Source of the DNA: Nitrospirales bacterium
GTDB lineage: Bacteria; Nitrospirota; Nitrospiria; Nitrospirales; UBA8639
NCBI GenBank assembly: GCA_963555755.3
Contig: OY820905.2
Span: 1,792,001 to 1,856,000 of the forward strand
Direction: 5' to 3'
DNA length: 64,000 nucleotides
Shown here: positions 1-64,000 of the stretch, piece by piece
How positions within the stretch are numbered: position 1 is the stretch's first letter
Layout: the number at the start of each line of letters is the position of its first letter
Program-made: the position numbers and the translations under genes
Notes under the pieces: model-generated
What the model saw: the letters and a program-made list of their open reading frames with translations, nothing else
Database searches by the model: none
What the model was told of the DNA's origin: nothing

Positions 1-621
1 AATATACGAATCAACGGCTTCCAAGAGCTTCAGAATCGAGGGCACGCCAATGTCGCTGGTGTCCCCTTCGAGCGCTTTGATCGCCGAGCCGGTTATAATG
101 GGAATGTCATCCCCTGGGAATTGATACTTCGACAACAACTCGCGCACTTCGAGTTCGACTAACTCCAACAACTCAGGGTCTTCCACTTTGTCGGCTTTAT
201 TCAAGAACACGACGATGTACGGCACCCCAACTTGCCGGGCCAGCAGAATATGCTCGCGCGTTTGCGGCATCGGCCCATCCGCGGCGGAAACCACCAAAAT
301 CGCCCCATCCATTTGCGCAGCACCCGTAATCATATTCTTGACATAGTCGGCATGCCCGGGGCAGTCCACATGCGCGTAGTGCCGATTCTCGGTCTCATAT
401 TCCACATGGGAGATCGCGATGGTTAAGATCTTCGTCGGATCCCGTCGGCCTTGGGATTCACTGGCTTTGGCCACTTGATCATAGGAGACATAAGTGGCCA
501 ACCCCTTATCCCCCATCACCTTCGTCAAGGCCGAGGTGAGGGTCGTCTTCCCATGGTCCACATGCCCAATCGTCCCCACATTCAAATGCGGCTTCTTCCG
601 ATCAAATTTCGCCTTCGCCAT
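1..621 (-). CDS. tuf: Elongation factor Tu, 5' part (runs off the window start)
   Basis: Minus-strand translation [29 protein letters not shown]...[28 protein letters not shown]; lies downstream of the tRNA cluster. Confidence 0.98.
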
Positions 622-727
622 CTGCCCCTCCTCAGGAATCCCACCCAGAACCGACACATCTTGGTCGCTGGCTGAGAGCTAAACGTGAAAATTTACATGT
701 ATTTCAATTAGCTGGTTCGAATCAAAC

Positions 728-803
728 TGGAGCCCACGACGCGGATCGAACGCGTGACCTCGTCCTTACCAAGGACGTGCTCTGCCAACTGAGCTACATG
801 GGC
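728..803 (-). tRNA. tRNA-Thr(GGT)
   Basis: Cloverleaf, anticodon loop TTGGTAA, GTTCGA T-loop, 3' CCA. Confidence 0.96.
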
Positions 804-899
804 CTTGATTTCGTAAAACGGGAAACGAGCGGAATGCAGATTCTGTCGTCCCAATTCTTCACCCTTCACGTGTACCGTTTTACGCCTCACGCTTCTCAC

Positions 900-975
<76 letters not shown>

Positions 976-1043
976 TACGCCCTACATGCCTATTAAAATC
1001 CAACGAACGAATTCTCCCTGCCCTTCCCTCGGCAACAAAAAAA

Positions 1044-1128
1044 TGGTGGGCAGGCAAGGATTCGAACCTTGGAAGCCGACGGCAGCAGATTTACAGTCTG
1101 CCCCCTTTGTCCACTCGGGTACCTGCCC
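1044..1128 (-). tRNA. tRNA-Tyr(GTA)
   Basis: Anticodon loop CTGTAAA, long variable arm, 3' CCA. Confidence 0.96.
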
Positions 1129-1315
1129 ATTTTACATCTACACTTTTTGGCAGTCTGCCCTTAAGTCATCAAAGATTAAGGGAAAGATTCAATCGAACGG
1201 GTTGGATGCAATAAGGCAAAACCCTTCTCCCCCCTGAATTTCTAACAGGTAAGAACTAGGGCGCCTTAAAAATTTTCACTTAAATCGCCTAAAGGTCGAT
1301 CACAACAAACGGCAT

Positions 1316-1344
1316 ATTATAAAGACAGAGTGGAAAATCGTCAA
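1316..1344 (-). promoter_or_regulatory. Sigma70 promoter of the tRNA-tuf operon
   Basis: TTGACG-17 bp-TATAAT on the minus strand upstream of tRNA-Tyr. Confidence 0.7.
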
Positions 1345-1566
1345 GATATTTGGATGGAATCAAAATTGATTATTTTTTGAGGCTCAGATCCAAACATTTT
1401 GGGGACAATTTTGCCGGGGCCATGAATCCCTAAACTCAACATGTAGGCAAGTGGTATCGGCCTTTGTATGACGGGAGAAAGGGCTGGACCTCAAGCCTTT
1501 TTGTTTGATATGAAGTTATAAGAGGTATCTTAGGGTTCCCGAAAGTAATGGCAAGGATAGAAATTA

Positions 1567-2055
1567 ATGATTTTTCGACAGAAAATACTGATGCTTTTCC
1601 TTCTGATCACAGTTGTGTTCACGGGATCGTTGTCGGTTTTTGCCACACCACCTGCCCCGCCACCGAAACTTAACCCGGGACTCGCGACCATTCAGACACC
1701 CGACGGATTTACGATATTTGCCGAATTGGCCATTACACCAGACCAACGAACGAAGGGATTGATGTATCGAACCCGTCTGGCACCCGACCGAGGAATGCTC
1801 TTTACCTTCACAGAACCAGGCTATTGGACCTTCTGGATGAAAAACACCAAGATGGCTCTGGATATCCTATGGCTCGATGAAAAGGGCACCATTGTGCATA
1901 TTCAACATGCCGCCCCAATTTGTACACGGCAAGATAATCTCTGCCCACGGTACCGGTCCATAATCCCCGCAGTGTCAGTTTTAGAACTGGGACCAGGACG
2001 AGCGGAAACACTCAACTTAACAAAAGGCAAGACACTCAAGATTGAGTTACCTTAG
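1567..2055 (+). CDS. DUF192 family exported protein
   Basis: Signal peptide; motifs GLMYRTRL..DRGMLF, FWMKNT, LDILWLD, VLEL. Confidence 0.9.
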   Translation: MIFRQKILMLFLLITVVFTGSLSVFATPPAPPPKLNPGLATIQTPDGFTIFAELAITPDQRTKGLMYRTRLAPDRGMLFTFTEPGYWTFWMKNTKMALDILWLDEKGTIVHIQHAAPICTRQDNLCPRYRSIIPAVSVLELGPGRAETLNLTKGKTLKIELP

Positions 2056-2074
2056 GATCCTTGCAAAAGGCTTT

Positions 2075-2274
2075 AAATTCGAAACCCGAATATCGAAATC
2101 CGAAACAAATCCGAAATCCCAAACTCGAATGCCTCAAACGGATCACTGAACTCTTATACGGCAGGCAAAACCCTTCATTCAATCTTCAAGGTCATCCCAA
2201 CAGTTTATCTATGTTTGGTTTTTAGTTTAGTCATTTGAATTTGTTTCGGATTTCGAGATTCGAGTTTCGGATTT
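2075..2274. repeat. Inverted repeat built from heptamer-like (A/T)CGAAA(T/C) units
   Basis: AAATTCGAAACCCGAATATCGAAATCCGAAACAAAT...TTTGTTTCGGATTTCGAGATTCGAGTTTCGGATTT; sister copy at 29723-29853. Confidence 0.8.
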
Positions 2275-2299
2275 GGTCCCAACTTTTCAGATAGGCATT

Positions 2300-4495
2300 C
2301 TACCGTGAACCTTCCCATACTCGGATTCGTTTCGCAGAGATCACACCTTCGATTCGTCCAACCGCTTCCAAGGTTCGGTCAAGATGTAAGGTATTCGACA
2401 CCTCAATGACAAAATCCAAGACAGCTTTTTGATCTTCTCGTGTCGTAATTTCTGCTCGACTGATGTTAGCCTGAGATAAAGAAATGGCGGAAGATACCTT
2501 GGCTAACACCCCCGGTTGATCAATCGTCAACACGCAGACTTTGACTGAATGATTGCCTTCGATTTTCCCATCCCATTCAACCTCAACCAAACGGTCCTTT
2601 TCATAGTCCAAGGCTTGAAGGTTGGGACAGCCTACAGAGTGAATGGTGAGACCACTCCCACGCGTAATGTATCCCATGATGGGATCCCCCGGAACAGGGC
2701 TACAGCATTTCGAGAGCTGCATCATGACATCTCGACCGCCCATGATTTTTACAGCTTTGATAGGCCTTGGGGCCCGCATGTGCGGAACCACCCCTTCCGC
2801 GTCATCCTGGGCAACTTCTTCCCGGGCAGCAGGATCAAGAAATTGGTTGACGACCGTAGCGGCGGACAGGCGACCATAGCCGATCATTCTCATCATTTCA
2901 TCGAGTGATTCATATCCAGCGTCAGCTGCAACCTGTACGAGCTGATCGGATTTAAGCAGTTGAGCTGCCGGAAGGTTATGCCGTCGAAATTCACGTTCTA
3001 AAAGACGCCACCCTAATTCGAGCCCGCGTTTTTGCTCCTCAACTTTGAGCCAATGCTTGATTTTGGCTCTGGCTCGCGAGGTCTGAACAAATGTCAACCA
3101 TTCCCGCTGAGGGGTTTGAGAAGGCGACTTCAGAATGTGAACCGTATCGCCGCTATTGAGCTTGTGTCGCAAGGGAACAATTTTCCCATTGACCTTTGCG
3201 CCAATACAATGATCGCCGATTTCCGTATGAATGGAATAGGCCAAATCCAACGGGGTGGCGCCAAGAGGCAACTCCTTGACCTCACCTTTTGGGGTAAAGG
3301 CAAACACCACATCATGAAAAACATCCAAATGAAACAAGTCGAGTTTCACGGAATCCATGAACTGCTGGTTGTCTGACAAATCTCGATGCCATTCGACAAA
3401 TTGCCGCAACCAGCTAAACACTTTTTCATCTCGATCACCGACCTTGGCCTGCTCCTTGTACCGCCAATGCGCGGCCACGCCATATTCCGCGAGACGATGC
3501 ATGTCTTCCGTTCGAATTTGAAATTCAATATGCTCCCCTTGTGGACCCAGCACCGTCGTATGGAGCGACTGATATAAATTGGTTCGCGGAGTGGCAATGT
3601 AGTCTTTAAACCGACCATGCACGGGCGGCCACAGGGAATGGATCAATCCCAACACCACGTAACAATTCATTTTGGTATCCGAGACGACTCGAATGGCCGC
3701 GAGGTCATAGACCTCCTCAAAGGTGATCTCTTGTCGTTCCATCTTTTGATGGATGGAGTATAAATGTTTAGGCCTACCCTCCACCGCACCCGTCAGACCC
3801 GCGGCAGCCAAGGCGTCTCGTGTCGCATGAATAATGGATTCGACATATTCCTCCCGCTCTTCATCACGTTTCGCCACTCGCAACTTGAGCAAAGAATAGG
3901 CTTCCGGCTTCGAATATTGAAAACATAAATCCTCGAGTTCCTGCTGCATCCAACTCATACCGAGACGATTAGCCAACGGGGCATAAATTTCCAGGGTTTC
4001 TTGAGCAATCTGTTTTTGCTTGCTCTCGGACATGTGCTCGAGCGTTCTCATGTTATGCAAACGGTCCGCCAACTTAATAAACACCACCCGGATATCATCG
4101 GCCATGGACAGCAGCATTTTTCGAAAATTCTCAGCTTGCTTTTCTTCATAGGTCTCAAAAGGAAGCTGTCCGATTTTCGTGACACCTTCCACCAGGTGAG
4201 TCACTTCGTTTCCAAATTGCGCTTGCAACTCTTCTTGGGTCGCCAGGGTATCCTCTAGCGTGTCGTGGAGAAGCGCCGCGACGATGGCAGTCTCATCTAG
4301 CTTGAGAAAAGTCAGGATTCCCGCCACGGCCAAAGGATGTTGGAGATAGGGTTCCCCGGAACGCCGGGTTTGCCCTTCATGCGCCTTCGCGGAAAAATCA
4401 TACGCGCGTCGGATCACAGCCTCATCCGCTTCGGGATGATAGCTATGAACTTGTTCAACAAGCTGGTCGATCTCTGTGACAATCGCTAAGGACAT
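2300..4495 (-). CDS. relA: Bifunctional (p)ppGpp synthetase/hydrolase (RelA/SpoT)
   Basis: HD domain (LLHDTLED), synthetase (YQSLHTT, EFQIRT), TGS and ACT domains; alternative GTG start at 4510. Confidence 0.96.
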   Translation of the reverse strand: MSLAIVTEIDQLVEQVHSYHPEADEAVIRRAYDFSAKAHEGQTRRSGEPYLQHPLAVAGILTFLKLDETAIVAALLHDTLEDTLATQEELQAQFGNEVTHLVEGVTKIGQLPFETYEEKQAENFRKMLLSMADDIRVVFIKLADRLHNMRTLEHMSESKQKQIAQETLEIYAPLANRLGMSWMQQELEDLCFQYSKPEAYSLLKLRVAKRDEEREEYVESIIHATRDALAAAGLTGAVEGRPKHLYSIHQKMERQEITFEEVYDLAAIRVVSDTKMNCYVVLGLIHSLWPPVHGRFKDYIATPRTNLYQSLHTTVLGPQGEHIEFQIRTEDMHRLAEYGVAAHWRYKEQAKVGDRDEKVFSWLRQFVEWHRDLSDNQQFMDSVKLDLFHLDVFHDVVFAFTPKGEVKELPLGATPLDLAYSIHTEIGDHCIGAKVNGKIVPLRHKLNSGDTVHILKSPSQTPQREWLTFVQTSRARAKIKHWLKVEEQKRGLELGWRLLEREFRRHNLPAAQLLKSDQLVQVAADAGYESLDEMMRMIGYGRLSAATVVNQFLDPAAREEVAQDDAEGVVPHMRAPRPIKAVKIMGGRDVMMQLSKCCSPVPGDPIMGYITRGSGLTIHSVGCPNLQALDYEKDRLVEVEWDGKIEGNHSVKVCVLTIDQPGVLAKVSSAISLSQANISRAEITTREDQKAVLDFVIEVSNTLHLDRTLEAVGRIEGVISAKRIRVWEGSR

Positions 4496-4502
4496 GTGAC
4501 TC

Positions 4503-6206
4503 TCATACACCTCGACTCATTCGCACATCTCTCATGCGCAACTGAACCCGATCATACCCTTTCCATCGATTGAACTCTGGCATAAACGCTACGTCAAATT
4601 GCTGTCCGCTTCCATTGATCTGGGCAAGCCATTCACCCATCCGAAACCCAATACATTCCACCGGCACCGACCCAGGCTGACGAACCACCAATTTCAAATG
4701 ATTCTCACCCACAATTTTCTTTTCTAAAACCGTGACACCAGAAACTGAAAGAGTCGGTTCAGGATTGCCCATGCCAAACGGATTCAATTGGTCCAATTCT
4801 CGCAACAGCCGAGGGGTCACCTCTGAAAGATGCACCTCCGCGTCGATCTCCAGGACAGGCAACTTGGATTCTGCACTCAACGTATCAGTTACTATCTTAG
4901 CCATTTTTTCTTGCAAACTCGAAAATGCTTGAGAGGAAACGGTTAACCCCGCGGCAGCCGGGTGCCCGCCAAAACCCAGTAAATGCTCCTGGCACTGGGC
5001 CAAGGCTTCAAACACATTGAACCCAGGCACGGAACGCGCAGACCCTTTCCCCACGCCCTCCTGATCAAAGGCCACGACCACCGCCGGACGATGATAGCGC
5101 TCAACCAGTCGAGACGCCACAATACCCACAACCCCCATATGCCACCCTCGCTTACCGACCACAATGACAGGGGACTCATCCCCTTCCTCGACACAGGCTT
5201 TGGCTTCTTCAAAAATATCCTGTTCAATTTCACGACGCTGCCGATTCAACTGCTCTAATTTCTGTGCGATCGACAAGGCCTCGGCTTCCGATTCACTCGT
5301 CAGTAGCTTCACACCTAAGCTCGCATGGGCTAATCGACCGGCGGCATTGATCACCGGAGCAAGCCGAAATCCGATGGTGCTTGCGGAGCAGCTATCCGTA
5401 ATACCTAAAACCTGCTTTAAGGCTCGAATACCACAACGAGTACCCTCGGTGATTTGGCGAAGACCGTCCCGAACGAACGACCTGTTTTCATCACGAAGTG
5501 GCACGACATCAGCCACGGACGACAACGCCACAAGATCAAGGTAATCCTTGGGCGAAACTTCGGGCTGGCCATATTTCATCGAATACGCTTCAGCCATTTT
5601 GTAGGCGAGTCCACCTGAACACAGGCCCTGGAAGGGATAAAGACTGTCGGGGCGATACGGGTTTAAAAAAGCAAAAGGCTCGGGAGCGGTATCTTGAAAT
5701 TGGTGGTGGTCCATCACAATAACATCTATTCCCAGGCGCCGAGCCAATGCTATTTCTCGATGCGAGGTGGTTCCACAATCTGCCGTCACCATCACCGAAA
5801 CATGGCGATCGGCGAGTTTTCGAATGGCACCCTCATTCAATCCATATCCTTCTTCTTGGCGGTGCGGAATATAGACCTCTGCTTGTGCGCCCATTTTCCC
5901 GAAGAAAGACCAATGTAAACTGGTGGCGGAAATGCCATCGACATCGTAATCGCCATAGAAACACATCCGCTCCCGCTGATGAATGGCCTGTTGAAGCCGG
6001 TCAATGCATTTTTCCATGTCTGGCAGAAGGAATGGGTCATGACCATTCCATCCAGAATCGGTCAGCCAACTATGAGCCTGGCCCGAATCCGTTACACCTC
6101 TCCCCCACAACACTTTGGCGGTAATGGGAGAAAAAGCCAATGATTCGGCAAGTGCCAGGATTTGCTCTTGGTCAACGGGCCTGGTGATCCAGCGTTTTTC
6201 GATCAT
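4503..6206 (-). CDS. recJ: ssDNA exonuclease RecJ
   Basis: YGDYDVDG, DHH, ADVVPL, GSARS and GGHPAAAG motifs. Confidence 0.97.
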   Translation of the reverse strand: MIEKRWITRPVDQEQILALAESLAFSPITAKVLWGRGVTDSGQAHSWLTDSGWNGHDPFLLPDMEKCIDRLQQAIHQRERMCFYGDYDVDGISATSLHWSFFGKMGAQAEVYIPHRQEEGYGLNEGAIRKLADRHVSVMVTADCGTTSHREIALARRLGIDVIVMDHHQFQDTAPEPFAFLNPYRPDSLYPFQGLCSGGLAYKMAEAYSMKYGQPEVSPKDYLDLVALSSVADVVPLRDENRSFVRDGLRQITEGTRCGIRALKQVLGITDSCSASTIGFRLAPVINAAGRLAHASLGVKLLTSESEAEALSIAQKLEQLNRQRREIEQDIFEEAKACVEEGDESPVIVVGKRGWHMGVVGIVASRLVERYHRPAVVVAFDQEGVGKGSARSVPGFNVFEALAQCQEHLLGFGGHPAAAGLTVSSQAFSSLQEKMAKIVTDTLSAESKLPVLEIDAEVHLSEVTPRLLRELDQLNPFGMGNPEPTLSVSGVTVLEKKIVGENHLKLVVRQPGSVPVECIGFRMGEWLAQINGSGQQFDVAFMPEFNRWKGYDRVQLRMRDVRMSRGV

Positions 6207-6384
6207 AGCTTTTATGAAAACTGATATAAAAAAAAGGAATGGCGTTTTTCGATCATGGTTTTTTTAAGAACTGGTATGGAAAAGGGCAAGATAGCTTGAT
6301 GAGAATCTTAGGAGTTGGATCCAAGGGTGTCAAACCCAACCTGTGGGGGAAACAACGTAACTCCTAACCCGGACGAGCTGGAAC

Positions 6385-7177
6385 GGTATTGTCAATTTAA
6401 GTTGCAGTTGACAGACTGGGCTGTATGAAAAATAAACCACCCAGCTACCAACGTCACCGTTTTCCCTCTGAAATTATTAGCCATGCCGTCTGGTTGTACC
6501 ATCGTTTCTGCCTCAGTTTCCGTGAAGTCGAAGAATTGCTGACCGAACGTGGCATCACCGTCACCTATGAAACCGTTCGTCAATGGTGCCGAAAGTTTGG
6601 GCCAGCCTATGCTCGGAAATTGAAGAAGCGACAAGGTCGTCTTGGTGAGACGTGGCATCTGGATGAAGTGTTTGTGTCCATCCAAGGCGAACAGCAGTAT
6701 CTCTGGCGAGCCGTGGATCAAGACGGCGATACCATTGATATGTTGGTGCAACGCCGACGCAATAAACACGCGGCCGGGCGCTTCTTCCGCCGCTTACTGA
6801 AAGGCCAAGGCCGTGAGCCGCGCTGGATGATCACCGACACACTCACAAGCTACGGTGCCGCACACCGGGCCGTCATGCCGACCGTCGAGCATATCAATGC
6901 GGTCTACGCGAATAACCGAGTTGAAGTGTCACACCAACCCACGCGGCAACAAGAATATCATATGCGAGGGTTTTCTTCAGCAACTCACGCTCAACGGTTT
7001 TTGACGTGACACGGACTCACCCAGAATCTCTTTCGTCTCGGCCGCCACCTCATGCAGGCGGTCAACTATCGACTGTTGCGCACCCAGGCCTTTCAGGTCT
7101 GGAAGGAAGCGGTGTGCGCATAAGCAGGTCGGCTTAGCTGGCTCAATTTGCCCATCGATCGTTAAGTTGACAATGCC
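6385..7177 (+). mobile_element. IS6 family element; transposase 6425-7123 has an in-frame TGA at 7007-7009
   Basis: IRs GGTATTGTCAATTTAA / TTAAGTTGACAATGCC; HRFPSEIISHAVWLY, WHLDEVFV, NNRVEVSHQPTR. Confidence 0.9.
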
Positions 7178-7375
7178 TCGATTCAAGCTCAACGGTTTCT
7201 CACGCTCCATGGTCTCACACAGAATTTGTTTCGTCTCGGTCGCCATCTGATGCAGGCGGTCCACTATCGGTTCTTACGTACGCAGGCCTTTGAGGTCTGG
7301 AAGGATTCGGTGTACGCATGAGACGTGTGGCCAAACAGGTTCAATTCGCGCTTTGGCCGTTAAGTTGACAATGCC
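7178..7375 (+). mobile_element. 3' remnant of a second, diverged IS6 copy
   Basis: Repeats the transposase C-terminus (QRFLTLHGLTQNLFRLGRH) and the right IR. Confidence 0.85.
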
Positions 7376-7533
7376 CCTCAGAGCCTTCCACGGGTTGTTT
7401 TGGGCAACCCGAGTTCGGTGGGGATACAGAGCCTATTGAGTTTTTTCGCAGGTCGTTCAGTTTGACCGTCATGGAAAGCGACAGAATTCCCTGTTGGGCC
7501 ATGATTCCTCCTTTCAGCCCGAATATCGCACCA

Positions 7534-8582
7534 TATGCCTTCCCATTTAACTAAACCTGTTTAAATGGATCAAACAGCGTCTCAGCTGCAAATCTTTTTT
7601 CAACATCTCCGAAAATGCCGTCATTGGAGTCAGATCGGGATCGCCAACTCAGTCAAGATGTGCTTGACAGGTATCGTCAAAACACGCCTCATGATCAAGA
7701 CCGTTCTACCCAGGTTTACAGATTTTGCCTCACGCTGTTTGGAAAATTGTGAATCAAATACTTACCCAGGAACTTGCCATGAGTAGACTGGTGCCATACG
7801 TAATCAATAGAAATTGGTGATAATTTAACCGAGTATCCCTTCCAACCATCGGACTTGATCTTACTGCCCTTAGCGACATGGCTTTTAGGAATGCTATTCA
7901 TCTCGTCTCTCCAACGTCTTGAAGAATCGCATACCATTGTAAACGCCCTGCCTTCCCATTTGACTAAGGTGATCCCTAGTGTAGTACTGCTGGACTATGG
8001 ACACAGGGTATGCTGCTGATATCTTGGTTTTCTGTTAGGTTCGCACACCGAAGAAGCGTGCTTCGAGTACTTGCCACCGATATCGGTGGCCAGACGGGTT
8101 CAATGTGTCCAGCTTGCCGTCATCGCGGTGGTTGGTCGCTCAAAAAATATTTCCGGTTTGAGTGTTGTCGTGTCATAGACAGGACATCACCTTCTGAAGC
8201 GGCACAGTGATGCATAGACGCACTTGCGCTACGGCTTTGGTTTTGGGAGCCTATAGGCGTCTCCACGCACAACCAAAGCCAGTGCTGTGCAATTGCAGCG
8301 TCAACTCAGTATCAAGAAGGTGGATAGCGCCTGGATTCTGCTCCACAGATTGCGACGAGGAATGGTACGACAGAACCGTGAACGGCTCGCAGGAACAGTT
8401 GAAGCCGACCAACCCATATCGCGTGGACCGGCAAGCTGGCAAAACGGGCCGTGGCGTCGCGAAAGCGCAAAACCGAAGACGTTCTTAGCCGGAGCCGTAG
8501 AAATTCCACGTACACACAAGGGGATCCCTTTCCAGAGAAAGCAGGGCGTTTACGATTAACCTTAGTCAAATGGGAAGGCATA
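7534..8582 (-). mobile_element. Scrambled IS1595 copy (possible assembly artefact)
   Basis: Both IS1595 IRs and an 8-bp TSD TCGCACCA; interior is an error-rich mosaic of IS4-remnant and inverted IS1595 segments. Confidence 0.75.
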
Positions 8583-8612
8583 TCGCACCAATATCCCAGC
8601 CCTGGTTTGCCC

Positions 8613-8903
8613 CTAAACCTGTTTAAATGGATCAAACAGCGTCTCAGAATCAAATCTTTTTTCCGCATCTCCGAAAATGCCGTCAAGAGTCAGATCGGGA
8701 TCGCCATCTCAGTCTATGTGCTCGTGACAATCGTCAAAACACGCCTCATGATCAAGACCGATCTCTACCCAACACAGATCTTGAGCCTCACCCTGTTTGA
8801 GAAAATTCCATTGAATCAAATACTTACGGACAGGAACTGCCATGAGTAGACTGGTGCCATACGTAATCAATAGAAATTGGTGATAATTTAACCGTATAGT
8901 AGT
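8613..8903 (+). pseudogene. IS4 family transposase 3' remnant
   Basis: LFKWIKQRLRIKSFF...ENAVKSQI similar to 11020-11310; ends in a degenerate IR. Confidence 0.8.
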
Positions 8904-9021
8904 GCCAATATATAATTTGTGATTTTAATATACTTAGTATTGACATGCCTTTTATAATTATATTCACTAGTGTCCCAACGTTGCTAGATCCATCCCGCAT
9001 AACCATTTGAATTATAGAAGA

Positions 9022-10033
9022 TATGCCTTCCCATTTGACTAAGGTTAGTCCCTAGACTAGTCTGCTGGACTATGGACACAGGGTATGCTGCTGATATCTT
9101 GGATTTTTCTGTTAGGTTCCACACCGAAGAAGCGTGCTTCGAGTACTTGCGGGCGATTCGGTGGCCAGACGGGTTTATGTGTCCAGCTTGCGGTCATCGC
9201 GGTGGTTGGTGGCTCAAAAAATATTTCCGGTTTGAGTGTTCGTCGTGTCATAGACAGACATCACCGCTAAGCGGCACAGTGATGCATAGATCGCACTTGC
9301 CGCTACGGCTTTGGTTTTGGGCTGCCTATTTCGTCTCCACGCACACACCTGGCATCAGTGCTGTGCAATTGCAGCGTCAACTCAGTATCAAGAAGGTGGA
9401 TAGCGCCTGGTATTTGCTCCACAGATTGCGACGAGGAATGGTACGACAGAACCGTGAACGGCTCGCAGGAACAGTTGAAGCCGATGAAACCCATATCGGT
9501 GGACCGGTAAAAGGCAAAACGGGCCGTGGCGTCGCGAAAGCGAAAACCAAGACGTTAATAGCCGGAGCCGTAGAAATTGTCACGTACACACAAGGGGATC
9601 ACTTTCGAGAGAAAGCAGGGCGTTTACGATTAGCGATTCTTCAAGACGCTGGAGAGAACGAGATCAAAGCATTCCTCAATAGCCATGTCGCTGAGGGCAG
9701 TAAGATCAAGTCCGATGGTTGGAAGGGATACTCGGCAAAAGCCTTGGCAGGATACGAACACCTGAGACGGACCCAGGGTGACCCAGCAAGTGCTGGGAAG
9801 CACGCTCCACACATCCATAGAGCGTTCGGCAATCTGCAGACCTGGCTGAACGGGATTCACCATGGAGTGGATTCAAAATACCTGCAACACTATCTTGATG
9901 AGTTTGTCTTTCGCTATAACCGCCGTGAGACTCCAATGAGTACCTTCCAGAGTTTGTTGAAAATCCTGACCAGCAGCTCAAAACCCTTGGGATTCAATAA
10001 ACTGAAGCAACCTTAGTTAAATGGGAAGGCATA
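9022..10033 (+). mobile_element. IS1595 family element, copy 1
   Basis: IRs TATGCCTTCCCATTT(G/A)ACTAAGG; TSD ATAGAAGA. Confidence 0.95.
9072..10016 (+). CDS. IS1595 family transposase
   Basis: RWPDGFMCPACG zinc finger, VEADETHIGG, SDGWKGY, YLDEFVFRYNRR. Confidence 0.95.
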   Translation: MDTGYAADILDFSVRFHTEEACFEYLRAIRWPDGFMCPACGHRGGWWLKKYFRFECSSCHRQTSPLSGTVMHRSHLPLRLWFWAAYFVSTHTPGISAVQLQRQLSIKKVDSAWYLLHRLRRGMVRQNRERLAGTVEADETHIGGPVKGKTGRGVAKAKTKTLIAGAVEIVTYTQGDHFREKAGRLRLAILQDAGENEIKAFLNSHVAEGSKIKSDGWKGYSAKALAGYEHLRRTQGDPASAGKHAPHIHRAFGNLQTWLNGIHHGVDSKYLQHYLDEFVFRYNRRETPMSTFQSLLKILTSSSKPLGFNKLKQP

Positions 10034-11714
10034 ATAGAAGAAATTAGGCGAATCATGGGTGTCACCGATTTGAACTGTGCAAAAACCTCTAAAATGCCAC
10101 TATTTAGGCTATTTTTGGAGGAAAATCATGCACATAGGGAAACTCGTCTTTGCTCAATTGATGGATCATCTTCCCATGCATACCTTTCGTTGCTGTGTGA
10201 CGCGCTACGATGGAAATCACAAGGTCAAATCATTCAGTTGTCTCGACCAATTCCTCTGTATGAGCGTTGCTCAATTGACCTACAGAGAAAGCCTTCGGGA
10301 TATCGAGGCCTGTCTTCGTGCCCAACGAGAAAAGTGCTACCACATGGGTATTCGTGGAAGCGTCTCTCGCAACACTCTCTCCAATGCCCACAAAGTCCGC
10401 GACTGGAGAATGTACGCCGACGTTGCTCAGGCCTTGATCAAGATGGCACGGCCCCTCTATGCCCAAGAAGATTGAGGGCTCGATCTCGACAATACTATCT
10501 ATGCGCTCGACGCCTCCACAATCGATCTCTGTCTCTCCGTGTTTCCCTGGGCGCTCTTTCGTTCCACCAAATCAGCTGTCACACTCCATACCCTGCTCGA
10601 TTTACGAGGCAATATCCCAACTTTCATCCATATCTCAGACGGCAAGCTACACGACGTCAAGGTCCTCGATCTCCTCATCCCAGAGCCAGGGGCGTTCTAC
10701 ATCATGGATCGAGGGTATCTGGATTTCGGACGACTCTTCACCCTGAATCAAGCCGGCGCCTTCTTCGTCATTCGCGCCAAGAGCAATACCCAATACACAC
10801 GTCGGGACTCTCATCCCATAGCCAGATCCCAGGGGCTGCGCTGCGATCAACGTATTATTCTGACCGGAGTCGATTCAAAGAAGGACTATCCACAATCATT
10901 ACGGCGGATCAAATATCACGACGACCAGATCGACAAAACCTTCAATTTCCTGACCAACAACTTTTTGATACCCGCACAGACTGTAGCCGATCTCTACCGG
11001 TATCGATGGCAGGTAGAGCTGTTTTTCAAATGGATCAAACAACACCTGAGAATCAAATCCTTTTTTGGCACGTCCGAGAATGCCGTGAAGCGTCAGATTT
11101 GGATCGCCATCTCAGTCTACGTGCTCGTGGCGATCATCAAAAAACGACTCAACCTCAAAACCGATCTCTACACAATATGACAGATTTTGAGTCTGACGCT
11201 TTTCGAGAAAACACCATTGGATCAATTACTTATGGGCATCCATTACAAAAATGAGGATTCTATGATGTCTAACCAATTGAATTTGTTCGATTAAACGTTG
11301 GGACACTAGTGAATTATATTATAGGTTTATTTGCCCTCGTGTTCAATGGCCCTCGTGTTTAATGTATCGCGAATTTCTTGTAATCGGGAGAAAACAAAAA
11401 AACATACCGGGGCCGTTGAGATTTGAGAGACCGTGAATGCCCAAGTAGGCAAGACTAATTTGGAGGATCTATATCAAAGGCAATATATCTAAACATTTGT
11501 AAGGCCATGGATCTAAAAGTTCTGAATTGAGCAGCCGTTGAATCATGTTGAAATTTTTGTGGGTCATAACAGAATACATGGTTCTCCCATACCGCCATCC
11601 AATTCTGGCTCCCTGAAGCTTTTTGTCCCTGCCTCTCCTTCCTGTTAGCTTTCTTTCTTGTGTAGCTGTACAATATTACCAGCCTTCGCTGAAGCGGGCT
11701 TCGCGCAGGCAGGT

Positions 11715-13570
11715 CTGACGGATCTTCCCCCCATGTTTGCCACCTAAGCTGTTGGAATTCTTCAGGGAAAGATTGGATTGCTCTCTGGAATGTAGGCATG
11801 TAATTGTTGTTTTATCTTGACTATAATGCTTTATTTATGCTATACATAAAGCATGTATATCGCCACCGTTCCTAACCGCACCTCCCCGCCCGCCATTTTA
11901 TTGCGCGAAAGCTACCGAGCGGGCGGCAAGGTGAAGACCCGGACCCTGGCCAATCTGACCTCGTGGCCTCCGGCTCGCGTAGACGCGCTCAAGCGCTGCC
12001 TCCGTGGGGATTTCGATGGAACGGAAGACGAGGCGGGCCCCGTGAGTGATCGGATCTTTGGCGTCCTCTTCGCCCTGAAAGCGGTGGCCCAACGGGTGGG
12101 AGTGGTGTCGGCCTTGGGTCCGAAACGAGTAGCCAAGCTCGCCCTGTTCCTGGTGCTGGCACGAGTGGCTCATCAGGGTTCGCGGCTGTCAGCCGTGCGG
12201 TGGGCCACCGATCATGCGGTCGCTGAGGTGTTGGGATTGCCCGCCTTTGACGAGGATGACCTGTACGAGGCCTTAGACTGGTTGGGCACCCAACAAGAAG
12301 CCATCGAGAAGAAACTGTATCGGGCCTATGTCCAGCGGACCGGCCAGCCCCCGGTCTTGGTGCTCTATGACGTGACCTCCTCCTATTTTGAGGGGGACAA
12401 GAATGAACTGGCCGCCTATGGGTATAATCGGGACGGCAAGAAGCACAAGAAGCAGATTGTGATTGGGTTGCTGACAGGGCCGGATGGTGAGCCGCTGGCC
12501 GTCACGGTGTTCAAGGGGAATACGGCGGATCCCCGCACGGTCGCCGAGCAGATTGAACGGATCAAGACCCAGTTCAAGATCACCGACGTCGTGTTTGTGG
12601 GGGATCGGGGGATGGTGAAAGCCGCAGGCAAGGCGGCCCTCACCGAGCAGGGACTCAAGTACCTCACCGCCCTCACTGACCCGCAGATTCGCACCTTGCT
12701 GAAGAAAGATGTGCTCCAACTCAATTTGTTTGATGAGACGATACAGGAAGTGGAGGATGGGTCTCGTCGGCTGATCCTGCGGCGGAATGAGGCGTTGCGC
12801 CACACGGTGGCCACGCGACGTCAGGACAAAGTGGCCACACTGCAGCAGAAGGTCGCGGCGCGCAATGCGTTTGTCCAGAAGGCCAAGCGGGCCACCCCGG
12901 CGGCGGGACAGCGGCAGCTGACCCAGTGGGCCAAGAAGCACAAGCTCTCCGCCTTCACCACCCTCGCCCTGCAGGGGACCCAGCTTGTGGTCGAGATTGA
13001 TGAGGCCAAGCAGGCCGAGGCGGCCCTGTTGGATGGCTGTTCGGTGCTGGAAACCGATGTGGCTCGGGACACGATGGATGCCGCGACGGTGGATGCCCGG
13101 TACCGGGACCTGCAACGGGTGGAACGCGACTTCCGGACGATGAAGACGGGCTTGCTCGAACTGCGCCCCATCTTTGTGCGGAAGGAGAGCCGCACGCGTG
13201 GCCATGTCTTTGCCGCGATGCTCGCCCTGAAAGTGGCCCGGGAAGGCGAGCGAGGCCTGAAGGAGGCGTTTGGGACGACGGAGCAGAGCGCCCAGGCGCT
13301 GACCCTTCAAGACGCCCTGGGGGCCCTGTCACGATTGTGTTTCCAACGCCATGCAATCGGCGGGCAGGAGGTGCTTCAGCTGGCTCGCCCCGATGCTAGG
13401 CAGGCAACCATCTTTGCCGCATTGGGGATCACCCCGCCTGCCACCACCACACGGCCAGCCAAGGTGCATGTGTAGGCAGAGACGTGGCCTCGCCCAAACC
13501 GTGACTTCTTCAATGACATCAAAAGGTTAGAGCCAAAAATCCGCCCAAAACTCGGGGGAAGATCCGTCTG
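11715..13570 (+). mobile_element. IS1634 family element
   Basis: IRs C(T/A)GACGGATCTTCCCCC; flanked by AGGT on both sides. Confidence 0.85.
11853..13475 (+). CDS. IS1634 family transposase
   Basis: LLRESYR..GKVKTRTLANL, YDVTSSYFEG, GYNRDGK, FVGDRGM, VERDFRTMK. Confidence 0.93.
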   Translation: MYIATVPNRTSPPAILLRESYRAGGKVKTRTLANLTSWPPARVDALKRCLRGDFDGTEDEAGPVSDRIFGVLFALKAVAQRVGVVSALGPKRVAKLALFLVLARVAHQGSRLSAVRWATDHAVAEVLGLPAFDEDDLYEALDWLGTQQEAIEKKLYRAYVQRTGQPPVLVLYDVTSSYFEGDKNELAAYGYNRDGKKHKKQIVIGLLTGPDGEPLAVTVFKGNTADPRTVAEQIERIKTQFKITDVVFVGDRGMVKAAGKAALTEQGLKYLTALTDPQIRTLLKKDVLQLNLFDETIQEVEDGSRRLILRRNEALRHTVATRRQDKVATLQQKVAARNAFVQKAKRATPAAGQRQLTQWAKKHKLSAFTTLALQGTQLVVEIDEAKQAEAALLDGCSVLETDVARDTMDAATVDARYRDLQRVERDFRTMKTGLLELRPIFVRKESRTRGHVFAAMLALKVAREGERGLKEAFGTTEQSAQALTLQDALGALSRLCFQRHAIGGQEVLQLARPDARQATIFAALGITPPATTTRPAKVHV

Positions 13571-13815
13571 AGGTGTCTCCCACGCACCAAGGGTCCATGA
13601 CGCCAGGAAGAGGCAGCATGAGATGCTGCAGCGACTATTCCCTAAACCGAATGTGTCTCTAACTAAATTCCAACTCTGTTCCACATTCGTTTGAAGACAT
13701 ACAGATCCTAAACGCTAGAGGCAAACTTACTCTCAGTGAAGAGTAGGAGCTAAGTTCTTCGATGAGAGCGACCTGAGAGGACCGGCTTCAAAATTCAGTT
13801 GATAAAATTTACTGT

Positions 13816-15318
13816 TTGCATCAATTATTCCTAACCAAGGCAATTCCCATATTTCCAACCTCCTCATACACAGCTTACATATACCGGTGGTGCTTCATGT
13901 ATCTCGTGGTAGCGACGGTGGCCGTTGCCTGTGTTGGATGTGCTCCGCATAAAGACACCGACCTCGATTTGGACATCCTATTGGCCAACTATCACGAGCA
14001 GAACAAACAAATAAAAGCCCGGCGCCAAATCAACCTGGAAAGGGGCATAGAGCGGCTCGAGGTAGTCTTGGAGGGATCGTCGCCCGAACAGGTACTGGTG
14101 TCGGTCGATCTGAAAGAGGCCCGGCTCGAGGTATTGGTGCAGCTCATTCTCAAACGGTCACGTACAGAATTTATCCGCGAAATACCCCGCCTTGTTGGCA
14201 CTGTAACGGCGCTTTTCGAACGTAGGCCTTTGGTCGAGGCGCTATCGATCCTGCTTCGCCCGAGCGGTATGACCGCGAGTCTGAAGGATTCAATGGTGGT
14301 GATTAATGAAGCGCCGGTGCAGACCGGACCAGCGACCCTCAGCTCCGCAGACGACTCAGGTAATGTGTCACACGAGTTTTCTCTCTCGCACTTACGTACT
14401 GAACACGCGGTCAAGTTATTGAACTCCCTCTATCCATATAACGACCAAGAGGGCACCAGGGAGATCATGGTTGCACCGCTACCCAAGACTAACTCGATCG
14501 TCATTTCCGGTCGCCCTGCAATCATCGACAAAGTGGTCCATATGCTTAACCACATCGATATCGATTCTGGCCACGTCTTGTTGGAGGCTCTCATTGTCGA
14601 ATTCAACGTACAGTCCTTTCTCGATCTCGGTTCTCGCCTCGAAGGCGGCTCCACTGGGGAGTTTCGCAACATCTTTATTGACTTCGCCAACCTGATCGGC
14701 GATACGGTCTCATTTACCCGTGTTGCAGACACCGCCCACACGGCGACGTTCACAGCTGTGTTGAACATGCTGGTCCAGGACGAAGACGCGCGCATCATCT
14801 CGCGGCCATATTTGGCGACGACCAGCGGAACATCGGCACATCTCGAAATTACTGAGGACCGGTTCGTGGTCGTCCAGGCCCCTGGCGGTATCGATGTGAC
14901 GCTCGAGAAGATCTCGAGTGGCATCATCCTCGAGGTTCTTCCTGTGATCACCAAGGATGGCAGAATTGCGCTCGACCTCGAGATCGACCAGTCGCAGTTT
15001 ATCCCCACACTTGAAAACGTTGAACAACGGCGATCACGAAACTCCGTTACCACTTCCACCACGGTAGAGGATGGTCAGACAGTGATTATCGGTGGACTTA
15101 TGCTGAAGTTGGGCTCAGACAGCGTAGCTGGCCTTCCTGGATTGCGCGATTTGCCTGTTCTCAAATATTTTTTCGGGCACCAGGACATGTTTCGCCAACA
15201 ATCGCAAGTGATAATTTTCGTGACGCCGCATCTGTGGTCGCCGGGAATGGTAACGCCGACCATGGACCAGAAGAACTGGTCGTTATATAACATGCCGTCT
15301 GAGGAGGAACCGAAATAG
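13816..15318 (+). CDS. Secretin (type II/III secretion protein D family), probable lipoprotein; start uncertain
   Basis: VLLEALIVE, IISRPYL, GQTVIIGGL, PGLRDLPVLKYFF, IIFVTP; lipobox-like CVGC. Confidence 0.85.
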   Translation: MHQLFLTKAIPIFPTSSYTAYIYRWCFMYLVVATVAVACVGCAPHKDTDLDLDILLANYHEQNKQIKARRQINLERGIERLEVVLEGSSPEQVLVSVDLKEARLEVLVQLILKRSRTEFIREIPRLVGTVTALFERRPLVEALSILLRPSGMTASLKDSMVVINEAPVQTGPATLSSADDSGNVSHEFSLSHLRTEHAVKLLNSLYPYNDQEGTREIMVAPLPKTNSIVISGRPAIIDKVVHMLNHIDIDSGHVLLEALIVEFNVQSFLDLGSRLEGGSTGEFRNIFIDFANLIGDTVSFTRVADTAHTATFTAVLNMLVQDEDARIISRPYLATTSGTSAHLEITEDRFVVVQAPGGIDVTLEKISSGIILEVLPVITKDGRIALDLEIDQSQFIPTLENVEQRRSRNSVTTSTTVEDGQTVIIGGLMLKLGSDSVAGLPGLRDLPVLKYFFGHQDMFRQQSQVIIFVTPHLWSPGMVTPTMDQKNWSLYNMPSEEEPK

Positions 15319-15823
15319 GATGATCATGAATTGCCAGGAATCGAAATTGTGATTGAGTCAACCGCACTCTTTATCACCACTCCATTTTTAAGGCATAATT
15401 GTTCCTCTCAAAAAATGGGCTCTTCTCCCAAGCGAGTGGGGAAATTTGGGCGAGTCATTTCCTGAAAGGCTCGCTGGAGAAGAGCCATAAAAAGAGGGGA
15501 AGAACAATTTGGAGAGAAAGAGCTATGCCGTCATGCTTACACACCCAACACTCGAAACTCTCAACCAAAGATTTGACCCCTATCTGACCCCTATCCGACC
15601 CCTATCCCCTATCCCTATCCGAGACACCCCAATCTTTATTAATTGACCACGAACGGTGATGAACGGGAATCAACAAAGGTCCCGTTGCATCGGTCAATAC
15701 AGAAGAAAAATGTTGGGGGGGGGGGGGGGGGACTCGTTGAGGGCAGAGCCGTGGGCAAGGGAATGGAATGAATTGAAACAGAAATTGGTCGGGTCGAATA
15801 ACTGAAAAGGGGATAAGAGAAAG

Positions 15824-16027
15824 TTACTGGCCTCCTTTTTGCACGTAATTCTTCACGAATTCCGAAGCGTTTTCTTCCAAGACTTCGTCAATCTCATCGA
15901 TCAGTTGGTCAATATCGTCGGTCAGTTTTTTCCCAGTCTCGACAACCTTCGGATTGGCTTTAACTTCTTGATCGTCTTGAACGGAAGGATCTTTGGTTGA
16001 ATCAGATTTACGCTCCTGCTTTTCCAT
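15824..16027 (-). CDS. pup: Prokaryotic ubiquitin-like protein Pup
   Basis: DQLIDEIDEVLEENASEFVKNYVQKGGQ C-terminus; GGAGG RBS before MEKQ. Confidence 0.92.
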   Translation of the reverse strand: MEKQERKSDSTKDPSVQDDQEVKANPKVVETGKKLTDDIDQLIDEIDEVLEENASEFVKNYVQKGGQ

Positions 16028-16272
16028 CGGCCACCTCCCTGACTTAAAAAGACACTCGGTCAAGTCAATTCAGGATAACGGAGCCCGTCTGAGGGGTCAA
16101 GGTAAACCCCTTCGTCAAATCACGCAGCCTGTTCTTAACCGCTTAAAAAATTGTCAGACGGTAGGCGGGAAACGGGAGGGGAAGCCCCACCTTCCTCTTG
16201 CTGCCGTCTCCCGTCTTTCGCCTAACGATGGAATTAAGCATTTTTATCATCCCACAGAACATGGAGAATTGC

Positions 16273-16620
16273 TTAGAAAGCAGTTAGCGGTTCGCACCAA
16301 TACACAGGCAGCCGGGGCTTGATCCTTGTCAGAGCAGGGCCCTCCCGTTCAAGGATCAGCATCACCAAACGATTCCGTCCGAGTAACCGCTCCAACGCCC
16401 AAGCACGAAAGTGTGTCGGGAACCCATACCGCGCGCCTCTTCGATGACGACGTAGAGGCTTCAGCCCAAGCAACCCGGCCACCTCCTGATCACGGGCCTG
16501 GTACCATTCAAAAAACTTCCCCACCTGAAATAACAACACATCCCCGGAAAACCGCCAGCGATAATACCCGTATTGACAACCGATCGTGCGCAGGTTGGCG
16601 GGAAAACAAAACGTTCGCTC
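16273..16620 (-). pseudogene. Start-less fragment resembling a MutS domain I-like region
   Basis: Open frame ...QYGYYRWRFSGDVLLFQVGKFFEWY...GARYGFP; cut upstream by repeats. Confidence 0.5.
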
Positions 16621-16625
16621 CTGTT

Positions 16626-16783
16626 GTCATTTCGACCCTCCCCTTGGTCATTTCGATCACCCCCAATTGTCATTTCGACCCTCCCTTTGTCATTTCGACC
16701 CTTGGGAGAAATCTCTTTCCCGCCACACGAGCCACAACCGTCCAGGGCCAGCCAAGAGATTTCTCCTTTCACTCGAAATGACA
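16626..16783. repeat. REP-like GTCATTTCGA tandem units plus closing inverted arm
   Basis: Four GTCATTTCGA(C/T)C units, GAGAAATCT...AGATTTCTC..CGAAATGAC; sister copy at 24432-24540. Confidence 0.8.
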
Positions 16784-16892
16784 CCGGGGGGGTGTCCATA
16801 TATGATAGAGGGGGACTGATTGCTCATCCCCTCCCGCTAACCAATTCGATCAATCTTGGTGACCTTTTATAAGGTAGGGTCCCCTTTTTGGC

Positions 16893-17157
16893 TTCCCGCG
16901 TTGGGTGCGGCGGAGCCGGAGCCCCGAATCGACTTTTCGGCGAGGGCTGTTTGAGCGGAGCGAGTTCCCGAGCCATCTTGACCTGTCCTGAGCAAAGTCG
17001 AAGGGTTTGGGGCGAAGACGGAGGGACCCGTAGAGCCTGCCCCCGCAGAAGCGGGGGGCCGCGCACGGGCGGAAATGGTTTTGGGCACTTTTACCGAAAC
17101 AACAGGCCTGTCCTGAGCTTGCCGAAGGGGCCTCGCCGCGTGGGGGCAAAACCCCAC
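16893..17157 (-). repeat. Structured repeat family K, copy with three micro-insertions
   Basis: Shares TGTTTCGG.AAAAG..CCCAAAACCATT and AACTCGCTCCGCTCAAACAG with 24585-24780 and 58400-58566. Confidence 0.8.
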
Positions 17158-17271
17158 TTTAATATTTTTCAACCATACCCGAAAAACCTATTGGTCAATG
17201 ACGCGCGGAAGAGGCATCCTTCGACATGGCTCAGGAGGGATGCTGCACCTACAAAAAGACGCTATTTTCTA

Positions 17272-19413
17272 TTAACGGACCAGCAGGCCACCGTACTGCA
17301 CAAAAAACGGGACGAAGACTAGTGACAGAATAGCGGAAAGTTTGATCAGGATATTCAGCGACGGGCCTGAGGTATCTTTGAGTGGATCCCCGACGGTATC
17401 GCCAACAACTGCGGCTTTATGAATGTCAGTACCCTTGCCGCCGAGGTTACCGGCTTCAATATATTTCTTGGCATTATCCCAGGCTCCACCACTATTAGAT
17501 GAGGAGATGGCCATGACGCCACCGGCGACTAAAGAACCTGCAAGGACACCCGCGAGCGCTTGAATGTCAAACAGGAAACCGACAAGCAGTGGGGTCCCCA
17601 TGATCAGAATGCCTGGGGGAATCATTTCCTTTAGCGCAGCTTGAGTTGAAATGGCCACACATCGGTCAGAATCCGCCTCGGCTTTCCCTTCCATGAGGCC
17701 AGGAATGGTGCGAAACTGACGTCTGACTTCTTCAATCATTTTATAGGCCGCCGTCCCCACAGACTTCATGGTCATCGCTGAAAAATATGACGGTAACATC
17801 GCACCGATAAACAGCCCGGTAAAGACCAAGGGATCGAGCAAGTTAATGCTTCCCAACAGATCATACTCAGGACCACGTTGTTCCTTGAGCAACAAATCAG
17901 CCCGTGTCAAAAAGGCAGCGAACAGGGCCAACGAGGTGAGGATTGCTGCGCCGATGGCGAACCCTTTACCAATGGCAGCTGTGGTGTTTCCTGCTGCATC
18001 CAGCACGTCCGTTCGTTTTCGCACGTGCTCAGGCATGCCGGCCATTTCAGCAATGCCACCGGCGTTATCAGAAATCGGGCCGTAGACATCGATGGTCAGC
18101 GCAATGACCAGTGTACCAAGCATACCAAGAGAGGCGATGGCCACACCGTACATACCAGCCAACATCCACGGGATATAGATGGCCAAGCCAATCGCGAGAT
18201 AGGGACCCACGGCACTCTGATAGCCGAGAGCTAAGCCAAAAATGATATTCGTGGCCGAACCGGTTTCACACGATTTCGCCAATTCTCGCACGGGAGCGTA
18301 GTTATGTGAGGTGTAATATTCGGTTATCAGACCCACGACGAGCCCAGCAATTAAGCCGGCGAGGAAGCAAAAATACACCGCCAGATCCGTATACGTCTCA
18401 CCGCCGATTTGAAAGGAATCGGGGACCATGGCCTTGGTGACGAAAAACATCACCACCGCTGTCAACACACTAGAGATGATCAGCATCTTTTTGAGCGCTG
18501 GACCCACTTGGTCTTCCGTGTTGACCTTGATCATCATCAAGGTCAGAAAGCTCACTGGGATCCCAACAGCAGAGATAAGAATCGGATACAACAACGCATC
18601 GACCATGCCGGAAAAGGCCACAGCGCTAATCACCATAGCGGCGCAGGTACTTTCAGCACAGGACCCAAATAAGTCGGCACCCATACCGGCCACATCACCG
18701 ACATTATCGCCCACGTTATCGGCAATCACCGCAGGGTTACGCGGATCGTCTTCAGGAATACCCGCTTCAACTTTACCGACCAGATCAGCACCGACGTCAG
18801 CGGCTTTGGTGAAAATACCACCACCCACACGGGCGAATAGCGCAATAGACGAACCACCGAGACCGAAGCCGGCAATAACTTCCATCAGAATGTGTGTCGG
18901 GAGTTGAGCCGGCATGATATTCACCAGCAGAAGATACACCCCAAGTAGTCCTAAGGAGGCCAGACTCACCAACGCAAAGCCCATGACGGAGCCCGAATGC
19001 AACGCAACCTTAAACGCTTCGGAAAGGGATTTATTGGCTGAGACCGTGGTACGCACATTGCCCTGGGTCGCGATCTTCATGCCGATGAATCCCGAAAGAA
19101 TCGAAATGATCGCGCCAACAATGAACGCAATGGCGGTATAAATCCCTTCATTCACATAATCGGTTTGATGGTCATCAATGAGGACCGCAATGATCGCCGC
19201 AAAGACCACCATAAAGATGGCCATGAATTTATATTCCTGCTTGAGGAATGCCATGGCCCCATTGGCGATAGCCGAGTGGATCTTAGCCAGACGCTGCTTG
19301 AGTTCGGGATCATCGATACCCATATCGATGGGGATTTTTCTGGTCGATGAAGAATAATAAAATGCGATGACCAGTCCGAGAAATGACAGGGCCAGAATAG
19401 CAGTTACCGCCAT
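17272..19413 (-). CDS. hppA: Membrane ion-translocating pyrophosphatase, K+-dependent type
   Basis: [36 protein letters not shown]. Confidence 0.96.
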
Positions 19414-19677
19414 GTTGGATATCTCTCCATGTAGTTAAAGACAAAAGGATTGATTCGCCATCACATACAAAAGAAAATTGATCATGTGAGGGAAAGCAAT
19501 ATTGGTAGAATTGGACTCTCTTACCCAAGCATGCGTTATGTCTGCTGAGTCACGTTTCTACCTTGAGGTGTATTCCTTGGGCACAGTAAAGAAGAATATA
19601 GCTGAAAAACTGCCCATTGTATCCATCGAGACACGAATGATCAAGAAAAAATTCAACGAAGCAAATACGTTGGCTTC

Positions 19678-19844
19678 AACCTAGAAACGGTAGTTGGGCG
19701 CAAAAAAGACGTGTAAGATATTGGTGTGCATCGTGAAGGAGAAAAATTCGTAGTCACCTTTTGGGTGATGAGACATTTTTCTGTTTTGCGAATTGTGCCA
19801 AGAGCTTGCGCGGACTTTTGTGATCCAACTGCGGTTTCTAGGTT
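19678..19844. repeat. MITE-like family D
   Basis: TIR AACCTAGAAAC.G.AGTTGG; second copy at 32414-32845. Confidence 0.85.
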
Positions 19845-19965
19845 CAAACATCGCTCACACGTCATGCACGTGAAAACGATGCTCACGCTTCTTGATTGAT
19901 CAACGCTTCTTTGGATAAGAACGAAGATGTGAAGGAGTTCCCGCCAAGTCACAGGCTTTGATTAA

Positions 19966-20112
19966 GGGGTCGCGCTAGCATGTTTGGGTGCTGAGACGCC
20001 TGTCTGGCAGGGCGCGAGGACTGCGCATACTCCTCGTATGGAAAGGACGAACAACGCCGCCAGACAGGATGGATCGACGCCCAAACAGGGGAAGTTATTC
20101 TAGCGCGACCCT
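19966..20112 (-). repeat. MITE-like family A copy; overlaps the rluE stop
   Basis: Reverse copy of 20745-20901 with a deleted left arm. Confidence 0.85.
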
Positions 20113-20694
20113 TAAGAGCCGAAGCTCTTGGGAACGGAGCTGTCGATACTGACCTGAAAGCAAGTTATCGATACGTATCGGACCGATCGCCATTCGAATA
20201 ATTCGGAGAGCAGGATGACCGACGGCCGCGGTCATCCGCCGGACCTGTCGATTCATCCCTTCAGCAATTGAAATCTCCAACCAGGCAGTTGGAACCGATT
20301 TGCGAAATCGAATAGGAACGGGACGTTCCCATAACGAAGGGGCGTGATCCAACAGATGAACCCTCGCTGGCCGAGTCTTCCGTCCGCCAATAACCACTCC
20401 TGTGCGAAGTTTTGCTAAACTGTGTTTATCGGGAATGCGTTCAACTTGCACGACATAGGTTTTAAACAATTTAAACTTGGGGTCAGTTAAACGATGCGCT
20501 AATGACCCATCGGCAGTGAGCAGAAGCAATCCCTCGCTGTCGAAATCAAGTCGTCCCGCCGCATACACATCGGGAACGGAAATATAATCCGACAGTGTGG
20601 GACGCTGTGATGTATCCGTAAAACAAGACAGCACGCCATACGGTTTATTGAAGATCAGGGTGTGACCAGGATGTATTTTCACATTTCTCACCAC
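20095..20694 (-). CDS. rluE: RsuA/RluE family pseudouridine synthase
   Basis: FNKPYGVL, AGRLDFDSEGLLLLT, EGMNRQVRRMTAAVGHP. Confidence 0.85.
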   Translation of the reverse strand: MVRNVKIHPGHTLIFNKPYGVLSCFTDTSQRPTLSDYISVPDVYAAGRLDFDSEGLLLLTADGSLAHRLTDPKFKLFKTYVVQVERIPDKHSLAKLRTGVVIGGRKTRPARVHLLDHAPSLWERPVPIRFRKSVPTAWLEISIAEGMNRQVRRMTAAVGHPALRIIRMAIGPIRIDNLLSGQYRQLRSQELRLLRVALE

Positions 20695-20744
20695 TTCGTC
20701 ATTTTATCATCATTTTTTATTCCACCCATTCAACGTAGAATGAA

Positions 20745-20901
20745 GGGTTCGCGCAAGAATAACTTCCCCTGTTTGGGCGTCGATCCATCCTGTCTGGCGG
20801 CGTTGCTCGTCCTTTCCATACGAGGAGTATGCGCAGTCCTCCCGCCTTGCCAGACAGGCGTCTCAGCACCCAAACAGGGGAAGTTATTCTTGCGCGAATC
20901 C
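20745..20901 (+). repeat. MITE-like family A (~156 bp)
   Basis: ~32-bp TIR GGGTTCGCGCAAGAATAACTTCCCCTGTTTGGG; copies at 19966, 33620 and 42311 (partial). Confidence 0.9.
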
Positions 20902-21003
20902 TAATCAGTTGCCCAGTTTATAATTTTCTGTTAACGTACGGAGCAATTCTGGTTAATTACTCACGCACTACCACTAAACATCGAATCAATAGGGGAATTA
21001 TCA

Positions 21004-22023
21004 ATGGCCTGGGAACCAAAAGATCCGTGGGGGAAACAAGGTGGCTCAGACCCTCTGGATGACGTCCTTAAAAAAGCCCAAGAACAATGGAAGCGGCTGA
21101 TGCCGTCGACTGGGGTGAAGACCATCATCTTGATTGTCGTGGGCATTTTCGCACTCACCCAAGCCTTCTACAAAGTCGAACCCGATGAGGAAGGTCTCGT
21201 GAAACGGTTTGGCGATGTAGTCCGCGTCGTTGGACCTGGCCCCCATTTCAAAATTCCGATCCTTGAAAGCGTGGATACGCCTAAGGTTGAAAAATTGCAC
21301 CGGATCGAAGTCGGGTTTCGCACCAATGCTCGAGGCCGGTCACAGATGGTCCCGCAAGAAGCGCACATGTTAACGGGGGATATGAATATTCTGGTCGTTG
21401 AATTTATCGTGCAATACAAAATCAGCAATGCCAGAAACTTTCTTTTTAATGTTGCGGGCATTGAAGAGACGATCCGAAAAGCCGCGGAAGCCTCCATGCG
21501 GGAAATCGTCGGCAAAAACAAGATCGATGAAGTGTTAACTGTGGGCAAAGCCGAGATTCAAATGAAAACCCAAGCCCTCCTGCAGGGAATACTCAACCAA
21601 TATGAGGGCGGAGTACAGATTTCCACCGTCCAATTATTGGATGTAAACCCCCCACAGAAAGTGGCGAAATACTTTAAAGATGTCGCCAGTGCGAAAGAGG
21701 AGAGAGAGCAGCTCATCAACCAAGCCCATGGCTATCGAAATGACCTCATACCCAAAGCCAAAGGACAGGCGGCACAAGATGTTAATGAAGCCAAAGGGTA
21801 TGCTAAGTCCAGAATCGCTCGGGCTGAAGGTGAAGCGAATCACTTTTTGCAAACACTGAAAGAATACAAAAAAGGCAAAAACGTCATCGCCACGCGGGTG
21901 TATATCGAAACCATGGAAAAAGTGCTCTCGAACGTCGATAAAATTATTCTAGATTCTAACGCAGCGGGCAATGTCATCCCCTATCTCCCGTTAGATCGAA
22001 TGAAAAGGCAGGCTTCACCATAA
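21004..22023 (+). CDS. hflK: FtsH protease modulator HflK
   Basis: MAWEPKDPWG N-terminus, SPFH domain, MLTGDMNI, RVYIETME. Confidence 0.95.
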   Translation: MAWEPKDPWGKQGGSDPLDDVLKKAQEQWKRLMPSTGVKTIILIVVGIFALTQAFYKVEPDEEGLVKRFGDVVRVVGPGPHFKIPILESVDTPKVEKLHRIEVGFRTNARGRSQMVPQEAHMLTGDMNILVVEFIVQYKISNARNFLFNVAGIEETIRKAAEASMREIVGKNKIDEVLTVGKAEIQMKTQALLQGILNQYEGGVQISTVQLLDVNPPQKVAKYFKDVASAKEEREQLINQAHGYRNDLIPKAKGQAAQDVNEAKGYAKSRIARAEGEANHFLQTLKEYKKGKNVIATRVYIETMEKVLSNVDKIILDSNAAGNVIPYLPLDRMKRQASP

Positions 22024-22880
22024 TGAAACAAAATCTAATCCTCGGCATATTAGGTGTATTCGTCTTGCTCATTATGTTGGGGGTATCCCCATTCTTTATT
22101 GTTGATCTGACGCAAACGGCCATCGTCGTCCAGCTTGGTGAACCCAAGCGAACCATCACCGAACCCGGCTTAAAGTTCAAGATTCCCTTCGTGCAAGAAG
22201 TCACCTATTTTGATAAACGACTCCTGGATTACGACGTCCCCGCTCGCGAGGTCATTACCAAAGACAAAAAGACTATTTTGATCGATAATTACGCCAAATG
22301 GAAAATCGTGGATCCCCTCCAAGTGTACAAATCATTCCAAACCCAACGGGGAGCGCTTCAACGATTGGACGATATCGTCTATTCCGAGCTTCGCGTGGAG
22401 CTAGGTGGCCATGAACTCCACGAAATTGTCTCCGCCAACCGGTTGGTGATCATGGCCAAGGTCGCACTACGAGCCAACGAAATAGCCAACAAATATGGCT
22501 TGGAAATCTTAGATGTCCGAATCAAACGCGCGGACCTGCCTGAGCAAAATGCCAAGGCCGTGTTTGATCGCATGCAAGCCGAACGGGAACGGATCGCCAA
22601 ACAGTATAAAGCCGAAGGCGCGGAAGAAGCGCAGAAAATTCGATCGGAAGCCGAAAAGGATCGCGCAATTCTTTTAGCCAATGCCTACAAAACGTCCCAA
22701 GAACTTCGCGGTGCGGGCGAGGCCAAAGCCTTCAAAATTTACGCCGATGCCTATCGGCAAGATCCCAAATTTTTTGAATTTATTCGGACCATGGAAGCCT
22801 ACGGTAAAGTCTTCTCCACAAACACCACCATGGTGCTCAGTCCCGATTCCGAGTTTTTGCGATACCTGAAAAAACGCTAA
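22023..22880 (+). CDS. hflC: FtsH protease modulator HflC
   Basis: DVRIKRADLP, RMQAERER, LSPDSEFLRY. Confidence 0.96.
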   Translation: MKQNLILGILGVFVLLIMLGVSPFFIVDLTQTAIVVQLGEPKRTITEPGLKFKIPFVQEVTYFDKRLLDYDVPAREVITKDKKTILIDNYAKWKIVDPLQVYKSFQTQRGALQRLDDIVYSELRVELGGHELHEIVSANRLVIMAKVALRANEIANKYGLEILDVRIKRADLPEQNAKAVFDRMQAERERIAKQYKAEGAEEAQKIRSEAEKDRAILLANAYKTSQELRGAGEAKAFKIYADAYRQDPKFFEFIRTMEAYGKVFSTNTTMVLSPDSEFLRYLKKR

Positions 22881-23043
22881 CCGCCTCGGTTTACAATTCA
22901 ACCTTCCTTCACATTCCGCCCTTGCTTGACCATCTCTTTTCAGGTTAAAACTCCAGCATGGCAAACCAAGGACATCAATAGGAAAAACTAGTAGAGACAC
23001 AAGTCAATCAGCCAGAAAAGTCCAAAATTCTTCCACACCAACC

Positions 23044-23313
23044 ATGCCTGAAATCGCTAGATTTTTTGGAATCATCATTCGAATGTATGTCGAACCAAGT
23101 GGCCCTCATCACCGACCACACTTTCATGCGTACTATCAAGAACATGTCGGAATTTATGCCATCGATGAAATCGAACTTCTCGCCGGCAGTCTTCCAGCTC
23201 GACAAGAACGTCTGGCTACAGCTTGGGCAGAAATCCATCAAGAAGAACTCTTAAATAACTGGAATGTCTTGCAGGCTGGTGCTCCTCCAAGTAAAATTGA
23301 ACCACTGCGGTAA
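23044..23313 (+). CDS. DUF4160 family putative toxin (DhiT-like)
   Basis: MPEIARFFGIIIRMY...HHRPHFHAYY...WAEIHQEELLNNW...KIEPLR. Confidence 0.9.
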   Translation: MPEIARFFGIIIRMYVEPSGPHHRPHFHAYYQEHVGIYAIDEIELLAGSLPARQERLATAWAEIHQEELLNNWNVLQAGAPPSKIEPLR

Positions 23314-23317
23314 CAAT

Positions 23318-23614
23318 ATGGCTCACTCAATCCATAAAGTCGTGAAGTTTGAAAAGGTGGCTCCGTTCACCCTCAACGTTGAATTTGAGGACGGCGCACA
23401 TCAGGTCATCGACTTTCAACCAGTTTTACGGGGAGAGGTATATGGACCGTTGAACGATGCACGTGTATTTGATCAGGCTTGTTTAGACGAAGAAGTCCAT
23501 ACTATCGTGTGGCCCAATGGAGCGGACTTTGATCCTGCCACACTCTATGATTGGCCTCAAGCCGGACCAAAACTTGAAGCGCTGACAAAATGCTGGAAAA
23601 CAAAGGTCGGATAG
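23318..23614 (+). CDS. DUF2442 family putative antitoxin (DhiA-like)
   Basis: LNVEFEDG, TIVWPNGADFDPATLY. Confidence 0.9.
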   Translation: MAHSIHKVVKFEKVAPFTLNVEFEDGAHQVIDFQPVLRGEVYGPLNDARVFDQACLDEEVHTIVWPNGADFDPATLYDWPQAGPKLEALTKCWKTKVG

Positions 23615-23768
23615 CCCACACCTCCCCTTGGTGCTCAGTCCCGATTCCGAGTTTTTGCGATACCTAAAAAAACGGTAACCGCGTCGGTTTTCACTTCATC
23701 CTCTCTCTTCAGCATTACACCACGTTTCATCCTTGCTTCACCGTCTCTTCTCACGTTAAAACAGTAAC

Positions 23769-24422
23769 ATGGCAAACCAAGAACATCTTGACCTCGTTCT
23801 TCAAGGGCTGGAGGTGTGGAATAAATTTCGGCGAACGCAGCCAGATGTCCACCCCGACCTCAGCGGTGCCGACCTGTCGGGGTATGACTTTACGCGAATG
23901 GATTTTTCGAAAACGGATTTTACCGGCGCGGATCTATCCGATGCCTACTTGCTTCGCGCCAATTTCGAAGAAGCCAACCTCACCGAAGTCAATCTCACAG
24001 AGGCAGATATTCTTGATGCCAATCTCATCAAAGCCGTGCTCACCAAAGCCACAATGGTGATGACCGACCTCAGTGGAACCGGCATGGTTCGTGCGGACCT
24101 CACAGGAGCTGACCTCTCGAAAGCCAACCTTACACGAACCGCCTTACCATGGGGAATACTGCGGGGATGCACACTCGTCGAAACCAATTTAAAATTGGCT
24201 GACCTCCGCGAAGCCGACCTCACAGATGCCGACCTTTCTCAAGCCAATCTCCAAGACGCGTCGCTCACAGGCACCATATTCAAAGGAGCCAATCTCCAAA
24301 CCACCAAAAACATTTCGCTGGAACTCTTAGGCAAAACCAGCACTCTTCACAATGCCCAACTCGATTCAGAGATTAAAAAAGAAATTGAGAAGAGCTATTC
24401 TCACCTCCTAAAGGACGCTTAG
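23769..24422 (+). CDS. Pentapeptide repeat protein
   Basis: MANQEHL..L.QG..VWN; tandem A(D/N)Lxx repeats. Confidence 0.93.
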   Translation: MANQEHLDLVLQGLEVWNKFRRTQPDVHPDLSGADLSGYDFTRMDFSKTDFTGADLSDAYLLRANFEEANLTEVNLTEADILDANLIKAVLTKATMVMTDLSGTGMVRADLTGADLSKANLTRTALPWGILRGCTLVETNLKLADLREADLTDADLSQANLQDASLTGTIFKGANLQTTKNISLELLGKTSTLHNAQLDSEIKKEIEKSYSHLLKDA

Positions 24423-24584
24423 CACCCAACCGTCATTTCGTTTCCTTCTGTCATTTCGACCAGCGGGAGAAATCTTGTCGCCTCAACGTTAGTTCCCTAT
24501 TCTATGGGGCAAAGATTTCTCTTTCTCTTCGAAAGTACATTTGAAGTGATATAGGGTTGGCATAGTCTATCTGTCATTTTTTTA

Positions 24585-24780
24585 TGCGGGGTTTCGTCCC
24601 CACACGACGAGGTCCTTTTGTTTCGGCAAAAGGACCCAAAACCATTTTCGCCCGTGCGCGGCCCCTCTGGGGAAACTTCGCTGCCAGGCCGAATCAAATG
24701 GCTCGGAAACTCGCTCCGCTCAAACAGTCCTCGCCGAAATGCCGGATTTGGCCTGGCAGCGAAGCCGCGCACGAAGGCGG
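24585..24780 (+). repeat. Structured repeat family K, uninterrupted copy
   Basis: Conserved motifs shared with the copies at 16893 and 58400. Confidence 0.8.
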
Positions 24781-25386
24781 GGGAAATACTTAAGAAACAA
24801 ATCAAGTAAAATGGAGGGGTGAAAGGCAAACCCAATTAAAACTCAATAGTCAGTGTTTAAAGGGCTTTCATGGCCAAAAGGCAGGTTCCATGTAACAGTA
24901 TTGGGTATACTGTTACATTTTCTTTTAAATTGAAATCTTAAGGTGGGTAGATCCCCCGGCAAAGGTGGGGATGTTGTGGAAGCCGCCGAATTGGCCCGGG
25001 CTATTTTCCATCGCCTGAATCTGCCTTAGTAGAATGCCACCCTGCTTCCAAGAAATCCATCATGGCCTGCGGGATTTGTGCGCCGGACTTATCCTTGAGG
25101 GACTCTTGGAGATCGTCAGGCAGTGGAATAGCATGCTTCCGGAAAAAACTTTCAAATTCGGAATAGAGATCATTCAACCAAATTTCGGTCCTTTCCTCCT
25201 GGCTCCCAAAAAACTGGAGATGCTTCGAACTTATTGGTGATTCCCTCTGGTAATGAAAGGTCGCGTTTCGAAACAACCTGAGTTTGTCTACGAAGGGGGA
25301 ATGGAGAAGCTGGTCTATCTTGGGATCACTTAGCTTCAGATCCTTCCAGCCCTCAATCACGAGGTAAATTCCTGAATATGAGTACA

Positions 25387-26398
25387 TATGCCTTCCCATT
25401 TGACTAAGGTTAGTCCCTAGACTAGTCTGCTGGACTATGGACACAGGGTATGCTGCTGATATCTTGGATTTTTCTGTTAGGTTCCACACCGAAGAAGCGT
25501 GCTTCGAGTACTTGCGGGCGATTCGGTGGCCAGACGGGTTTATGTGTCCAGCTTGCGGTCATCGCGGTGGTTGGTGGCTCAAAAAATATTTCCGGTTTGA
25601 GTGTTCGTCGTGTCATAGACAGACATCACCGCTAAGCGGCACAGTGATGCATAGATCGCACTTGCCGCTACGGCTTTGGTTTTGGGCTGCCTATTTCGTC
25701 TCCACGCACACACCTGGCATCAGTGCTGTGCAATTGCAGCGTCAACTCAGTATCAAGAAGGTGGATAGCGCCTGGTATTTGCTCCACAGATTGCGACGAG
25801 GAATGGTACGACAGAACCGTGAACGGCTCGCAGGAACAGTTGAAGCCGATGAAACCCATATCGGTGGACCGGTAAAAGGCAAAACGGGCCGTGGCGTCGC
25901 GAAAGCGAAAACCAAGACGTTAATAGCCGGAGCCGTAGAAATTGTCACGTACACACAAGGGGATCACTTTCGAGAGAAAGCAGGGCGTTTACGATTAGCG
26001 ATTCTTCAAGACGCTGGAGAGAACGAGATCAAAGCATTCCTCAATAGCCATGTCGCTGAGGGCAGTAAGATCAAGTCCGATGGTTGGAAGGGATACTCGG
26101 CAAAAGCCTTGGCAGGATACGAACACCTGAGACGGACCCAGGGTGACCCAGCAAGTGCTGGGAAGCACGCTCCACACATCCATAGAGCGTTCGGCAATCT
26201 GCAGACCTGGCTGAACGGGATTCACCATGGAGTGGATTCAAAATACCTGCAACACTATCTTGATGAGTTTGTCTTTCGCTATAACCGCCGTGAGACTCCA
26301 ATGAGTACCTTCCAGAGTTTGTTGAAAATCCTGACCAGCAGCTCAAAACCCTTGGGATTCAATAAACTGAAGCAACCTTAGTTAAATGGGAAGGCATA
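25387..26398 (+). mobile_element. IS1595 family element, copy 2
   Basis: Same IRs as copy 1; TSD TGAGTACA. Confidence 0.95.
25437..26381 (+). CDS. IS1595 family transposase
   Basis: Protein identical to 9072-10016. Confidence 0.95.
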   Translation: MDTGYAADILDFSVRFHTEEACFEYLRAIRWPDGFMCPACGHRGGWWLKKYFRFECSSCHRQTSPLSGTVMHRSHLPLRLWFWAAYFVSTHTPGISAVQLQRQLSIKKVDSAWYLLHRLRRGMVRQNRERLAGTVEADETHIGGPVKGKTGRGVAKAKTKTLIAGAVEIVTYTQGDHFREKAGRLRLAILQDAGENEIKAFLNSHVAEGSKIKSDGWKGYSAKALAGYEHLRRTQGDPASAGKHAPHIHRAFGNLQTWLNGIHHGVDSKYLQHYLDEFVFRYNRRETPMSTFQSLLKILTSSSKPLGFNKLKQP

Positions 26399-26519
26399 TG
26401 AGTACATTAAGTAAATCCCTGGGGGAAAACAAAGGAAAACCTCTAAGCCCAGTTTTTCGTTGCTTACTATTTGCAACCAATCTTCATTCATTTCTCGACA
26501 ATACAAAACCCGCATGTGT

Positions 26520-27801
26520 GAGAGAAGGACCCGGAAAAATTGACACTGTCTTAAGTGGATAGGTAGACCTGTTTCAATCATCTTCATGTCCTTTACAGGA
26601 GCTTATCATGAGTAGACGAATCCGACGAAATCACCAACCTGCATGCAAGGCGAAAGTGGCGCTTGCTGCCCTGAAGGGCGATTTTACCACTGCCGAATGA
26701 GCGAAGAAATTTGAGGTCCACGCGAACCAGATCTCCCCATGGAAAACACAGCTACTAGAGAAGGCACCCGGAGTCTTTGATGAGAAGTGGCGCGAGACAG
26801 GCCCTCCCGTTGAGGTGAAAACCCTGCATGCCAAGATCGGGCAACTGACGTTAGAGAATGATTTTTTAGAAGGCGCGCTCGGCAAGGCCGGACTCCTGAG
26901 CGCAAGGCCATGATCGACCGGAACCATGCACTCCCCGTATCGCACCAAGCCAAGATACTCGGATTATCGAGAGGTTGTCTCTATTATCAACCTGTCCCCC
27001 TCAGTGAGCGTGACCTTGCGTTGATGCATCGTCTGGATACACTGCATCTGGCCCACCCGTTTGCCGGGTCGCGTATGTTGAGAGATTTGCTCCAATTGGA
27101 GGGCTCCAGCGTTGGGCGCACACACGTGAGAACCCTGCTGAAGCGGATGGGCATCGAAGCCCTCTATCGCCAGCCCAGGACGACTCAGAGGCATCGAGGA
27201 CACGCCGTATATCCGTACTTACTCAGGAATCTATCCATTACGCGGCCCAATCAGGTGAGGGCCTCGGATGTCAGCTACCTTCCGATAGCCCATGGATTTG
27301 TCTATCTGACGGTCAGGCTAGACAGGTATAGTCGCCGAGTCCTGTCATGGCGTGTGTCGGTAACGATGGATGGGGAATGTATCATGGATGCCTTGGAAGA
27401 GGCGATTGAGAAATATGGCTGTCCAGCAATCATGAACACGGATCAAGGCAGGCAATATACCAGTGAGCGATTCATCCAAGCGCTCAAGGAGCGAGATATT
27501 CAAATGAGCATGGACGGCAAAGGAGCCTGGCGTGACAACATTTTCGTTGAACGCCTGTGGCGATCAGTCAAATATGAGGATATGTACTTACATGCCTATG
27601 AGACGCCGAATGAGGTCAAACAAGGCCTGAAACGGTATTTTCAATTCTACAATACCAGTCGTCCACATCAAGCCCATACGGACCAGACACCTGATACGGC
27701 GTATTTCAACCTGTTGCCTGTAGCCGAGGTAGCATAATTCATTGGGATACTTTCCACTTAAGACTTGGCTTGGGGTGTTCAGATAAACGGGACCACCTCT
27801 A
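26520..27801 (+). mobile_element. IS3 family element, decayed (orfA 26608-26913 with TGA at 26698; orfB 26910-27737)
   Basis: KAKVALAAL and LHAKIGQLTLENDFL in orfA; YPYLLRNL, NTDQG, MDGKGAWRDNIFVERLWRSVKYE in orfB; imperfect IRs. Confidence 0.88.
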
Positions 27802-27831
27802 ACTACAATTAAAGAGAAAGAAGGGAACGAC

Positions 27832-28097
27832 CTAGTGTTTAGAGTCAGGGTTGTTGCTTCGTCGGATGACGACGATGCGGCCGAGGAGATGATTGGGCGG
27901 GTTTACGGATGTTTCGATTAAATCGATTCGAGAGCCTACGCCTTGGAGTATGCGAAGGCCTTGGGAGGTTTGGACGAAGCCTTTGGCTCGGAGGGCTTGA
28001 TGGGATTGGATTTGTTTAATGAGGGTGTCGGGATCAATGCCGGGGTCTAGCTGGATTTCTTCAGATTCAAAGGCCTCGTAGGTATGAGGGAATTGCT
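27832..28097 (-). pseudogene. Orphan diverged copy of the last ~87 codons of cobW
   Basis: Open frame QFPHTYEAFESEEIQLDPGIDPDTLIKQIQSHQALRAKGFVQ...RRSNNPDSKH*; 13 amino-acid differences from 28775-29040. Confidence 0.85.
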
Positions 28098-28144
28098 ATA
28101 TTTCTTCCTAGAAGATAAGCTTTATCTCTGCCTGGAGGTGAATC

Positions 28145-28375
28145 ATGAATTGGGAAGAGCGGATACAGGTTGATCCAAATGTTCTTGTGGGGAAACCCGT
28201 GATAAAGGGGACACGCTTGGCGGTTGAGTTTATCATCGACCTCTTAGCTCAAGGATGGACCGAAAAGCAGATACAGGAGAATTATCCTGGCATTACTCAT
28301 GAAGACATTCAAGCCTGTCTTGCTTACGCCAGCGCTATCTTGCATGCCGAACGGGTTTTCCCCCTACCGACTTGA
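28145..28375 (+). CDS. DUF433 antitoxin
   Basis: RIQVDPNVLVGKPVIKGTRL...YPGITHEDIQACLAYA. Confidence 0.93.
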   Translation: MNWEERIQVDPNVLVGKPVIKGTRLAVEFIIDLLAQGWTEKQIQENYPGITHEDIQACLAYASAILHAERVFPLPT

Positions 28376-28378
28376 CCC

Positions 28379-28744
28379 GTGCGCATTCTTGCCAATGAAA
28401 ATGTGCCAGGTGAGATTGTTCAGGCACTAAGAGATCGAGACCATGATGTCAGCTGGATACGAATTGATGCTCCTGGAAGTGTGGACACCGAAGTACTTTC
28501 CCGCGCTCAAACAGAAGATCGCCTCCTCTTAACCTTTGATAAGGATTTCGGAGAACTTGCCTTCCGATGGGGACTCCAAGTCTCTAGTGGCATTATTCTT
28601 ATTCGTCTCTCTGCTCCTTCCCCCACCCAACTTCAACAATCAGTGATTTCCGCACTCGAAAGCCGAGATGATTGGGCCGGAATGTTTTCAGTTATTGAAA
28701 CAAGCCGAATCCGTACCACACCCTTACCTCCACAGGTCAAATAA
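28379..28744 (+). CDS. DUF5615 PIN-like toxin
   Basis: MRILANENV, LLTFDKDFGELAF. Confidence 0.92.
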   Translation: MRILANENVPGEIVQALRDRDHDVSWIRIDAPGSVDTEVLSRAQTEDRLLLTFDKDFGELAFRWGLQVSSGIILIRLSAPSPTQLQQSVISALESRDDWAGMFSVIETSRIRTTPLPPQVK

Positions 28745-28774
28745 CTCGTCAATCCCTGGATAGAAGGAAACAGT

Positions 28775-29689
28775 CTAGTGTGTTGAATCTGGTTTGGTGC
28801 TTCTTCGAATGACGACGATGCGGTTGAGGAGATGGGCTGGGGGATTTACGGTGGTTTCGATTAGGTCGATTCGAGAGCCTACGCCTTGAAGTATGCGAAG
28901 GCCTTGGGAGGTTTGGACGAAGCCTTTGGCTCGGAGGGCTTGGTGGGATTGGACTTGCTTGATAAGGGTTTCCGGATCGATACCGGGCGCTATTTGGATT
29001 TCTTCAGATTCAAAGGCCTCATGGGTATGCGATACCTGTTGATCGCGCTGGTGTTTGGCCTGAGTCTCCGGGTCTGGAGTAAATAAGACTTTGGACTCGA
29101 CATTTGCATTGGTGGCACGAATGAGTGGAGTGCCCGGGGCCATGTGCTCTAATTGTTTCTCAATCAGATCGAGTTGATCGGCCTCGATCAAATCAATTTT
29201 ATTGACGATGAGGAGATCTGCCGATGACACTTGTTGCTCGAAGGTTCCGCTTAAGTCACGCCCTTCTGCAACTTGTTCGGCATTGACTACGACCACCGTA
29301 ATACTATCGCCTACCCATTCAGTCACCGGTTCTCGCCAAAAATTGATAAGCGTTTCGAACGGTAAGGCCACGCCTGAGGTTTCAACGACAATCCGATCTG
29401 GCTGAACCTCTTCCCACAGTTGCTGTAAGGTCTTCACTAACTCATCGGACAGCTTACAGCAGACACAGCCGCCTTCCAATTCGACATAGCTGTTGGAGCC
29501 TTGATTGCCCAGCAATGCCTGATCAATGCCTAAGGCCCCGAATTCGTTCGATACGATTGCCAGTCGCAATCCTTGACGTTGTGCGTCCTTGAGAAGATGT
29601 TGAACGAGTGTGGTTTTACCCGCCCCTAAGAATCCTGACACGACGAGGGCGGGAATACCGGCGAGAGGAGCAGGCTGTGGGTTCTTCAT
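28775..29689 (-). CDS. CobW/COG0523 GTP-binding metallochaperone
   Basis: GFLGAGKTT, NEFG, GCVCC, ETSG, NKID. Confidence 0.93.
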   Translation of the reverse strand: MKNPQPAPLAGIPALVVSGFLGAGKTTLVQHLLKDAQRQGLRLAIVSNEFGALGIDQALLGNQGSNSYVELEGGCVCCKLSDELVKTLQQLWEEVQPDRIVVETSGVALPFETLINFWREPVTEWVGDSITVVVVNAEQVAEGRDLSGTFEQQVSSADLLIVNKIDLIEADQLDLIEKQLEHMAPGTPLIRATNANVESKVLFTPDPETQAKHQRDQQVSHTHEAFESEEIQIAPGIDPETLIKQVQSHQALRAKGFVQTSQGLRILQGVGSRIDLIETTVNPPAHLLNRIVVIRRSTKPDSTH

Positions 29690-29722
29690 GGTTGGTTAAT
29701 CAATCGAGGCAAAGGGTCCCAT

Positions 29723-29853
29723 AAACTCGAAATCCGAATATTGAAATCCGAAACAAATCAGAATTTCAAAACTCGAATGCTTCAAACGGATCTTGAAAAC
29801 TCGGAATCAAAATTTACGGTTGTTTCGGATTTCGACATTCGAGTTTCGAATTT
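29723..29853. repeat. Heptamer-type inverted repeat, second copy
   Basis: Left arm closely matches 2075-2147. Confidence 0.8.
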
Positions 29854-29862
29854 AGGACGCTT

Positions 29863-30627
29863 TTATGGCAAATCAGTCATCCCCAGACCCGGACCAATTT
29901 CATATAACAGGGAGACTTGCGCTTCGATTTTTATTTCTCCAGGCGACATCGCCACTGAAGACTCACCAGCAGCATTCGCCATGAGCATACTCGATTTCGC
30001 AAAGGATCGCCGAGGTGCAGGAACCTGCGACCTACCTTCTTGGACGGTCAACAATTCCACCAACTGAACATCTAAGGCTTGCGCTAACATCCGCGCCTTG
30101 GCTTTGGCTTTCTTTGCGGCTTGGGCTAAGGCTTGGAGATATATCGGGTGTCGGTCACGCACAATCCATTGGATCCCATTGAAATGATTGGCTCCTGCCT
30201 TCAATGCCCTGTCGGCTACAGCCCCGACCTTGTCCAAATCTCGGACCTCGACCTTTAGCCCATTTCGCACGGTATACCCAAGAATCCTGGGCGGTTCATA
30301 TTTGACAGGCTCATTTGGCCGCCGACGTGGTGGCGGAGCATATTTTGGCGTGACATCAAAAGAGGTGGTTTGAATGCGCGCTTCGGGAATGCCAAGACGG
30401 CTAAGGGCTGTCATCACCCGTTGCATGCGATCTCGATTTTCATCCACGACTTGCTCAAATGATTCGCCCGCGGTCTCCACCGAAAAATTGACAATGGCCG
30501 TGTCAGGTGCCAACTGAATCGACCCTTTGGCCGAAGCACTCATGGTCGAGGGATCATCTGTATCTTCATGAGCCCAGGCAGCGGTAGCCGACATGATGAC
30601 CAGTAGCCCAAAGACGAGAAATCTCAT
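29863..30627 (-). CDS. SIMPL (DUF541) domain exported protein
   Basis: Signal peptide, PDTAIV, IQTTSF, AKAKARMLAQAL, PGEIKI; GGAGG RBS. Confidence 0.9.
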   Translation of the reverse strand: MRFLVFGLLVIMSATAAWAHEDTDDPSTMSASAKGSIQLAPDTAIVNFSVETAGESFEQVVDENRDRMQRVMTALSRLGIPEARIQTTSFDVTPKYAPPPRRRPNEPVKYEPPRILGYTVRNGLKVEVRDLDKVGAVADRALKAGANHFNGIQWIVRDRHPIYLQALAQAAKKAKAKARMLAQALDVQLVELLTVQEGRSQVPAPRRSFAKSSMLMANAAGESSVAMSPGEIKIEAQVSLLYEIGPGLGMTDLP

Positions 30628-30722
30628 GGGACCTCCTTTGGTGTGGAGAAAACTTACAGGACGACTCGTTGTCTCAATTGCCCACATTGACAACCATGGT
30701 CCGCCTTTACGAAAATGTCGGA

Positions 30723-30899
30723 ATGGAAACATCTACAACCGAATCACCTGCGTCTACCCCAGAATCCGAACTCCCCGACCGCCTATGTGCGTGGTGCAAG
30801 ATCAATATGAGTAAGCGCCTGGTCGGTGAGGGACGCTTTATTCATTACACATGCCCGCAATGTATTTTTCAACATACCTCGAAGCATGAAGACTCGTGA
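30723..30899 (+). CDS. Small zinc-ribbon protein
   Basis: CAWC...CPQC. Confidence 0.6.
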   Translation: METSTTESPASTPESELPDRLCAWCKINMSKRLVGEGRFIHYTCPQCIFQHTSKHEDS

Positions 30900-31102
30900 A
30901 GCGTGATGAGTAATGCGTCATGAGTAAAAAGCTGAGAAGAAAATAGGGATTTCTTCACGCTTCACGTATTACGTTCTTCGGATGCCCTTCCCCATAGAAT
31001 ATTTCAATTAGTCGTCCGGAAAGGACTGAGTCCTGGTGCGTCATGAGTGAAGGGATCCAACTTCCCCACGCTTTACGCCTCACGGATCACGCTTTACGTC
31101 TT

Positions 31103-32329
31103 TTAAAATAGATTCGAGACGATTCTGGTTCCACCCACCCAGGTCCCAATCACGCTGCCAATTGTCGGCAATAAAAAAGCGAGAAAAATTCTGAGCAGTC
31201 GGCTTTGCCACCACCGTCGGGGAATCGCGATGTCTGCTGCCACGGATTGAAACTCGCGAACCATCGGTGGCTGCATATAGGCCTGCACAAATGCCGTGAC
31301 ATAGCCAACGCCAATCACAGGGGTCAAGCTGGTGAAGGGTGCACCGGCAAACGCCACCAAGATAGTCAACGGATGCGCGAACGCGAGTATGGCACCAATG
31401 CCGCTGGGAATCCCATTGGCCAAAATCCAAAACAGGGCATTTTCGCCTGCCGCTGCCACGCCCTTTTGGTAGCCAATCAGCGCAATGGAGCCAACAATAA
31501 TCGCGGGGATACTCCACCCCACCCATTTCCAGATTGGCGATACGGGCGGAATGATATCAAGCGCCTGAAGATCCATTCGCTGGGCTTGGTGCAACACCGT
31601 CGTCATACCCTCAACATGGCCGGCTCCGACCACGGCAATGAGTTTCTTACCATCGGCTTGTAAGATTTTTTCTGCTAAATATTGATCACGCTCATCAATC
31701 AACACTTTTTTCAGGGTCGGAACTTCAGCCCCGAGTTCCTTCATCATCTCCGACAACACGTCCTGCTTCTTCAGGTTTTGTAGGGATTCTTCCGTCACCG
31801 GCTCGGTATCAAACACGCTGAGCATAAGCGAGGACACGAGCATGGTTTTTTTGAGGAACGGTGTCGATCGCCAGGCGCGCCGCATGGTCACACGGATATC
31901 GCGATCACACAGAAAAATCGGGATGTCGTGTTTTTTCGAAACCGTGATGGCTTCGAGCATTTCCATGCCAGGCAAAACACCCAACTGATCCCCAAGGCGT
32001 TTCTGGTAGGACGCTAAGAGCAAATTGACCAGCAACGTACTGAGTTGTTTCTTGCGAATGATCTCTTTGAGATCCAAGGACTCCCATTTATGTTGCTGCG
32101 ACAAGGCTTCAAATCGTCGGGTGTCCAGTTCAACACACACGCCATCCGGCTGTTCCTCTTCGATAACGTCCCGAACTAAATCAGCAGATTCCTGGGAGAT
32201 ATGTATCGTTCCGACCAACACAATTGTCTTGTCGCGAACCGACAGGACATGCACATCAGGGGAGGACCGTACGCTGGAGGAGGTTGGTTTCTGTGCTGGC
32301 GTTGACTCGTGTGCTTCACATGATTCCAT
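31103..32329 (-). CDS. TraB/PrgY (pheromone shutdown) family membrane protein
   Basis: LVGTIHISQES, VCVELD, LIDERDQY, AVVGAGH, C-terminal TM helices; start uncertain. Confidence 0.9.
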   Translation of the reverse strand: MESCEAHESTPAQKPTSSSVRSSPDVHVLSVRDKTIVLVGTIHISQESADLVRDVIEEEQPDGVCVELDTRRFEALSQQHKWESLDLKEIIRKKQLSTLLVNLLLASYQKRLGDQLGVLPGMEMLEAITVSKKHDIPIFLCDRDIRVTMRRAWRSTPFLKKTMLVSSLMLSVFDTEPVTEESLQNLKKQDVLSEMMKELGAEVPTLKKVLIDERDQYLAEKILQADGKKLIAVVGAGHVEGMTTVLHQAQRMDLQALDIIPPVSPIWKWVGWSIPAIIVGSIALIGYQKGVAAAGENALFWILANGIPSGIGAILAFAHPLTILVAFAGAPFTSLTPVIGVGYVTAFVQAYMQPPMVREFQSVAADIAIPRRWWQSRLLRIFLAFLLPTIGSVIGTWVGGTRIVSNLF

Positions 32330-32413
32330 CAATACACCATGAACAGATGATCCTGATCTTGTCAAGAAAGGGTAAGACGTCTGAATCCCCATCGTGCTAT
32401 ACTGAAGGCATTG

Positions 32414-32845
32414 AACCTAGAAATGGAAGTTGGGCACAAAAAAGACGTGTAAGATATTGGTGTGCATGGTGAAATATAAAAAATCGTGGTCACCTCTGGG
32501 GTGATGAGACATTTTTATATTTTACCAGGTGCGCTCAGGGTCCGTCACGAAATAACCGGTACAATTGGGAGGCCCAGATTTGTGATCGGGGCAAGGCGCG
32601 ACGAGGGAGCAGAGCGGGGCTCTGTGACCGAGGAGCAACGCCGCCCCGGGCCAAAGATGGGCCTCCCCGAGGGCCGGACGCTTTTGGGCTCCGCCCGCGT
32701 CGCTCATCGCTTCCATACTCCCGGTATGCGCGCTCTTCGCTCCTTGGCTCGCTCCAAAATCGTCTCGGCCAATTGTCCCGGTTATTTCGTGACGGACCCT
32801 AAGAGCTTGCGCGGACTTTTGTGATCCAACTGCCGTTTCTAGGTT
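32414..32845. repeat. MITE family D with nested MITE family C (32538-32799)
   Basis: Family D halves match 19678-19844; insert has TIR GGGTCCGTCACGAAATAACCGG.ACAATTGG. Confidence 0.88.
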
Positions 32846-32888
32846 GAACATTGAAACCACAAAATTTACTCATGATCGATATACACCA

Positions 32889-33080
32889 ATGAGCAATACT
32901 CGCATCGCCAAACGCATGTGGTTATGGATTAATCGGGATGGCAGTCGATGGAAACTGGCAAAAACGGAGGAGGGGTTTTGGTTTTGCCCAGTGGGTTCTG
33001 GAGGCAAACGCCGAGGGTCTTGGGAAGCCGGATTCCCTCCGGGGTTAGACGATATTCCTCCTTGGCATAAGCAGTCATAG
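32889..33080 (+). CDS. Small hypothetical protein
   Basis: Trp-rich ORF co-oriented with the next ORF. Confidence 0.5.
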   Translation: MSNTRIAKRMWLWINRDGSRWKLAKTEEGFWFCPVGSGGKRRGSWEAGFPPGLDDIPPWHKQS

Positions 33081-33096
33081 GAGTTATGGTTGGGTT

Positions 33097-33414
33097 ATGA
33101 CTCGGAACCTTCGGATCTCAAGTTATCGACTGGCTTTTTGGCATGCGCCTAAACGGGCACGTCACGAGGAAGAGGATGACTTGGATTGCATATTTTGCCA
33201 ATTCACTGAAGGAGTCGCCCGAATGCGTGATGTCGCGGGCTACCTTCACCACAGAGGTTTTACGATTACCGAATGTGATAACCGCTCTTTGACTATTGCC
33301 CTGGATAACTCGTCCGAGACCTCAGACATAATCCTTTCACACGACAAGTCGGCGTTGCTTCGAATCATTTCCGGGCAACGAGCATTCGCCTTCCCCTCTC
33401 CACGTTTTGAATAA
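33097..33414 (+). CDS. Hypothetical protein
   Basis: 105-aa ORF with AGGAG upstream. Confidence 0.55.
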   Translation: MTRNLRISSYRLAFWHAPKRARHEEEDDLDCIFCQFTEGVARMRDVAGYLHHRGFTITECDNRSLTIALDNSSETSDIILSHDKSALLRIISGQRAFAFPSPRFE

Positions 33415-33418
33415 AGAC

Positions 33419-34183
33419 TCACTTCGGCATTTGAGAAGCATTCGTTTCTCGATCTTCAGGAGTCAACATCCGAACCTTGCCAAACTCCCCGTCATATCCT
33501 GGCGCAATCGTGACGTTGCCTTCTCGCATGGGTTGAATAGCAATCGCTAATAACGTTCCGCTGTGTTCTTCGATATCGACTATCGGCACATCCATGAGAA
33601 TAGAGAATTCATTGCCTAAGGGTTCGCGCAAGAATAACTTCCCCTGTGTGGGTGCTGAGACACCTGTCTGGCAAGGCGCGAGGACTGCGCATACTCCTGT
33701 ATGGAAAGGACGAGCAACGCCGCCAGACGGGATGGATCAACGTCCAAACAGGGGAAGTTATTCTTGCGCGAACCCTAAGTCCGCGAGTACACGATGATAG
33801 ACCCCCGTCACGCCTTTGGTGGTGACACCTGCACCTCTGATTTCAGAAAGGATTTCCACCAAGGGAACGAGGCTCCAGAAGGGTAACGCATTGGGGAAAC
33901 GATGGCCCGTCGGTTGATCCGCAAGTAACTCCGCTCGGCACGACTCAGGGATCTCACGATCTACAGGTGCGGCCAGTTCTGGCTTAAGGCGATAAAGGCC
34001 CTACTCTGCCGGTACAAGTTTTCTTGCAGCTCGGCAAACCAGGCAGGATGCGTGACGTCACCGGTCCCGACGACGGTAATCCCTTTGAGCTGCGCCCAGC
34101 GATAGAGACTTTCCGGAATCATGTGTTTGCTCCCCGCACGAGAGTAGCGGGAATGAAGTATGAAGATCGGCGATGAATGACAT
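33419..34183 (-). pseudogene. Endonuclease Q / PHP-family pseudogene
   Basis: MSFIADLH/HSRYSRA..WAQLKGITVVGTGD.THPAW and PGYDGEFGKV; frameshifts, internal deletion and MITE A insertion. Confidence 0.82.
33620..33775 (-). repeat. MITE-like family A with TAA TSD
   Basis: TAA on both sides; interrupts the ...DLG/NEF coding frame. Confidence 0.9.
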
Positions 34184-34275
34184 GATTGTTCCCTCAAAAA
34201 CGGAGCAAGCATAGCGGAGCCATCGATTGGGGCCAGAGATGGAAAAGAACTTACCGGTATGGGGCTGTATCTATA

Positions 34276-34416
34276 GGGCACCTCTAAAAACCGTCCTTTT
34301 CCGTGATGGCGGCGTCAGCCGCGTGCTCACATCCTCATGTATTCGCCCATACACTCCGGTTTTCCGCGCGCGGCTTCCTTGCCCTCACAAAAAATGCCTG
34401 GTTTGTAGAGTTGCCC
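34276..34416 (+). repeat. MITE-like family B (141 bp), TSD TATA
   Basis: TIR GGGCACCTCTA(A/C)AAACC; copies at 39120 and 60508. Confidence 0.9.
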
Positions 34417-34952
34417 TATAGTGAGAATAAGTGCCCTCGCTTTCGGTTTCTGCTAAAGCTCCCCTCTCATAAAACAGAAACGAAAGATCTCTACTCTGCC
34501 AAAACCAAAATAGATTGATGCTGAAATCTTGAAAGGCTCTTCTCCAAATCGTGTGGGTAACTTCTGGGGTTTTTCACTCCCCTCCTTTGTAAGGGGGTAG
34601 GGGAGGGATGATCAGGGTGAGGCCTCAAGAAAGCCTGGCCACTTTTCCCACGGTCAAAAAACCCACCAACCTCTTTTCCAGCGAGCCTTTCAGGACATGA
34701 CTCGCCCCAATTTACCCACTCACTTGGGAGAAGACCCTCTTGAAATTTTCAAATTAGGAGTAATGACCATCAAGACTTTTAAACAATACACCGAAATAAC
34801 TAAGAAATGACTGTATCCTGAAAATTTTTCAAGCCTGTTGATTCTAGACTCATTGACACATCATCTACCTCCTGTCTGGAACAGATATTGCATTAAACAT
34901 TAGAGAATCTATTTTATTGTATCTTTCCTATAGTATTTGAGGGGAGAAACAT

Positions 34953-36341
34953 TTGGTCGACCACACCAATGGGGCTGGGTTTACTAAGAAATCTCGACCA
35001 GCGATGATCGCGCTCATACTGGCCAGTGTTGTGTTTTGGACACATTTGTGTGCAGATATTGCCACAGCCTTGACTCCTCAAATCACGACGCCTTCCTCAA
35101 CTGGCTCCCTTTTTGAAACGTCCACAATATTAGATGCCCGAGACTTGCTCCCCCCGGAACTGTTACAAGGCGACCATTATACCGTGCTCGACCAAGTTGA
35201 ACCATTCCGATTTATTAACCATTTCACGATATCATCGCCATTTGGACAATTCGATGCCTACGGGCAAGACATGCTCCGGATTCGCATTCGAGAGATTCAA
35301 GCCTTAGTGAAATTACAAGAGGAAGGCGCACTGGATCAGATTTCGGCATTTTGGCATGGCGTGGTCCACGCCGTGGTAAGCCCTCTGAAGTTTTTGGTCA
35401 GTCTGTTGACCGATCCAGTGGAAACGATTATTCAAATTCCCAAAGGGCTATGGCGTGTCACCACTCGCCTCAAGGAAATGGCCACCGGCGATCGAGGGAA
35501 TTTGGAAGATCCCGTAAGCAAGGAATTGATCGGTTTTTCGATGGTGAAACGAAAAATCGCCGACAAATTGGGAGTGGATACCTACTCCTCTAATCCTGTG
35601 CTACAGGATACTCTCAATCGACTCAGTTGGGCCGGGTATGCCGGTGATACAGGCGTCCGCCTGCTCACCATTCCCGTGGCAGGTCCCGCAGGGGCCGTGT
35701 TAACGGGCACGACCTTGAGCATGACCGTCAGTGACATCCTACGGGACTATGCCCCGGAAGATCTTCGACGCTTGAACCGTGACAAACTGGAAGACATGGA
35801 TATTGATGAATGGATCATCGAGGACTTTCTCAGCCATCCGTGGTACTCCCCTCGACACGAAACCGTCATCGTCCAAGCTCTCTCCGAAATGCAGTCTGTC
35901 GCCAACCGTGGCCGGTTTCTTGAAGTCGCGATATCGGCTCAATTCGAAGAGGACGCGTTGTTTTTTCAACGACTCTCGGAGATGTTGGTCGCCTATCACC
36001 ATAATGTCCGGCCCCTGAGTGACATCGTGACCATCGACAACCAACTTGTCGTGGGGTACGCCAATAATCATACGCTGATTGCCATGATTCCGATGGCTCG
36101 ATTAGCCTGGCACCGGGAGGTGGCGGAGGCGGCACAGCGTATTCGGCATTGGAACAGTCCAGACCATTCAACTCAGAACGTGGAAGTATGGATTTCAGGA
36201 GAGCCCACCCCCACCGCGGCCAGAAATCTCAAGGCCTTGGGGCTCACCGTCAAAAAATTTGTGGGGAATCATTTGCGATGGGCTTCGGCAGGAGAGCCCC
36301 TCAACTATGCAGCAAGCGCTCTTCCCTTTGGCCAAGAATAG
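34953..36341 (+). CDS. Hypothetical exported protein (start possibly 35004)
   Basis: 462-aa ORF with a hydrophobic N-terminus. Confidence 0.8.
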   Translation: MVDHTNGAGFTKKSRPAMIALILASVVFWTHLCADIATALTPQITTPSSTGSLFETSTILDARDLLPPELLQGDHYTVLDQVEPFRFINHFTISSPFGQFDAYGQDMLRIRIREIQALVKLQEEGALDQISAFWHGVVHAVVSPLKFLVSLLTDPVETIIQIPKGLWRVTTRLKEMATGDRGNLEDPVSKELIGFSMVKRKIADKLGVDTYSSNPVLQDTLNRLSWAGYAGDTGVRLLTIPVAGPAGAVLTGTTLSMTVSDILRDYAPEDLRRLNRDKLEDMDIDEWIIEDFLSHPWYSPRHETVIVQALSEMQSVANRGRFLEVAISAQFEEDALFFQRLSEMLVAYHHNVRPLSDIVTIDNQLVVGYANNHTLIAMIPMARLAWHREVAEAAQRIRHWNSPDHSTQNVEVWISGEPTPTAARNLKALGLTVKKFVGNHLRWASAGEPLNYAASALPFGQE

Positions 36342-36469
36342 GCCTCTCCTGCATCATCAGTGATCCTTTGCCGTTTACCCGGTGACAACACCCGCACTCT
36401 TTTTTGAACCCACACATAAACACGATTCTCCAAATTCACCCAATATAGTTGGCAGAGGCTTTCGCATTC

Positions 36470-37072
36470 TTATAACACTTCCTCCTGACCTTTCGGGTTC
36501 CATTTCCGGGCTAACTGTTTGGCTTTTTCGATCTGAGCCGGCGTCATCACCTCTTCCAACATCGGCAAAGCCATGAGGGCAGGATCCATGCCCTGGTTAG
36601 CTGCCAGGAAGGCCCATTTATATGATTGCACGTAATCTTGAGCCACACCCTCCCCTTTGAAATACAACAATCCTAAATGGTTTTGCCCAGCCGCATTGTC
36701 TTGCTCGGCTGCTCGAAGAAACCAATAAAAGGCCTGGCGATAATCCTTCGGAACGCCCAATCCATGCAGATAGACCATGCCTAGGTTATTTTGGGCTCTG
36801 GAATGTCCTTGATCCGCCGACCGCTTGTACCACTCCCGAGCTTTGGCAAAATCTTGGTCAACCCCTTGTCCCCATCGATACATATAACCCAGCATGTTTT
36901 GCGCTTCGGCATGACCTTGAGCCGCCAAAGGTGACCATTCTCCAAACGCCGCTTCAAAATCCTCGGCAATATACGCTCTCTCTCCTTCATCAAAATCAGC
37001 CCATGTGGGGAGTGCCGCAAGAAGAATGATCCCGATGATCATACCAATAGTAGAAAGAGTTTTGTTATTCAT
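36470..37072 (-). CDS. Sel1-like repeat protein
   Basis: AQNMLGYMY..G.GV, AQNNLG.VY..G.GV repeats; signal peptide. Confidence 0.92.
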   Translation of the reverse strand: MNNKTLSTIGMIIGIILLAALPTWADFDEGERAYIAEDFEAAFGEWSPLAAQGHAEAQNMLGYMYRWGQGVDQDFAKAREWYKRSADQGHSRAQNNLGMVYLHGLGVPKDYRQAFYWFLRAAEQDNAAGQNHLGLLYFKGEGVAQDYVQSYKWAFLAANQGMDPALMALPMLEEVMTPAQIEKAKQLARKWNPKGQEEVL

Positions 37073-37130
37073 TTGCCCCCCTGGGTTATGATCTGAACCC
37101 ATGCGTAGGATTACTCACACTATTCAGTTA

Positions 37131-37309
37131 GAACCTGAGAGAAAATACCTTGGACAATATCGCGCCAAGATTTGGGTCGGATTTGGACGGAACGATTGAG
37201 AAACACCCGAGGCATAGCACAGCTATGTGGAGGGTGTTTCGATTGAGGCCCGTTCAAAGATGACCCGAAGATTGGATGCGAGATGTCCAAGGTATTTTCT
37301 CTCAGGTTC
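37131..37309 (+). repeat. MITE-like family E, TSD TTA
   Basis: 26-bp perfect TIR; core shared with 61205-61382. Confidence 0.9.
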
Positions 37310-38348
37310 TTAACGACTCCAAATCAATGACGAACCGAAACCGGACATCACCCTTCACGACCCGATCATAGGCCTCGTTCACTTGCTGGATCGGAATCAC
37401 CTCGACATCAGACGGAATTTGATGCTCGGCACAAAAATCGAGCATGTCCTGAGTCTCTTGAATCCCGCCTATCAGCGACCCCACTAAGCGCCTCCGCTTA
37501 AGGACGAGATGAAAAGCCGCAACCGACAACGGATCACTGGGTGCCCCAACTACAATCATTGTCCCATCTCGAGTCAGCAAATCCAAATAGGCGTTGTAGT
37601 CGTGATACTCTGAAACGGTATCGATCAGAAAATCAAACTTGCCTGAAAGCCCAGCCATTGCCCTGTCTTTCTCGGTGGCCACAAAGTCAACAGCCCCCAG
37701 TCGTTCCGCATCGGGCCGTTTGGATTCAGACCGACTAAAAACAGTCACATCAGCACCGAACGCACGTCCAATTTTCACAGCCATGTGACCAAGCCCACCC
37801 AGCCCAACGACACCCAACCGGTGCCCTTTCCCCACACCCCAATGTTTCAGCGGCGAATAGGTCGTGATGCCCGCACACAACAACGGAGCAGCTCCCTCCA
37901 AAGCCAGGGAAGAAGGTATTCGCAGTACATACTTTTCATCCACAACAATCTGTTTCGAATAGCCGCCATACGTTGGCGCACCCTGCTTATCGAGGCCGTT
38001 ATAGGTGATGATCATGCCGTCTTCGCAATACTGCTCAAGGCCTTCCTGACAGGAGGCACAGGTCCGACAAGAATCCACGAAACACCCAACACCAACCGTA
38101 TTGCCCTCTTTAAACGTTTTGACTTCGGGGCCGACCTGAACGGCGGTCCCCACAATTTCATGCCCTGGGACCATCGGGAAAATCGACCCCCCCCACTCAT
38201 CACGAACTTGATGGATGTCGGAATGACAAATTCCGCAATACCGAATGTGGATCAGAACATCATGAGGGCCAACGGATCGACGATCACAATTAAACGGTTC
38301 CAGCACTGCTCCAGCTTGTAACGCAGCGTAGCCTTTGGTCTGTGGCAT
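37302..38348 (-). CDS. Zn-dependent NAD(P)H alcohol dehydrogenase (CAD family)
   Basis: CGICHSD, GHEIVG, APLLCAGITTYSPL, GLGGLGHM, RFRFVID. Confidence 0.95.
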   Translation of the reverse strand: MPQTKGYAALQAGAVLEPFNCDRRSVGPHDVLIHIRYCGICHSDIHQVRDEWGGSIFPMVPGHEIVGTAVQVGPEVKTFKEGNTVGVGCFVDSCRTCASCQEGLEQYCEDGMIITYNGLDKQGAPTYGGYSKQIVVDEKYVLRIPSSLALEGAAPLLCAGITTYSPLKHWGVGKGHRLGVVGLGGLGHMAVKIGRAFGADVTVFSRSESKRPDAERLGAVDFVATEKDRAMAGLSGKFDFLIDTVSEYHDYNAYLDLLTRDGTMIVVGAPSDPLSVAAFHLVLKRRRLVGSLIGGIQETQDMLDFCAEHQIPSDVEVIPIQQVNEAYDRVVKGDVRFRFVIDLESLRT

Positions 38349-38556
38349 TGAATCTCCTTACACGTGTTTCAAACGGGGTGAATATCGTATGGGTTCCCTT
38401 CCACATGACATGATTCATCATGACATATCCAAAGGAGCCTCGTCGATCTAAACACGGTTGTTTATTCTCAAGACGCCAGGGTAAAGGGAATGCTTAAATG
38501 GGAAGAGAGGTATGAGAAACGATTTCTCTAGCTCACTCGTTCAGTGGGGAAAAAAC

Positions 38557-38970
38557 TTATTCCGCAACAACTTTTGCTGGTAACACGTGAGCACTCGGTG
38601 GCACCGGGCGTGTCCAAATGAAAGTGAGGACACTGATCCCAATGAGTAAGATCACGACTTTCACCATCAGCCCCACGTTCACAACCGTAAACGTCACCGC
38701 AAACGTGCCAACGATAAGCACGGTCGCTTTGGTCTTGGCCGTTTTGCAAATACTGCCATTTTGTTGCCAATCTTGAATAAGAGGACCCATTTGGGGGTGA
38801 GTGGTCAGCCACTGATATAGCCGTTCCGAACTGCGACTAAAACAATAGGCCGCCAATAGAATGAAGGGAGTCGTTGGTAACAGGGGAAGAATAATGCCCA
38901 CACACCCCAGGATGAGACTGACCCACCCTCCAATAAAGAACAAGACTCTGAGTGGCTGCAACTGTTTCAT
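38557..38970 (-). CDS. YbaN/DUF454 membrane protein
   Basis: LPLLPTTPFILLAAYCFSRSS. Confidence 0.92.
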   Translation of the reverse strand: MKQLQPLRVLFFIGGWVSLILGCVGIILPLLPTTPFILLAAYCFSRSSERLYQWLTTHPQMGPLIQDWQQNGSICKTAKTKATVLIVGTFAVTFTVVNVGLMVKVVILLIGISVLTFIWTRPVPPSAHVLPAKVVAE

Positions 38971-39119
38971 GGCAATACCCCTGGAATGACCTTCTCCTCT
39001 TTCTTATCGGTCACTGGTGGCGTCTGAATAAGAACGGAAAGACAGAAACTTCAACACCTTTCAAAAAACCTGGACGAACGGTACAGTAAAACAAGCATGA
39101 CACCCGACAGAACACACAT

Positions 39120-39260
39120 GGGCACCTCTAAAAACCGTCCTTTTCCGTGATGGCGGCGTCAGCCGCGTGCTCAAATCCTCATGTATTCGCCCATACACTC
39201 CGGTTTTCCGCGCGCGGCTTCCTTGCCCTCACAAAAAATGCCTGGTTTTTAGAGGTGCCC
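39120..39260 (+). repeat. MITE-like family B, TSD ACAT
   Basis: Nearly identical to 34276-34416. Confidence 0.9.
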
Positions 39261-39759
39261 ACATGTCTTCTCCTGACGATTGGAATAGCTTTTGTGAGTC
39301 GAGAGGTGACTATCTCACAGCTCTCGCTATTACCGTGGCCCAAGGGGTGACCCGCCAAGACACGAGCTACCCGGCATTTTGCGGATGTATCGATTGGCAT
39401 TCCTGTGTTCACGGCCTCTATGCGTTGCTCACCGTTTCACGACTCACAGACGATCCGCAATGGGCCGAGATTGTGGAATCGCGATTCGAGCCAGGCAAGC
39501 TCGAGCAGGAACTTGTGGCCATCCAACGAGAGGAAATCAATCAAGAAATGCCGTATGGGTTTGCGTGGTTTCTGAAACTGGCACAAGAACGGGAGCGGTC
39601 GTCAGACCACCAGGATTTACGGCCTTTGGCTACGGAACTCGCCCGACGATTGGAACAGTGGATTTTTTCTTTTTCCTCGGAAGAGATTATTTACCACGTT
39701 CAACATCGCGCCTATGGCAATCTCTCCTGGGCCCTACTCAATTTGTGGGAATGGGTTCA

Positions 39760-40771
39760 TATGCCTTCCCATTTAACTAAGGTTGCTTCAGTTTATTGAA
39801 TCCCAAGGGTTTTGAGCTGCTGGTCAGGATTTTCAACAAACTCTGGAAGGTACTCATTGGAGTCTCACGGCGGTTATAGCGAAAGACAAACTCATCAAGA
39901 TAGTGTTGCAGGTATTTTGAATCCACTCCATGGTGAATCCCGTTCAGCCAGGTCTGCAGATTGCCGAACGCTCTATGGATGTATGGAGCGTGCTTCCCAG
40001 CACTTGCTGGGTCACCCTGGGTCCGTCTCAGGTGTTCGTATCCTGCCAAGGCTTTTGCCGAGTATCCCTTCCAACCATCGGACTTGATCTTACTGCCCTC
40101 AGCGACATGGCTATTGAGGAATGCTTTGATCTCGTTCTCTCCAGCGTCTTGAAGAATCGCTAATCGTAAACGCCCTGCTTTCTCTCGAAAGTGATCCCCT
40201 TGTGTGTACGTGACAATTTCTACGGCTCCGGCTATTAACGTCTTGGTTTTCGCTTTCGCGACGCCACGGCCCGTTTTGCCTTTTACCGGTCCACCGATAT
40301 GGGTTTCATCGGCTTCAACTGTTCCTGCGAGCCGTTCACGGTTCTGTCGTACCATTCCTCGTCGCAATCTGTGGAGCAAATACCAGGCGCTATCCACCTT
40401 CTTGATACTGAGTTGACGCTGCAATTGCACAGCACTGATGCCAGGTGTGTGCGTGGAGACGAAATAGGCAGCCCAAAACCAAAGCCGTAGCGGCAAGTGC
40501 GATCTATGCATCACTGTGCCGCTTAGCGGTGATGTCTGTCTATGACACGACGAACACTCAAACCGGAAATATTTTTTGAGCCACCAACCACCGCGATGAC
40601 CGCAAGCTGGACACATAAACCCGTCTGGCCACCGAATCGCCCGCAAGTACTCGAAGCACGCTTCTTCGGTGTGGAACCTAACAGAAAAATCCAAGATATC
40701 AGCAGCATACCCTGTGTCCATAGTCCAGCAGACTAGTCTAGGGACTAACCTTAGTCAAATGGGAAGGCATA
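39760..40771 (-). mobile_element. IS1595 family element, copy 3
   Basis: IRs and TSD TGGGTTCA. Confidence 0.95.
39777..40721 (-). CDS. IS1595 family transposase
   Basis: One substitution (APHIH to APYIH) versus copies 1 and 2. Confidence 0.95.
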   Translation of the reverse strand: MDTGYAADILDFSVRFHTEEACFEYLRAIRWPDGFMCPACGHRGGWWLKKYFRFECSSCHRQTSPLSGTVMHRSHLPLRLWFWAAYFVSTHTPGISAVQLQRQLSIKKVDSAWYLLHRLRRGMVRQNRERLAGTVEADETHIGGPVKGKTGRGVAKAKTKTLIAGAVEIVTYTQGDHFREKAGRLRLAILQDAGENEIKAFLNSHVAEGSKIKSDGWKGYSAKALAGYEHLRRTQGDPASAGKHAPYIHRAFGNLQTWLNGIHHGVDSKYLQHYLDEFVFRYNRRETPMSTFQSLLKILTSSSKPLGFNKLKQP

Positions 40772-41120
40772 TGGGTTCAATTTCGGAAGGATACCGAACG
40801 AGCCGAGGCGTTGGTGAGATGGACCAAAGATCATGTACTTCCCCTCGATCAGGCTGTGCCTCTTTCTTTCGATAACGAGACGAATGAATTCTTCTCCGCC
40901 TCGCTTCAACGTACACGAGCTTTGCTAGCAATTTTATCCAAGGAAGAAAGCCAGGAATGGCTGGAGGATTTTTTTCGTGAGGGGGTTTTCCTCCAACCCG
41001 TGGAGCACCCCTCATCTCCACATTCGGCAGGGTTGAACTTCAGTCGCAGTTGGGCCTTTTGGGATCTGTACACCCATACGGGCGAAACAGCCTTTCGTGA
41101 CCAGTACATCCATCACATTG

Positions 41121-42005
41121 TCACGCATATCGACTTACCACAGTACTGGCGTGATGACTATAAACAGTACAGCCATTGGGTCGCGCAGTTTGGCATTTAT
41201 GCCATTGCTCTGAGCATGAGTGAACCCTCGATTGGATCCCCTCCTTTGTATTGAGCGCATTTCCACAGAAGGATGCGGATAGGGGAGGAAAAGTCGTAAA
41301 CTTGGCGATTACGGTGCGCGACCTTTTCAATTTTACCCTACAGGTCTCTGCCCCTTCGCACGCACCCCCCCAATGCTTGAAGGTTTGATTATTGCCAGGG
41401 ATCGCGATGAGCATGACAACGGAATTTTTTGGAAACTTGCCAACACACACACCGTTTGAACATTCAAGACCTTTAGGAGAACTGGTGACACTCCCCTCAC
41501 CTTTTACAATCACCCGTAACGGAAGAAGCCGGGGCATTGGAAATGTTGCCATAACTTTGCGAGGTCCATTGAGTCTGCCCTGACACCCCTTAGAGCCACG
41601 ACAGGCCCCCAGCCAACGATGAAAAAGAGGCCCTTCACCGAGCTCGGCCTGAAGTCTTACCACAGTGCCACGAGGAAATTCAGCGGAACACCTCCCAGCA
41701 GAACAGGACAGGCAATCGGGGAAACTTGTTACGGTGCCTCCCCCCCGAACCATGATGTTCAGAGGTACCGGCCGATGTCTTTTCTGAAACTGATGATCGT
41801 TTGATTTGGTCATGGCCTCGGGAGCCACGAGTAACGTGAGCAGGAAGGCAAGCTGAAGGGCTATGCCAATCTTGGAAAACGCCGTGACACCCTGCCATCC
41901 TGGGCGTGACCCTTGTCGTAGAAATCTAGCCCTTACTCGATTGCCTGAGGAGGACACACCATCCTCAGTGTTATTCGCTGTTACCGTATGGTGTTGCACC
42001 GACAT
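41121..42005 (-). CDS. Protein with two divergent InlB B-like repeats; 3' end probably degenerate
   Basis: Two G.G.VTS.P..L.C...C...FP....V.L.A....F..W.GAC.G..C repeats; tail overlaps the DUF2891-like gene. Confidence 0.65.
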   Translation of the reverse strand: MSVQHHTVTANNTEDGVSSSGNRVRARFLRQGSRPGWQGVTAFSKIGIALQLAFLLTLLVAPEAMTKSNDHQFQKRHRPVPLNIMVRGGGTVTSFPDCLSCSAGRCSAEFPRGTVVRLQAELGEGPLFHRWLGACRGSKGCQGRLNGPRKVMATFPMPRLLPLRVIVKGEGSVTSSPKGLECSNGVCVGKFPKNSVVMLIAIPGNNQTFKHWGGACEGAETCRVKLKRSRTVIAKFTTFPPLSASFCGNALNTKEGIQSRVHSCSEQWHKCQTARPNGCTVYSHHASTVVSRYA

Positions 42006-42362
42006 GGTCTTCCTCCCTATGAAACCAACAAAACCCCTTCTTCTCGCACCACTCCATTGGGACCATGAGAATCATTCTCTTCTTTGGTCAGTGCCAATTG
42101 TTCAGGGGGTCTTCCCAAGGAATACCCGGCAAGGGTTACTGATGTTGAACTATGGATTCCTCATGACTCGCACCAACGCATATCGTGGTTAATTTTACTC
42201 CTCACCCACGATCCATTATCGGCAGGCGAAGAAACTTTTTGCTTGAGTGCAGTTGAAAGGCAGTGTGAAATCTGCCGAGGAGAAAAAGAAGGAGGAAGAA
42301 GAGTCCGAGTCCAGACGGGATGGATCGACGCCCAAACAGGGGAAGTTATTTTTGCGCGAGCC

Positions 42363-43262
42363 CTAAGAACTCTTGGGACGACGCCGTTTGACTATCTGCA
42401 TGCCAATTTGGTTCCGAACAAACCGGAACATGTTCTCGGTTTGATGGTAGGGATAGAATATGGTCCTGGGATCACCTATAAATTGCCGCAGGTCTTTGGC
42501 TGGCGTCTGACGACTGACAGCTCCTTGAATAGCAAACCCCGCGCTACAAGGTCGCCAATATTCAGAGGAAAAGGGAAGGGGATCACTGCCAGGTAGAATT
42601 GAGATGCCTTGCAGGCGAGCCTGCTGAAACTGAGGCGGAAAGGGAAGAAATCCCGGTCGCCCACTGTTGTCTCCAAGAAAGAAGGTTGTGGGTGTTTGCG
42701 AAGCAAGAAATTCAGAAAGGATTTGGCCCCGGCGCCCCCACCATTTCCCAAACCCCCACGGGACCACAGCCACGCCCCCGTCGTTTCGAACGGCATCCAC
42801 CGTATCTTTCAGCCCGACACCATCTGGAAACTGTGTGGCCGTTAACAACGCCAAGACTTCAAGATTTTCTTTCACGACAATCTGGCGCCCAGCCACAAGA
42901 TAGAGTTCGGCGCCATGGTTTGCCTGGACCAAGAGAGAACAGGCCTCCTGTGTTCGATGAACCATCCATTCACTGCCCAGCTCGTTCCGAATGCCCTTGC
43001 GTTCGTCTGCCCAAGACGCACATTGCTGAAACCAGTTATCTCCCACCGTCTCGGTGAGAAGAAGAAAACTCGTAAACGACTCCGTCTGATGCCGGGTTTG
43101 CGCTTCGAGTTGACAGTTGTTGTGGGCTGAGTCCCAAAAACTCGCCAAATTAAAACTGGGGTGAATATGGACGTGACTATCAACAATAAGAACGGAAGAA
43201 GGTGTCATAGTGGGCAGAGTGCCTTTATGTTTGAAAAGAATTCCTTCCCGCGTGTACATCAA
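42363..43262 (-). CDS. PHP-like metal-dependent hydrolase (hypothetical)
   Basis: VDSHVHIH, LTE, GRQIV, PWGFGKW, PGSDPLP; start may be at MTPSS. Confidence 0.75.
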   Translation of the reverse strand: MMYTREGILFKHKGTLPTMTPSSVLIVDSHVHIHPSFNLASFWDSAHNNCQLEAQTRHQTESFTSFLLLTETVGDNWFQQCASWADERKGIRNELGSEWMVHRTQEACSLLVQANHGAELYLVAGRQIVVKENLEVLALLTATQFPDGVGLKDTVDAVRNDGGVAVVPWGFGKWWGRRGQILSEFLASQTPTTFFLGDNSGRPGFLPFPPQFQQARLQGISILPGSDPLPFSSEYWRPCSAGFAIQGAVSRQTPAKDLRQFIGDPRTIFYPYHQTENMFRFVRNQIGMQIVKRRRPKSS

Positions 43263-43555
43263 TCATGTAGCCAGGTGTTCCGTCATCTTCCCTTCAAGAT
43301 CGGAAAGGGCATCCAGAAGCTAAAGCCTCATTTCTCAAACACCAAAAGGACTCCTCCCCTGCGTTTCAAGGATATCCTCTGGCAACTCATTTCTAGGGTC
43401 CTGGTCGAGATTAGGAAATTTTTGCAGATATTTTCATATTTCCAGACAGATTAGGTTAGGTTTTGCCTGGTTTCTACCGAAATAAGTAAGTAAGCGTAGT
43501 TGCAAAAAACTGTCTCACGGATGAGACATCCGCCACCAATTGGACAAGGAAAGCC

Positions 43556-43750
43556 ATGGACATCAACCCACGCTTGTATGTGCATCCCTCTTCCCATCCT
43601 ATCACCACGGCTACGGGGGATCGTGAGCCTGGGAGAAATTTGTATTTTGGCTCGCAGCGGAAACGAAAACCTCAGAAGCCGGAGAGTGAACAAGAAGGGC
43701 ATGAGCCTGGGCCAGATGAGCCCGAGCATCGAATCGACATCATGGCCTAA
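43556..43750 (+). CDS. Small hypothetical protein
   Basis: AAGGA RBS; charged 64-aa ORF ending HRIDIMA. Confidence 0.45.
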   Translation: MDINPRLYVHPSSHPITTATGDREPGRNLYFGSQRKRKPQKPESEQEGHEPGPDEPEHRIDIMA

Positions 43751-44094
43751 TTCGTTTCTTATGGCGACCAGGAAGGCATCATAAGAGACGGAGTGGCCCT
43801 CTGTATGCTCATGCCCTCCCCGATCCTCCCCAAAGGAAATTCATCCCATTGGGTGGACGCCGGAAAGGATGGGAAATAGGTAATTTCTCTGAGTGATTGC
43901 GGTAGCGGGTATGATACCGTCCACCCCATTTTTTGTGATCTGGATGTGACATTTACCATTGGCTTTTCGCATCGACAGATACTCAATGTTGGATTCACTG
44001 TTGATGAGATTTCCTGGTCACACCCTTCTTTCACACAAAGTCCCCAGCCCCTTGTCCTATTTTGCCTTTATCCACAACAGGACTATTACAAACA

Positions 44095-45960
44095 ATGTCT
44101 TATAAAAGTATTGGCGATTACGGCATCATCGGCGATCTTCACACCGTGGCCTTAGTGGGAATGGATGGTTCGATTGATTGGTGTTGCTTGCCTCACTTTG
44201 ACTCCCCTAGCGTCTTTGCGGCCATACTCGATCACAAGCATGGAGGACATTTTAAAATTTCCCCCACCATTGAAGGCAATCAACGGCAAATGTATTTGCC
44301 GGAAACCAATATCTTGCTCACCCGATTTTTCCAGGAAGATGGCGTGGGAGAAATTACCGATTTCATGCCCGTGGAATCTGATGCCCCAGGATATATTCCC
44401 ACGCGACACCAAATCATTCGGATGGTTGCCGTAACCAGGGGGCGGGTACGATTTCGGCTCGAATGCGCCCCATCATTTAATTATGGCCGTGATCCCCACA
44501 CCGTCCTGACCCGCGAGACCAACGTCATATTCCGTTCCCAACATGCCGTTCTCGGATTGGTGAGTCCTATTCCAATTGAAGCACGAGAAGGGATGGCGTT
44601 CGCTGAGTTCACTCTCAGCCAAGGACAAAGCCTAACCTTCTTTATCGAATACCTGGAAGCCAGTGGCCCCGAAACGCTGTTATCCACTCCCGAATCCGGA
44701 GAAATGGCCTTTCGAAATACTTCAGCCTTCTGGCAACGCTGGCTCACTCAATGTCAATACTCAGGCCGATGGCGAGAAACGGTGCATCGTTCCGCCCTCA
44801 CCCTGAAACTGCTCACCTACGCTCCCACAGGTGCGATCGTCGCTGCCCCAACCACCAGCCTACCTGAAGCAATTGGCGGACCACGCAATTGGGATTATCG
44901 CTATACCTGGATGCGTGACGCCGCTTTTACGGTGTACGGCCTTCTACGCCTAGGATTCACCACGGAAGCCGGTCGGTTCATGGATTGGTTGAATGCCCGC
45001 TGCCATGATCTGAATCCTGACGGCTCATTACAACTGGTCTACGGCATTGATGGACGCCGTGATCTCCCGGAAGAAGAGCTTTTGCATCTGGACGGCTATT
45101 GCTCCTCAAAGCCCGTGCGCATTGGCAATGCCGCCACACATCAATTGCAACTCGACATGTATGGGACCCTCATGGATGCGGTGTATCTCTACGACAAACA
45201 TGGCACGTCCATTTCTTTTGATCTCTGGATGAACCTCTGTCGGCTCTTGAATTATGTGTGTGACAATTGGCATTTACCGGATGAAGGTATTTGGGAAGTC
45301 CGTGGCGGACGTCGGCATTTTGTCTATTCCAAAGTCATGTGTTGGGTGGCCTTGGATCGAGGCATTCGTCTCGCCGATCAACGCGGGTTCCCGGGCAATC
45401 GAACCCGGTGGACGCATGAACGCGATCGCATTTATATTGATGTCATGGAACACGGCTATAACACGGAAATTGGCGCATTTGTCCAACATTATGACACGGC
45501 CGCCTTAGATGCCGCGAACCTCATTATGCCCCTTGTTGGCTTTGTCTCCGCCACTGACCCTCGCATGATTTCCACCCTCAATCGCACCCTGGAACAGCTC
45601 ACAATGGGAAGCTTGGTGTATCGATATCGAGTCGGAGAGGCTGCTCCCGACGGGCTGGAAGGAGACGAAGGCACGTTTAGCATGTGCACCTTCTGGTTGG
45701 TGGAGGCCTTAACTCGCGCCGGTCGGTTGCAAGAGGCTCGATTGATCTTTGAAAAAATGTTGAGCTATGCCAACCACCTCCGTCTCTATGCCGAAGAGGT
45801 GTCCCATACCGGTGAACAATTGGGAAACTTCCCGCAAGCGTTTACACATTTTGGATTGATCAGCGCCGCCACAAACCTCGACCTCGCCCTCAATACCCGA
45901 CAGGGCACGTTTACGATGACTCGCCAGGCACTCTCCGTGCCAAAACCATTGCAACCCTGA
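44095..45960 (+). CDS. Glycoside hydrolase family 15 (trehalase/glucoamylase-like)
   Basis: IGDYGIIGD, APTTSLPE, NWDYRYTWMRD, GIWEVRG, GNFPQAFTH. Confidence 0.95.
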   Translation: MSYKSIGDYGIIGDLHTVALVGMDGSIDWCCLPHFDSPSVFAAILDHKHGGHFKISPTIEGNQRQMYLPETNILLTRFFQEDGVGEITDFMPVESDAPGYIPTRHQIIRMVAVTRGRVRFRLECAPSFNYGRDPHTVLTRETNVIFRSQHAVLGLVSPIPIEAREGMAFAEFTLSQGQSLTFFIEYLEASGPETLLSTPESGEMAFRNTSAFWQRWLTQCQYSGRWRETVHRSALTLKLLTYAPTGAIVAAPTTSLPEAIGGPRNWDYRYTWMRDAAFTVYGLLRLGFTTEAGRFMDWLNARCHDLNPDGSLQLVYGIDGRRDLPEEELLHLDGYCSSKPVRIGNAATHQLQLDMYGTLMDAVYLYDKHGTSISFDLWMNLCRLLNYVCDNWHLPDEGIWEVRGGRRHFVYSKVMCWVALDRGIRLADQRGFPGNRTRWTHERDRIYIDVMEHGYNTEIGAFVQHYDTAALDAANLIMPLVGFVSATDPRMISTLNRTLEQLTMGSLVYRYRVGEAAPDGLEGDEGTFSMCTFWLVEALTRAGRLQEARLIFEKMLSYANHLRLYAEEVSHTGEQLGNFPQAFTHFGLISAATNLDLALNTRQGTFTMTRQALSVPKPLQP

Positions 45961-46243
45961 TTTTTCCCGATTCTTTTCCTGCTTCGTACCACTTTCATTT
46001 CGTACTTTACCCTTACGGTTTTTTGCGGTATGGTATGGTGATGGGGCTCCTGTTTACCCCCCTTCATACCGATAAAGAAGTGTTTCCTTCTGTTCTCTTA
46101 GGTTGCTGAAACACAACGGGAGTGAGAAGACTGGATTCCCAGAGATCAATACACAACCAGAACGTGGCGAGCCCTTACTCCCACAGACCTTGAACCTGTC
46201 CCTAGAATACGAGAACTGAGCGCTAGGGGGAAAGGGAACGGTT

Positions 46244-47137
46244 ATGGAAATCGGATTTATCGGACTTGGCAAGATGGGCATGAATATGGTGACTCGGCTT
46301 CGGCAGGGGGACCACCGTGTGATTGCATTTGATCGGTCGCAGGACCTTATCACACAAGCGGAGGGCACCGGAGCGGTCGGAGCCTCCTCACTGAAAGACC
46401 TCATTTCGAAACTCGCCAAGCCGCGCGCCGTATGGGTAATGGTACCATCTGGTGCACCGACCGAAGAAACCATTCAAACCCTGGCAGGCATGCTGGACCC
46501 CGATGACGTCATCATCGATGGCGGCAATACCAAATTCCACGATGACGTGCGTCGTGCCGTTGACTTGAAACCCAAACAGATTCATTACGTGGATGCCGGC
46601 ACCAGCGGAGGTATTTGGGGATTACAAATAGGGTATTGTCTAATGGTCGGGGGCGACAAAGAGATTATCAATCGACTGGGACCAATTTTCACTACGCTAG
46701 CGCCAGAAGATGGCTGGGCTCATGTCGGCACTCAAGGCGCTGGACATTACGTCAAGATGGTGCACAATGGGATTGAGTACAGCATGATGCAAGGCTATGC
46801 CGAAGGCTTTGAGCTCATGTCCAAAAGCCATTACAACCTTGACCTTCCCAAAATTGCCGATCTGTGGATGCATGGCAGTGTGGTGCGGTCATGGCTGTTA
46901 GAACTCGGAGCCGGCGCTCTTAAAGACGATCCGAAGTTAGAGGGGCTCAAAGGATATGTTCAAGATTCCGGTGAAGGTCGCTGGATGCTGATGGAGGCTC
47001 TCGACAAGGATGTCCCCGTTCCCACCTTGTCCACGGCCCTCTTCACCCGATTCCGATCACGGCAGGAAGAGTCTTTTGCTGAAAAAATGCTCGCGGCGCT
47101 CCGCAATGCGTTTGGTGGACATAGCGTCAGAAAGTAA
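46244..47137 (+). CDS. gnd: 6-phosphogluconate dehydrogenase (decarboxylating, short form)
   Basis: GLGKMG, DAGTSGG, VKMVHNGIEY, LRNAFGGH. Confidence 0.96.
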   Translation: MEIGFIGLGKMGMNMVTRLRQGDHRVIAFDRSQDLITQAEGTGAVGASSLKDLISKLAKPRAVWVMVPSGAPTEETIQTLAGMLDPDDVIIDGGNTKFHDDVRRAVDLKPKQIHYVDAGTSGGIWGLQIGYCLMVGGDKEIINRLGPIFTTLAPEDGWAHVGTQGAGHYVKMVHNGIEYSMMQGYAEGFELMSKSHYNLDLPKIADLWMHGSVVRSWLLELGAGALKDDPKLEGLKGYVQDSGEGRWMLMEALDKDVPVPTLSTALFTRFRSRQEESFAEKMLAALRNAFGGHSVRK

Positions 47138-47139
47138 TG

Positions 47140-47282
47140 GGCCTATTCAAAAAGCATGCCCTCGCGAAGGGGGGGGGGGCCGCCCAGCAAGGCCGCAGGG
47201 GCTTTGGCGCCCGGAGCGTACACGGAGTACGTAAGGATGACAAAGGCCCGAGCACGCAGTTGGCGGACTTTTTCAACTGGCT
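47140..47282 (+). repeat. MITE-like family F with RPE-like core
   Basis: TIR GCC..TT.AAAAAG.CCGCC; core GGAGCGTACACGGAGTACGTAAGG. Confidence 0.75.
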
Positions 47283-47314
47283 TATAATCAACTTCCAACC
47301 CGAGTGGGAATGAT

Positions 47315-48862
47315 ATGACCATGGCGATCGAGCAAGACAAGCCTTCCATAATGCAGACCAACTCTGGCCCCACGGTCGAACCGTGTACCCTCGTCATCTT
47401 TGGAGGATCCGGGGATCTCACCCGTCGCAAGCTCCTTCCGGCGATCTACAATTTGGTGCTCGATGGATTGCTTCCTCCCAACTATGCCGTCGTGGGAATT
47501 GGACGCAAAACCTGGAGTGATGATGAGTTCCGGACCGTGGCTCGCGAGGGCATTGAGAAATTTTCTCGGCAGTCTATTCAGGAAGACAAATGGGAGGAGT
47601 TTGCTCGACGCCTGCATTATTTTTCCGGGACCATTGATGATCCCAATATGTATCAGGGGCTCCGCGGCCGAATCGAAGAAGTCGAAGCCGAGTTTGGTTT
47701 ACCTGGCAACCGCGTCTTCTACTTGGCGATTCCCCCAACGTCCTTTGCTCCCTCATGTCAGGGGTTACAGCAAGCCGGATTGATTTATCCCCCTGAGCTT
47801 CCCGACCGCATGTCTCGTATCATTGTCGAAAAACCCATTGGCCATGATTTGGAATCAGCGAAGGCCATCAATGCGACGATTGGTGAAGTCTTTGAGGAAT
47901 TGCAGATTTACCGCATTGATCATTATCTTGGAAAAGAAACCGTTCAAAATATTATGGTGCTCCGATTTGCCAACAGCATTTTCGAACCCATCTGGAATGC
48001 TAAATATATCGACCATATCCAGATTACCGTGAGCGAGGCAGAAGGGCTCGGCACACGAGCCTCGTATTACGAAGAGGCGGGAGCCCTTCGCGATATGGTG
48101 CAAAACCACATCCTCCAACTGCTCTGCCTTATTGCCATGGAACCGCCCTATTCGTTGGACCCAGACGTGATTCGTAATGCGCGCATGGAAGTACTTCGGT
48201 GTCTTCATCCAATTCGCGGGAAGGACATCGAGCAGTTTACCGTCAGAGCCCAATACTCTCATGGAACAGCTAATGACCAGGAAGTGCCGGGGTATCGAAG
48301 AGAGGAAGGGGTGAAAGCCGACTCGACAACCGAAACCTTTGTGGCCCTCAAACTCTTTATTGAAAACTGGCGATGGTCCGGCGTACCATTTTATTTACGC
48401 ACAGGAAAAGCCATGCCCGCTCGCGCCTCAGAAATCGCCGTGCAATTCAAAGACATTCCGGAAATTTTGTTTAACACCATGCCAGAGGCACGCCAAGCCC
48501 CCAATGTCCTCACCCTTAGGATTCAACCACATGAAGGCATGGCATTGAGAATTATGTCAAAAATTCCGGGAAGCCGCGCGCGATCGCATCCTGTGGAAAT
48601 GAACTTCAACTATGGCGATGCCTTTTCCGCACCTTCCCCAGAGGCCTATGAACGGTTGTTGTTGGACGTCATGGCTGGAGACGCTTCGCTCTTTATGCGA
48701 CGCGATGCCGTAGAAGCTTCCTGGGCCTGGATTACGGATATTCTTGAGGGTTGGACAGCCCATGGCGGCCGTTGGCTTCCCGAATACCCCGCTGGTACGC
48801 GGGGACCCGTTGAAGCTGACAGGCTCATCGAATCCGATGGCCGCAAATGGCGGTTGGTGTGA
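47315..48862 (+). CDS. zwf: Glucose-6-phosphate 1-dehydrogenase
   Basis: GGSGDL, EKPIG, RIDHYLGKE, RDMVQNH, WSGVPFYLRTGK. Confidence 0.97.
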   Translation: MTMAIEQDKPSIMQTNSGPTVEPCTLVIFGGSGDLTRRKLLPAIYNLVLDGLLPPNYAVVGIGRKTWSDDEFRTVAREGIEKFSRQSIQEDKWEEFARRLHYFSGTIDDPNMYQGLRGRIEEVEAEFGLPGNRVFYLAIPPTSFAPSCQGLQQAGLIYPPELPDRMSRIIVEKPIGHDLESAKAINATIGEVFEELQIYRIDHYLGKETVQNIMVLRFANSIFEPIWNAKYIDHIQITVSEAEGLGTRASYYEEAGALRDMVQNHILQLLCLIAMEPPYSLDPDVIRNARMEVLRCLHPIRGKDIEQFTVRAQYSHGTANDQEVPGYRREEGVKADSTTETFVALKLFIENWRWSGVPFYLRTGKAMPARASEIAVQFKDIPEILFNTMPEARQAPNVLTLRIQPHEGMALRIMSKIPGSRARSHPVEMNFNYGDAFSAPSPEAYERLLLDVMAGDASLFMRRDAVEASWAWITDILEGWTAHGGRWLPEYPAGTRGPVEADRLIESDGRKWRLV

Positions 48863-48910
48863 CGTTGACCTTTACAAGGAAGTAAAACCCAGTCCTTCCA
48901 ACCCCATACC

Positions 48911-48997
48911 ATTATTCCCGACATTTGCAAACGGGAATCCAGGTTCATCGTCCTTCCTTTCCGGATGAATCCCCGCTAACCACCGGCGGGGATGACG
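48911..48997. repeat. REP-like ATTCCCG..CGGGAATCC / ATCCCCGC..GCGGGGATGAC double hairpin
   Basis: Two nested palindromes downstream of zwf. Confidence 0.65.
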
Positions 48998-49124
48998 GAA
49001 TCCAATCCGTAAGACAGCCTTTGCGGGTCAGCCTCAGCTCTCCGTTTTCACCGTTGCACAATATGCCAAAAAAGGCTACTATGGTCTTACTTATTTCTTA
49101 CCTTTTCCCATTGGAGAGGAATAC

Positions 49125-49385
49125 ATGCAAAAAACACGTTTATCGAATAAAGGTCAGATTGTGATACCTAAACCAATCCGTGCAGCTCATGGATGGAAAT
49201 CAGGCCTTGAATTTGTGGTCAAAGATACTGAAGAGGGAATATTCTTGAAACCAATCAAGCCGTTTAGACAGACGGGAATCGAGGACGTTGTCGGTTGTAC
49301 TGGATATAGGGGGCCAAGAAAGTCACTTGAAGAAATGGACGCCGCCATTGCGAGGGGAGCCAAGGACTCACATGGTCGCCGTTGA
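49125..49385 (+). CDS. AbrB/MazE-type antitoxin
   Basis: TRLSNKGQIVIPKPIR. Confidence 0.92.
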   Translation: MQKTRLSNKGQIVIPKPIRAAHGWKSGLEFVVKDTEEGIFLKPIKPFRQTGIEDVVGCTGYRGPRKSLEEMDAAIARGAKDSHGRR

Positions 49386-49761
49386 CACGAATATTGTCGT
49401 CAGATTGCTGACAAAAGATGATCCGAATCAAGTTAAACGTGCTGTGGCGATTATGAAAAACTCTGAAGTCTTCATTCCGAAAACAGTCCTGTTGGAAACG
49501 GAATGGGTCCTACGATATGCCTATGAAATAGAACGGGAAGCCATACATAAAGCATTCATGAATCTTCTTGGACTTCCTCACGTCACCATGGAAGATTCAT
49601 CCGCCGTGACGCAAGCGATTTCCTGGTATCAACGTGGGTTGGACTTTGCCGACTCCCTTCATCTTGCTTCGAGTATTCATACAGCTGAATTTAAGACATT
49701 CGATCGCCCGTTAGCGAAAAAAAGCCGAAACATTGAGGCCATACAAGTTACGTTGGCCTGA
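49372..49761 (+). CDS. VapC/PIN domain toxin
   Basis: MVAVDTNIVVRLL, LLETEWVL, DFADSLH, TFD. Confidence 0.92.
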   Translation: MVAVDTNIVVRLLTKDDPNQVKRAVAIMKNSEVFIPKTVLLETEWVLRYAYEIEREAIHKAFMNLLGLPHVTMEDSSAVTQAISWYQRGLDFADSLHLASSIHTAEFKTFDRPLAKKSRNIEAIQVTLA

Positions 49762-49913
49762 GCCAGAAAATCTCCCCCTCTTTTTCAAAGAAGGGCGTTG
49801 AACCTGCAAGAAACATGTTCTGGTTACCCAGAACCGAACAACCCTTTTGAATTTTTTTCAGAGGGCTCTGACACGACGGTTCCTTTTCCAAAACCAACTG
49901 GCCTTGGGGAAGG

Positions 49914-52775
49914 TTACGCTTTTTGCGCCAGCAACGCCCCCTCGACCGCGTTCTGAATTCGCTTTAATCCGGCTTCGATATCAGCACCAAGATGGATTCG
50001 AATCACTCGTCGATTGCGGGTGTTGAGACATTGCAAATCTCCTAAGGCTTGCGCTGCGGCCAAAACGCCAAAGGAATAGGGCTCGTCGGGAATCGCCAGG
50101 TCCTGCTCCACATCAGAGGTCACCTGAATAAAGACTCCGGAATTGGGACCACCTTTATGGAGTTGGCCGGTTGAGTGAAGAAAGCGTGGGCCATACCCTA
50201 AAGTCGTCGCTACGTGTTTGGCATCGCGTACCATTGTCCGAATATGTTGGAAGGTATCGTGGACCGCTGGGGTTCGTTCGACATACGCATTAATCGCGAC
50301 GTAATCCCCTGCTTGTACGCGGGAAAGATGGGCGGATAACACTTGGTCCAAGGAAGACGCGCCACCTAACGATTGTTGATTCGCAGCATCAGCGAAGATC
50401 CGAACGTCACCATCAGTGGCCATCGGTGATTCCTCTGGCAATTGCCCATTCTTCTTAAACCCATCGAGATACGCTTTGGTGAAATCTTTGCTCTCCTGGA
50501 CATTGGGTTGATCAAACGCATTGATCCCTAACAATGACCCTGCCGTGGCGGTGGCGATTTCCCATAAGAAAAACTCTTGGCCCAAATTGATGAGAGCAGC
50601 CACATCAATCCGAACGACCGGATGCCCGGCTTCTTTTAATGCCTCGACCTTGGCATCTTGTTCGGGATCAGCACCATCCGCATACCGAAGATAGGCAAAG
50701 AGGCGATCATCACCATACACATTGGGAGCGCCAAGCGGCTCATCATCCACGGGAATAATGCCTTTCCCTTCTTTGCCTGTGCTTTCGGCAATCAGTTGTT
50801 CCAGCCAGGCGCCGACATCACTGAGCGCTGGTGAAGTAATGAACGTCACCTTATCGCGTCCGGCTTTAGCTAATGTGCCTAAGATCACACCTAACACGAC
50901 CCCAGGGTTATCTGCCGCTGGCACAGTCGAATCACAACTGTGCCGCATCCGCTCGGCGCGATGGACAAAATGCTCGATGTTGACGCCCATTAACGCTGCA
51001 GGGACAAGGCCAAAGTTGGACAACGCCGAATACCGTCCTCCGATTTCCGGCACACCAGGGAAAATATCTCGAAACTTCAGTTCTTTGGCGACTTGTTCTA
51101 AGAGAGAGCCTGGATCGGTAATGGCGATAAAGTTCTCACTCGCGCGATCGCCTTTAACTTGCCGCATCCGTTCAAAGAAATATTTTTGAAACACGAGCGG
51201 CTCGGTAGTTGATCCTGACTTACTCGCCACAATGCACAGCGTGTGCTCAAGATCAACTCGTTCTTCAAAACTTTTCACTTGCGAAGGCACCGTGCTATCC
51301 AGCACATGCAACTCGGGATAACCCGGCACGATGCCAAAGGTCATCCGGCATACTTCGGGGCACAGACTGCTCCCGCCCATTCCCAACAAGAGGATATGCT
51401 TAAATCCAGCCTGTTTGATTTCTTCGGCAAACGCTTTCAATCGTGGAATGTGTTGAACTTGCTGTTCAGAAATAGTGAGCCATCCGAGTGCGTGTTGAAT
51501 GATTTTTTGATGTTCAGGATCTTGATGCCACAAGGTCGCGTCTTTCGCCCATAACCGCCTCACCAAGTTTTGAGCCTGTACGTTTTTCAATGTTTCTTGA
51601 ACCGCAGACTCACATGCCCCAAGAGTCTTGGTCTGACGATCCAATTTGGGACCTAACACATCGCTTCGCTTCCGACTAATCACACCCATCAGTTGATCGA
51701 AAGAGTCTCCAAACATTCGCGCGCCATCTTTGAGCAACGTCTCCGTCACGTCCGTCATGCACACGCCACAGTCCGCCAGGCTTTGCATCGTCGCCTTGGC
51801 TTCTTCCAGGCCTTCGGTCAGAGTTTCTTTTACCGTTCCATGATCACGAAACGCATTAAACGTGGCTGCCGGAATCGTATTCACCGTATCGGGACCAATA
51901 AGCTTATCCACATAATAGGTATCCGGGTACTGGGGATTTTTCGTTCCCGTGCTGGCCCACAAGAGACGCTGAACCTTCGCCCCTTTTTGCTGCAAGGCTT
52001 GAAACTGTGTGCCGGAGAAAATTTCCTGATAGGCCAGATACGCCACCTTGGCATTAGCAATCGCGACTTGGCCTTTTAGGCTTTCAAGGGTCCTTCGTGT
52101 GCTCTCATTGGTTTCGTCTTTGAGTTTGGCATCGAGATATTTATCAATCAGCGTGTCAATACGGCTCACGAAAAAACTCGCCACCGAGGCGATCTTAGAA
52201 ACATCGCCGCCATTGGCTGCGAATTTTTCCAAACCCCGGATATAGGCCCAGGCCACTTCCTCATAGACCTGTACACTAAACAAAAGTGTGATGTTGATAT
52301 TCAACCCCTGACTCAGCAAGTGCTCGATGGCAGGTAATCCCTCTGGAGTTCCCGGCACTTTGATCAGCACGTTGGCACGATCGACGGTTTTCCACAGACG
52401 AAGAGCTTCTTCAATCGTCGCGTCGGTGTTAAATGCAAGAGCAGGGGACACTTCGAGACTCACATACCCATCTCGCCCCTTGCTCGATTCATAGACGGCA
52501 GACATCACATCCGTCGCAGCTTGAATATCTCGGATCGCCAAGGCTTCATAGATATCTTTCACACTCGTGACCCGAGCGACGACACGCTGTAATTCTTCGT
52601 CGTAATCCGCGCTTCCGGCAATGGCCTTTTCAAAGATGGATGGATTTGAGGTCACTCCCATCAGTCCATCCTGATCGATCATCGCTTGTAAGTCCCCAGA
52701 GGTGATCAATCCTCGTTCGATGTAGTCATACCAAGGACTTTGTCCGGCAGTTCGAAGTTGTACGAGGGGATTCAT
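49914..52775 (-). CDS. Bifunctional transaldolase/phosphoglucose isomerase
   Basis: GVTSNPSIF, WASTGTKNP, then GMGGSSL, SKSGST, GGRYSAL, EQLIAESTGK, FDQPNVQESK. Confidence 0.95.
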   Translation of the reverse strand: MNPLVQLRTAGQSPWYDYIERGLITSGDLQAMIDQDGLMGVTSNPSIFEKAIAGSADYDEELQRVVARVTSVKDIYEALAIRDIQAATDVMSAVYESSKGRDGYVSLEVSPALAFNTDATIEEALRLWKTVDRANVLIKVPGTPEGLPAIEHLLSQGLNINITLLFSVQVYEEVAWAYIRGLEKFAANGGDVSKIASVASFFVSRIDTLIDKYLDAKLKDETNESTRRTLESLKGQVAIANAKVAYLAYQEIFSGTQFQALQQKGAKVQRLLWASTGTKNPQYPDTYYVDKLIGPDTVNTIPAATFNAFRDHGTVKETLTEGLEEAKATMQSLADCGVCMTDVTETLLKDGARMFGDSFDQLMGVISRKRSDVLGPKLDRQTKTLGACESAVQETLKNVQAQNLVRRLWAKDATLWHQDPEHQKIIQHALGWLTISEQQVQHIPRLKAFAEEIKQAGFKHILLLGMGGSSLCPEVCRMTFGIVPGYPELHVLDSTVPSQVKSFEERVDLEHTLCIVASKSGSTTEPLVFQKYFFERMRQVKGDRASENFIAITDPGSLLEQVAKELKFRDIFPGVPEIGGRYSALSNFGLVPAALMGVNIEHFVHRAERMRHSCDSTVPAADNPGVVLGVILGTLAKAGRDKVTFITSPALSDVGAWLEQLIAESTGKEGKGIIPVDDEPLGAPNVYGDDRLFAYLRYADGADPEQDAKVEALKEAGHPVVRIDVAALINLGQEFFLWEIATATAGSLLGINAFDQPNVQESKDFTKAYLDGFKKNGQLPEESPMATDGDVRIFADAANQQSLGGASSLDQVLSAHLSRVQAGDYVAINAYVERTPAVHDTFQHIRTMVRDAKHVATTLGYGPRFLHSTGQLHKGGPNSGVFIQVTSDVEQDLAIPDEPYSFGVLAAAQALGDLQCLNTRNRRVIRIHLGADIEAGLKRIQNAVEGALLAQKA

Positions 52776-52828
52776 ATTGTAGCCTCCTTGGTTTCACATC
52801 TGGTGACGTGGATTCGCCATTATTACTG

Positions 52829-52990
52829 GGAGCCTGTCCGAGATTAGCGATCGTCATGAGAATATGCTGGTTTGAGTCAGATATTTCGATCGCTTGAGGC
52901 GAATAGTGGGACTATTCAACGAAAAGGGTCGGAAACTCTGGCCAAATCCAACGCATCCGCAGTAGATCAGTCTAATCTTGGACCGGCTCC
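52829..52990 (+). repeat. MITE-like family G
   Basis: TIR GGAGCC.GTCC.AGATTAG; core AATAG-TGGGA-CTATT. Confidence 0.75.
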
Positions 52991-55059
52991 TAAGCCCGAA
53001 CGGCAAGTTCGAGTTGTTGTTTTACAGCAGCCATCACGTGATCAACGGTAAATCCAAAATGTTTGGTCAGATCCTTCAGCGGCGCTGACGATCCAAAGGT
53101 GTGCATGCCAATGCTCGTCCCCGTCAGTCCCACATACCGGCTCCACCCAAAAGTTGTCGCCTGTTCGACCGAGACCCGAGCCGTCACGCCGGGAGGAATG
53201 ACCGAGTCCCGATAGTCTTGACTCTGCTGTTCAAACAATTCCCACGACGGCATACTCACCACACGCGCTTTTATCCCATCCACTTTCAATTGTTCGTAGG
53301 CATCCACGCACAGCGGCACTTCACTTCCGGTAGCCAGCAATAACACTTCAGGCTTGCCATCATCGGCATCAGCCAACACGTAAGCACCCTGAGCGACACC
53401 AAGGGCCGATGCATACAGTGTGCGGTCCAACGTCGGAAGGGCTTGTCGAGTTAAGGCCAGTACCACGGGTTGATGTTGGAGTTGCATGATCACTCGCCAG
53501 GCTTCGACCACTTCATTCGCATCACCGGGTCGAAGGGTGACCAACCCCGGAATGGCTCGCAGAGATGCCAATTGCTCAATGGGTTGATGCGTCGGACCAT
53601 CCTCTCCCACGCCAATGGAATCATGCGTGAACACGTAAATCACCGGGATTTCCATCATAGCTGCGAGACGAATAGACGGCCGGCCGTAGTCACTAAAGAT
53701 CAAAAACCCGGAACCATACGCCCGAACTTTCGACAACGACATACCGCTCATAATCGCGCCCATGGCATGTTCCCGAACACCGAAGTGCAGATTTCGTCCA
53801 CCTGGAGTAGTCGCTTCACAGTCGCCTGCACCATCAAAAGTCAAACGGGTTTTGGTTGAGGGCGCCAGATCCGCGGCCCCGCCCATCAGCCAGGGGACTT
53901 CCTTCGCAATCGCATTGAGGACTTTCCCTGACGATTCCCGTGTGGCTAGACCCTTTTTGTCGGCAGGAAATTCCGTCAACCCTCGAGCCCATCCTTCCGG
54001 GAGTTGTCGATGCTGCATTTTGTACAATTGATCCGCGAGGTCTGGATACTGTGTTGTGTACTCCTGAACCTTCGCCATCCACAACTCTCGATTCGCTTTG
54101 CCTCGCTGTCCCATGCCAGCTTGAAAATGCTGAATGACTTCTTCCGGAACCAAGAACTTGGCGTCTTCGGGCCACCCATAATTTTTCTTGGTCAGGCGAA
54201 TTTCTTCTTCACCCAAAGGCTCACCGTGCGCACCATGAGTGTCCTGTTTATTCGGTGAGCCAAACGCAATATGACTATCAACAATAATCAGAGTGGGCCT
54301 GGTGTTTTCCTCCTGAAACGCACGGAAAGCACCGGACAGTTTTTCTAAATTATTGGCATCGTCAACGTAGGCCACCTTCCATCCATACGCTCGAAAGCGG
54401 GCCCCTACATCTTCACTAAACGCCAACGCCGTCTTTCCCTCAATCGTGATTTTATTGTTGTCATAGATCCAACACAGATTTGACAATTTTAAGTGGGCAG
54501 CCAGTGAGGCCGCTTCACTCGACACGCCCTCCATCATACAGCCATCCCCACACAGGGAATACACATCATAGTTGATGATGTCGAATCCCGGGCGATTAAA
54601 ATACTCGGCCATCCAGCGCTGAGCCATCGCCATCCCAACACTATTCCCCAGGCCCTGCCCAAGCGGCCCCGTCGTGGTTTCGACCCCCGAGATCCAATGG
54701 TATTCAGGATGCCCAGGGCATTTGCTCTCCAATTGCCGAAACCGTTTTATTTCGTCAAGTGGAACTGCCAGATCAATCGTGGCCCCGTATTCATTATTCA
54801 CGGCCTTGACTTGGGATAGATGCAACATGGCATAGAGGAGCATCGAGGCATGGCCGATGGAAAGGACAAATCGATCGCGGTTGGGCCAAATAGGATCATC
54901 AGGATCAAATTGAAGAAATTGATTCCAGAGGCAATAGGTCACAGGCGCCATGGCCATAGGCGTTCCCGGATGACCGGATTTGGCGGCTTGCACGGCATCC
55001 ATGGCCAACGTCCGAATGGTATTGATACTTAATTGTTCGGTAGAAATTTGATCAGCCAC
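52990..55059 (-). CDS. tkt: Transketolase
   Basis: SGHPG, NRDRFVLS.GH, GDGCMMEG, THDSIGVGEDGPTHQP. Confidence 0.97.
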   Translation of the reverse strand: MADQISTEQLSINTIRTLAMDAVQAAKSGHPGTPMAMAPVTYCLWNQFLQFDPDDPIWPNRDRFVLSIGHASMLLYAMLHLSQVKAVNNEYGATIDLAVPLDEIKRFRQLESKCPGHPEYHWISGVETTTGPLGQGLGNSVGMAMAQRWMAEYFNRPGFDIINYDVYSLCGDGCMMEGVSSEAASLAAHLKLSNLCWIYDNNKITIEGKTALAFSEDVGARFRAYGWKVAYVDDANNLEKLSGAFRAFQEENTRPTLIIVDSHIAFGSPNKQDTHGAHGEPLGEEEIRLTKKNYGWPEDAKFLVPEEVIQHFQAGMGQRGKANRELWMAKVQEYTTQYPDLADQLYKMQHRQLPEGWARGLTEFPADKKGLATRESSGKVLNAIAKEVPWLMGGAADLAPSTKTRLTFDGAGDCEATTPGGRNLHFGVREHAMGAIMSGMSLSKVRAYGSGFLIFSDYGRPSIRLAAMMEIPVIYVFTHDSIGVGEDGPTHQPIEQLASLRAIPGLVTLRPGDANEVVEAWRVIMQLQHQPVVLALTRQALPTLDRTLYASALGVAQGAYVLADADDGKPEVLLLATGSEVPLCVDAYEQLKVDGIKARVVSMPSWELFEQQSQDYRDSVIPPGVTARVSVEQATTFGWSRYVGLTGTSIGMHTFGSSAPLKDLTKHFGFTVDHVMAAVKQQLELAVRA

Positions 55060-55488
55060 GGTCTCGTCCTTCCGGCAGGAAAACAGATGGTCAAATTTAT
55101 AGAAGCTTTGGGCTCACAATGTTGTGAACACCCCCTTGAACCCCCAAGTACTATACCAAAATCGGTTCTGGCATACAGTACTCGTTCTTGATCTTTACGT
55201 AAAATCCTATCATTTTAATCGGTTTTTCCATACTGAAAATTACAGAAACATACGATCCTACTGAGAAAATTAGTTCAGAATTCGCCCGATTAAGTCCTTT
55301 AGACTGCTTTAAGTGGCTATTTTACCTCTGGAAGGTTTTCAGGGCTTTTCGGCTAAGGATGGGGAAAACCCACTGGAAGGCATATTTTTTGAACCTGCCC
55401 CGTATATCCCCCTGTATATCAATGACTTGCCATACCCTGGTGACAATTGCAAACTCAGCACGCGCCGTCTTATGATGCACCAGAAGAT

Positions 55489-55683
55489 ATGAAAGTCCAC
55501 CTCACTCATCCCCCAAAAGATCTCGACATTCCAGGGCCTACGATTGTTCGACAATTGCTCCAGCAATTGCAACTCACCCCCGAAGCCTACCTTGTGATCC
55601 GTGGCGACGACCTCGTCACTGAGGACGAAGTCTTAAACGATTCCGACTCCATTGAAATTCGATCAGTCATTTCAGGGGGCTAA
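55489..55683 (+). CDS. ThiS/MoaD-like sulfur carrier (TtuB-like)
   Basis: 64 aa ending VISGG, directly upstream of the thiolase gene. Confidence 0.85.
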   Translation: MKVHLTHPPKDLDIPGPTIVRQLLQQLQLTPEAYLVIRGDDLVTEDEVLNDSDSIEIRSVISGG

Positions 55684-55692
55684 CCCATTCCC

Positions 55693-56625
55693 ATGCGCTG
55701 CAAGAAATGTCCCCAACGTGCCGCCATCAAATTGCCTCAGCATAATATTTCGTATTGCAAAGACTGCTTTACGGAATTTGTCCACTCCCAAGTTGCCAAA
55801 GCTATAAAAAAGCAAAAGATGTTTACTCCTGAAGACCGCATTCTGGTGGCAGTCTCTGGAGGCAAAGATAGTCTGGCCCTCTGGGCGATCTTGTTGAAAT
55901 TAGGCTACCGTGCCGATGCGCTGTACCTTGATTTGGGCATCGGGAATTATTCCGTTCAGTCTCGGCACAAGGTCGACCATTTCCACGAAACCGTTGCCCA
56001 ACCACGAGGAGCAACGCTTCACATCCATACCCTGGCGGAAAACGAAGGAGCTGGCGTGAAGGAGTTGGCAACGATGATGCATCGCCCCACATGCTCAACC
56101 TGCGGCACGATGAAGCGATATCATTTTAATCGAACGGCCCTTGAAAAAGATTATGATGTCATGGCCACCGGACATAATTTGGATGACGAGGCCGCCAGAC
56201 TGTTGGGAAATGTCTTGCGCTGGCAGACAGAGTTTTTGGATAAGCAATCTCCGACGCTTCCGGCCTCAGTGGAGGGATTCGCCAAAAAAGTCAAACCCTT
56301 GTATCGGTTAACCGAGCGGGAGATGGCCGCCTACGCCGTCATCAATAAGATTTCCTACATCGTGGATGAATGCCCCATGGCCAAGGGCTCCAAGATGTTG
56401 GTGTACAAAGACGTGCTCAATCGATTAGAAACCGAATCTCCGGGAACCAAGCAATCGTTTTATTTGAAATTTCTCGACAAGCAAGCCAAAGAGCAAGCCA
56501 GCACCGGCAGCATCACCTCACACGATCAACAACGCCTCACTCCGTGCCAAACCTGCGGCCAGCCCACCTCCATGGAAGTCTGCACCTACTGCAAAATGAT
56601 GACCAAGGCCAAAACACACGTGTAG
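55693..56625 (+). CDS. ttuA: tRNA 2-thiolation ATPase (TtuA/Ncs6 family)
   Basis: N- and C-terminal CxxC fingers, SGGKDS PP-loop, CSTCG, TGHNLDDEA. Confidence 0.8.
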   Translation: MRCKKCPQRAAIKLPQHNISYCKDCFTEFVHSQVAKAIKKQKMFTPEDRILVAVSGGKDSLALWAILLKLGYRADALYLDLGIGNYSVQSRHKVDHFHETVAQPRGATLHIHTLAENEGAGVKELATMMHRPTCSTCGTMKRYHFNRTALEKDYDVMATGHNLDDEAARLLGNVLRWQTEFLDKQSPTLPASVEGFAKKVKPLYRLTEREMAAYAVINKISYIVDECPMAKGSKMLVYKDVLNRLETESPGTKQSFYLKFLDKQAKEQASTGSITSHDQQRLTPCQTCGQPTSMEVCTYCKMMTKAKTHV

Positions 56626-56745
56626 TAAGAATTACTCCATCAAGACCCCTCAATAAATTTGAAAGGCTTGGTGCACTTACCACACATCCAGCACATTTGG
56701 ATCAATTGGGAATTAGGGAATAAAATAGGACGGCAGGAGAGTCAA

Positions 56746-57126
56746 TTACTGAGGAAGGTCGATTACCATTTCTTTTCCACCATTCCCGTGGACCGAATCT
56801 CTGGCCCGAATGCGGACTTGCTTGGTTCCTGGTGGAATTTTGAGGTGAGACAGTGAACGAGTGAACGGCTGTTCATGGAGGTGAGGGTGGACCAGTTTTC
56901 GAGTCCCCAGGACCTTGCCATTCATTGAAAGCACTTCCCACAAATCGGCATAGTGCTCCCACCCTTCATCTGCATGCTGAACCGTCACTGTAAACTGACA
57001 CACCAGCCCAACATCACACCTAGCCTGGCCAGCAATAACGTTTGCCTTCCCGGCCCAAGAAAGACTTGGGCTGAACAATAAAATATAGATAACAAACCCC
57101 CAAGGACCCTTCATACAATCGCCCAT
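56746..57126 (-). CDS. Conserved exported hypothetical protein
   Basis: Signal peptide, H.DEGWEHYAD.W, HPH..EQPFTRS, RARDSVHG. Confidence 0.85.
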   Translation of the reverse strand: MGDCMKGPWGFVIYILLFSPSLSWAGKANVIAGQARCDVGLVCQFTVTVQHADEGWEHYADLWEVLSMNGKVLGTRKLVHPHLHEQPFTRSLSHLKIPPGTKQVRIRARDSVHGNGGKEMVIDLPQ

Positions 57127-57169
57127 TCCATCGGCATTACCCTTTCTTCAAGTAAACCTAAACACAACT

Positions 57170-57784
57170 TTATTTTCCATATTTAAAAAACCCGTTAAAA
57201 ATCGTTCGCCAAATCTTCTCATTCCTATCCCATTCCTTGGCAGGGCACTCAAAATAAACAATATATACTTGGTCCAATTCATCGAACGATTGAAACACCT
57301 TATGAACTAGGATCGGATACCCCTCGGACCCAGTAAATTTGACGCGGTGGATTTCTTTCTTAAACGATCCAAAATCCATAACGGGATCTACCCTTATGAC
57401 TTCAACGCCTTCCTTTTCTCTTTCCGCTCTTGCCCATGCCAACATAAATTCAGTAGGAGTTGCCCCCGAACGCTTACGAATATTGTCAATAAGGGTGACA
57501 CTTGCACCTGTGCGAAACTTTCCTTCTTTCCGCACATCTTCTTTAGACACGGAACCGGTAAACGACCCATTGGCAGGTGAATGGGTTTCATGCCATTCCA
57601 CCGGACGCAACATGGCATATTTGATTTTAGGAAAAATTGCCCAACGGTATCCTTCAGGAGGAATCGGCAAATCTAACCCTCCGTCTGTATATATTTTTTT
57701 CGGTGAGTTTGAAGACGAAAAATTACAGGCTGTTATGGACCCAAGGAAAATTAAACAAAGAAATAGCAACAAAACCCTTTGCAT
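57170..57784 (-). CDS. Hypothetical lipoprotein (AT-rich)
   Basis: Lipobox ITAC. Confidence 0.75.
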   Translation of the reverse strand: MQRVLLLFLCLIFLGSITACNFSSSNSPKKIYTDGGLDLPIPPEGYRWAIFPKIKYAMLRPVEWHETHSPANGSFTGSVSKEDVRKEGKFRTGASVTLIDNIRKRSGATPTEFMLAWARAEREKEGVEVIRVDPVMDFGSFKKEIHRVKFTGSEGYPILVHKVFQSFDELDQVYIVYFECPAKEWDRNEKIWRTIFNGFFKYGK

Positions 57785-57889
57785 AAATCTAGCCTTTCTT
57801 TTTACAAAAAAACTGACGCGACTTCTTTCTTCGTTAAGTCAGAAACACCTCAAAGATTTCACATTCCGCACCAAGTAAAAAAATCTCTC

Positions 57890-58288
57890 TCACAACTTTT
57901 CTTCTAACTTTTCCAAAATATCATCAGTCCAATCTGTTGCAAAAATATTCCTTTCTACGGCTCTTTTTGAAACGACTTCCACATGCGTTCGATCCTGATT
58001 TACAGCCTGTGTAAAAATCGCAACGTTCTCACCATAACTCAAAATTGTGAGTCCCCTCTGAGCAAGAAAATAACCTTTTTCGCGATTTGCATCGACGAGG
58101 TCTAAACCTAAGTCTGATAGCACTAATGGCATCACAGACCAAATTTTCTCGACAGGGGAATTATATTCCCTTGAAAGCCCTGATCCTTTTCCTCTTAAAG
58201 CATCTCCTAAGGTATGGGTTGCACATCCTGATAGCACCAAAAGAGCAGCTATTAAAAGAGCACACCGCGTTGTAACTTGCAGGTTCAT
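57890..58288 (-). CDS. Hypothetical lipoprotein (AT-rich)
   Basis: Lipobox LSGC, SYGENVAIF. Confidence 0.8.
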   Translation of the reverse strand: MNLQVTTRCALLIAALLVLSGCATHTLGDALRGKGSGLSREYNSPVEKIWSVMPLVLSDLGLDLVDANREKGYFLAQRGLTILSYGENVAIFTQAVNQDRTHVEVVSKRAVERNIFATDWTDDILEKLEEKL

Positions 58289-58399
58289 AATTTTTCACCT
58301 AATCCTATTCACTCACTTAAGAGGTCCTAAGAATGCAAAAATAAGTATTTAATCTAAGGCAGGTTGGTTTAAGAGGGAGAAAATTTTGTCTTCCTTCTA

Positions 58400-58566
58400 T
58401 GCGTCTTTGGCCCAGCCGAGACTCCGGCTGCATCCGACTTTTAGGCGAGGACTGTTTGAGTAGAGCGAGTTCCGCAGCCATAGGGATTCAGCCGGGGTCG
58501 CAAGGCACCCGAACGGTTGGGCCAGGACGCGAATGATTTTGGTCATTTTGCCGAAACAAAAGGACT
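58400..58566 (-). repeat. Structured repeat family K, third copy
   Basis: CTGTTTGAG..GAGCGAGTT and TTTTGCCGAAACAAAAGGAC. Confidence 0.7.
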
Positions 58567-58574
58567 TAAAAAAA

Positions 58575-58967
58575 TCAACTCCCATCATCCTTAAAAATAT
58601 CCTCTAGCTTCTGTTGCAACCTCTCTTGGGTTACCGGTTTGACCAAGTACCCGTCGGCTCCGGCCAGGATCGCTTCCCGGATATGTTTGTGATCGTCATC
58701 GGCTGTGACCATAAGAACCTTCATGGACTTCAGCGATAAATCGGTCTTGACGAATTTGAGTAACTCCATCCCATCCATCTCCGGCATGTGCCAATCGGCT
58801 AATAGCAGGTCGAAGGCTTGCCCTTGTAGTTGCTCTTGTGCCTCCTGGCCATTGACCACAGCCACCACATTGGTGACACCTAATTTATCAAGGAGTAGCA
58901 CGACAAGCTTTCGCCCATCCGGATGATCTTCAGCGACAAGAACGGATTTGTTAGCATACTTTTTCAT
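58575..58967 (-). CDS. CheY-like single-domain response regulator, copy 1
   Basis: VAED, ADWHMPEMDG, MVTA, KPVT. Confidence 0.92.
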   Translation of the reverse strand: MKKYANKSVLVAEDHPDGRKLVVLLLDKLGVTNVVAVVNGQEAQEQLQGQAFDLLLADWHMPEMDGMELLKFVKTDLSLKSMKVLMVTADDDHKHIREAILAGADGYLVKPVTQERLQQKLEDIFKDDGS

Positions 58968-59027
58968 GATTGGCAAACCCTTTGTTAATGAACGATGGTG
59001 TGGTACGACTGTGTTTTCTATTCCTAA

Positions 59028-59105
59028 TGGGGTCAGACTCGATTAAATACGATCATCTCGACTGACTAGGGGCACCGCTCGCCATTTAATCGAGTCTGAC
59101 CCCAT
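59028..59105. repeat. 21-bp perfect inverted repeat TGGGGTCAGACTCGATTAAAT
   Basis: Arms at 59028-59048 and 59085-59105 (approximate). Confidence 0.8.
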
Positions 59106-59270
59106 TTAGTCCATTTCGCAGCTCGGTGCCCAGGGTATACGAGCGTCTCAATGGCCACTGCCGCGCGGAAGAAGCAGCATAAGATGCCGCGGCTACACTT
59201 GCAGGGGAACGCAGGGGGAACTCCCCCTGCACCCCCCACTTGCCGGAAAATTATCACATCACTCGAATGA

Positions 59271-59969
59271 TCAAATCACCACCCCCCGCCGGGCACGTCG
59301 CCACCCAATCAGCCCCACTAACCCACTACCCAACAGCACCATCGTACTGGGTTCCGGTACGGGCGAACGCACGGCCCAGCCGAAAAACGAGTTGCCCATG
59401 TCGAAGTAGTTCTTTCTTAAGACATCCTGATAGCCAAAGCGGTGATAGTTGAAGTTCCACGCGAGGTCGGTATCCGGCGCGAACTCCGTACCAGACCAAT
59501 ACCTTCCGGCCTGCACGTTCTCAAACACCCCAGGGGCCGCCGCGGTGATGCCCTCCACATTGAACAAGTGCCCCATCTCACTGCCGGTACAGCCAGTGCC
59601 AAAGCCTAGATAGCCAAAGCCTGGTACTTCACCTTGTTTCTCACAATCCGGATCCGGCTGCGTCGTCGTCGGTAGCCGCCAGTTATTGAACCCTTTGTAA
59701 TTGGCCACATTCATCCCGGCAATCCAACTGTTGGCGGTGTCCCAGAACATGCTTCCATTGTCGGCGATCCCCCCGTCTTTGACGTCTTTGTTCTCTAATC
59801 CAAACAGTTTCGTGTACGCCAAGTTGGCATCTTTGAGCCACGTCACGTTGAGATGGTCGTCGTAGATCAGGCCATTGCCTCGATCGATCAGCGTCGCCCC
59901 CGCCGGGGCCACTGCCACACTGGTCAATAACGCCAAACTCACAACTCCTTTGATCAATAAGGCTTTCAT
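59271..59969 (-). CDS. PEP-CTERM protein with DUF1566-like domain
   Basis: Signal peptide, NWRLPT, YWSGT, WAVR, VPEPSTMVLLGSGLVGLIGWRR. Confidence 0.92.
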   Translation of the reverse strand: MKALLIKGVVSLALLTSVAVAPAGATLIDRGNGLIYDDHLNVTWLKDANLAYTKLFGLENKDVKDGGIADNGSMFWDTANSWIAGMNVANYKGFNNWRLPTTTQPDPDCEKQGEVPGFGYLGFGTGCTGSEMGHLFNVEGITAAAPGVFENVQAGRYWSGTEFAPDTDLAWNFNYHRFGYQDVLRKNYFDMGNSFFGWAVRSPVPEPSTMVLLGSGLVGLIGWRRARRGVVI

Positions 59970-60507
59970 AGGATTCCCTTCCGTTGAAGTGATAAGTGTA
60001 TAAGATAGGAGCTAAGTATACCTATCCATGGTTGTCGAGTTACCTACTCTGCAAGGGCCACGCCACACACCGAGCCGCCGATTGAAGTGGTGCATTCGAA
60101 CGCGTTCACGAAAAATGTGTGGTGTTGTGTGGTGTTGTTGCGTCACGCATCAAGCGCGGGTGGCACGGCAGGTTTGCCACCACCGTAAAGGGTTCCGACA
60201 CCCGCTGCGCAGGAAGGCGAGGCAACGAGAACCACGGGGCATCATTGACCATGTCCTGAACCTCCTGAACACGAACGAGCCCCGGTGAAACGTGTAAAAT
60301 TTTGTGACAGGTTCTTGAGGGCTTTTGGACGGAGGGGGGAGGGACATACTACCTCATAGGGCTAATTGCCTCTGTTCATGCGGGCTGTCGTGCATCATGG
60401 CGACACCCGCTGCGCAGCTCTCACCGTGGAAAGAATCCCGACATCCCCCAAACGAGGGAGGCCTAGGCTCACATCCCATAGTTCAGATAGCCGAGTTGAT
60501 CAACAAA

Positions 60508-60648
60508 GGGCACCTCTCACAACCAGTCATTTTTTGTGAGGGCAAGGAAGCCGCGCGCGGAAAACCGGCGTGTATGGGCGAATACATGAGGAGTTGAGCA
60601 CGCGGCTGACGCCGCCCTCACGGAAAAGGACGGTTTGTAGAGGTGCCC
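60508..60648 (-). repeat. MITE-like family B, third copy
   Basis: Reverse complement of 34276-34416. Confidence 0.88.
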
Positions 60649-60758
60649 TACAGTCTTCGGCGGAAATGGTGCTGAGGAGCGATAGCGCATTGGTGGCATA
60701 GGACGGCTGACGCGTAGGGGGATTCTGATGAGCCGCCCGGGATACGCGGAAACCCCTT

Positions 60759-61145
60759 CTATTCATCCTTAAAAATATCTTCTAGCTTCTGTTGCAACCT
60801 CTCTTGTGTGACCGGCTTGATCAAGTACCCGTCGGCTCCGGCCAGGATCGCTTCCCGGATATGTTTGTGATCGTCATCGGCTGTGACCATAAGAACCTTC
60901 AGAGACTTCAGCGAGGAATCGGCCTTGACGGATTTGAGTAACTCCATCCCATCCATCTCCGGCATGTGCCAATCGGCTAATAGCAGGTCGAAGGCTTGCC
61001 CTTGTATCTGCTTCTGTGCCTCCTGGCCATTGACCACGGCCACCACATTGGCGATACCTAATTTATCCAGGAGTCGCACGACAAGCTTTCGCCCATCCGG
61101 ATGATCTTCGGCGACAAGAACGGATTTGTTGGCATATTTCTTCAT
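60759..61145 (-). CDS. CheY-like single-domain response regulator, copy 2
   Basis: Near-identical protein to 58575-58967. Confidence 0.92.
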   Translation of the reverse strand: MKKYANKSVLVAEDHPDGRKLVVRLLDKLGIANVVAVVNGQEAQKQIQGQAFDLLLADWHMPEMDGMELLKSVKADSSLKSLKVLMVTADDDHKHIREAILAGADGYLIKPVTQERLQQKLEDIFKDE

Positions 61146-61204
61146 GTTGGCGGCACCCTTTGTTGATAAACGATGGTGTGGTACGACTGTGTTTTCTATT
61201 CTTA

Positions 61205-61382
61205 GGCCCTGGGAGAAATTAACTTGAACATTTCGCGCCAAGATTTGTGGCAGATTTGGACGGAACGATTGAGAAACACCCGAGGCATAGCACAGCTATG
61301 TTGAGGGTGTTTCGATTGAGGCCTGTTCAAAGGTGGCTCGAAGATTGGATGCGAGATGTTCAAGTTAGTTTCTCCCAGGGCC
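61205..61382 (+). repeat. MITE-like family E, second copy
   Basis: Same core as 37131-37309, different but self-complementary TIR. Confidence 0.88.
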
Positions 61383-61580
61383 TAAAATGCGTGACGAATG
61401 GTACTGTACCCAGTCATAAATTTCCAGAAATACTCTTGTTGGAGAATTGGGTCCAGATTATTCGTTCGCTCCTAACCTGGGACCACCCCAAAATTGACCG
61501 AACCCTATCGACTATGCCACATTCGTTCTTCCTATACAGCAACGCATTAGACGAAGAAATACGATAGTTGGAGGACTGTT

Positions 61581-63254
61581 ATGGCTTTAGATCTCAAGCA
61601 CAAAAGTCGCGATTTAACCGAAGGTCCCGGGCGGGCTCCGGCTCGGGCCATGTTGCGAGCCGTAGGGCTCCGGGATGAGGATTTTTCCAAACCCTTGGTG
61701 GCGGTGGCCAACACGTGGTCCGAAATCACGCCTTGCAATTATCACCTACGTGAAATTGCGCAAAAGGTCAAAGAAGGCATTCGTGAGGCCGGTGGCGTGC
61801 CCATCGAGTTTAACACCGTGGTGGTCTCCGACGGCATCAGCATGGGCACGGAGGGCATGAAAGCCTCGTTGATCAGCCGTGAGGTGGTCGCCGACTCGAT
61901 TGAATTGGTGGTCCGTGGGCATTTGTTTGATGCGGTGGTGGCACTCTCCGGATGCGATAAGACCATTCCCGGCACCGTGATGGCGTTAGCCCGACTGAAT
62001 CTCCCCTCGCTCATGCTCTACGGTGGTTCGATCATGCCGGGAAAATTCCAAGGTCGCGATGTCTCGATTCAGGAAGTGTTTGAGGCGGTTGGGGCCCATG
62101 CTCGCGGCACAATGTCTGACGCGGAACTGCACGATCTGGAAACCCACGCCTGTCCGGGAGCCGGGTCATGCGGTGGCCAGTTTACGGCCAACACCATGTC
62201 CATTGCATTTGAATTTTTGGGCATTTCTCCTATGGGATTTAATGGCGTCCCGGCCTTGGATCCCAAAAAGGAATCGGTCTCTACTCAATGTGGACATTTG
62301 ATTATTGACCTGCTCAAACGCGACCTGCGGCCTAAGCAAATTATCACGCGAGATGCCTTGGAAAATGCCATTGCCGCCGTCGCCTCTACGGGTGGCTCCA
62401 CCAACGCCGTGCTCCATTTCCTAGCGCTCGCACATGAAATCGGGGTAGAACTGAATATGGATGACTTCGATACTATTAACCAGAGGATTCCACTTATCGC
62501 CGATTTAAAACCCGGTGGGCGGTACATGGCTGCTGACCTGTATCAAGCGGGGGGCACCCGCCTGGTAGCCAAACGATTGATTGATGCAGGTCTGCTCAAG
62601 AGCGAGTGCATCACCGTCACTGGACGCACGCTCAAAGAAGAAGCCGAGACTGCGTCAGAGACCTCTGGGCAAAAGGTGCTCTATCGGGTGGAAGAGCCGA
62701 TCAAGCCAACTGGCGGATTGGTGATCTTGCATGGAAATTTGGCGCCTGAAGGATGCGTGGTGAAAGTCGCGGGGAATAAAAAACTGACCCACACCGGACC
62801 GGCTAAGGTGTTTGATCGCGAAGAAGATGCATTTGCCGCCGTCCAGCAAGGCGGCATTGTGGACGGCGATGTGGTGGTTATTCGTTATGAAGGCCCGCAA
62901 GGTGGACCCGGCATGCGAGAAATGCTGGGTGTGACCAGTGCGATTGTGGGCGCGGGGCTTGGGGAAACAGTTGCGCTCCTAACAGACGGCCGATTCTCTG
63001 GCGCGACTCACGGATTGATGGCTGGGCATGTGGCTCCCGAAGCCAGTAAGGGTGGCCCGATCGCCACCGTGCGAACCGGGGATAGGATCACCATGGATAT
63101 CCCATCCCGTCGCTTGGACCTGAATATCACGCAAGAGGAAATGAATACCCGCCTCCAGCAATGGACAGCCCCTCCTCCTAATTATACGAGCGGCGTGTTG
63201 GCTAAATATGCCAAGACCGTATCATCTGCCTCAAAAGGCGCGGTGACCTGGTAA
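61581..63254 (+). CDS. ilvD: Dihydroxy-acid dehydratase
   Basis: [45 protein letters not shown]. Confidence 0.97.
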
Positions 63255-63392
63255 GGACTCTGGGTTCTCCTGGTTTGAGAGGTAGACTGTTGTCGATAAC
63301 TTGAAAATCCCCCTAACCCCCTTTTCCAAAGGGGGGATCTGAATAATCACCTCCAGGCAGAGCGCCAGGGAATAACAAGATTCAACAGACCT

Positions 63393-63427
63393 AAAAAAAA
63401 GGCGGGAAAGCTTTTGGCCTTCCCGCC
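63393..63427 (-). terminator. Intrinsic terminator
   Basis: GGCGGGAA/TTCCCGCC stem followed by a T8 tract on the minus strand. Confidence 0.75.
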
Positions 63428-63450
63428 CTACCAAAACATTTTCCACTGAT

Positions 63451-64000
63451 TTATTTTTTGGCCTTCAGCTTCACGTTTTCCTTAAATCGAGTAATTTGCA
63501 CAGGCTTGAAGGCCCGATCTTTTCTCCCTAAAGAAGCGCGTTGTTCGACTTCTTTGATAAATGCTTCGGGCCCATGAATAGGCGCATAGGTCATGGTCAC
63601 GATGACATCCATGGATGGCGCGTCTTTGGGCGTGGGGAAGGTAAAGATTTCAACCCGTTTTTCCTCAGGCTTCAGAACGTTTTCCTCCAATACCTTAACG
63701 GCTTCAAAATCAAAGATCGTGGCTTTTCCGTTTTTGTCACCAAACACGCGTTCGTAGTATCGCTGTTCATTGAACGTTTTTCGCAAATTTTTACCGAGGA
63801 TCGTCAAGTCGATTACAACCCGAGACCATCCAGGATGCGGCAAGGGCAGGTTGTGGGGCACCAAACTTTGAATGGTGACCGTGACTTCCGATTCCATCCC
63901 TTTGACTTCGGTCACGACGTCCAGCTTCACCGCATCGGCTCGAACTTTTCCGAATCGCCCAGGGAAACTATGGTTGGCGATTTTTCGATTCCGTTCTCCG
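63451..64000 (-). CDS. C-terminal part of a protein, possibly a cytochrome c (runs off the window end)
   Basis: Frame open to the window edge; NHSFPG and PHNLP motifs; no CxxCH visible in this part. Confidence 0.6.
   Translation of the reverse strand, partial: GERNRKIANHSFPGRFGKVRADAVKLDVVTEVKGMESEVTVTIQSLVPHNLPLPHPGWSRVVIDLTILGKNLRKTFNEQRYYERVFGDKNGKATIFDFEAVKVLEENVLKPEEKRVEIFTFPTPKDAPSMDVIVTMTYAPIHGPEAFIKEVEQRASLGRKDRAFKPVQITRFKENVKLKAKK

Follow-up and report, generated by a model that had tools for sequence, protein, structure and literature searches.

The 64,000-nucleotide stretch of DNA analysed here (the window) carries a predicted toxin-antitoxin (TA) pair between hflC and a pentapeptide-repeat gene, and copies of the hflC end are found on both sides of the pair. 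This arrangement raises the question of how the pair came to lie between two copies of the end of a housekeeping gene, and where the second copy came from. The features of the locus are as follows; "sister" refers to a sister species, represented by two metagenome contigs (L064 and L065).

21004..22023, plus strand: hflK (Band_7), the core gene upstream
22023..22880, plus strand: hflC, intact (TIGR01932 above cut-off), its final ~50 nt inside repeat copy 1
22828..22976, plus strand: repeat copy 1, made up of the hflC end, a spacer and 19 nt from the start of the pentapeptide gene; sister-like on the left, mostly not on the right
22907..22915, no strand: putative crossover zone next to the spacer indel, where matching to the sister switches from copy 1 to copy 2
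22922..22951, plus strand: predicted pentapeptide-gene promoter (TTGCTT, 18 nt, TAAAAC, 6 nt, ATG) of putative function, pointing into the toxin gene
22958..22981, plus strand: start of the pentapeptide gene as a stub of 7 codons, into which copy 1 runs
22977..23625, no strand: cargo, 649 bp, 46% GC, with two small ORFs and without a recombinase-sized ORF
23044..23313, plus strand: DUF4160, DhiT-like predicted toxin, 89 aa (Pfam E 7.9e-22)
23318..23614, plus strand: DUF2442 predicted antitoxin, 98 aa (Pfam E 8e-10)
23626..23787, plus strand: repeat copy 2, running from an orphan hflC end through the spacer to the beginning of the intact pentapeptide gene; unlike the sister on the left, mostly sister-like on the right
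23733..23762, plus strand: the predicted promoter again, 6 nt upstream of the pentapeptide ATG; its transcript would be leaderless
23769..24422, plus strand: pentapeptide-repeat gene, intact, 217 aa, into which copy 2 runs

The hflC islet, its cargo and its empty site

The direct repeats correspond to 22828-22976 (149 bp) and 23626-23787 (162 bp), and 131 of the 149 aligned bases (88%) are identical in a local alignment, including an identical core of 37 nt (22831-22867 and 23629-23665). The two copies differ by an indel of 13-16 nt in the spacer part, by one replacement change in the pentapeptide part, and by two synonymous changes in the hflC-coding part (CTG/CTA and CGC/CGG), to which one more change at the very edge has to be added. 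The alignment confirmed the original prediction, made from the letters of the window, that the TA pair sits between direct repeats of ~150 bp reaching from the hflC end to the pentapeptide start, with two synonymous hflC changes and indels in the spacer; the edge change is an addition to it. No further match to either copy was found in the 4.62-Mb genome.

We can rule out an assembly artefact, as the copies are diverged and a single contig of 821 nt from run X2, which is possibly the source sample, covers 22838-23658 with 0 differences. Reads spanning the structure had been expected as well, and this contig agrees with that expectation, albeit as a consistency check rather than independent proof since it extends only 30 letters to the right of the cargo/copy-2 joint. 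The X2 contigs break at the 37-nt core, and two real copies would cause such breaks. An RNA element or a tRNA attachment site was also rejected, as the Rfam search gave only three tRNAs, all far off. We likewise rejected an identification of the pentapeptide gene as PipB, Qnr or another named family: the NCBIfam scores were all far below the cut-off and reflect the repeat.

DUF4160 and DUF2442 are the domain pair of DhiTA, a type II system tested in Dickeya dadantii (PMC8198452), and in both organisms the DUF4160 toxin gene precedes the DUF2442 antitoxin gene. Unlike the DhiTA described there, the protein encoded in the window belongs to a distant organism, its toxicity is a prediction, and its NCBIfam DhiT score of 86.9 bits stays under the cut-off of 100, albeit with a match over the full length. 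No solved structure matching either protein was found. The pair has its closest homologues (75% in genome G003 and 72% in genome G020) at other locations, and neither of them has a long flanking repeat. The promoter-like motif is present in both copies and in all eight close relatives checked. Because it is kept in this way, the motif in copy 1 could drive the TA pair; a generic promoter scanner made no call at it. In the RNA run X8, a contig over hflKC stops at 22955 and one low-depth contig lies in the antitoxin gene, contigs being unable to show transcription starts or levels.

The hflC loci of 29 relatives were compared with that in the window. Eighteen of them also hold the pentapeptide gene, in every case at 21-308 bp from hflC, in single copy and with no cargo, and the remaining 11 have no pentapeptide match within the locus. 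The sister contigs, 93% identical to the window at the nucleotide level, carry one copy and no cargo. A single-copy empty site had been anticipated in relatives, rather than both copies without the TA pair, and this is what we found in L064 and L065 and in 18 of 18 loci with both genes. In the sediment run X14, contigs of relatives join 22887 to 23755 and 22892 to 23754, skipping the cargo. Low-depth contigs of the cargo itself are nevertheless present in runs X10 and X14, suggesting that some related cells carry it somewhere.

Recurrence of the layout in the genome and in relatives

According to the original prediction, a cobW islet in the window has the same architecture with an unrelated TA family and target, and the two together suggested a general homology-driven cassette mechanism. 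The former was borne out, with ~20 other sites in addition. The latter gains support from this recurrence and from the mosaic and synonymous tests described below, which favour homologous recombination with imported DNA. The further copies in the window are as follows.

27816..28086, minus strand: orphan copy of the cobW 3' end, 271 bp, 85% identical
28145..28744, plus strand: cobW islet cargo, a predicted DUF433 and DUF5615 toxin-antitoxin pair
28775..29689, minus strand: intact cobW, with the clearest mosaic at its 3' end (repeat 28759-29029)
58585..61204, minus strand: third pair, copies of 442 bp (58585-59026 and 60763-61204, 93% identical) with non-TA cargo and a TGACCCC end at the joint

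A scan of the genome for local direct repeats spaced 300-2600 bp apart yielded 477 pairs, of which 60 are unique to their locus and separated by 250 bp or more. By inspection, ~20 of the scanned pairs consist of an intact gene end, a small cargo and an orphan copy, and tandem paralogues and repeats within genes are among the remaining pairs. The layout recurs at no fewer than a dozen further TA pairs of this genome. The 42 TA hits on contig C1 comprise 4 DUF2442, 6 DUF433 and 32 PIN hits (one PIN hit on contig C2 was excluded). A locus-unique flanking repeat was found at 10 of them and was absent at the other 32, compared with 3 of 250 random points (P = 3e-7), none of these three at TA genes; as the random points fall mostly in core DNA, the enrichment is for the most part one over core DNA. 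By Pfam, the targets include histidine kinase, dienelactone hydrolase (DLH), acetyl-CoA synthetase (acs), an NADH dehydrogenase subunit and DNA polymerase III alpha (which we read as nuoN and dnaE2, respectively), metG, cobW, citrate synthase, sortase, cytochrome c, ABC permease, bioB and others. As cargo, the islets have PIN pairs, DUF433/DUF5615, MNT/HepT, BrnT, HigBA, DarTG, DUF4160/DUF2442, AAA_14 and a few non-TA genes. A Mutator transposase lies inside one candidate pair (C1:1142994), which is therefore not an enzyme-free islet. Repeat lengths range from 43 to 591 bp. In 13 of the 17 tabulated islets the repeat ends at most 60 nt from the stop codon of the target, the other end being variable, and no core sequence common to different targets was found.

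Flanking repeats were also detected in relatives, at 5 of 28 DUF2442, 8 of 23 PIN, 10 of 27 DUF433 and 8 of 29 HepT loci, where scores of at least 50 were counted and dispersed repeats and tRNAs are still included; ~10 of those at PIN, DUF433 and HepT loci extend, as judged by eye, over the end or start of a gene. Across the phylum, 6 of 28 DUF5615 loci have such a repeat, and one of them is a clear gene end. At the bioB end the cargo differs between three species: G000 has an AbiEii-like pair there, G003 a PIN pair and G006 a Fic gene. The repeat length differs in each case (285, 221 and about 190 bp across the three), and no duplicate of the bioB end was found in G002 or G004. As the ABC permease end adjoins the bioB end in G004 (and in the sediment joints), the 12.9 kb between the two ends in G000 accumulated at a hotspot, with an islet on each side. 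Other islets occupy one site in several species: the PIN pair at the ABC permease (G000 and G003), the DUF2442 pair at cytochrome c (G000 and G005), and the islet at a sigma-54 regulator (G021, G088 and G102).

Divergence of the repeat copies

If one copy of each pair were a decaying local duplicate, it should have gathered replacement changes and stop codons. We pooled 24 coding segments, hand-picked after the layout had been seen, a few of which may be paralogues and among which C1:1142994 is included. Mismatches at codon positions 1, 2 and 3 numbered 119, 87 and 340, with one stop codon, and dN/dS was 0.17, whereas about 0.55 is expected from a simple decay model. The synonymous share (327 of 546) likewise exceeds the 0.35 of the decay model (P = 8e-32). 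In nuoN, all 20 mismatches fall at third positions, and six segments individually reach a dN/dS of 0.4-0.7. At hflC the changes are too few for a separate dN/dS test. By these sequence comparisons, the copies in the islets diverged for the most part while both were working alleles.

The order of matches along the copies is informative as well. A circle entering by one crossover should leave an intact copy that is native and then foreign, and an orphan copy that is foreign and then native. We looked for this mosaic at all seven loci with a usable outgroup, the outgroups being 82-93% identical, so that the polarity is noisy. At hflC, with the sister as reference, copy 1 is matched at every one of the 8 informative sites as far as 22906, and copy 2 at 8 of the 12 further on. 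Read 5' to 3', the outgroup matches first the intact copy and then the orphan at hflC (permutation test, P = 0.007), cobW (P < 0.001), dnaE2 (P < 0.001) and nuoN (P = 0.01), and weakly so at DLH (P = 0.045); the reciprocal mosaic is absent at bioB (P = 0.22), and metG shows a reversed trend. Pooled over the seven loci, matches to the intact and the orphan copy stand at 73:33 in the first halves and at 30:81 in the second halves. When 30 nt were trimmed from each edge, the signal persisted at hflC (P = 0.001), cobW (P = 0.0002), dnaE2 (P = 0.004) and in the pooled set (P = 0.004), while DLH (P = 0.21) and nuoN (P = 0.07) were no longer significant. The 5' differences are not the product of decay, as both classes of mosaic sites are rich in third positions (51 of 81 and 55 of 88). 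In dnaE2, the C-terminus of the relatives resembles the orphan copy, so that it is apparently the working gene that has acquired a foreign tail.

Since the divergence is mostly synonymous and the copies are reciprocal mosaics with respect to the sister species, they do not represent a local duplication, and the dN/dS and mosaic tests rule out duplication in place followed by neutral decay. The two repeats thus do not both derive from the recipient's own target. The reciprocal mosaics, clear at three to four of the seven loci, fit one crossover with a circle that carries a relative's allele.

Possible routes of entry and related systems

We consider it likely that a related species was the source of the TA pair, which would have entered as a ~0.8-kb circle through one RecA-type crossover and without an integrase. 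Such a circle would carry the related species' version of the hflC-pentapeptide junction, and host recombination would take it up in a Campbell-type manner. The crossover would leave the host gene whole with a foreign tail, and the displaced native tail would be parked behind the cargo. The circle probably forms either by end-to-end joining of a donor fragment holding a gene end and adjacent accessory DNA or by an existing islet popping out between its repeats. No gene for Ku was found in the genome, which counts against formation by joining. Uptake could be by natural transformation, because comEC and dprA are present in the genome. The contig sets (4 + 4) contained neither a circle nor a back-joint, though contigs drop rare forms. 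The depth of the X2 cargo contig (66.6 vs 46.9 and 52.9) was rejected as a sign of a circle or amplification, as the contigs of another region range between 30 and 70. Both repeat ends at hflC lie inside genes, which implies that in the donor the cargo already followed pentapeptide codon 7 and that an earlier step is needed. Further points against this route are the two loci of seven that do not show the mosaic (bioB and metG), the 32 TA hits that lack a unique flanking repeat, and the homologues of the pair in G003 and G020 that lack a long one. Addiction by type II systems offers a general basis for the presumed retention of the TA cargo. TA cargo probably dominates the islets because TA pairs cluster at gene ends and because loss by the reverse crossover would be toxic, and the duplicated promoter may express the pair.

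The same final layout would result if linear DNA came from a donor that already had repeat, cargo and repeat (an older islet or a tandem duplication) and recombined by two crossovers, one per copy. This route, which needs RecA only and no circle, accounts for both repeat ends lying inside genes at hflC, for islets common to several species at one site (ABC permease, cytochrome c and the sigma-54 regulator) and for the mostly orphan-matching copies at DLH, as expected if the first crossover was upstream; duplication followed by recombination has also been proposed for rRNA genes (PMC3457768). We regard it as unlikely, since the intact copy is native in its 5' part at hflC (6:0, counted by halves), cobW (13:2) and dnaE2 (10:1), and both crossovers would have to fall within 150-270 bp despite kilobases of upstream homology. 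Quite unlikely, in our judgement, is that the cargo was inserted during break repair with the cell's own target copied, as in classical long target duplication, and that recombination with relatives later overwrote parts of both copies and so made them diverge. The restriction-modification (RM) cases in PMC2853133 do match the layout (24-423 bp, often over a start or stop codon, no mobility gene), nearly identical pairs exist in this genome (histidine kinase, 98%; acs, 96%), and metG has a patchy pattern and an orphan copy with decay. Overwriting, however, gives no reason for the two copies to show opposite orders, native to foreign in one and foreign to native in the other; fewer replacement changes and stop codons were observed than decay predicts; and the islet cargos encode no known DNA-cutting enzyme, which is the trigger suggested for RM genes in PMC2853133.

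A transposase or integrase acting in trans could also make the joint, or the islets could be remnants of larger elements. The candidate would be a TIRYT-type Y1 transposase that joins its end to a random site in a neighbouring gene and cuts out a circle. The genome has 17 Y1_Tnp hits, several of them between GGGGTCA...TGACCCC ends, which fit the TIRYT consensus GGGGWSAS (PMC3733652). An exact TGACCCC end, the end motif of TIRtrons with their Y1 transposases (PMC3733652; bioRxiv 10.1101/279083), is found at the cargo/orphan joint, or close to it, in 4 of the 28 repeat pairs of this genome, and genome-wide a repeat starts after 5 of 562 TGACCCC sites compared with 27 of 16390 control sites (P = 0.004). 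Yet the motif was picked after the data had been inspected, two of the five hits are probably repeats of transposon ends themselves, and no exact TGACCCC end was recognised by eye at the islet joints of relatives. Neither joint at hflC has such an end (P = 0.51), and in contrast to TIRtrons the cargos encode no transposase and are not bracketed by two ends; a non-autonomous TIRtron derivative with GGGGWSAS-type ends around the cargo is thus not what we see at hflC. A short ACCC/CCCT joint motif was downgraded, as the wider ACCC signal (10 of 29) is partly homologous coding sequence (ABC permease and bioB). Repeats of variable length at one target, with no core linking the targets, are unlike attachment sites, and the hflC cargo has neither an integrase ORF nor a fixed att core as in a site-specific integrative element. 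We consider enzymatic action in trans, or descent from larger elements, very improbable.

If entry is as a circle and by one crossover, RecA should suffice to bring in a non-replicating circle that shares 100-400 bp of homology at 85% identity, and reciprocal mosaics should be left behind. The pattern also implies that entries of this kind alter the C-termini of core proteins, and the ~20 cases in one genome come with sister species close enough to polarise seven of them. It is tempting to go further and to suppose that TA pairs here spread between species as enzyme-free 'gene-end circles', which use a piece of a housekeeping gene as a landing key, swap a foreign C-terminus into, for example, cobW, nuoN and dnaE2, and are held by addiction; that 'long target duplication' in general is imported homology plus one crossover; and that TIRYT ends cut some of the circles. 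We put forward this wider picture tentatively and think it rather doubtful as a whole.

Insertion with long target duplication of RM genes was reportedly described by Nobusato et al. in 2000. The layout itself is already known from the analysis of such insertions by Furuta, Abe and Kobayashi (2010; PMC2853133), who suggested a link between long target duplication and DNA double-strand breakage. As in their RM inserts, a small cargo without a mobility gene is enclosed by long direct repeats that vary in length, are unique to the locus and often extend over a start or stop codon; the target is intact, relatives have a single-copy empty site and the cargo is presumably addictive. The hflC islet agrees with their definition in its unique repeat of more than 30 bp, its insert of less than 20 kb without a mobility gene and its empty single-copy site, but its cargo is DUF4160/DUF2442, which places it outside the RM set despite the same insertion layout. 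The differences are that TA pairs of many families are found here (the word 'toxin' is absent from the main text of PMC2853133), that the repeats are mostly 84-95% identical as opposed to mostly 90-100% in its Table 3, that about 20 cases occur in one genome, and that the copies are a native/foreign mosaic instead of a copy of the recipient's own target. By title and abstract start, a literature search in which subscription journals were thinly covered found nothing on TA pairs between diverged copies of gene ends. What is added here is the TA cargo at scale, together with evidence that the 'duplication' is imported homology resolved by crossover.

The islets also resemble unconventional circularizable structures (Palmieri et al. 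2013, as cited in PMC7843796), in which long direct repeats surround a cargo without a recombinase gene. According to PMC7843796, these excise as a circle with one repeat, and re-entry into a pre-existing copy has been proposed; the cases described there have resistance genes, near-identical repeats and circles demonstrated by PCR. In the islets, by contrast, the repeat is the end of a housekeeping gene, the copies are diverged, and the circle is proposed from sequence.

Circles of ISCR1 are rescued by recombination into the 3' conserved segment of integrons, and other integrative elements replace the 3' end of a gene; both encode their own transposase or integrase, unlike the hflC cargo. The minimal mobile elements of Neisseria are swapped by a double crossover without leaving a duplicate. 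What the islets share with this group of elements is entry by host recombination or with restoration of a gene end, and the partial second copy that is left.

Islets at other loci of the genome

The 12.9 kb between the convergent ends of the ABC permease and bioB genes in the genome holding the window (C1:3904458-3917731, L144) is an accreted hotspot. Three repeat-flanked islets were found inside this interval, and their cargos are as follows:

a FitA/PIN pair
DarTG, before hsdM
an AbiEii-like pair

The empty state of the same interval was seen in the genome of a relative (G004) and in sediment joints. In other genera, sigma-54 regulator genes are a recurrent islet target at their 3' end, with cargo composed of one or two toxin-antitoxin pairs (loci L037, L040, L041, L054 and L297).

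The orphan copy of the metG end (C1:1441969-1442372) carries a ~100-nt insertion as well as deletions of single bases. Its mosaic runs in the reversed order, which may stem from more than one event. The 14-kb contig C2 of the same genome bears a PIN match with a score equal to that of the chromosomal stretch C1:4141240-4142627, and the statistics of its repeat pair are also equal to those of this stretch. Contig C2 may correspond to an excised or duplicated segment.

TIRYT-type transposases

Y1 transposases of the TIRYT type were found at the following positions of C1:

490105, 761688, 1147244, 2166780, 2173444 and 2923313

They have GGGGTCA...TGACCCC ends, and tandem arrays are frequent. The DnaA-like C-terminal domain was confirmed in one of these transposases, and one adjoins the dnaE2 islet. 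Three copies are near-identical, which suggests recent movement.

Repeats, insertion sequences and other features of the window

731-1128, minus strand, three tRNA genes
near 7987-8595, degraded copy of a ~1046-bp insertion sequence
9008-10046, 25363-26411 and 39740-40795, three near-identical copies of the same insertion sequence
19981-20111 and 20746-20876, dispersed repeat in two inverted copies of 131 nt
20095-20694, pseudouridine synthase gene
22879-22891 and 23677-23689, 5-bp hairpin
26910-27737, transposase frame

The hairpin, located immediately 3' of the hflC stop, is present in both repeat copies, albeit with an altered loop. The ~1046-bp insertion sequence is presumably IS1595-like, and the transposase frame, which directly adjoins the cobW orphan copy, is one we take to be IS3-like. 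The pseudouridine synthase gene is bracketed by the 131-nt inverted copies, and related inverted matches are present in the sister contig L065.

Follow-up and report, generated by a model that had tools for sequence, protein, structure and literature searches.

Small chromosomal toxin-antitoxin (TA) pairs are often found without a visible vehicle. The question of how such a pair reaches its place in a genome is raised by a locus within the window that we analysed, a stretch of 64,000 nucleotides from a Nitrospirales bacterium, in which a DUF433/DUF5615 gene pair lies behind the gene cobW, between the working 3' end of that gene and an orphan second copy of the same end. TA pairs are described as highly mobile (PMC2701414) and DUF433-PIN pairs are established TA systems (PMC3834315, PMC2701414, PMC5499597).

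The bracketing proposed in the initial annotation was recovered: the two copies of the tail form a direct repeat of 271 nt (27816-28086 and 28759-29029, 85% identical, offset 943 bp), which is two-copy across the 4.6-Mb genome. The host gene is on the minus strand and has orthologue-level matches in 40 of the 61 genomes searched (E < 1e-100), and the pair is on the plus strand. The ~0.67 kb between the repeats contains the DUF433 and DUF5615 genes only, without a mobility gene; no recombinase was found there (the longest other frame is 60 aa), and the 16 tyrosine-recombinase matches of the genome all lie ~400 kb or more from the cobW locus. For these two ranges the earlier statement that no integrase is present thus holds; adjoining the orphan, however, is an element of IS3 type that has an rve domain and starts 15 nt from the repeat end. 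The features are listed below; the relatives referred to are a same-genus species (G006, CobW 92% identical) and two cobW contigs, L113 (from a metagenome) and L114.

26521-27800, plus strand: degenerate IS3-type element adjoining the flank of the orphan, a neighbour outside the unit (rve domain; ends taken from loose ends; stop in orfA).
27801-27831, minus strand: native flank on the downstream side, in which the empty-site sequence of G006 and L114 carries on up to the IS3 cut (92% over 64 nt including the gene end).
27832-28089, minus strand: orphan cobW tail, with foreign-like front and native-like back plus stop (comparison with G006; CobW_C match).
28089-28144, no strand: upstream region of the pair and novel junction 28089/28090, fused to mid-cobW (end of the L113 match).
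28145-28375, plus strand: DUF433 (COG2442), predicted antitoxin, 76 aa (Pfam E 3.9e-25; PDB 2ga1 E 1.1e-6).
28379-28744, plus strand: DUF5615, PIN-like predicted toxin, 121 aa, convergent with cobW (Pfam E 3.6e-24).
28775-29032, minus strand: working cobW tail, with native-like front and foreign-like last ~63 nt plus stop (comparison with G006).
28845-28942, minus strand: putative crossover zone in the working copy, partner 27902-27999 (switch positions versus G006, L114 and L113).
28775-29689, minus strand: cobW, intact host gene for a COG0523-type GTPase, 304 aa (Pfam cobW E 2.5e-49, and CobW_C).

With respect to the pair itself, DUF433 is encoded directly upstream of DUF5615 in 80 of 80 relatives (the gap here being 3 nt), and in the predicted toxin the acidic residues E7, D54, D56 and E59 are invariant in all 80, with D36 present in 79; these residues would be the catalytic ones. 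Position 6 is N here, as it is in 56 of the 80 relatives, with D in 23. A comparison of the toxin sequence with the PDB gave no match. The Synechocystis vapBC10-type PIN-COG2442 systems, as far as the available part of their description goes (PMC3834315), share the DUF433 gene directly upstream of a PIN-like gene as well as the conserved acidic residues; the toxin here is a DUF5615 protein with N at position 6. A contig from an RNA run spans 28144-28975 and gives a weak hint that the region is transcribed; a scan for promoters and terminators gave a signal not above that of shuffles.

Over the 87 codons (267 nt) that had originally been compared, neither an indel nor an internal stop occurs in the orphan, and the two tails differ at 43 nucleotides (split 11/5/27 by codon position) and, as counted before, at 13 amino acids. 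True homology, however, begins at 28089, so that the orphan consists of 85 codons plus the stop (27832-28089) with 12 amino-acid differences. The dN/dS between the working and the orphan tail is 0.155, and the observed split departs (binomial p 0.003) from the ratio of ~0.55 expected had one copy been neutral after duplication in place, an expectation that is our own estimate and assumes ~0.1 for the working copy. Plain duplication with decay is therefore rejected, in agreement with the view that the orphan is not a decaying duplicate. The orphan was also considered as an expressed small gene, which was ruled out since it contains no in-frame ATG, GTG or TTG.

The origin of the two copies becomes apparent in the comparison with relatives. 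Both G006 and L114 carry a single cobW and no pair, i.e. the empty site that had been anticipated exists. At informative sites along the repeat these sequences match the working copy at 18 of 22 front sites (the orphan at 4) and the orphan at 14 of 15 back sites (the working copy at 1), a single switch with a permutation p of 0.001. Relative to G006, nt 1-90 contain 4 differences in the working copy and 15 in the orphan and nt 189-251 contain 16 and 3, respectively, and beyond the stop codon G006 and L114 keep matching the orphan up to the IS3 element. Each tail is on this comparison part native and part foreign, in reciprocal order, and the two are chimeras of the kind that one crossover would leave. 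The idea that the tail alleles stem from another lineage is thereby upheld to the extent that foreign parts are seen, but these are not two whole alleles; in the same vein, the proposal that a single crossover swapped the gene end agrees with the reciprocal chimerism and the one switch, but the swapped part of the working gene would comprise only about the last 63-160 nt.

Against L113 the ratio of sites matching the working copy to sites matching the orphan is 15:2 and then 7:12 (p 0.01), and at the final 5 informative sites it is the working tail that agrees with L113; the distant relatives L117 and G002 showed no significant switch at cobW. The switch is located at 28852-28844 versus G006 and L114, and at 28889-28865 versus L113, and because the interval varies with the sister used the crossover can be placed only within 28845-28942. 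A 77-nt block inside this zone (nt 91-167) has 1 mismatch between the copies (Fisher p 6e-6 versus the rest) and is native-like in both of them; judged by its sequence it may have been homogenised, like a heteroduplex or a later conversion tract. The patchy alleles, the native-like middle block and the moving switch point imply that extra conversion must be assumed. Foreign differences extend to within 10 nt of the junction, and the foreign front of the orphan consequently arrived attached to it. The donor cobW allele was not found among 26 metagenome loci or 61 genomes, and no second cobW tail was present in the other 60 genomes searched. As a separate observation, G006 (L002 2400-2436) and L114 have a 1-nt insertion just before the cobW stop, which lengthens the protein by 8 residues.

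The spot behind cobW is found in a third state as well. Contig L113 carries cobW followed by the same pair (89% nt) and no orphan; its match to the window stops at 28089, the exact orphan start, after which G006-like downstream DNA resumes. At the novel junction (28089/28090) ~1-2 nt are shared. Over the 5' part of cobW, this genome resembles L113 more closely than it does G006 (95.1% versus 90.8%) and, as L113 already carries the pair, the pair may predate the orphan; the cobW tail of L113 is itself a mosaic. Other cargo occupies the same position elsewhere, namely a VapBC-like pair in L115 and a gene of 293 aa in G002 and G003, and the spot behind cobW is a cargo hot spot in the genus. In G006 the empty site is followed by an AAA_15-type ATPase gene (L002 2818-3901), possibly part of a defence system and putatively of an OLD/Gabija-like family.

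The single cobW of a relative resembles one copy at its front and the other at its back, and for this reason the likely mode of entry of the pair is ordinary homologous recombination, with no integrase involved. We consider it probable that a ~0.94-kb end-joined donor DNA, composed of the cobW tail with its stop, the pair and the region upstream of the pair, crossed into the resident cobW in this way. The fusion of the pair's far end to mid-cobW, with almost no shared sequence, would have arisen in a related donor lineage, either as a circle or as a tandem-duplication junction, which are indistinguishable here; among the contigs of the public runs, which end within the block shared by both copies, neither a circle nor an excised form was seen. 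Such donor DNA would then have been taken up, perhaps through natural transformation (the genome has comEC and dprA), and one homologous crossover within the conserved cobW tail would have integrated it. The resulting order is the one observed: an intact cobW with native front and foreign end, the cargo, the orphan with foreign front and native end, and the native flank.

Tail repeats of this type recur throughout the genome. The main contig contains 1488 local direct repeats, and among those of low copy number that extend across a gene end, with an orphan as the result, 39 are of tail type and 6 of head type (genes being taken from a simple gene finder of our own, with some rows paralogous or overlapping). 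A genome scan for repeat-flanked TA pairs, as had been suggested, yielded many more cases. It covered 81 markers from seven TA families (of the PIN rows, a 347-aa ORF and a row on contig 2 were dropped): 16 of these, about a fifth, are bracketed by gene-tail repeats at 15 hosts and 65 are not, compared with 5 of 300 random small genes (two of which are themselves toxins; Fisher p 4e-8) and 1 of 300 large genes (p 7e-11), or 6/600 controls in total. The cargo of the tail repeats includes MazEF, HigBA, VapBC, FitAB, ParDE, HicA, BrnTA, MNT-HEPN, DUF4160/2442, AbiEii and three DUF433/DUF5615 pairs, and the hosts (names inferred from Pfam domains) include nuoN, metG, der, bioB, putA, acs, ccmH, a TolC-family gene and citrate synthase. 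A DEAD-box helicase and a DUF3015 gene with an Lnb-like gene are bracketed as well, which indicates that the route is general and that TA pairs are its commonest passengers here. For 23 tail pairs that we selected, with lengths of 43-2176 bp, the pooled pS is 0.186 and the pooled pN 0.028 (pN/pS 0.15), and 18 of them are free of indels and stops. Inspection of the 23 junctions by eye revealed no common motif, and most other units with annotated cargo have no transposase.

The working-then-orphan switch relative to G006 was found at 6 of 8 loci of our choosing (p up to 0.05), i.e. at cobW, DLH, nuoN, der, an ABC permease and one ccmH orphan; it was absent at bioB (p 0.15) and a 1232-aa host (p 0.77), as well as at the second ccmH orphan (p 0.44), and the 1232-aa host does show it relative to G005. 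Pooled over loci, the working copy is matched at 106 of 155 sites in the first halves and at 70 of 158 in the second halves, where sites within one locus are not independent. Not included, as there was no usable sister orthologue, were tolC, an fdhF-like gene and citrate synthase, and hflC was not found in G006 or G005. At the ABC-permease locus the orphan front resembles the alleles of G002 and G003, and the cargo and the flank of the working copy match G002, so that both foreign parts point to one donor clade, G002/G003. For the 1232-aa host all three states (empty, cargo without repeat, cargo with repeat) are present. The window itself contains a second unit:

22828-23787, plus strand: hflC tail repeat (22828-22976 and 23626-23787, 81%) around a DUF4160/DUF2442 pair.

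Here the duplication runs from the hflC tail through intergenic DNA up to the initial codons of a pentapeptide gene, and in relatives hflC is directly followed by the pentapeptide gene. Elsewhere on the main contig, three orphan ccmH tails are stacked between cargo blocks at 2716245-2721457, much like a cassette array (the blocks holding two transposases with a HigA-like gene and then ParDE); at 4300561-4305680, behind a probable carB, two nested tail repeats surround carbamoyltransferase, GDSL-like and SxtJ-family genes; and at der the duplicated segment extends into a high-copy palindromic dispersed repeat.

Tail duplications are also found in the relatives. The tails of hosts are duplicated in G002, G003 and G006 with other lengths and mostly other cargo: the ccmH tail in G006 (around VapBC and ParDE) and in G003, the ABC-permease tail over 103 bp here, 68 bp in G002 and 282 bp in G003, and the bioB tail over 285 bp here and 221 bp, with other cargo, in G003. 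The different repeat lengths at one host speak for independent events and disfavour a fixed attachment site. In G002, a tal-pgi fusion, a sigma-54 activator (stacked twice) and a GH15 hydrolase have duplicated tails. An automated tail test on hand-picked markers flagged 5/28 in G002, 3/9 in G003 and 0/7 in G006, numbers from which no rate can be derived, as the test overlooked known cases and some host ORFs that it flagged appear to be spurious. Of the DUF5615 loci in other phyla with flanks of at least 1.5 kb, 22 of 58 have some bracketing repeat, a count that may include dispersed repeats and repeats other than gene tails.

We tentatively extend the homologous-recombination reading to the genus, where it is conceivable, if somewhat short of probable, that TA pairs spread between species as recombinase-free tail cassettes, with a 3' gene end as homing arm, host recombination for entry, loop-out for loss, and swaps of core-protein C-termini as a result. 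Tails would serve as anchors because their coding sequence is alike across lineages and a crossover within them leaves the gene whole. Inserts would collapse again via recombination between the repeats, and TA cargo would persist because cells losing it are poisoned, which would explain the enrichment of TA pairs. If the cassette reading is true, the C-termini of CobW, NuoN, BioB, CcmH and MetG have been swapped between lineages, such that addiction modules may drive the replacement of core-protein ends.

Several other explanations bear on the same observations. A direct repeat is what a plain tandem duplication with decay would leave, or a chimeric assembly of two strains, and the contigs of the public runs do break inside the block that is identical between the copies. 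Yet a contig covering 27970-28919 was present in all three DNA-like runs examined (drawn from 23 runs listed), with 0 differences and a depth like that of the flanks (50 versus 61, 235 versus 236 and 22.5 versus 21), which answers the concern about a two-strain co-assembly; the runs may derive from the source culture, so that a mixture is excluded there and a wide occurrence is not implied. With the dN/dS of ~0.15, the absence of lesions and the reciprocal chimerism added, this explanation is very improbable. That the adjacent IS3 element caused the duplication is suggested by its proximity to the repeat end, but we give it hardly any credence: the element interrupts the native flank and does not bound the repeat, its orfA has a stop, transposases are missing from most of the other cargo-annotated units, and the foreign alleles would go unexplained. 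The unit could also be the remnant of an integrase-driven island at the cobW 3' end, like e14 in icd, whose integrase is gone, or a satellite that was mobilised in trans; the anatomy is the same as that of icd/icdC in the accessible description (PMC13626634), the switch versus G006 falls within a 7-nt interval, and the genome does encode tyrosine recombinases. We judge this improbable in view of the at least 15 host genes with repeats of 43-2176 bp and no common motif, the different orphan lengths at the same host in different species, the lack of a second cobW tail in the other 60 genomes searched, and the cargo without any repeat in L113. A site-specific attachment site is not supported, as the 7-nt interval is not reproduced with L113 and a junction motif is absent by eye.

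A more serious contender has the pair already in place behind cobW, as in L113, with the orphan added later on linear DNA from an empty-site lineage that was anchored downstream and joined illegitimately, after which patching made the mosaics. Homology-facilitated illegitimate recombination, in which a homology anchor on one side is combined with an illegitimate join on the other, is a known process. In line with it, the sequence closest to this genome in the cobW 5' part, L113, has the pair but no repeat and agrees with the working tail at the latter's last 5 informative sites; in addition, hardly any sequence is shared at the junction, and the genome has comEC and dprA. On the other hand, the orphan is not of one lineage (its front differs from G006 at 15/90 nt and its back at 3/63), the pair has diverged more from L113 (89%) than has the host gene (95%), the direction of the switch is the same at 6/8 loci, and at the ABC locus the orphan front and the cargo share a donor clade. 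On balance we hold this course of events to be unlikely, and entry of the pair with the donor tail remains the preferred reading.

The cobW unit works like an insertion with long target duplication, as a variant of that class. For restriction-modification genes such insertions were treated by Furuta, Abe and Kobayashi (2010; PMC2853133; see also Nobusato 2000), who, in the part of their paper that is available, suggest DNA double-strand breakage as a common cause, leave the mechanism open and propose a release-and-reinfect cycle without evidence for its steps. The cases described there and those reported here have in common an addictive cargo, the lack of mobility genes, long direct repeats of variable length that often span a start or stop codon, and an empty site in relatives; the hosts in that study are mostly naturally competent, and comEC and dprA occur here. 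The cobW repeat is longer than 30 bp (271 bp) and single in G006 and L114, and its insert is below 20 kb (~0.67 kb) and free of mobility genes. In contrast, the cargo is a TA-type pair and not a set of restriction and modification genes, and each copy matches the sister only partly, unlike target copies. Further differences from the cases in the available text are that TA pairs of at least ten families are involved, at no fewer than 15 hosts in one genome, that PIN-type RNases would not supply the double-strand breaks, and that the repeats show divergence (mostly 80-98% identity), a synonymous bias and reciprocal chimerism, although the supplements of that paper may show diverged repeats. Reciprocal chimerism means that half of the 'duplication' was imported and not copied. 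A virus-like cycle has been proposed for addiction modules flanked by repeats; if the cassette reading is true, the scars would provide evidence from sequence for its invasion step. In a single genome, about one fifth of the markers bear a scar from which donor, recipient and crossover can be read, and the empty, donor-like and inserted states in relatives make the mechanism of long-target-duplication insertions testable. Our search for a paper describing the capture of TA pairs by tail repeats covered the open-access literature, with most subscription papers outside it, and found none.

Two other systems are comparable in part. In E. coli, according to the accessible text of PMC13626634, icd harbours the 15-kb prophage e14 with the icdC pseudogene, and e14 excises site-specifically; as here, a 3' end borne by the element completes the host gene and an orphan tail is found on the far side, and excision of e14 makes a chimeric gene. 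Unlike e14, the unit at cobW is below 1 kb and contains no recombinase, the nearest tyrosine recombinases being ~400 kb off, and there are many hosts and variable ends; with regard to a fixed core, the switch interval is 7 nt versus G006 and a different one versus L113. The unconventional circularizable structures, as far as PMC7843796 is available, likewise lack a recombinase gene and have long direct repeats containing gene sequence, and host-driven looping out was reported for them, with circles detected. Those structures carry resistance genes between near-identical repeats and are mostly inside mobile elements, whereas the repeats here are diverged tails of chromosomal core genes.

Finally, some features of the surroundings are worth recording. 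The IS3-type element at 26521-27800 lacks 2 nt at 27285 relative to a diverged copy in the public runs. Among those runs, some of marine origin contain about a fifth of the sequence words. An IS1595-family element at 25385-26400 has 27-bp inverted ends and more than 30 near-identical copies in the genome. Past both IS elements, the 33 nt at 24889-24921 match (82%) sequence that follows cobW in G006 and may be left over from the original flank; a 162-aa ORF without Pfam match (25001-25489) lies between the IS1595 element and the pentapeptide gene. High-copy palindromic dispersed repeats occur at 24576-24810, 29722-29854 and 32410-32850 of the window, and ~16% of the main contig is sequence with four or more extra copies.
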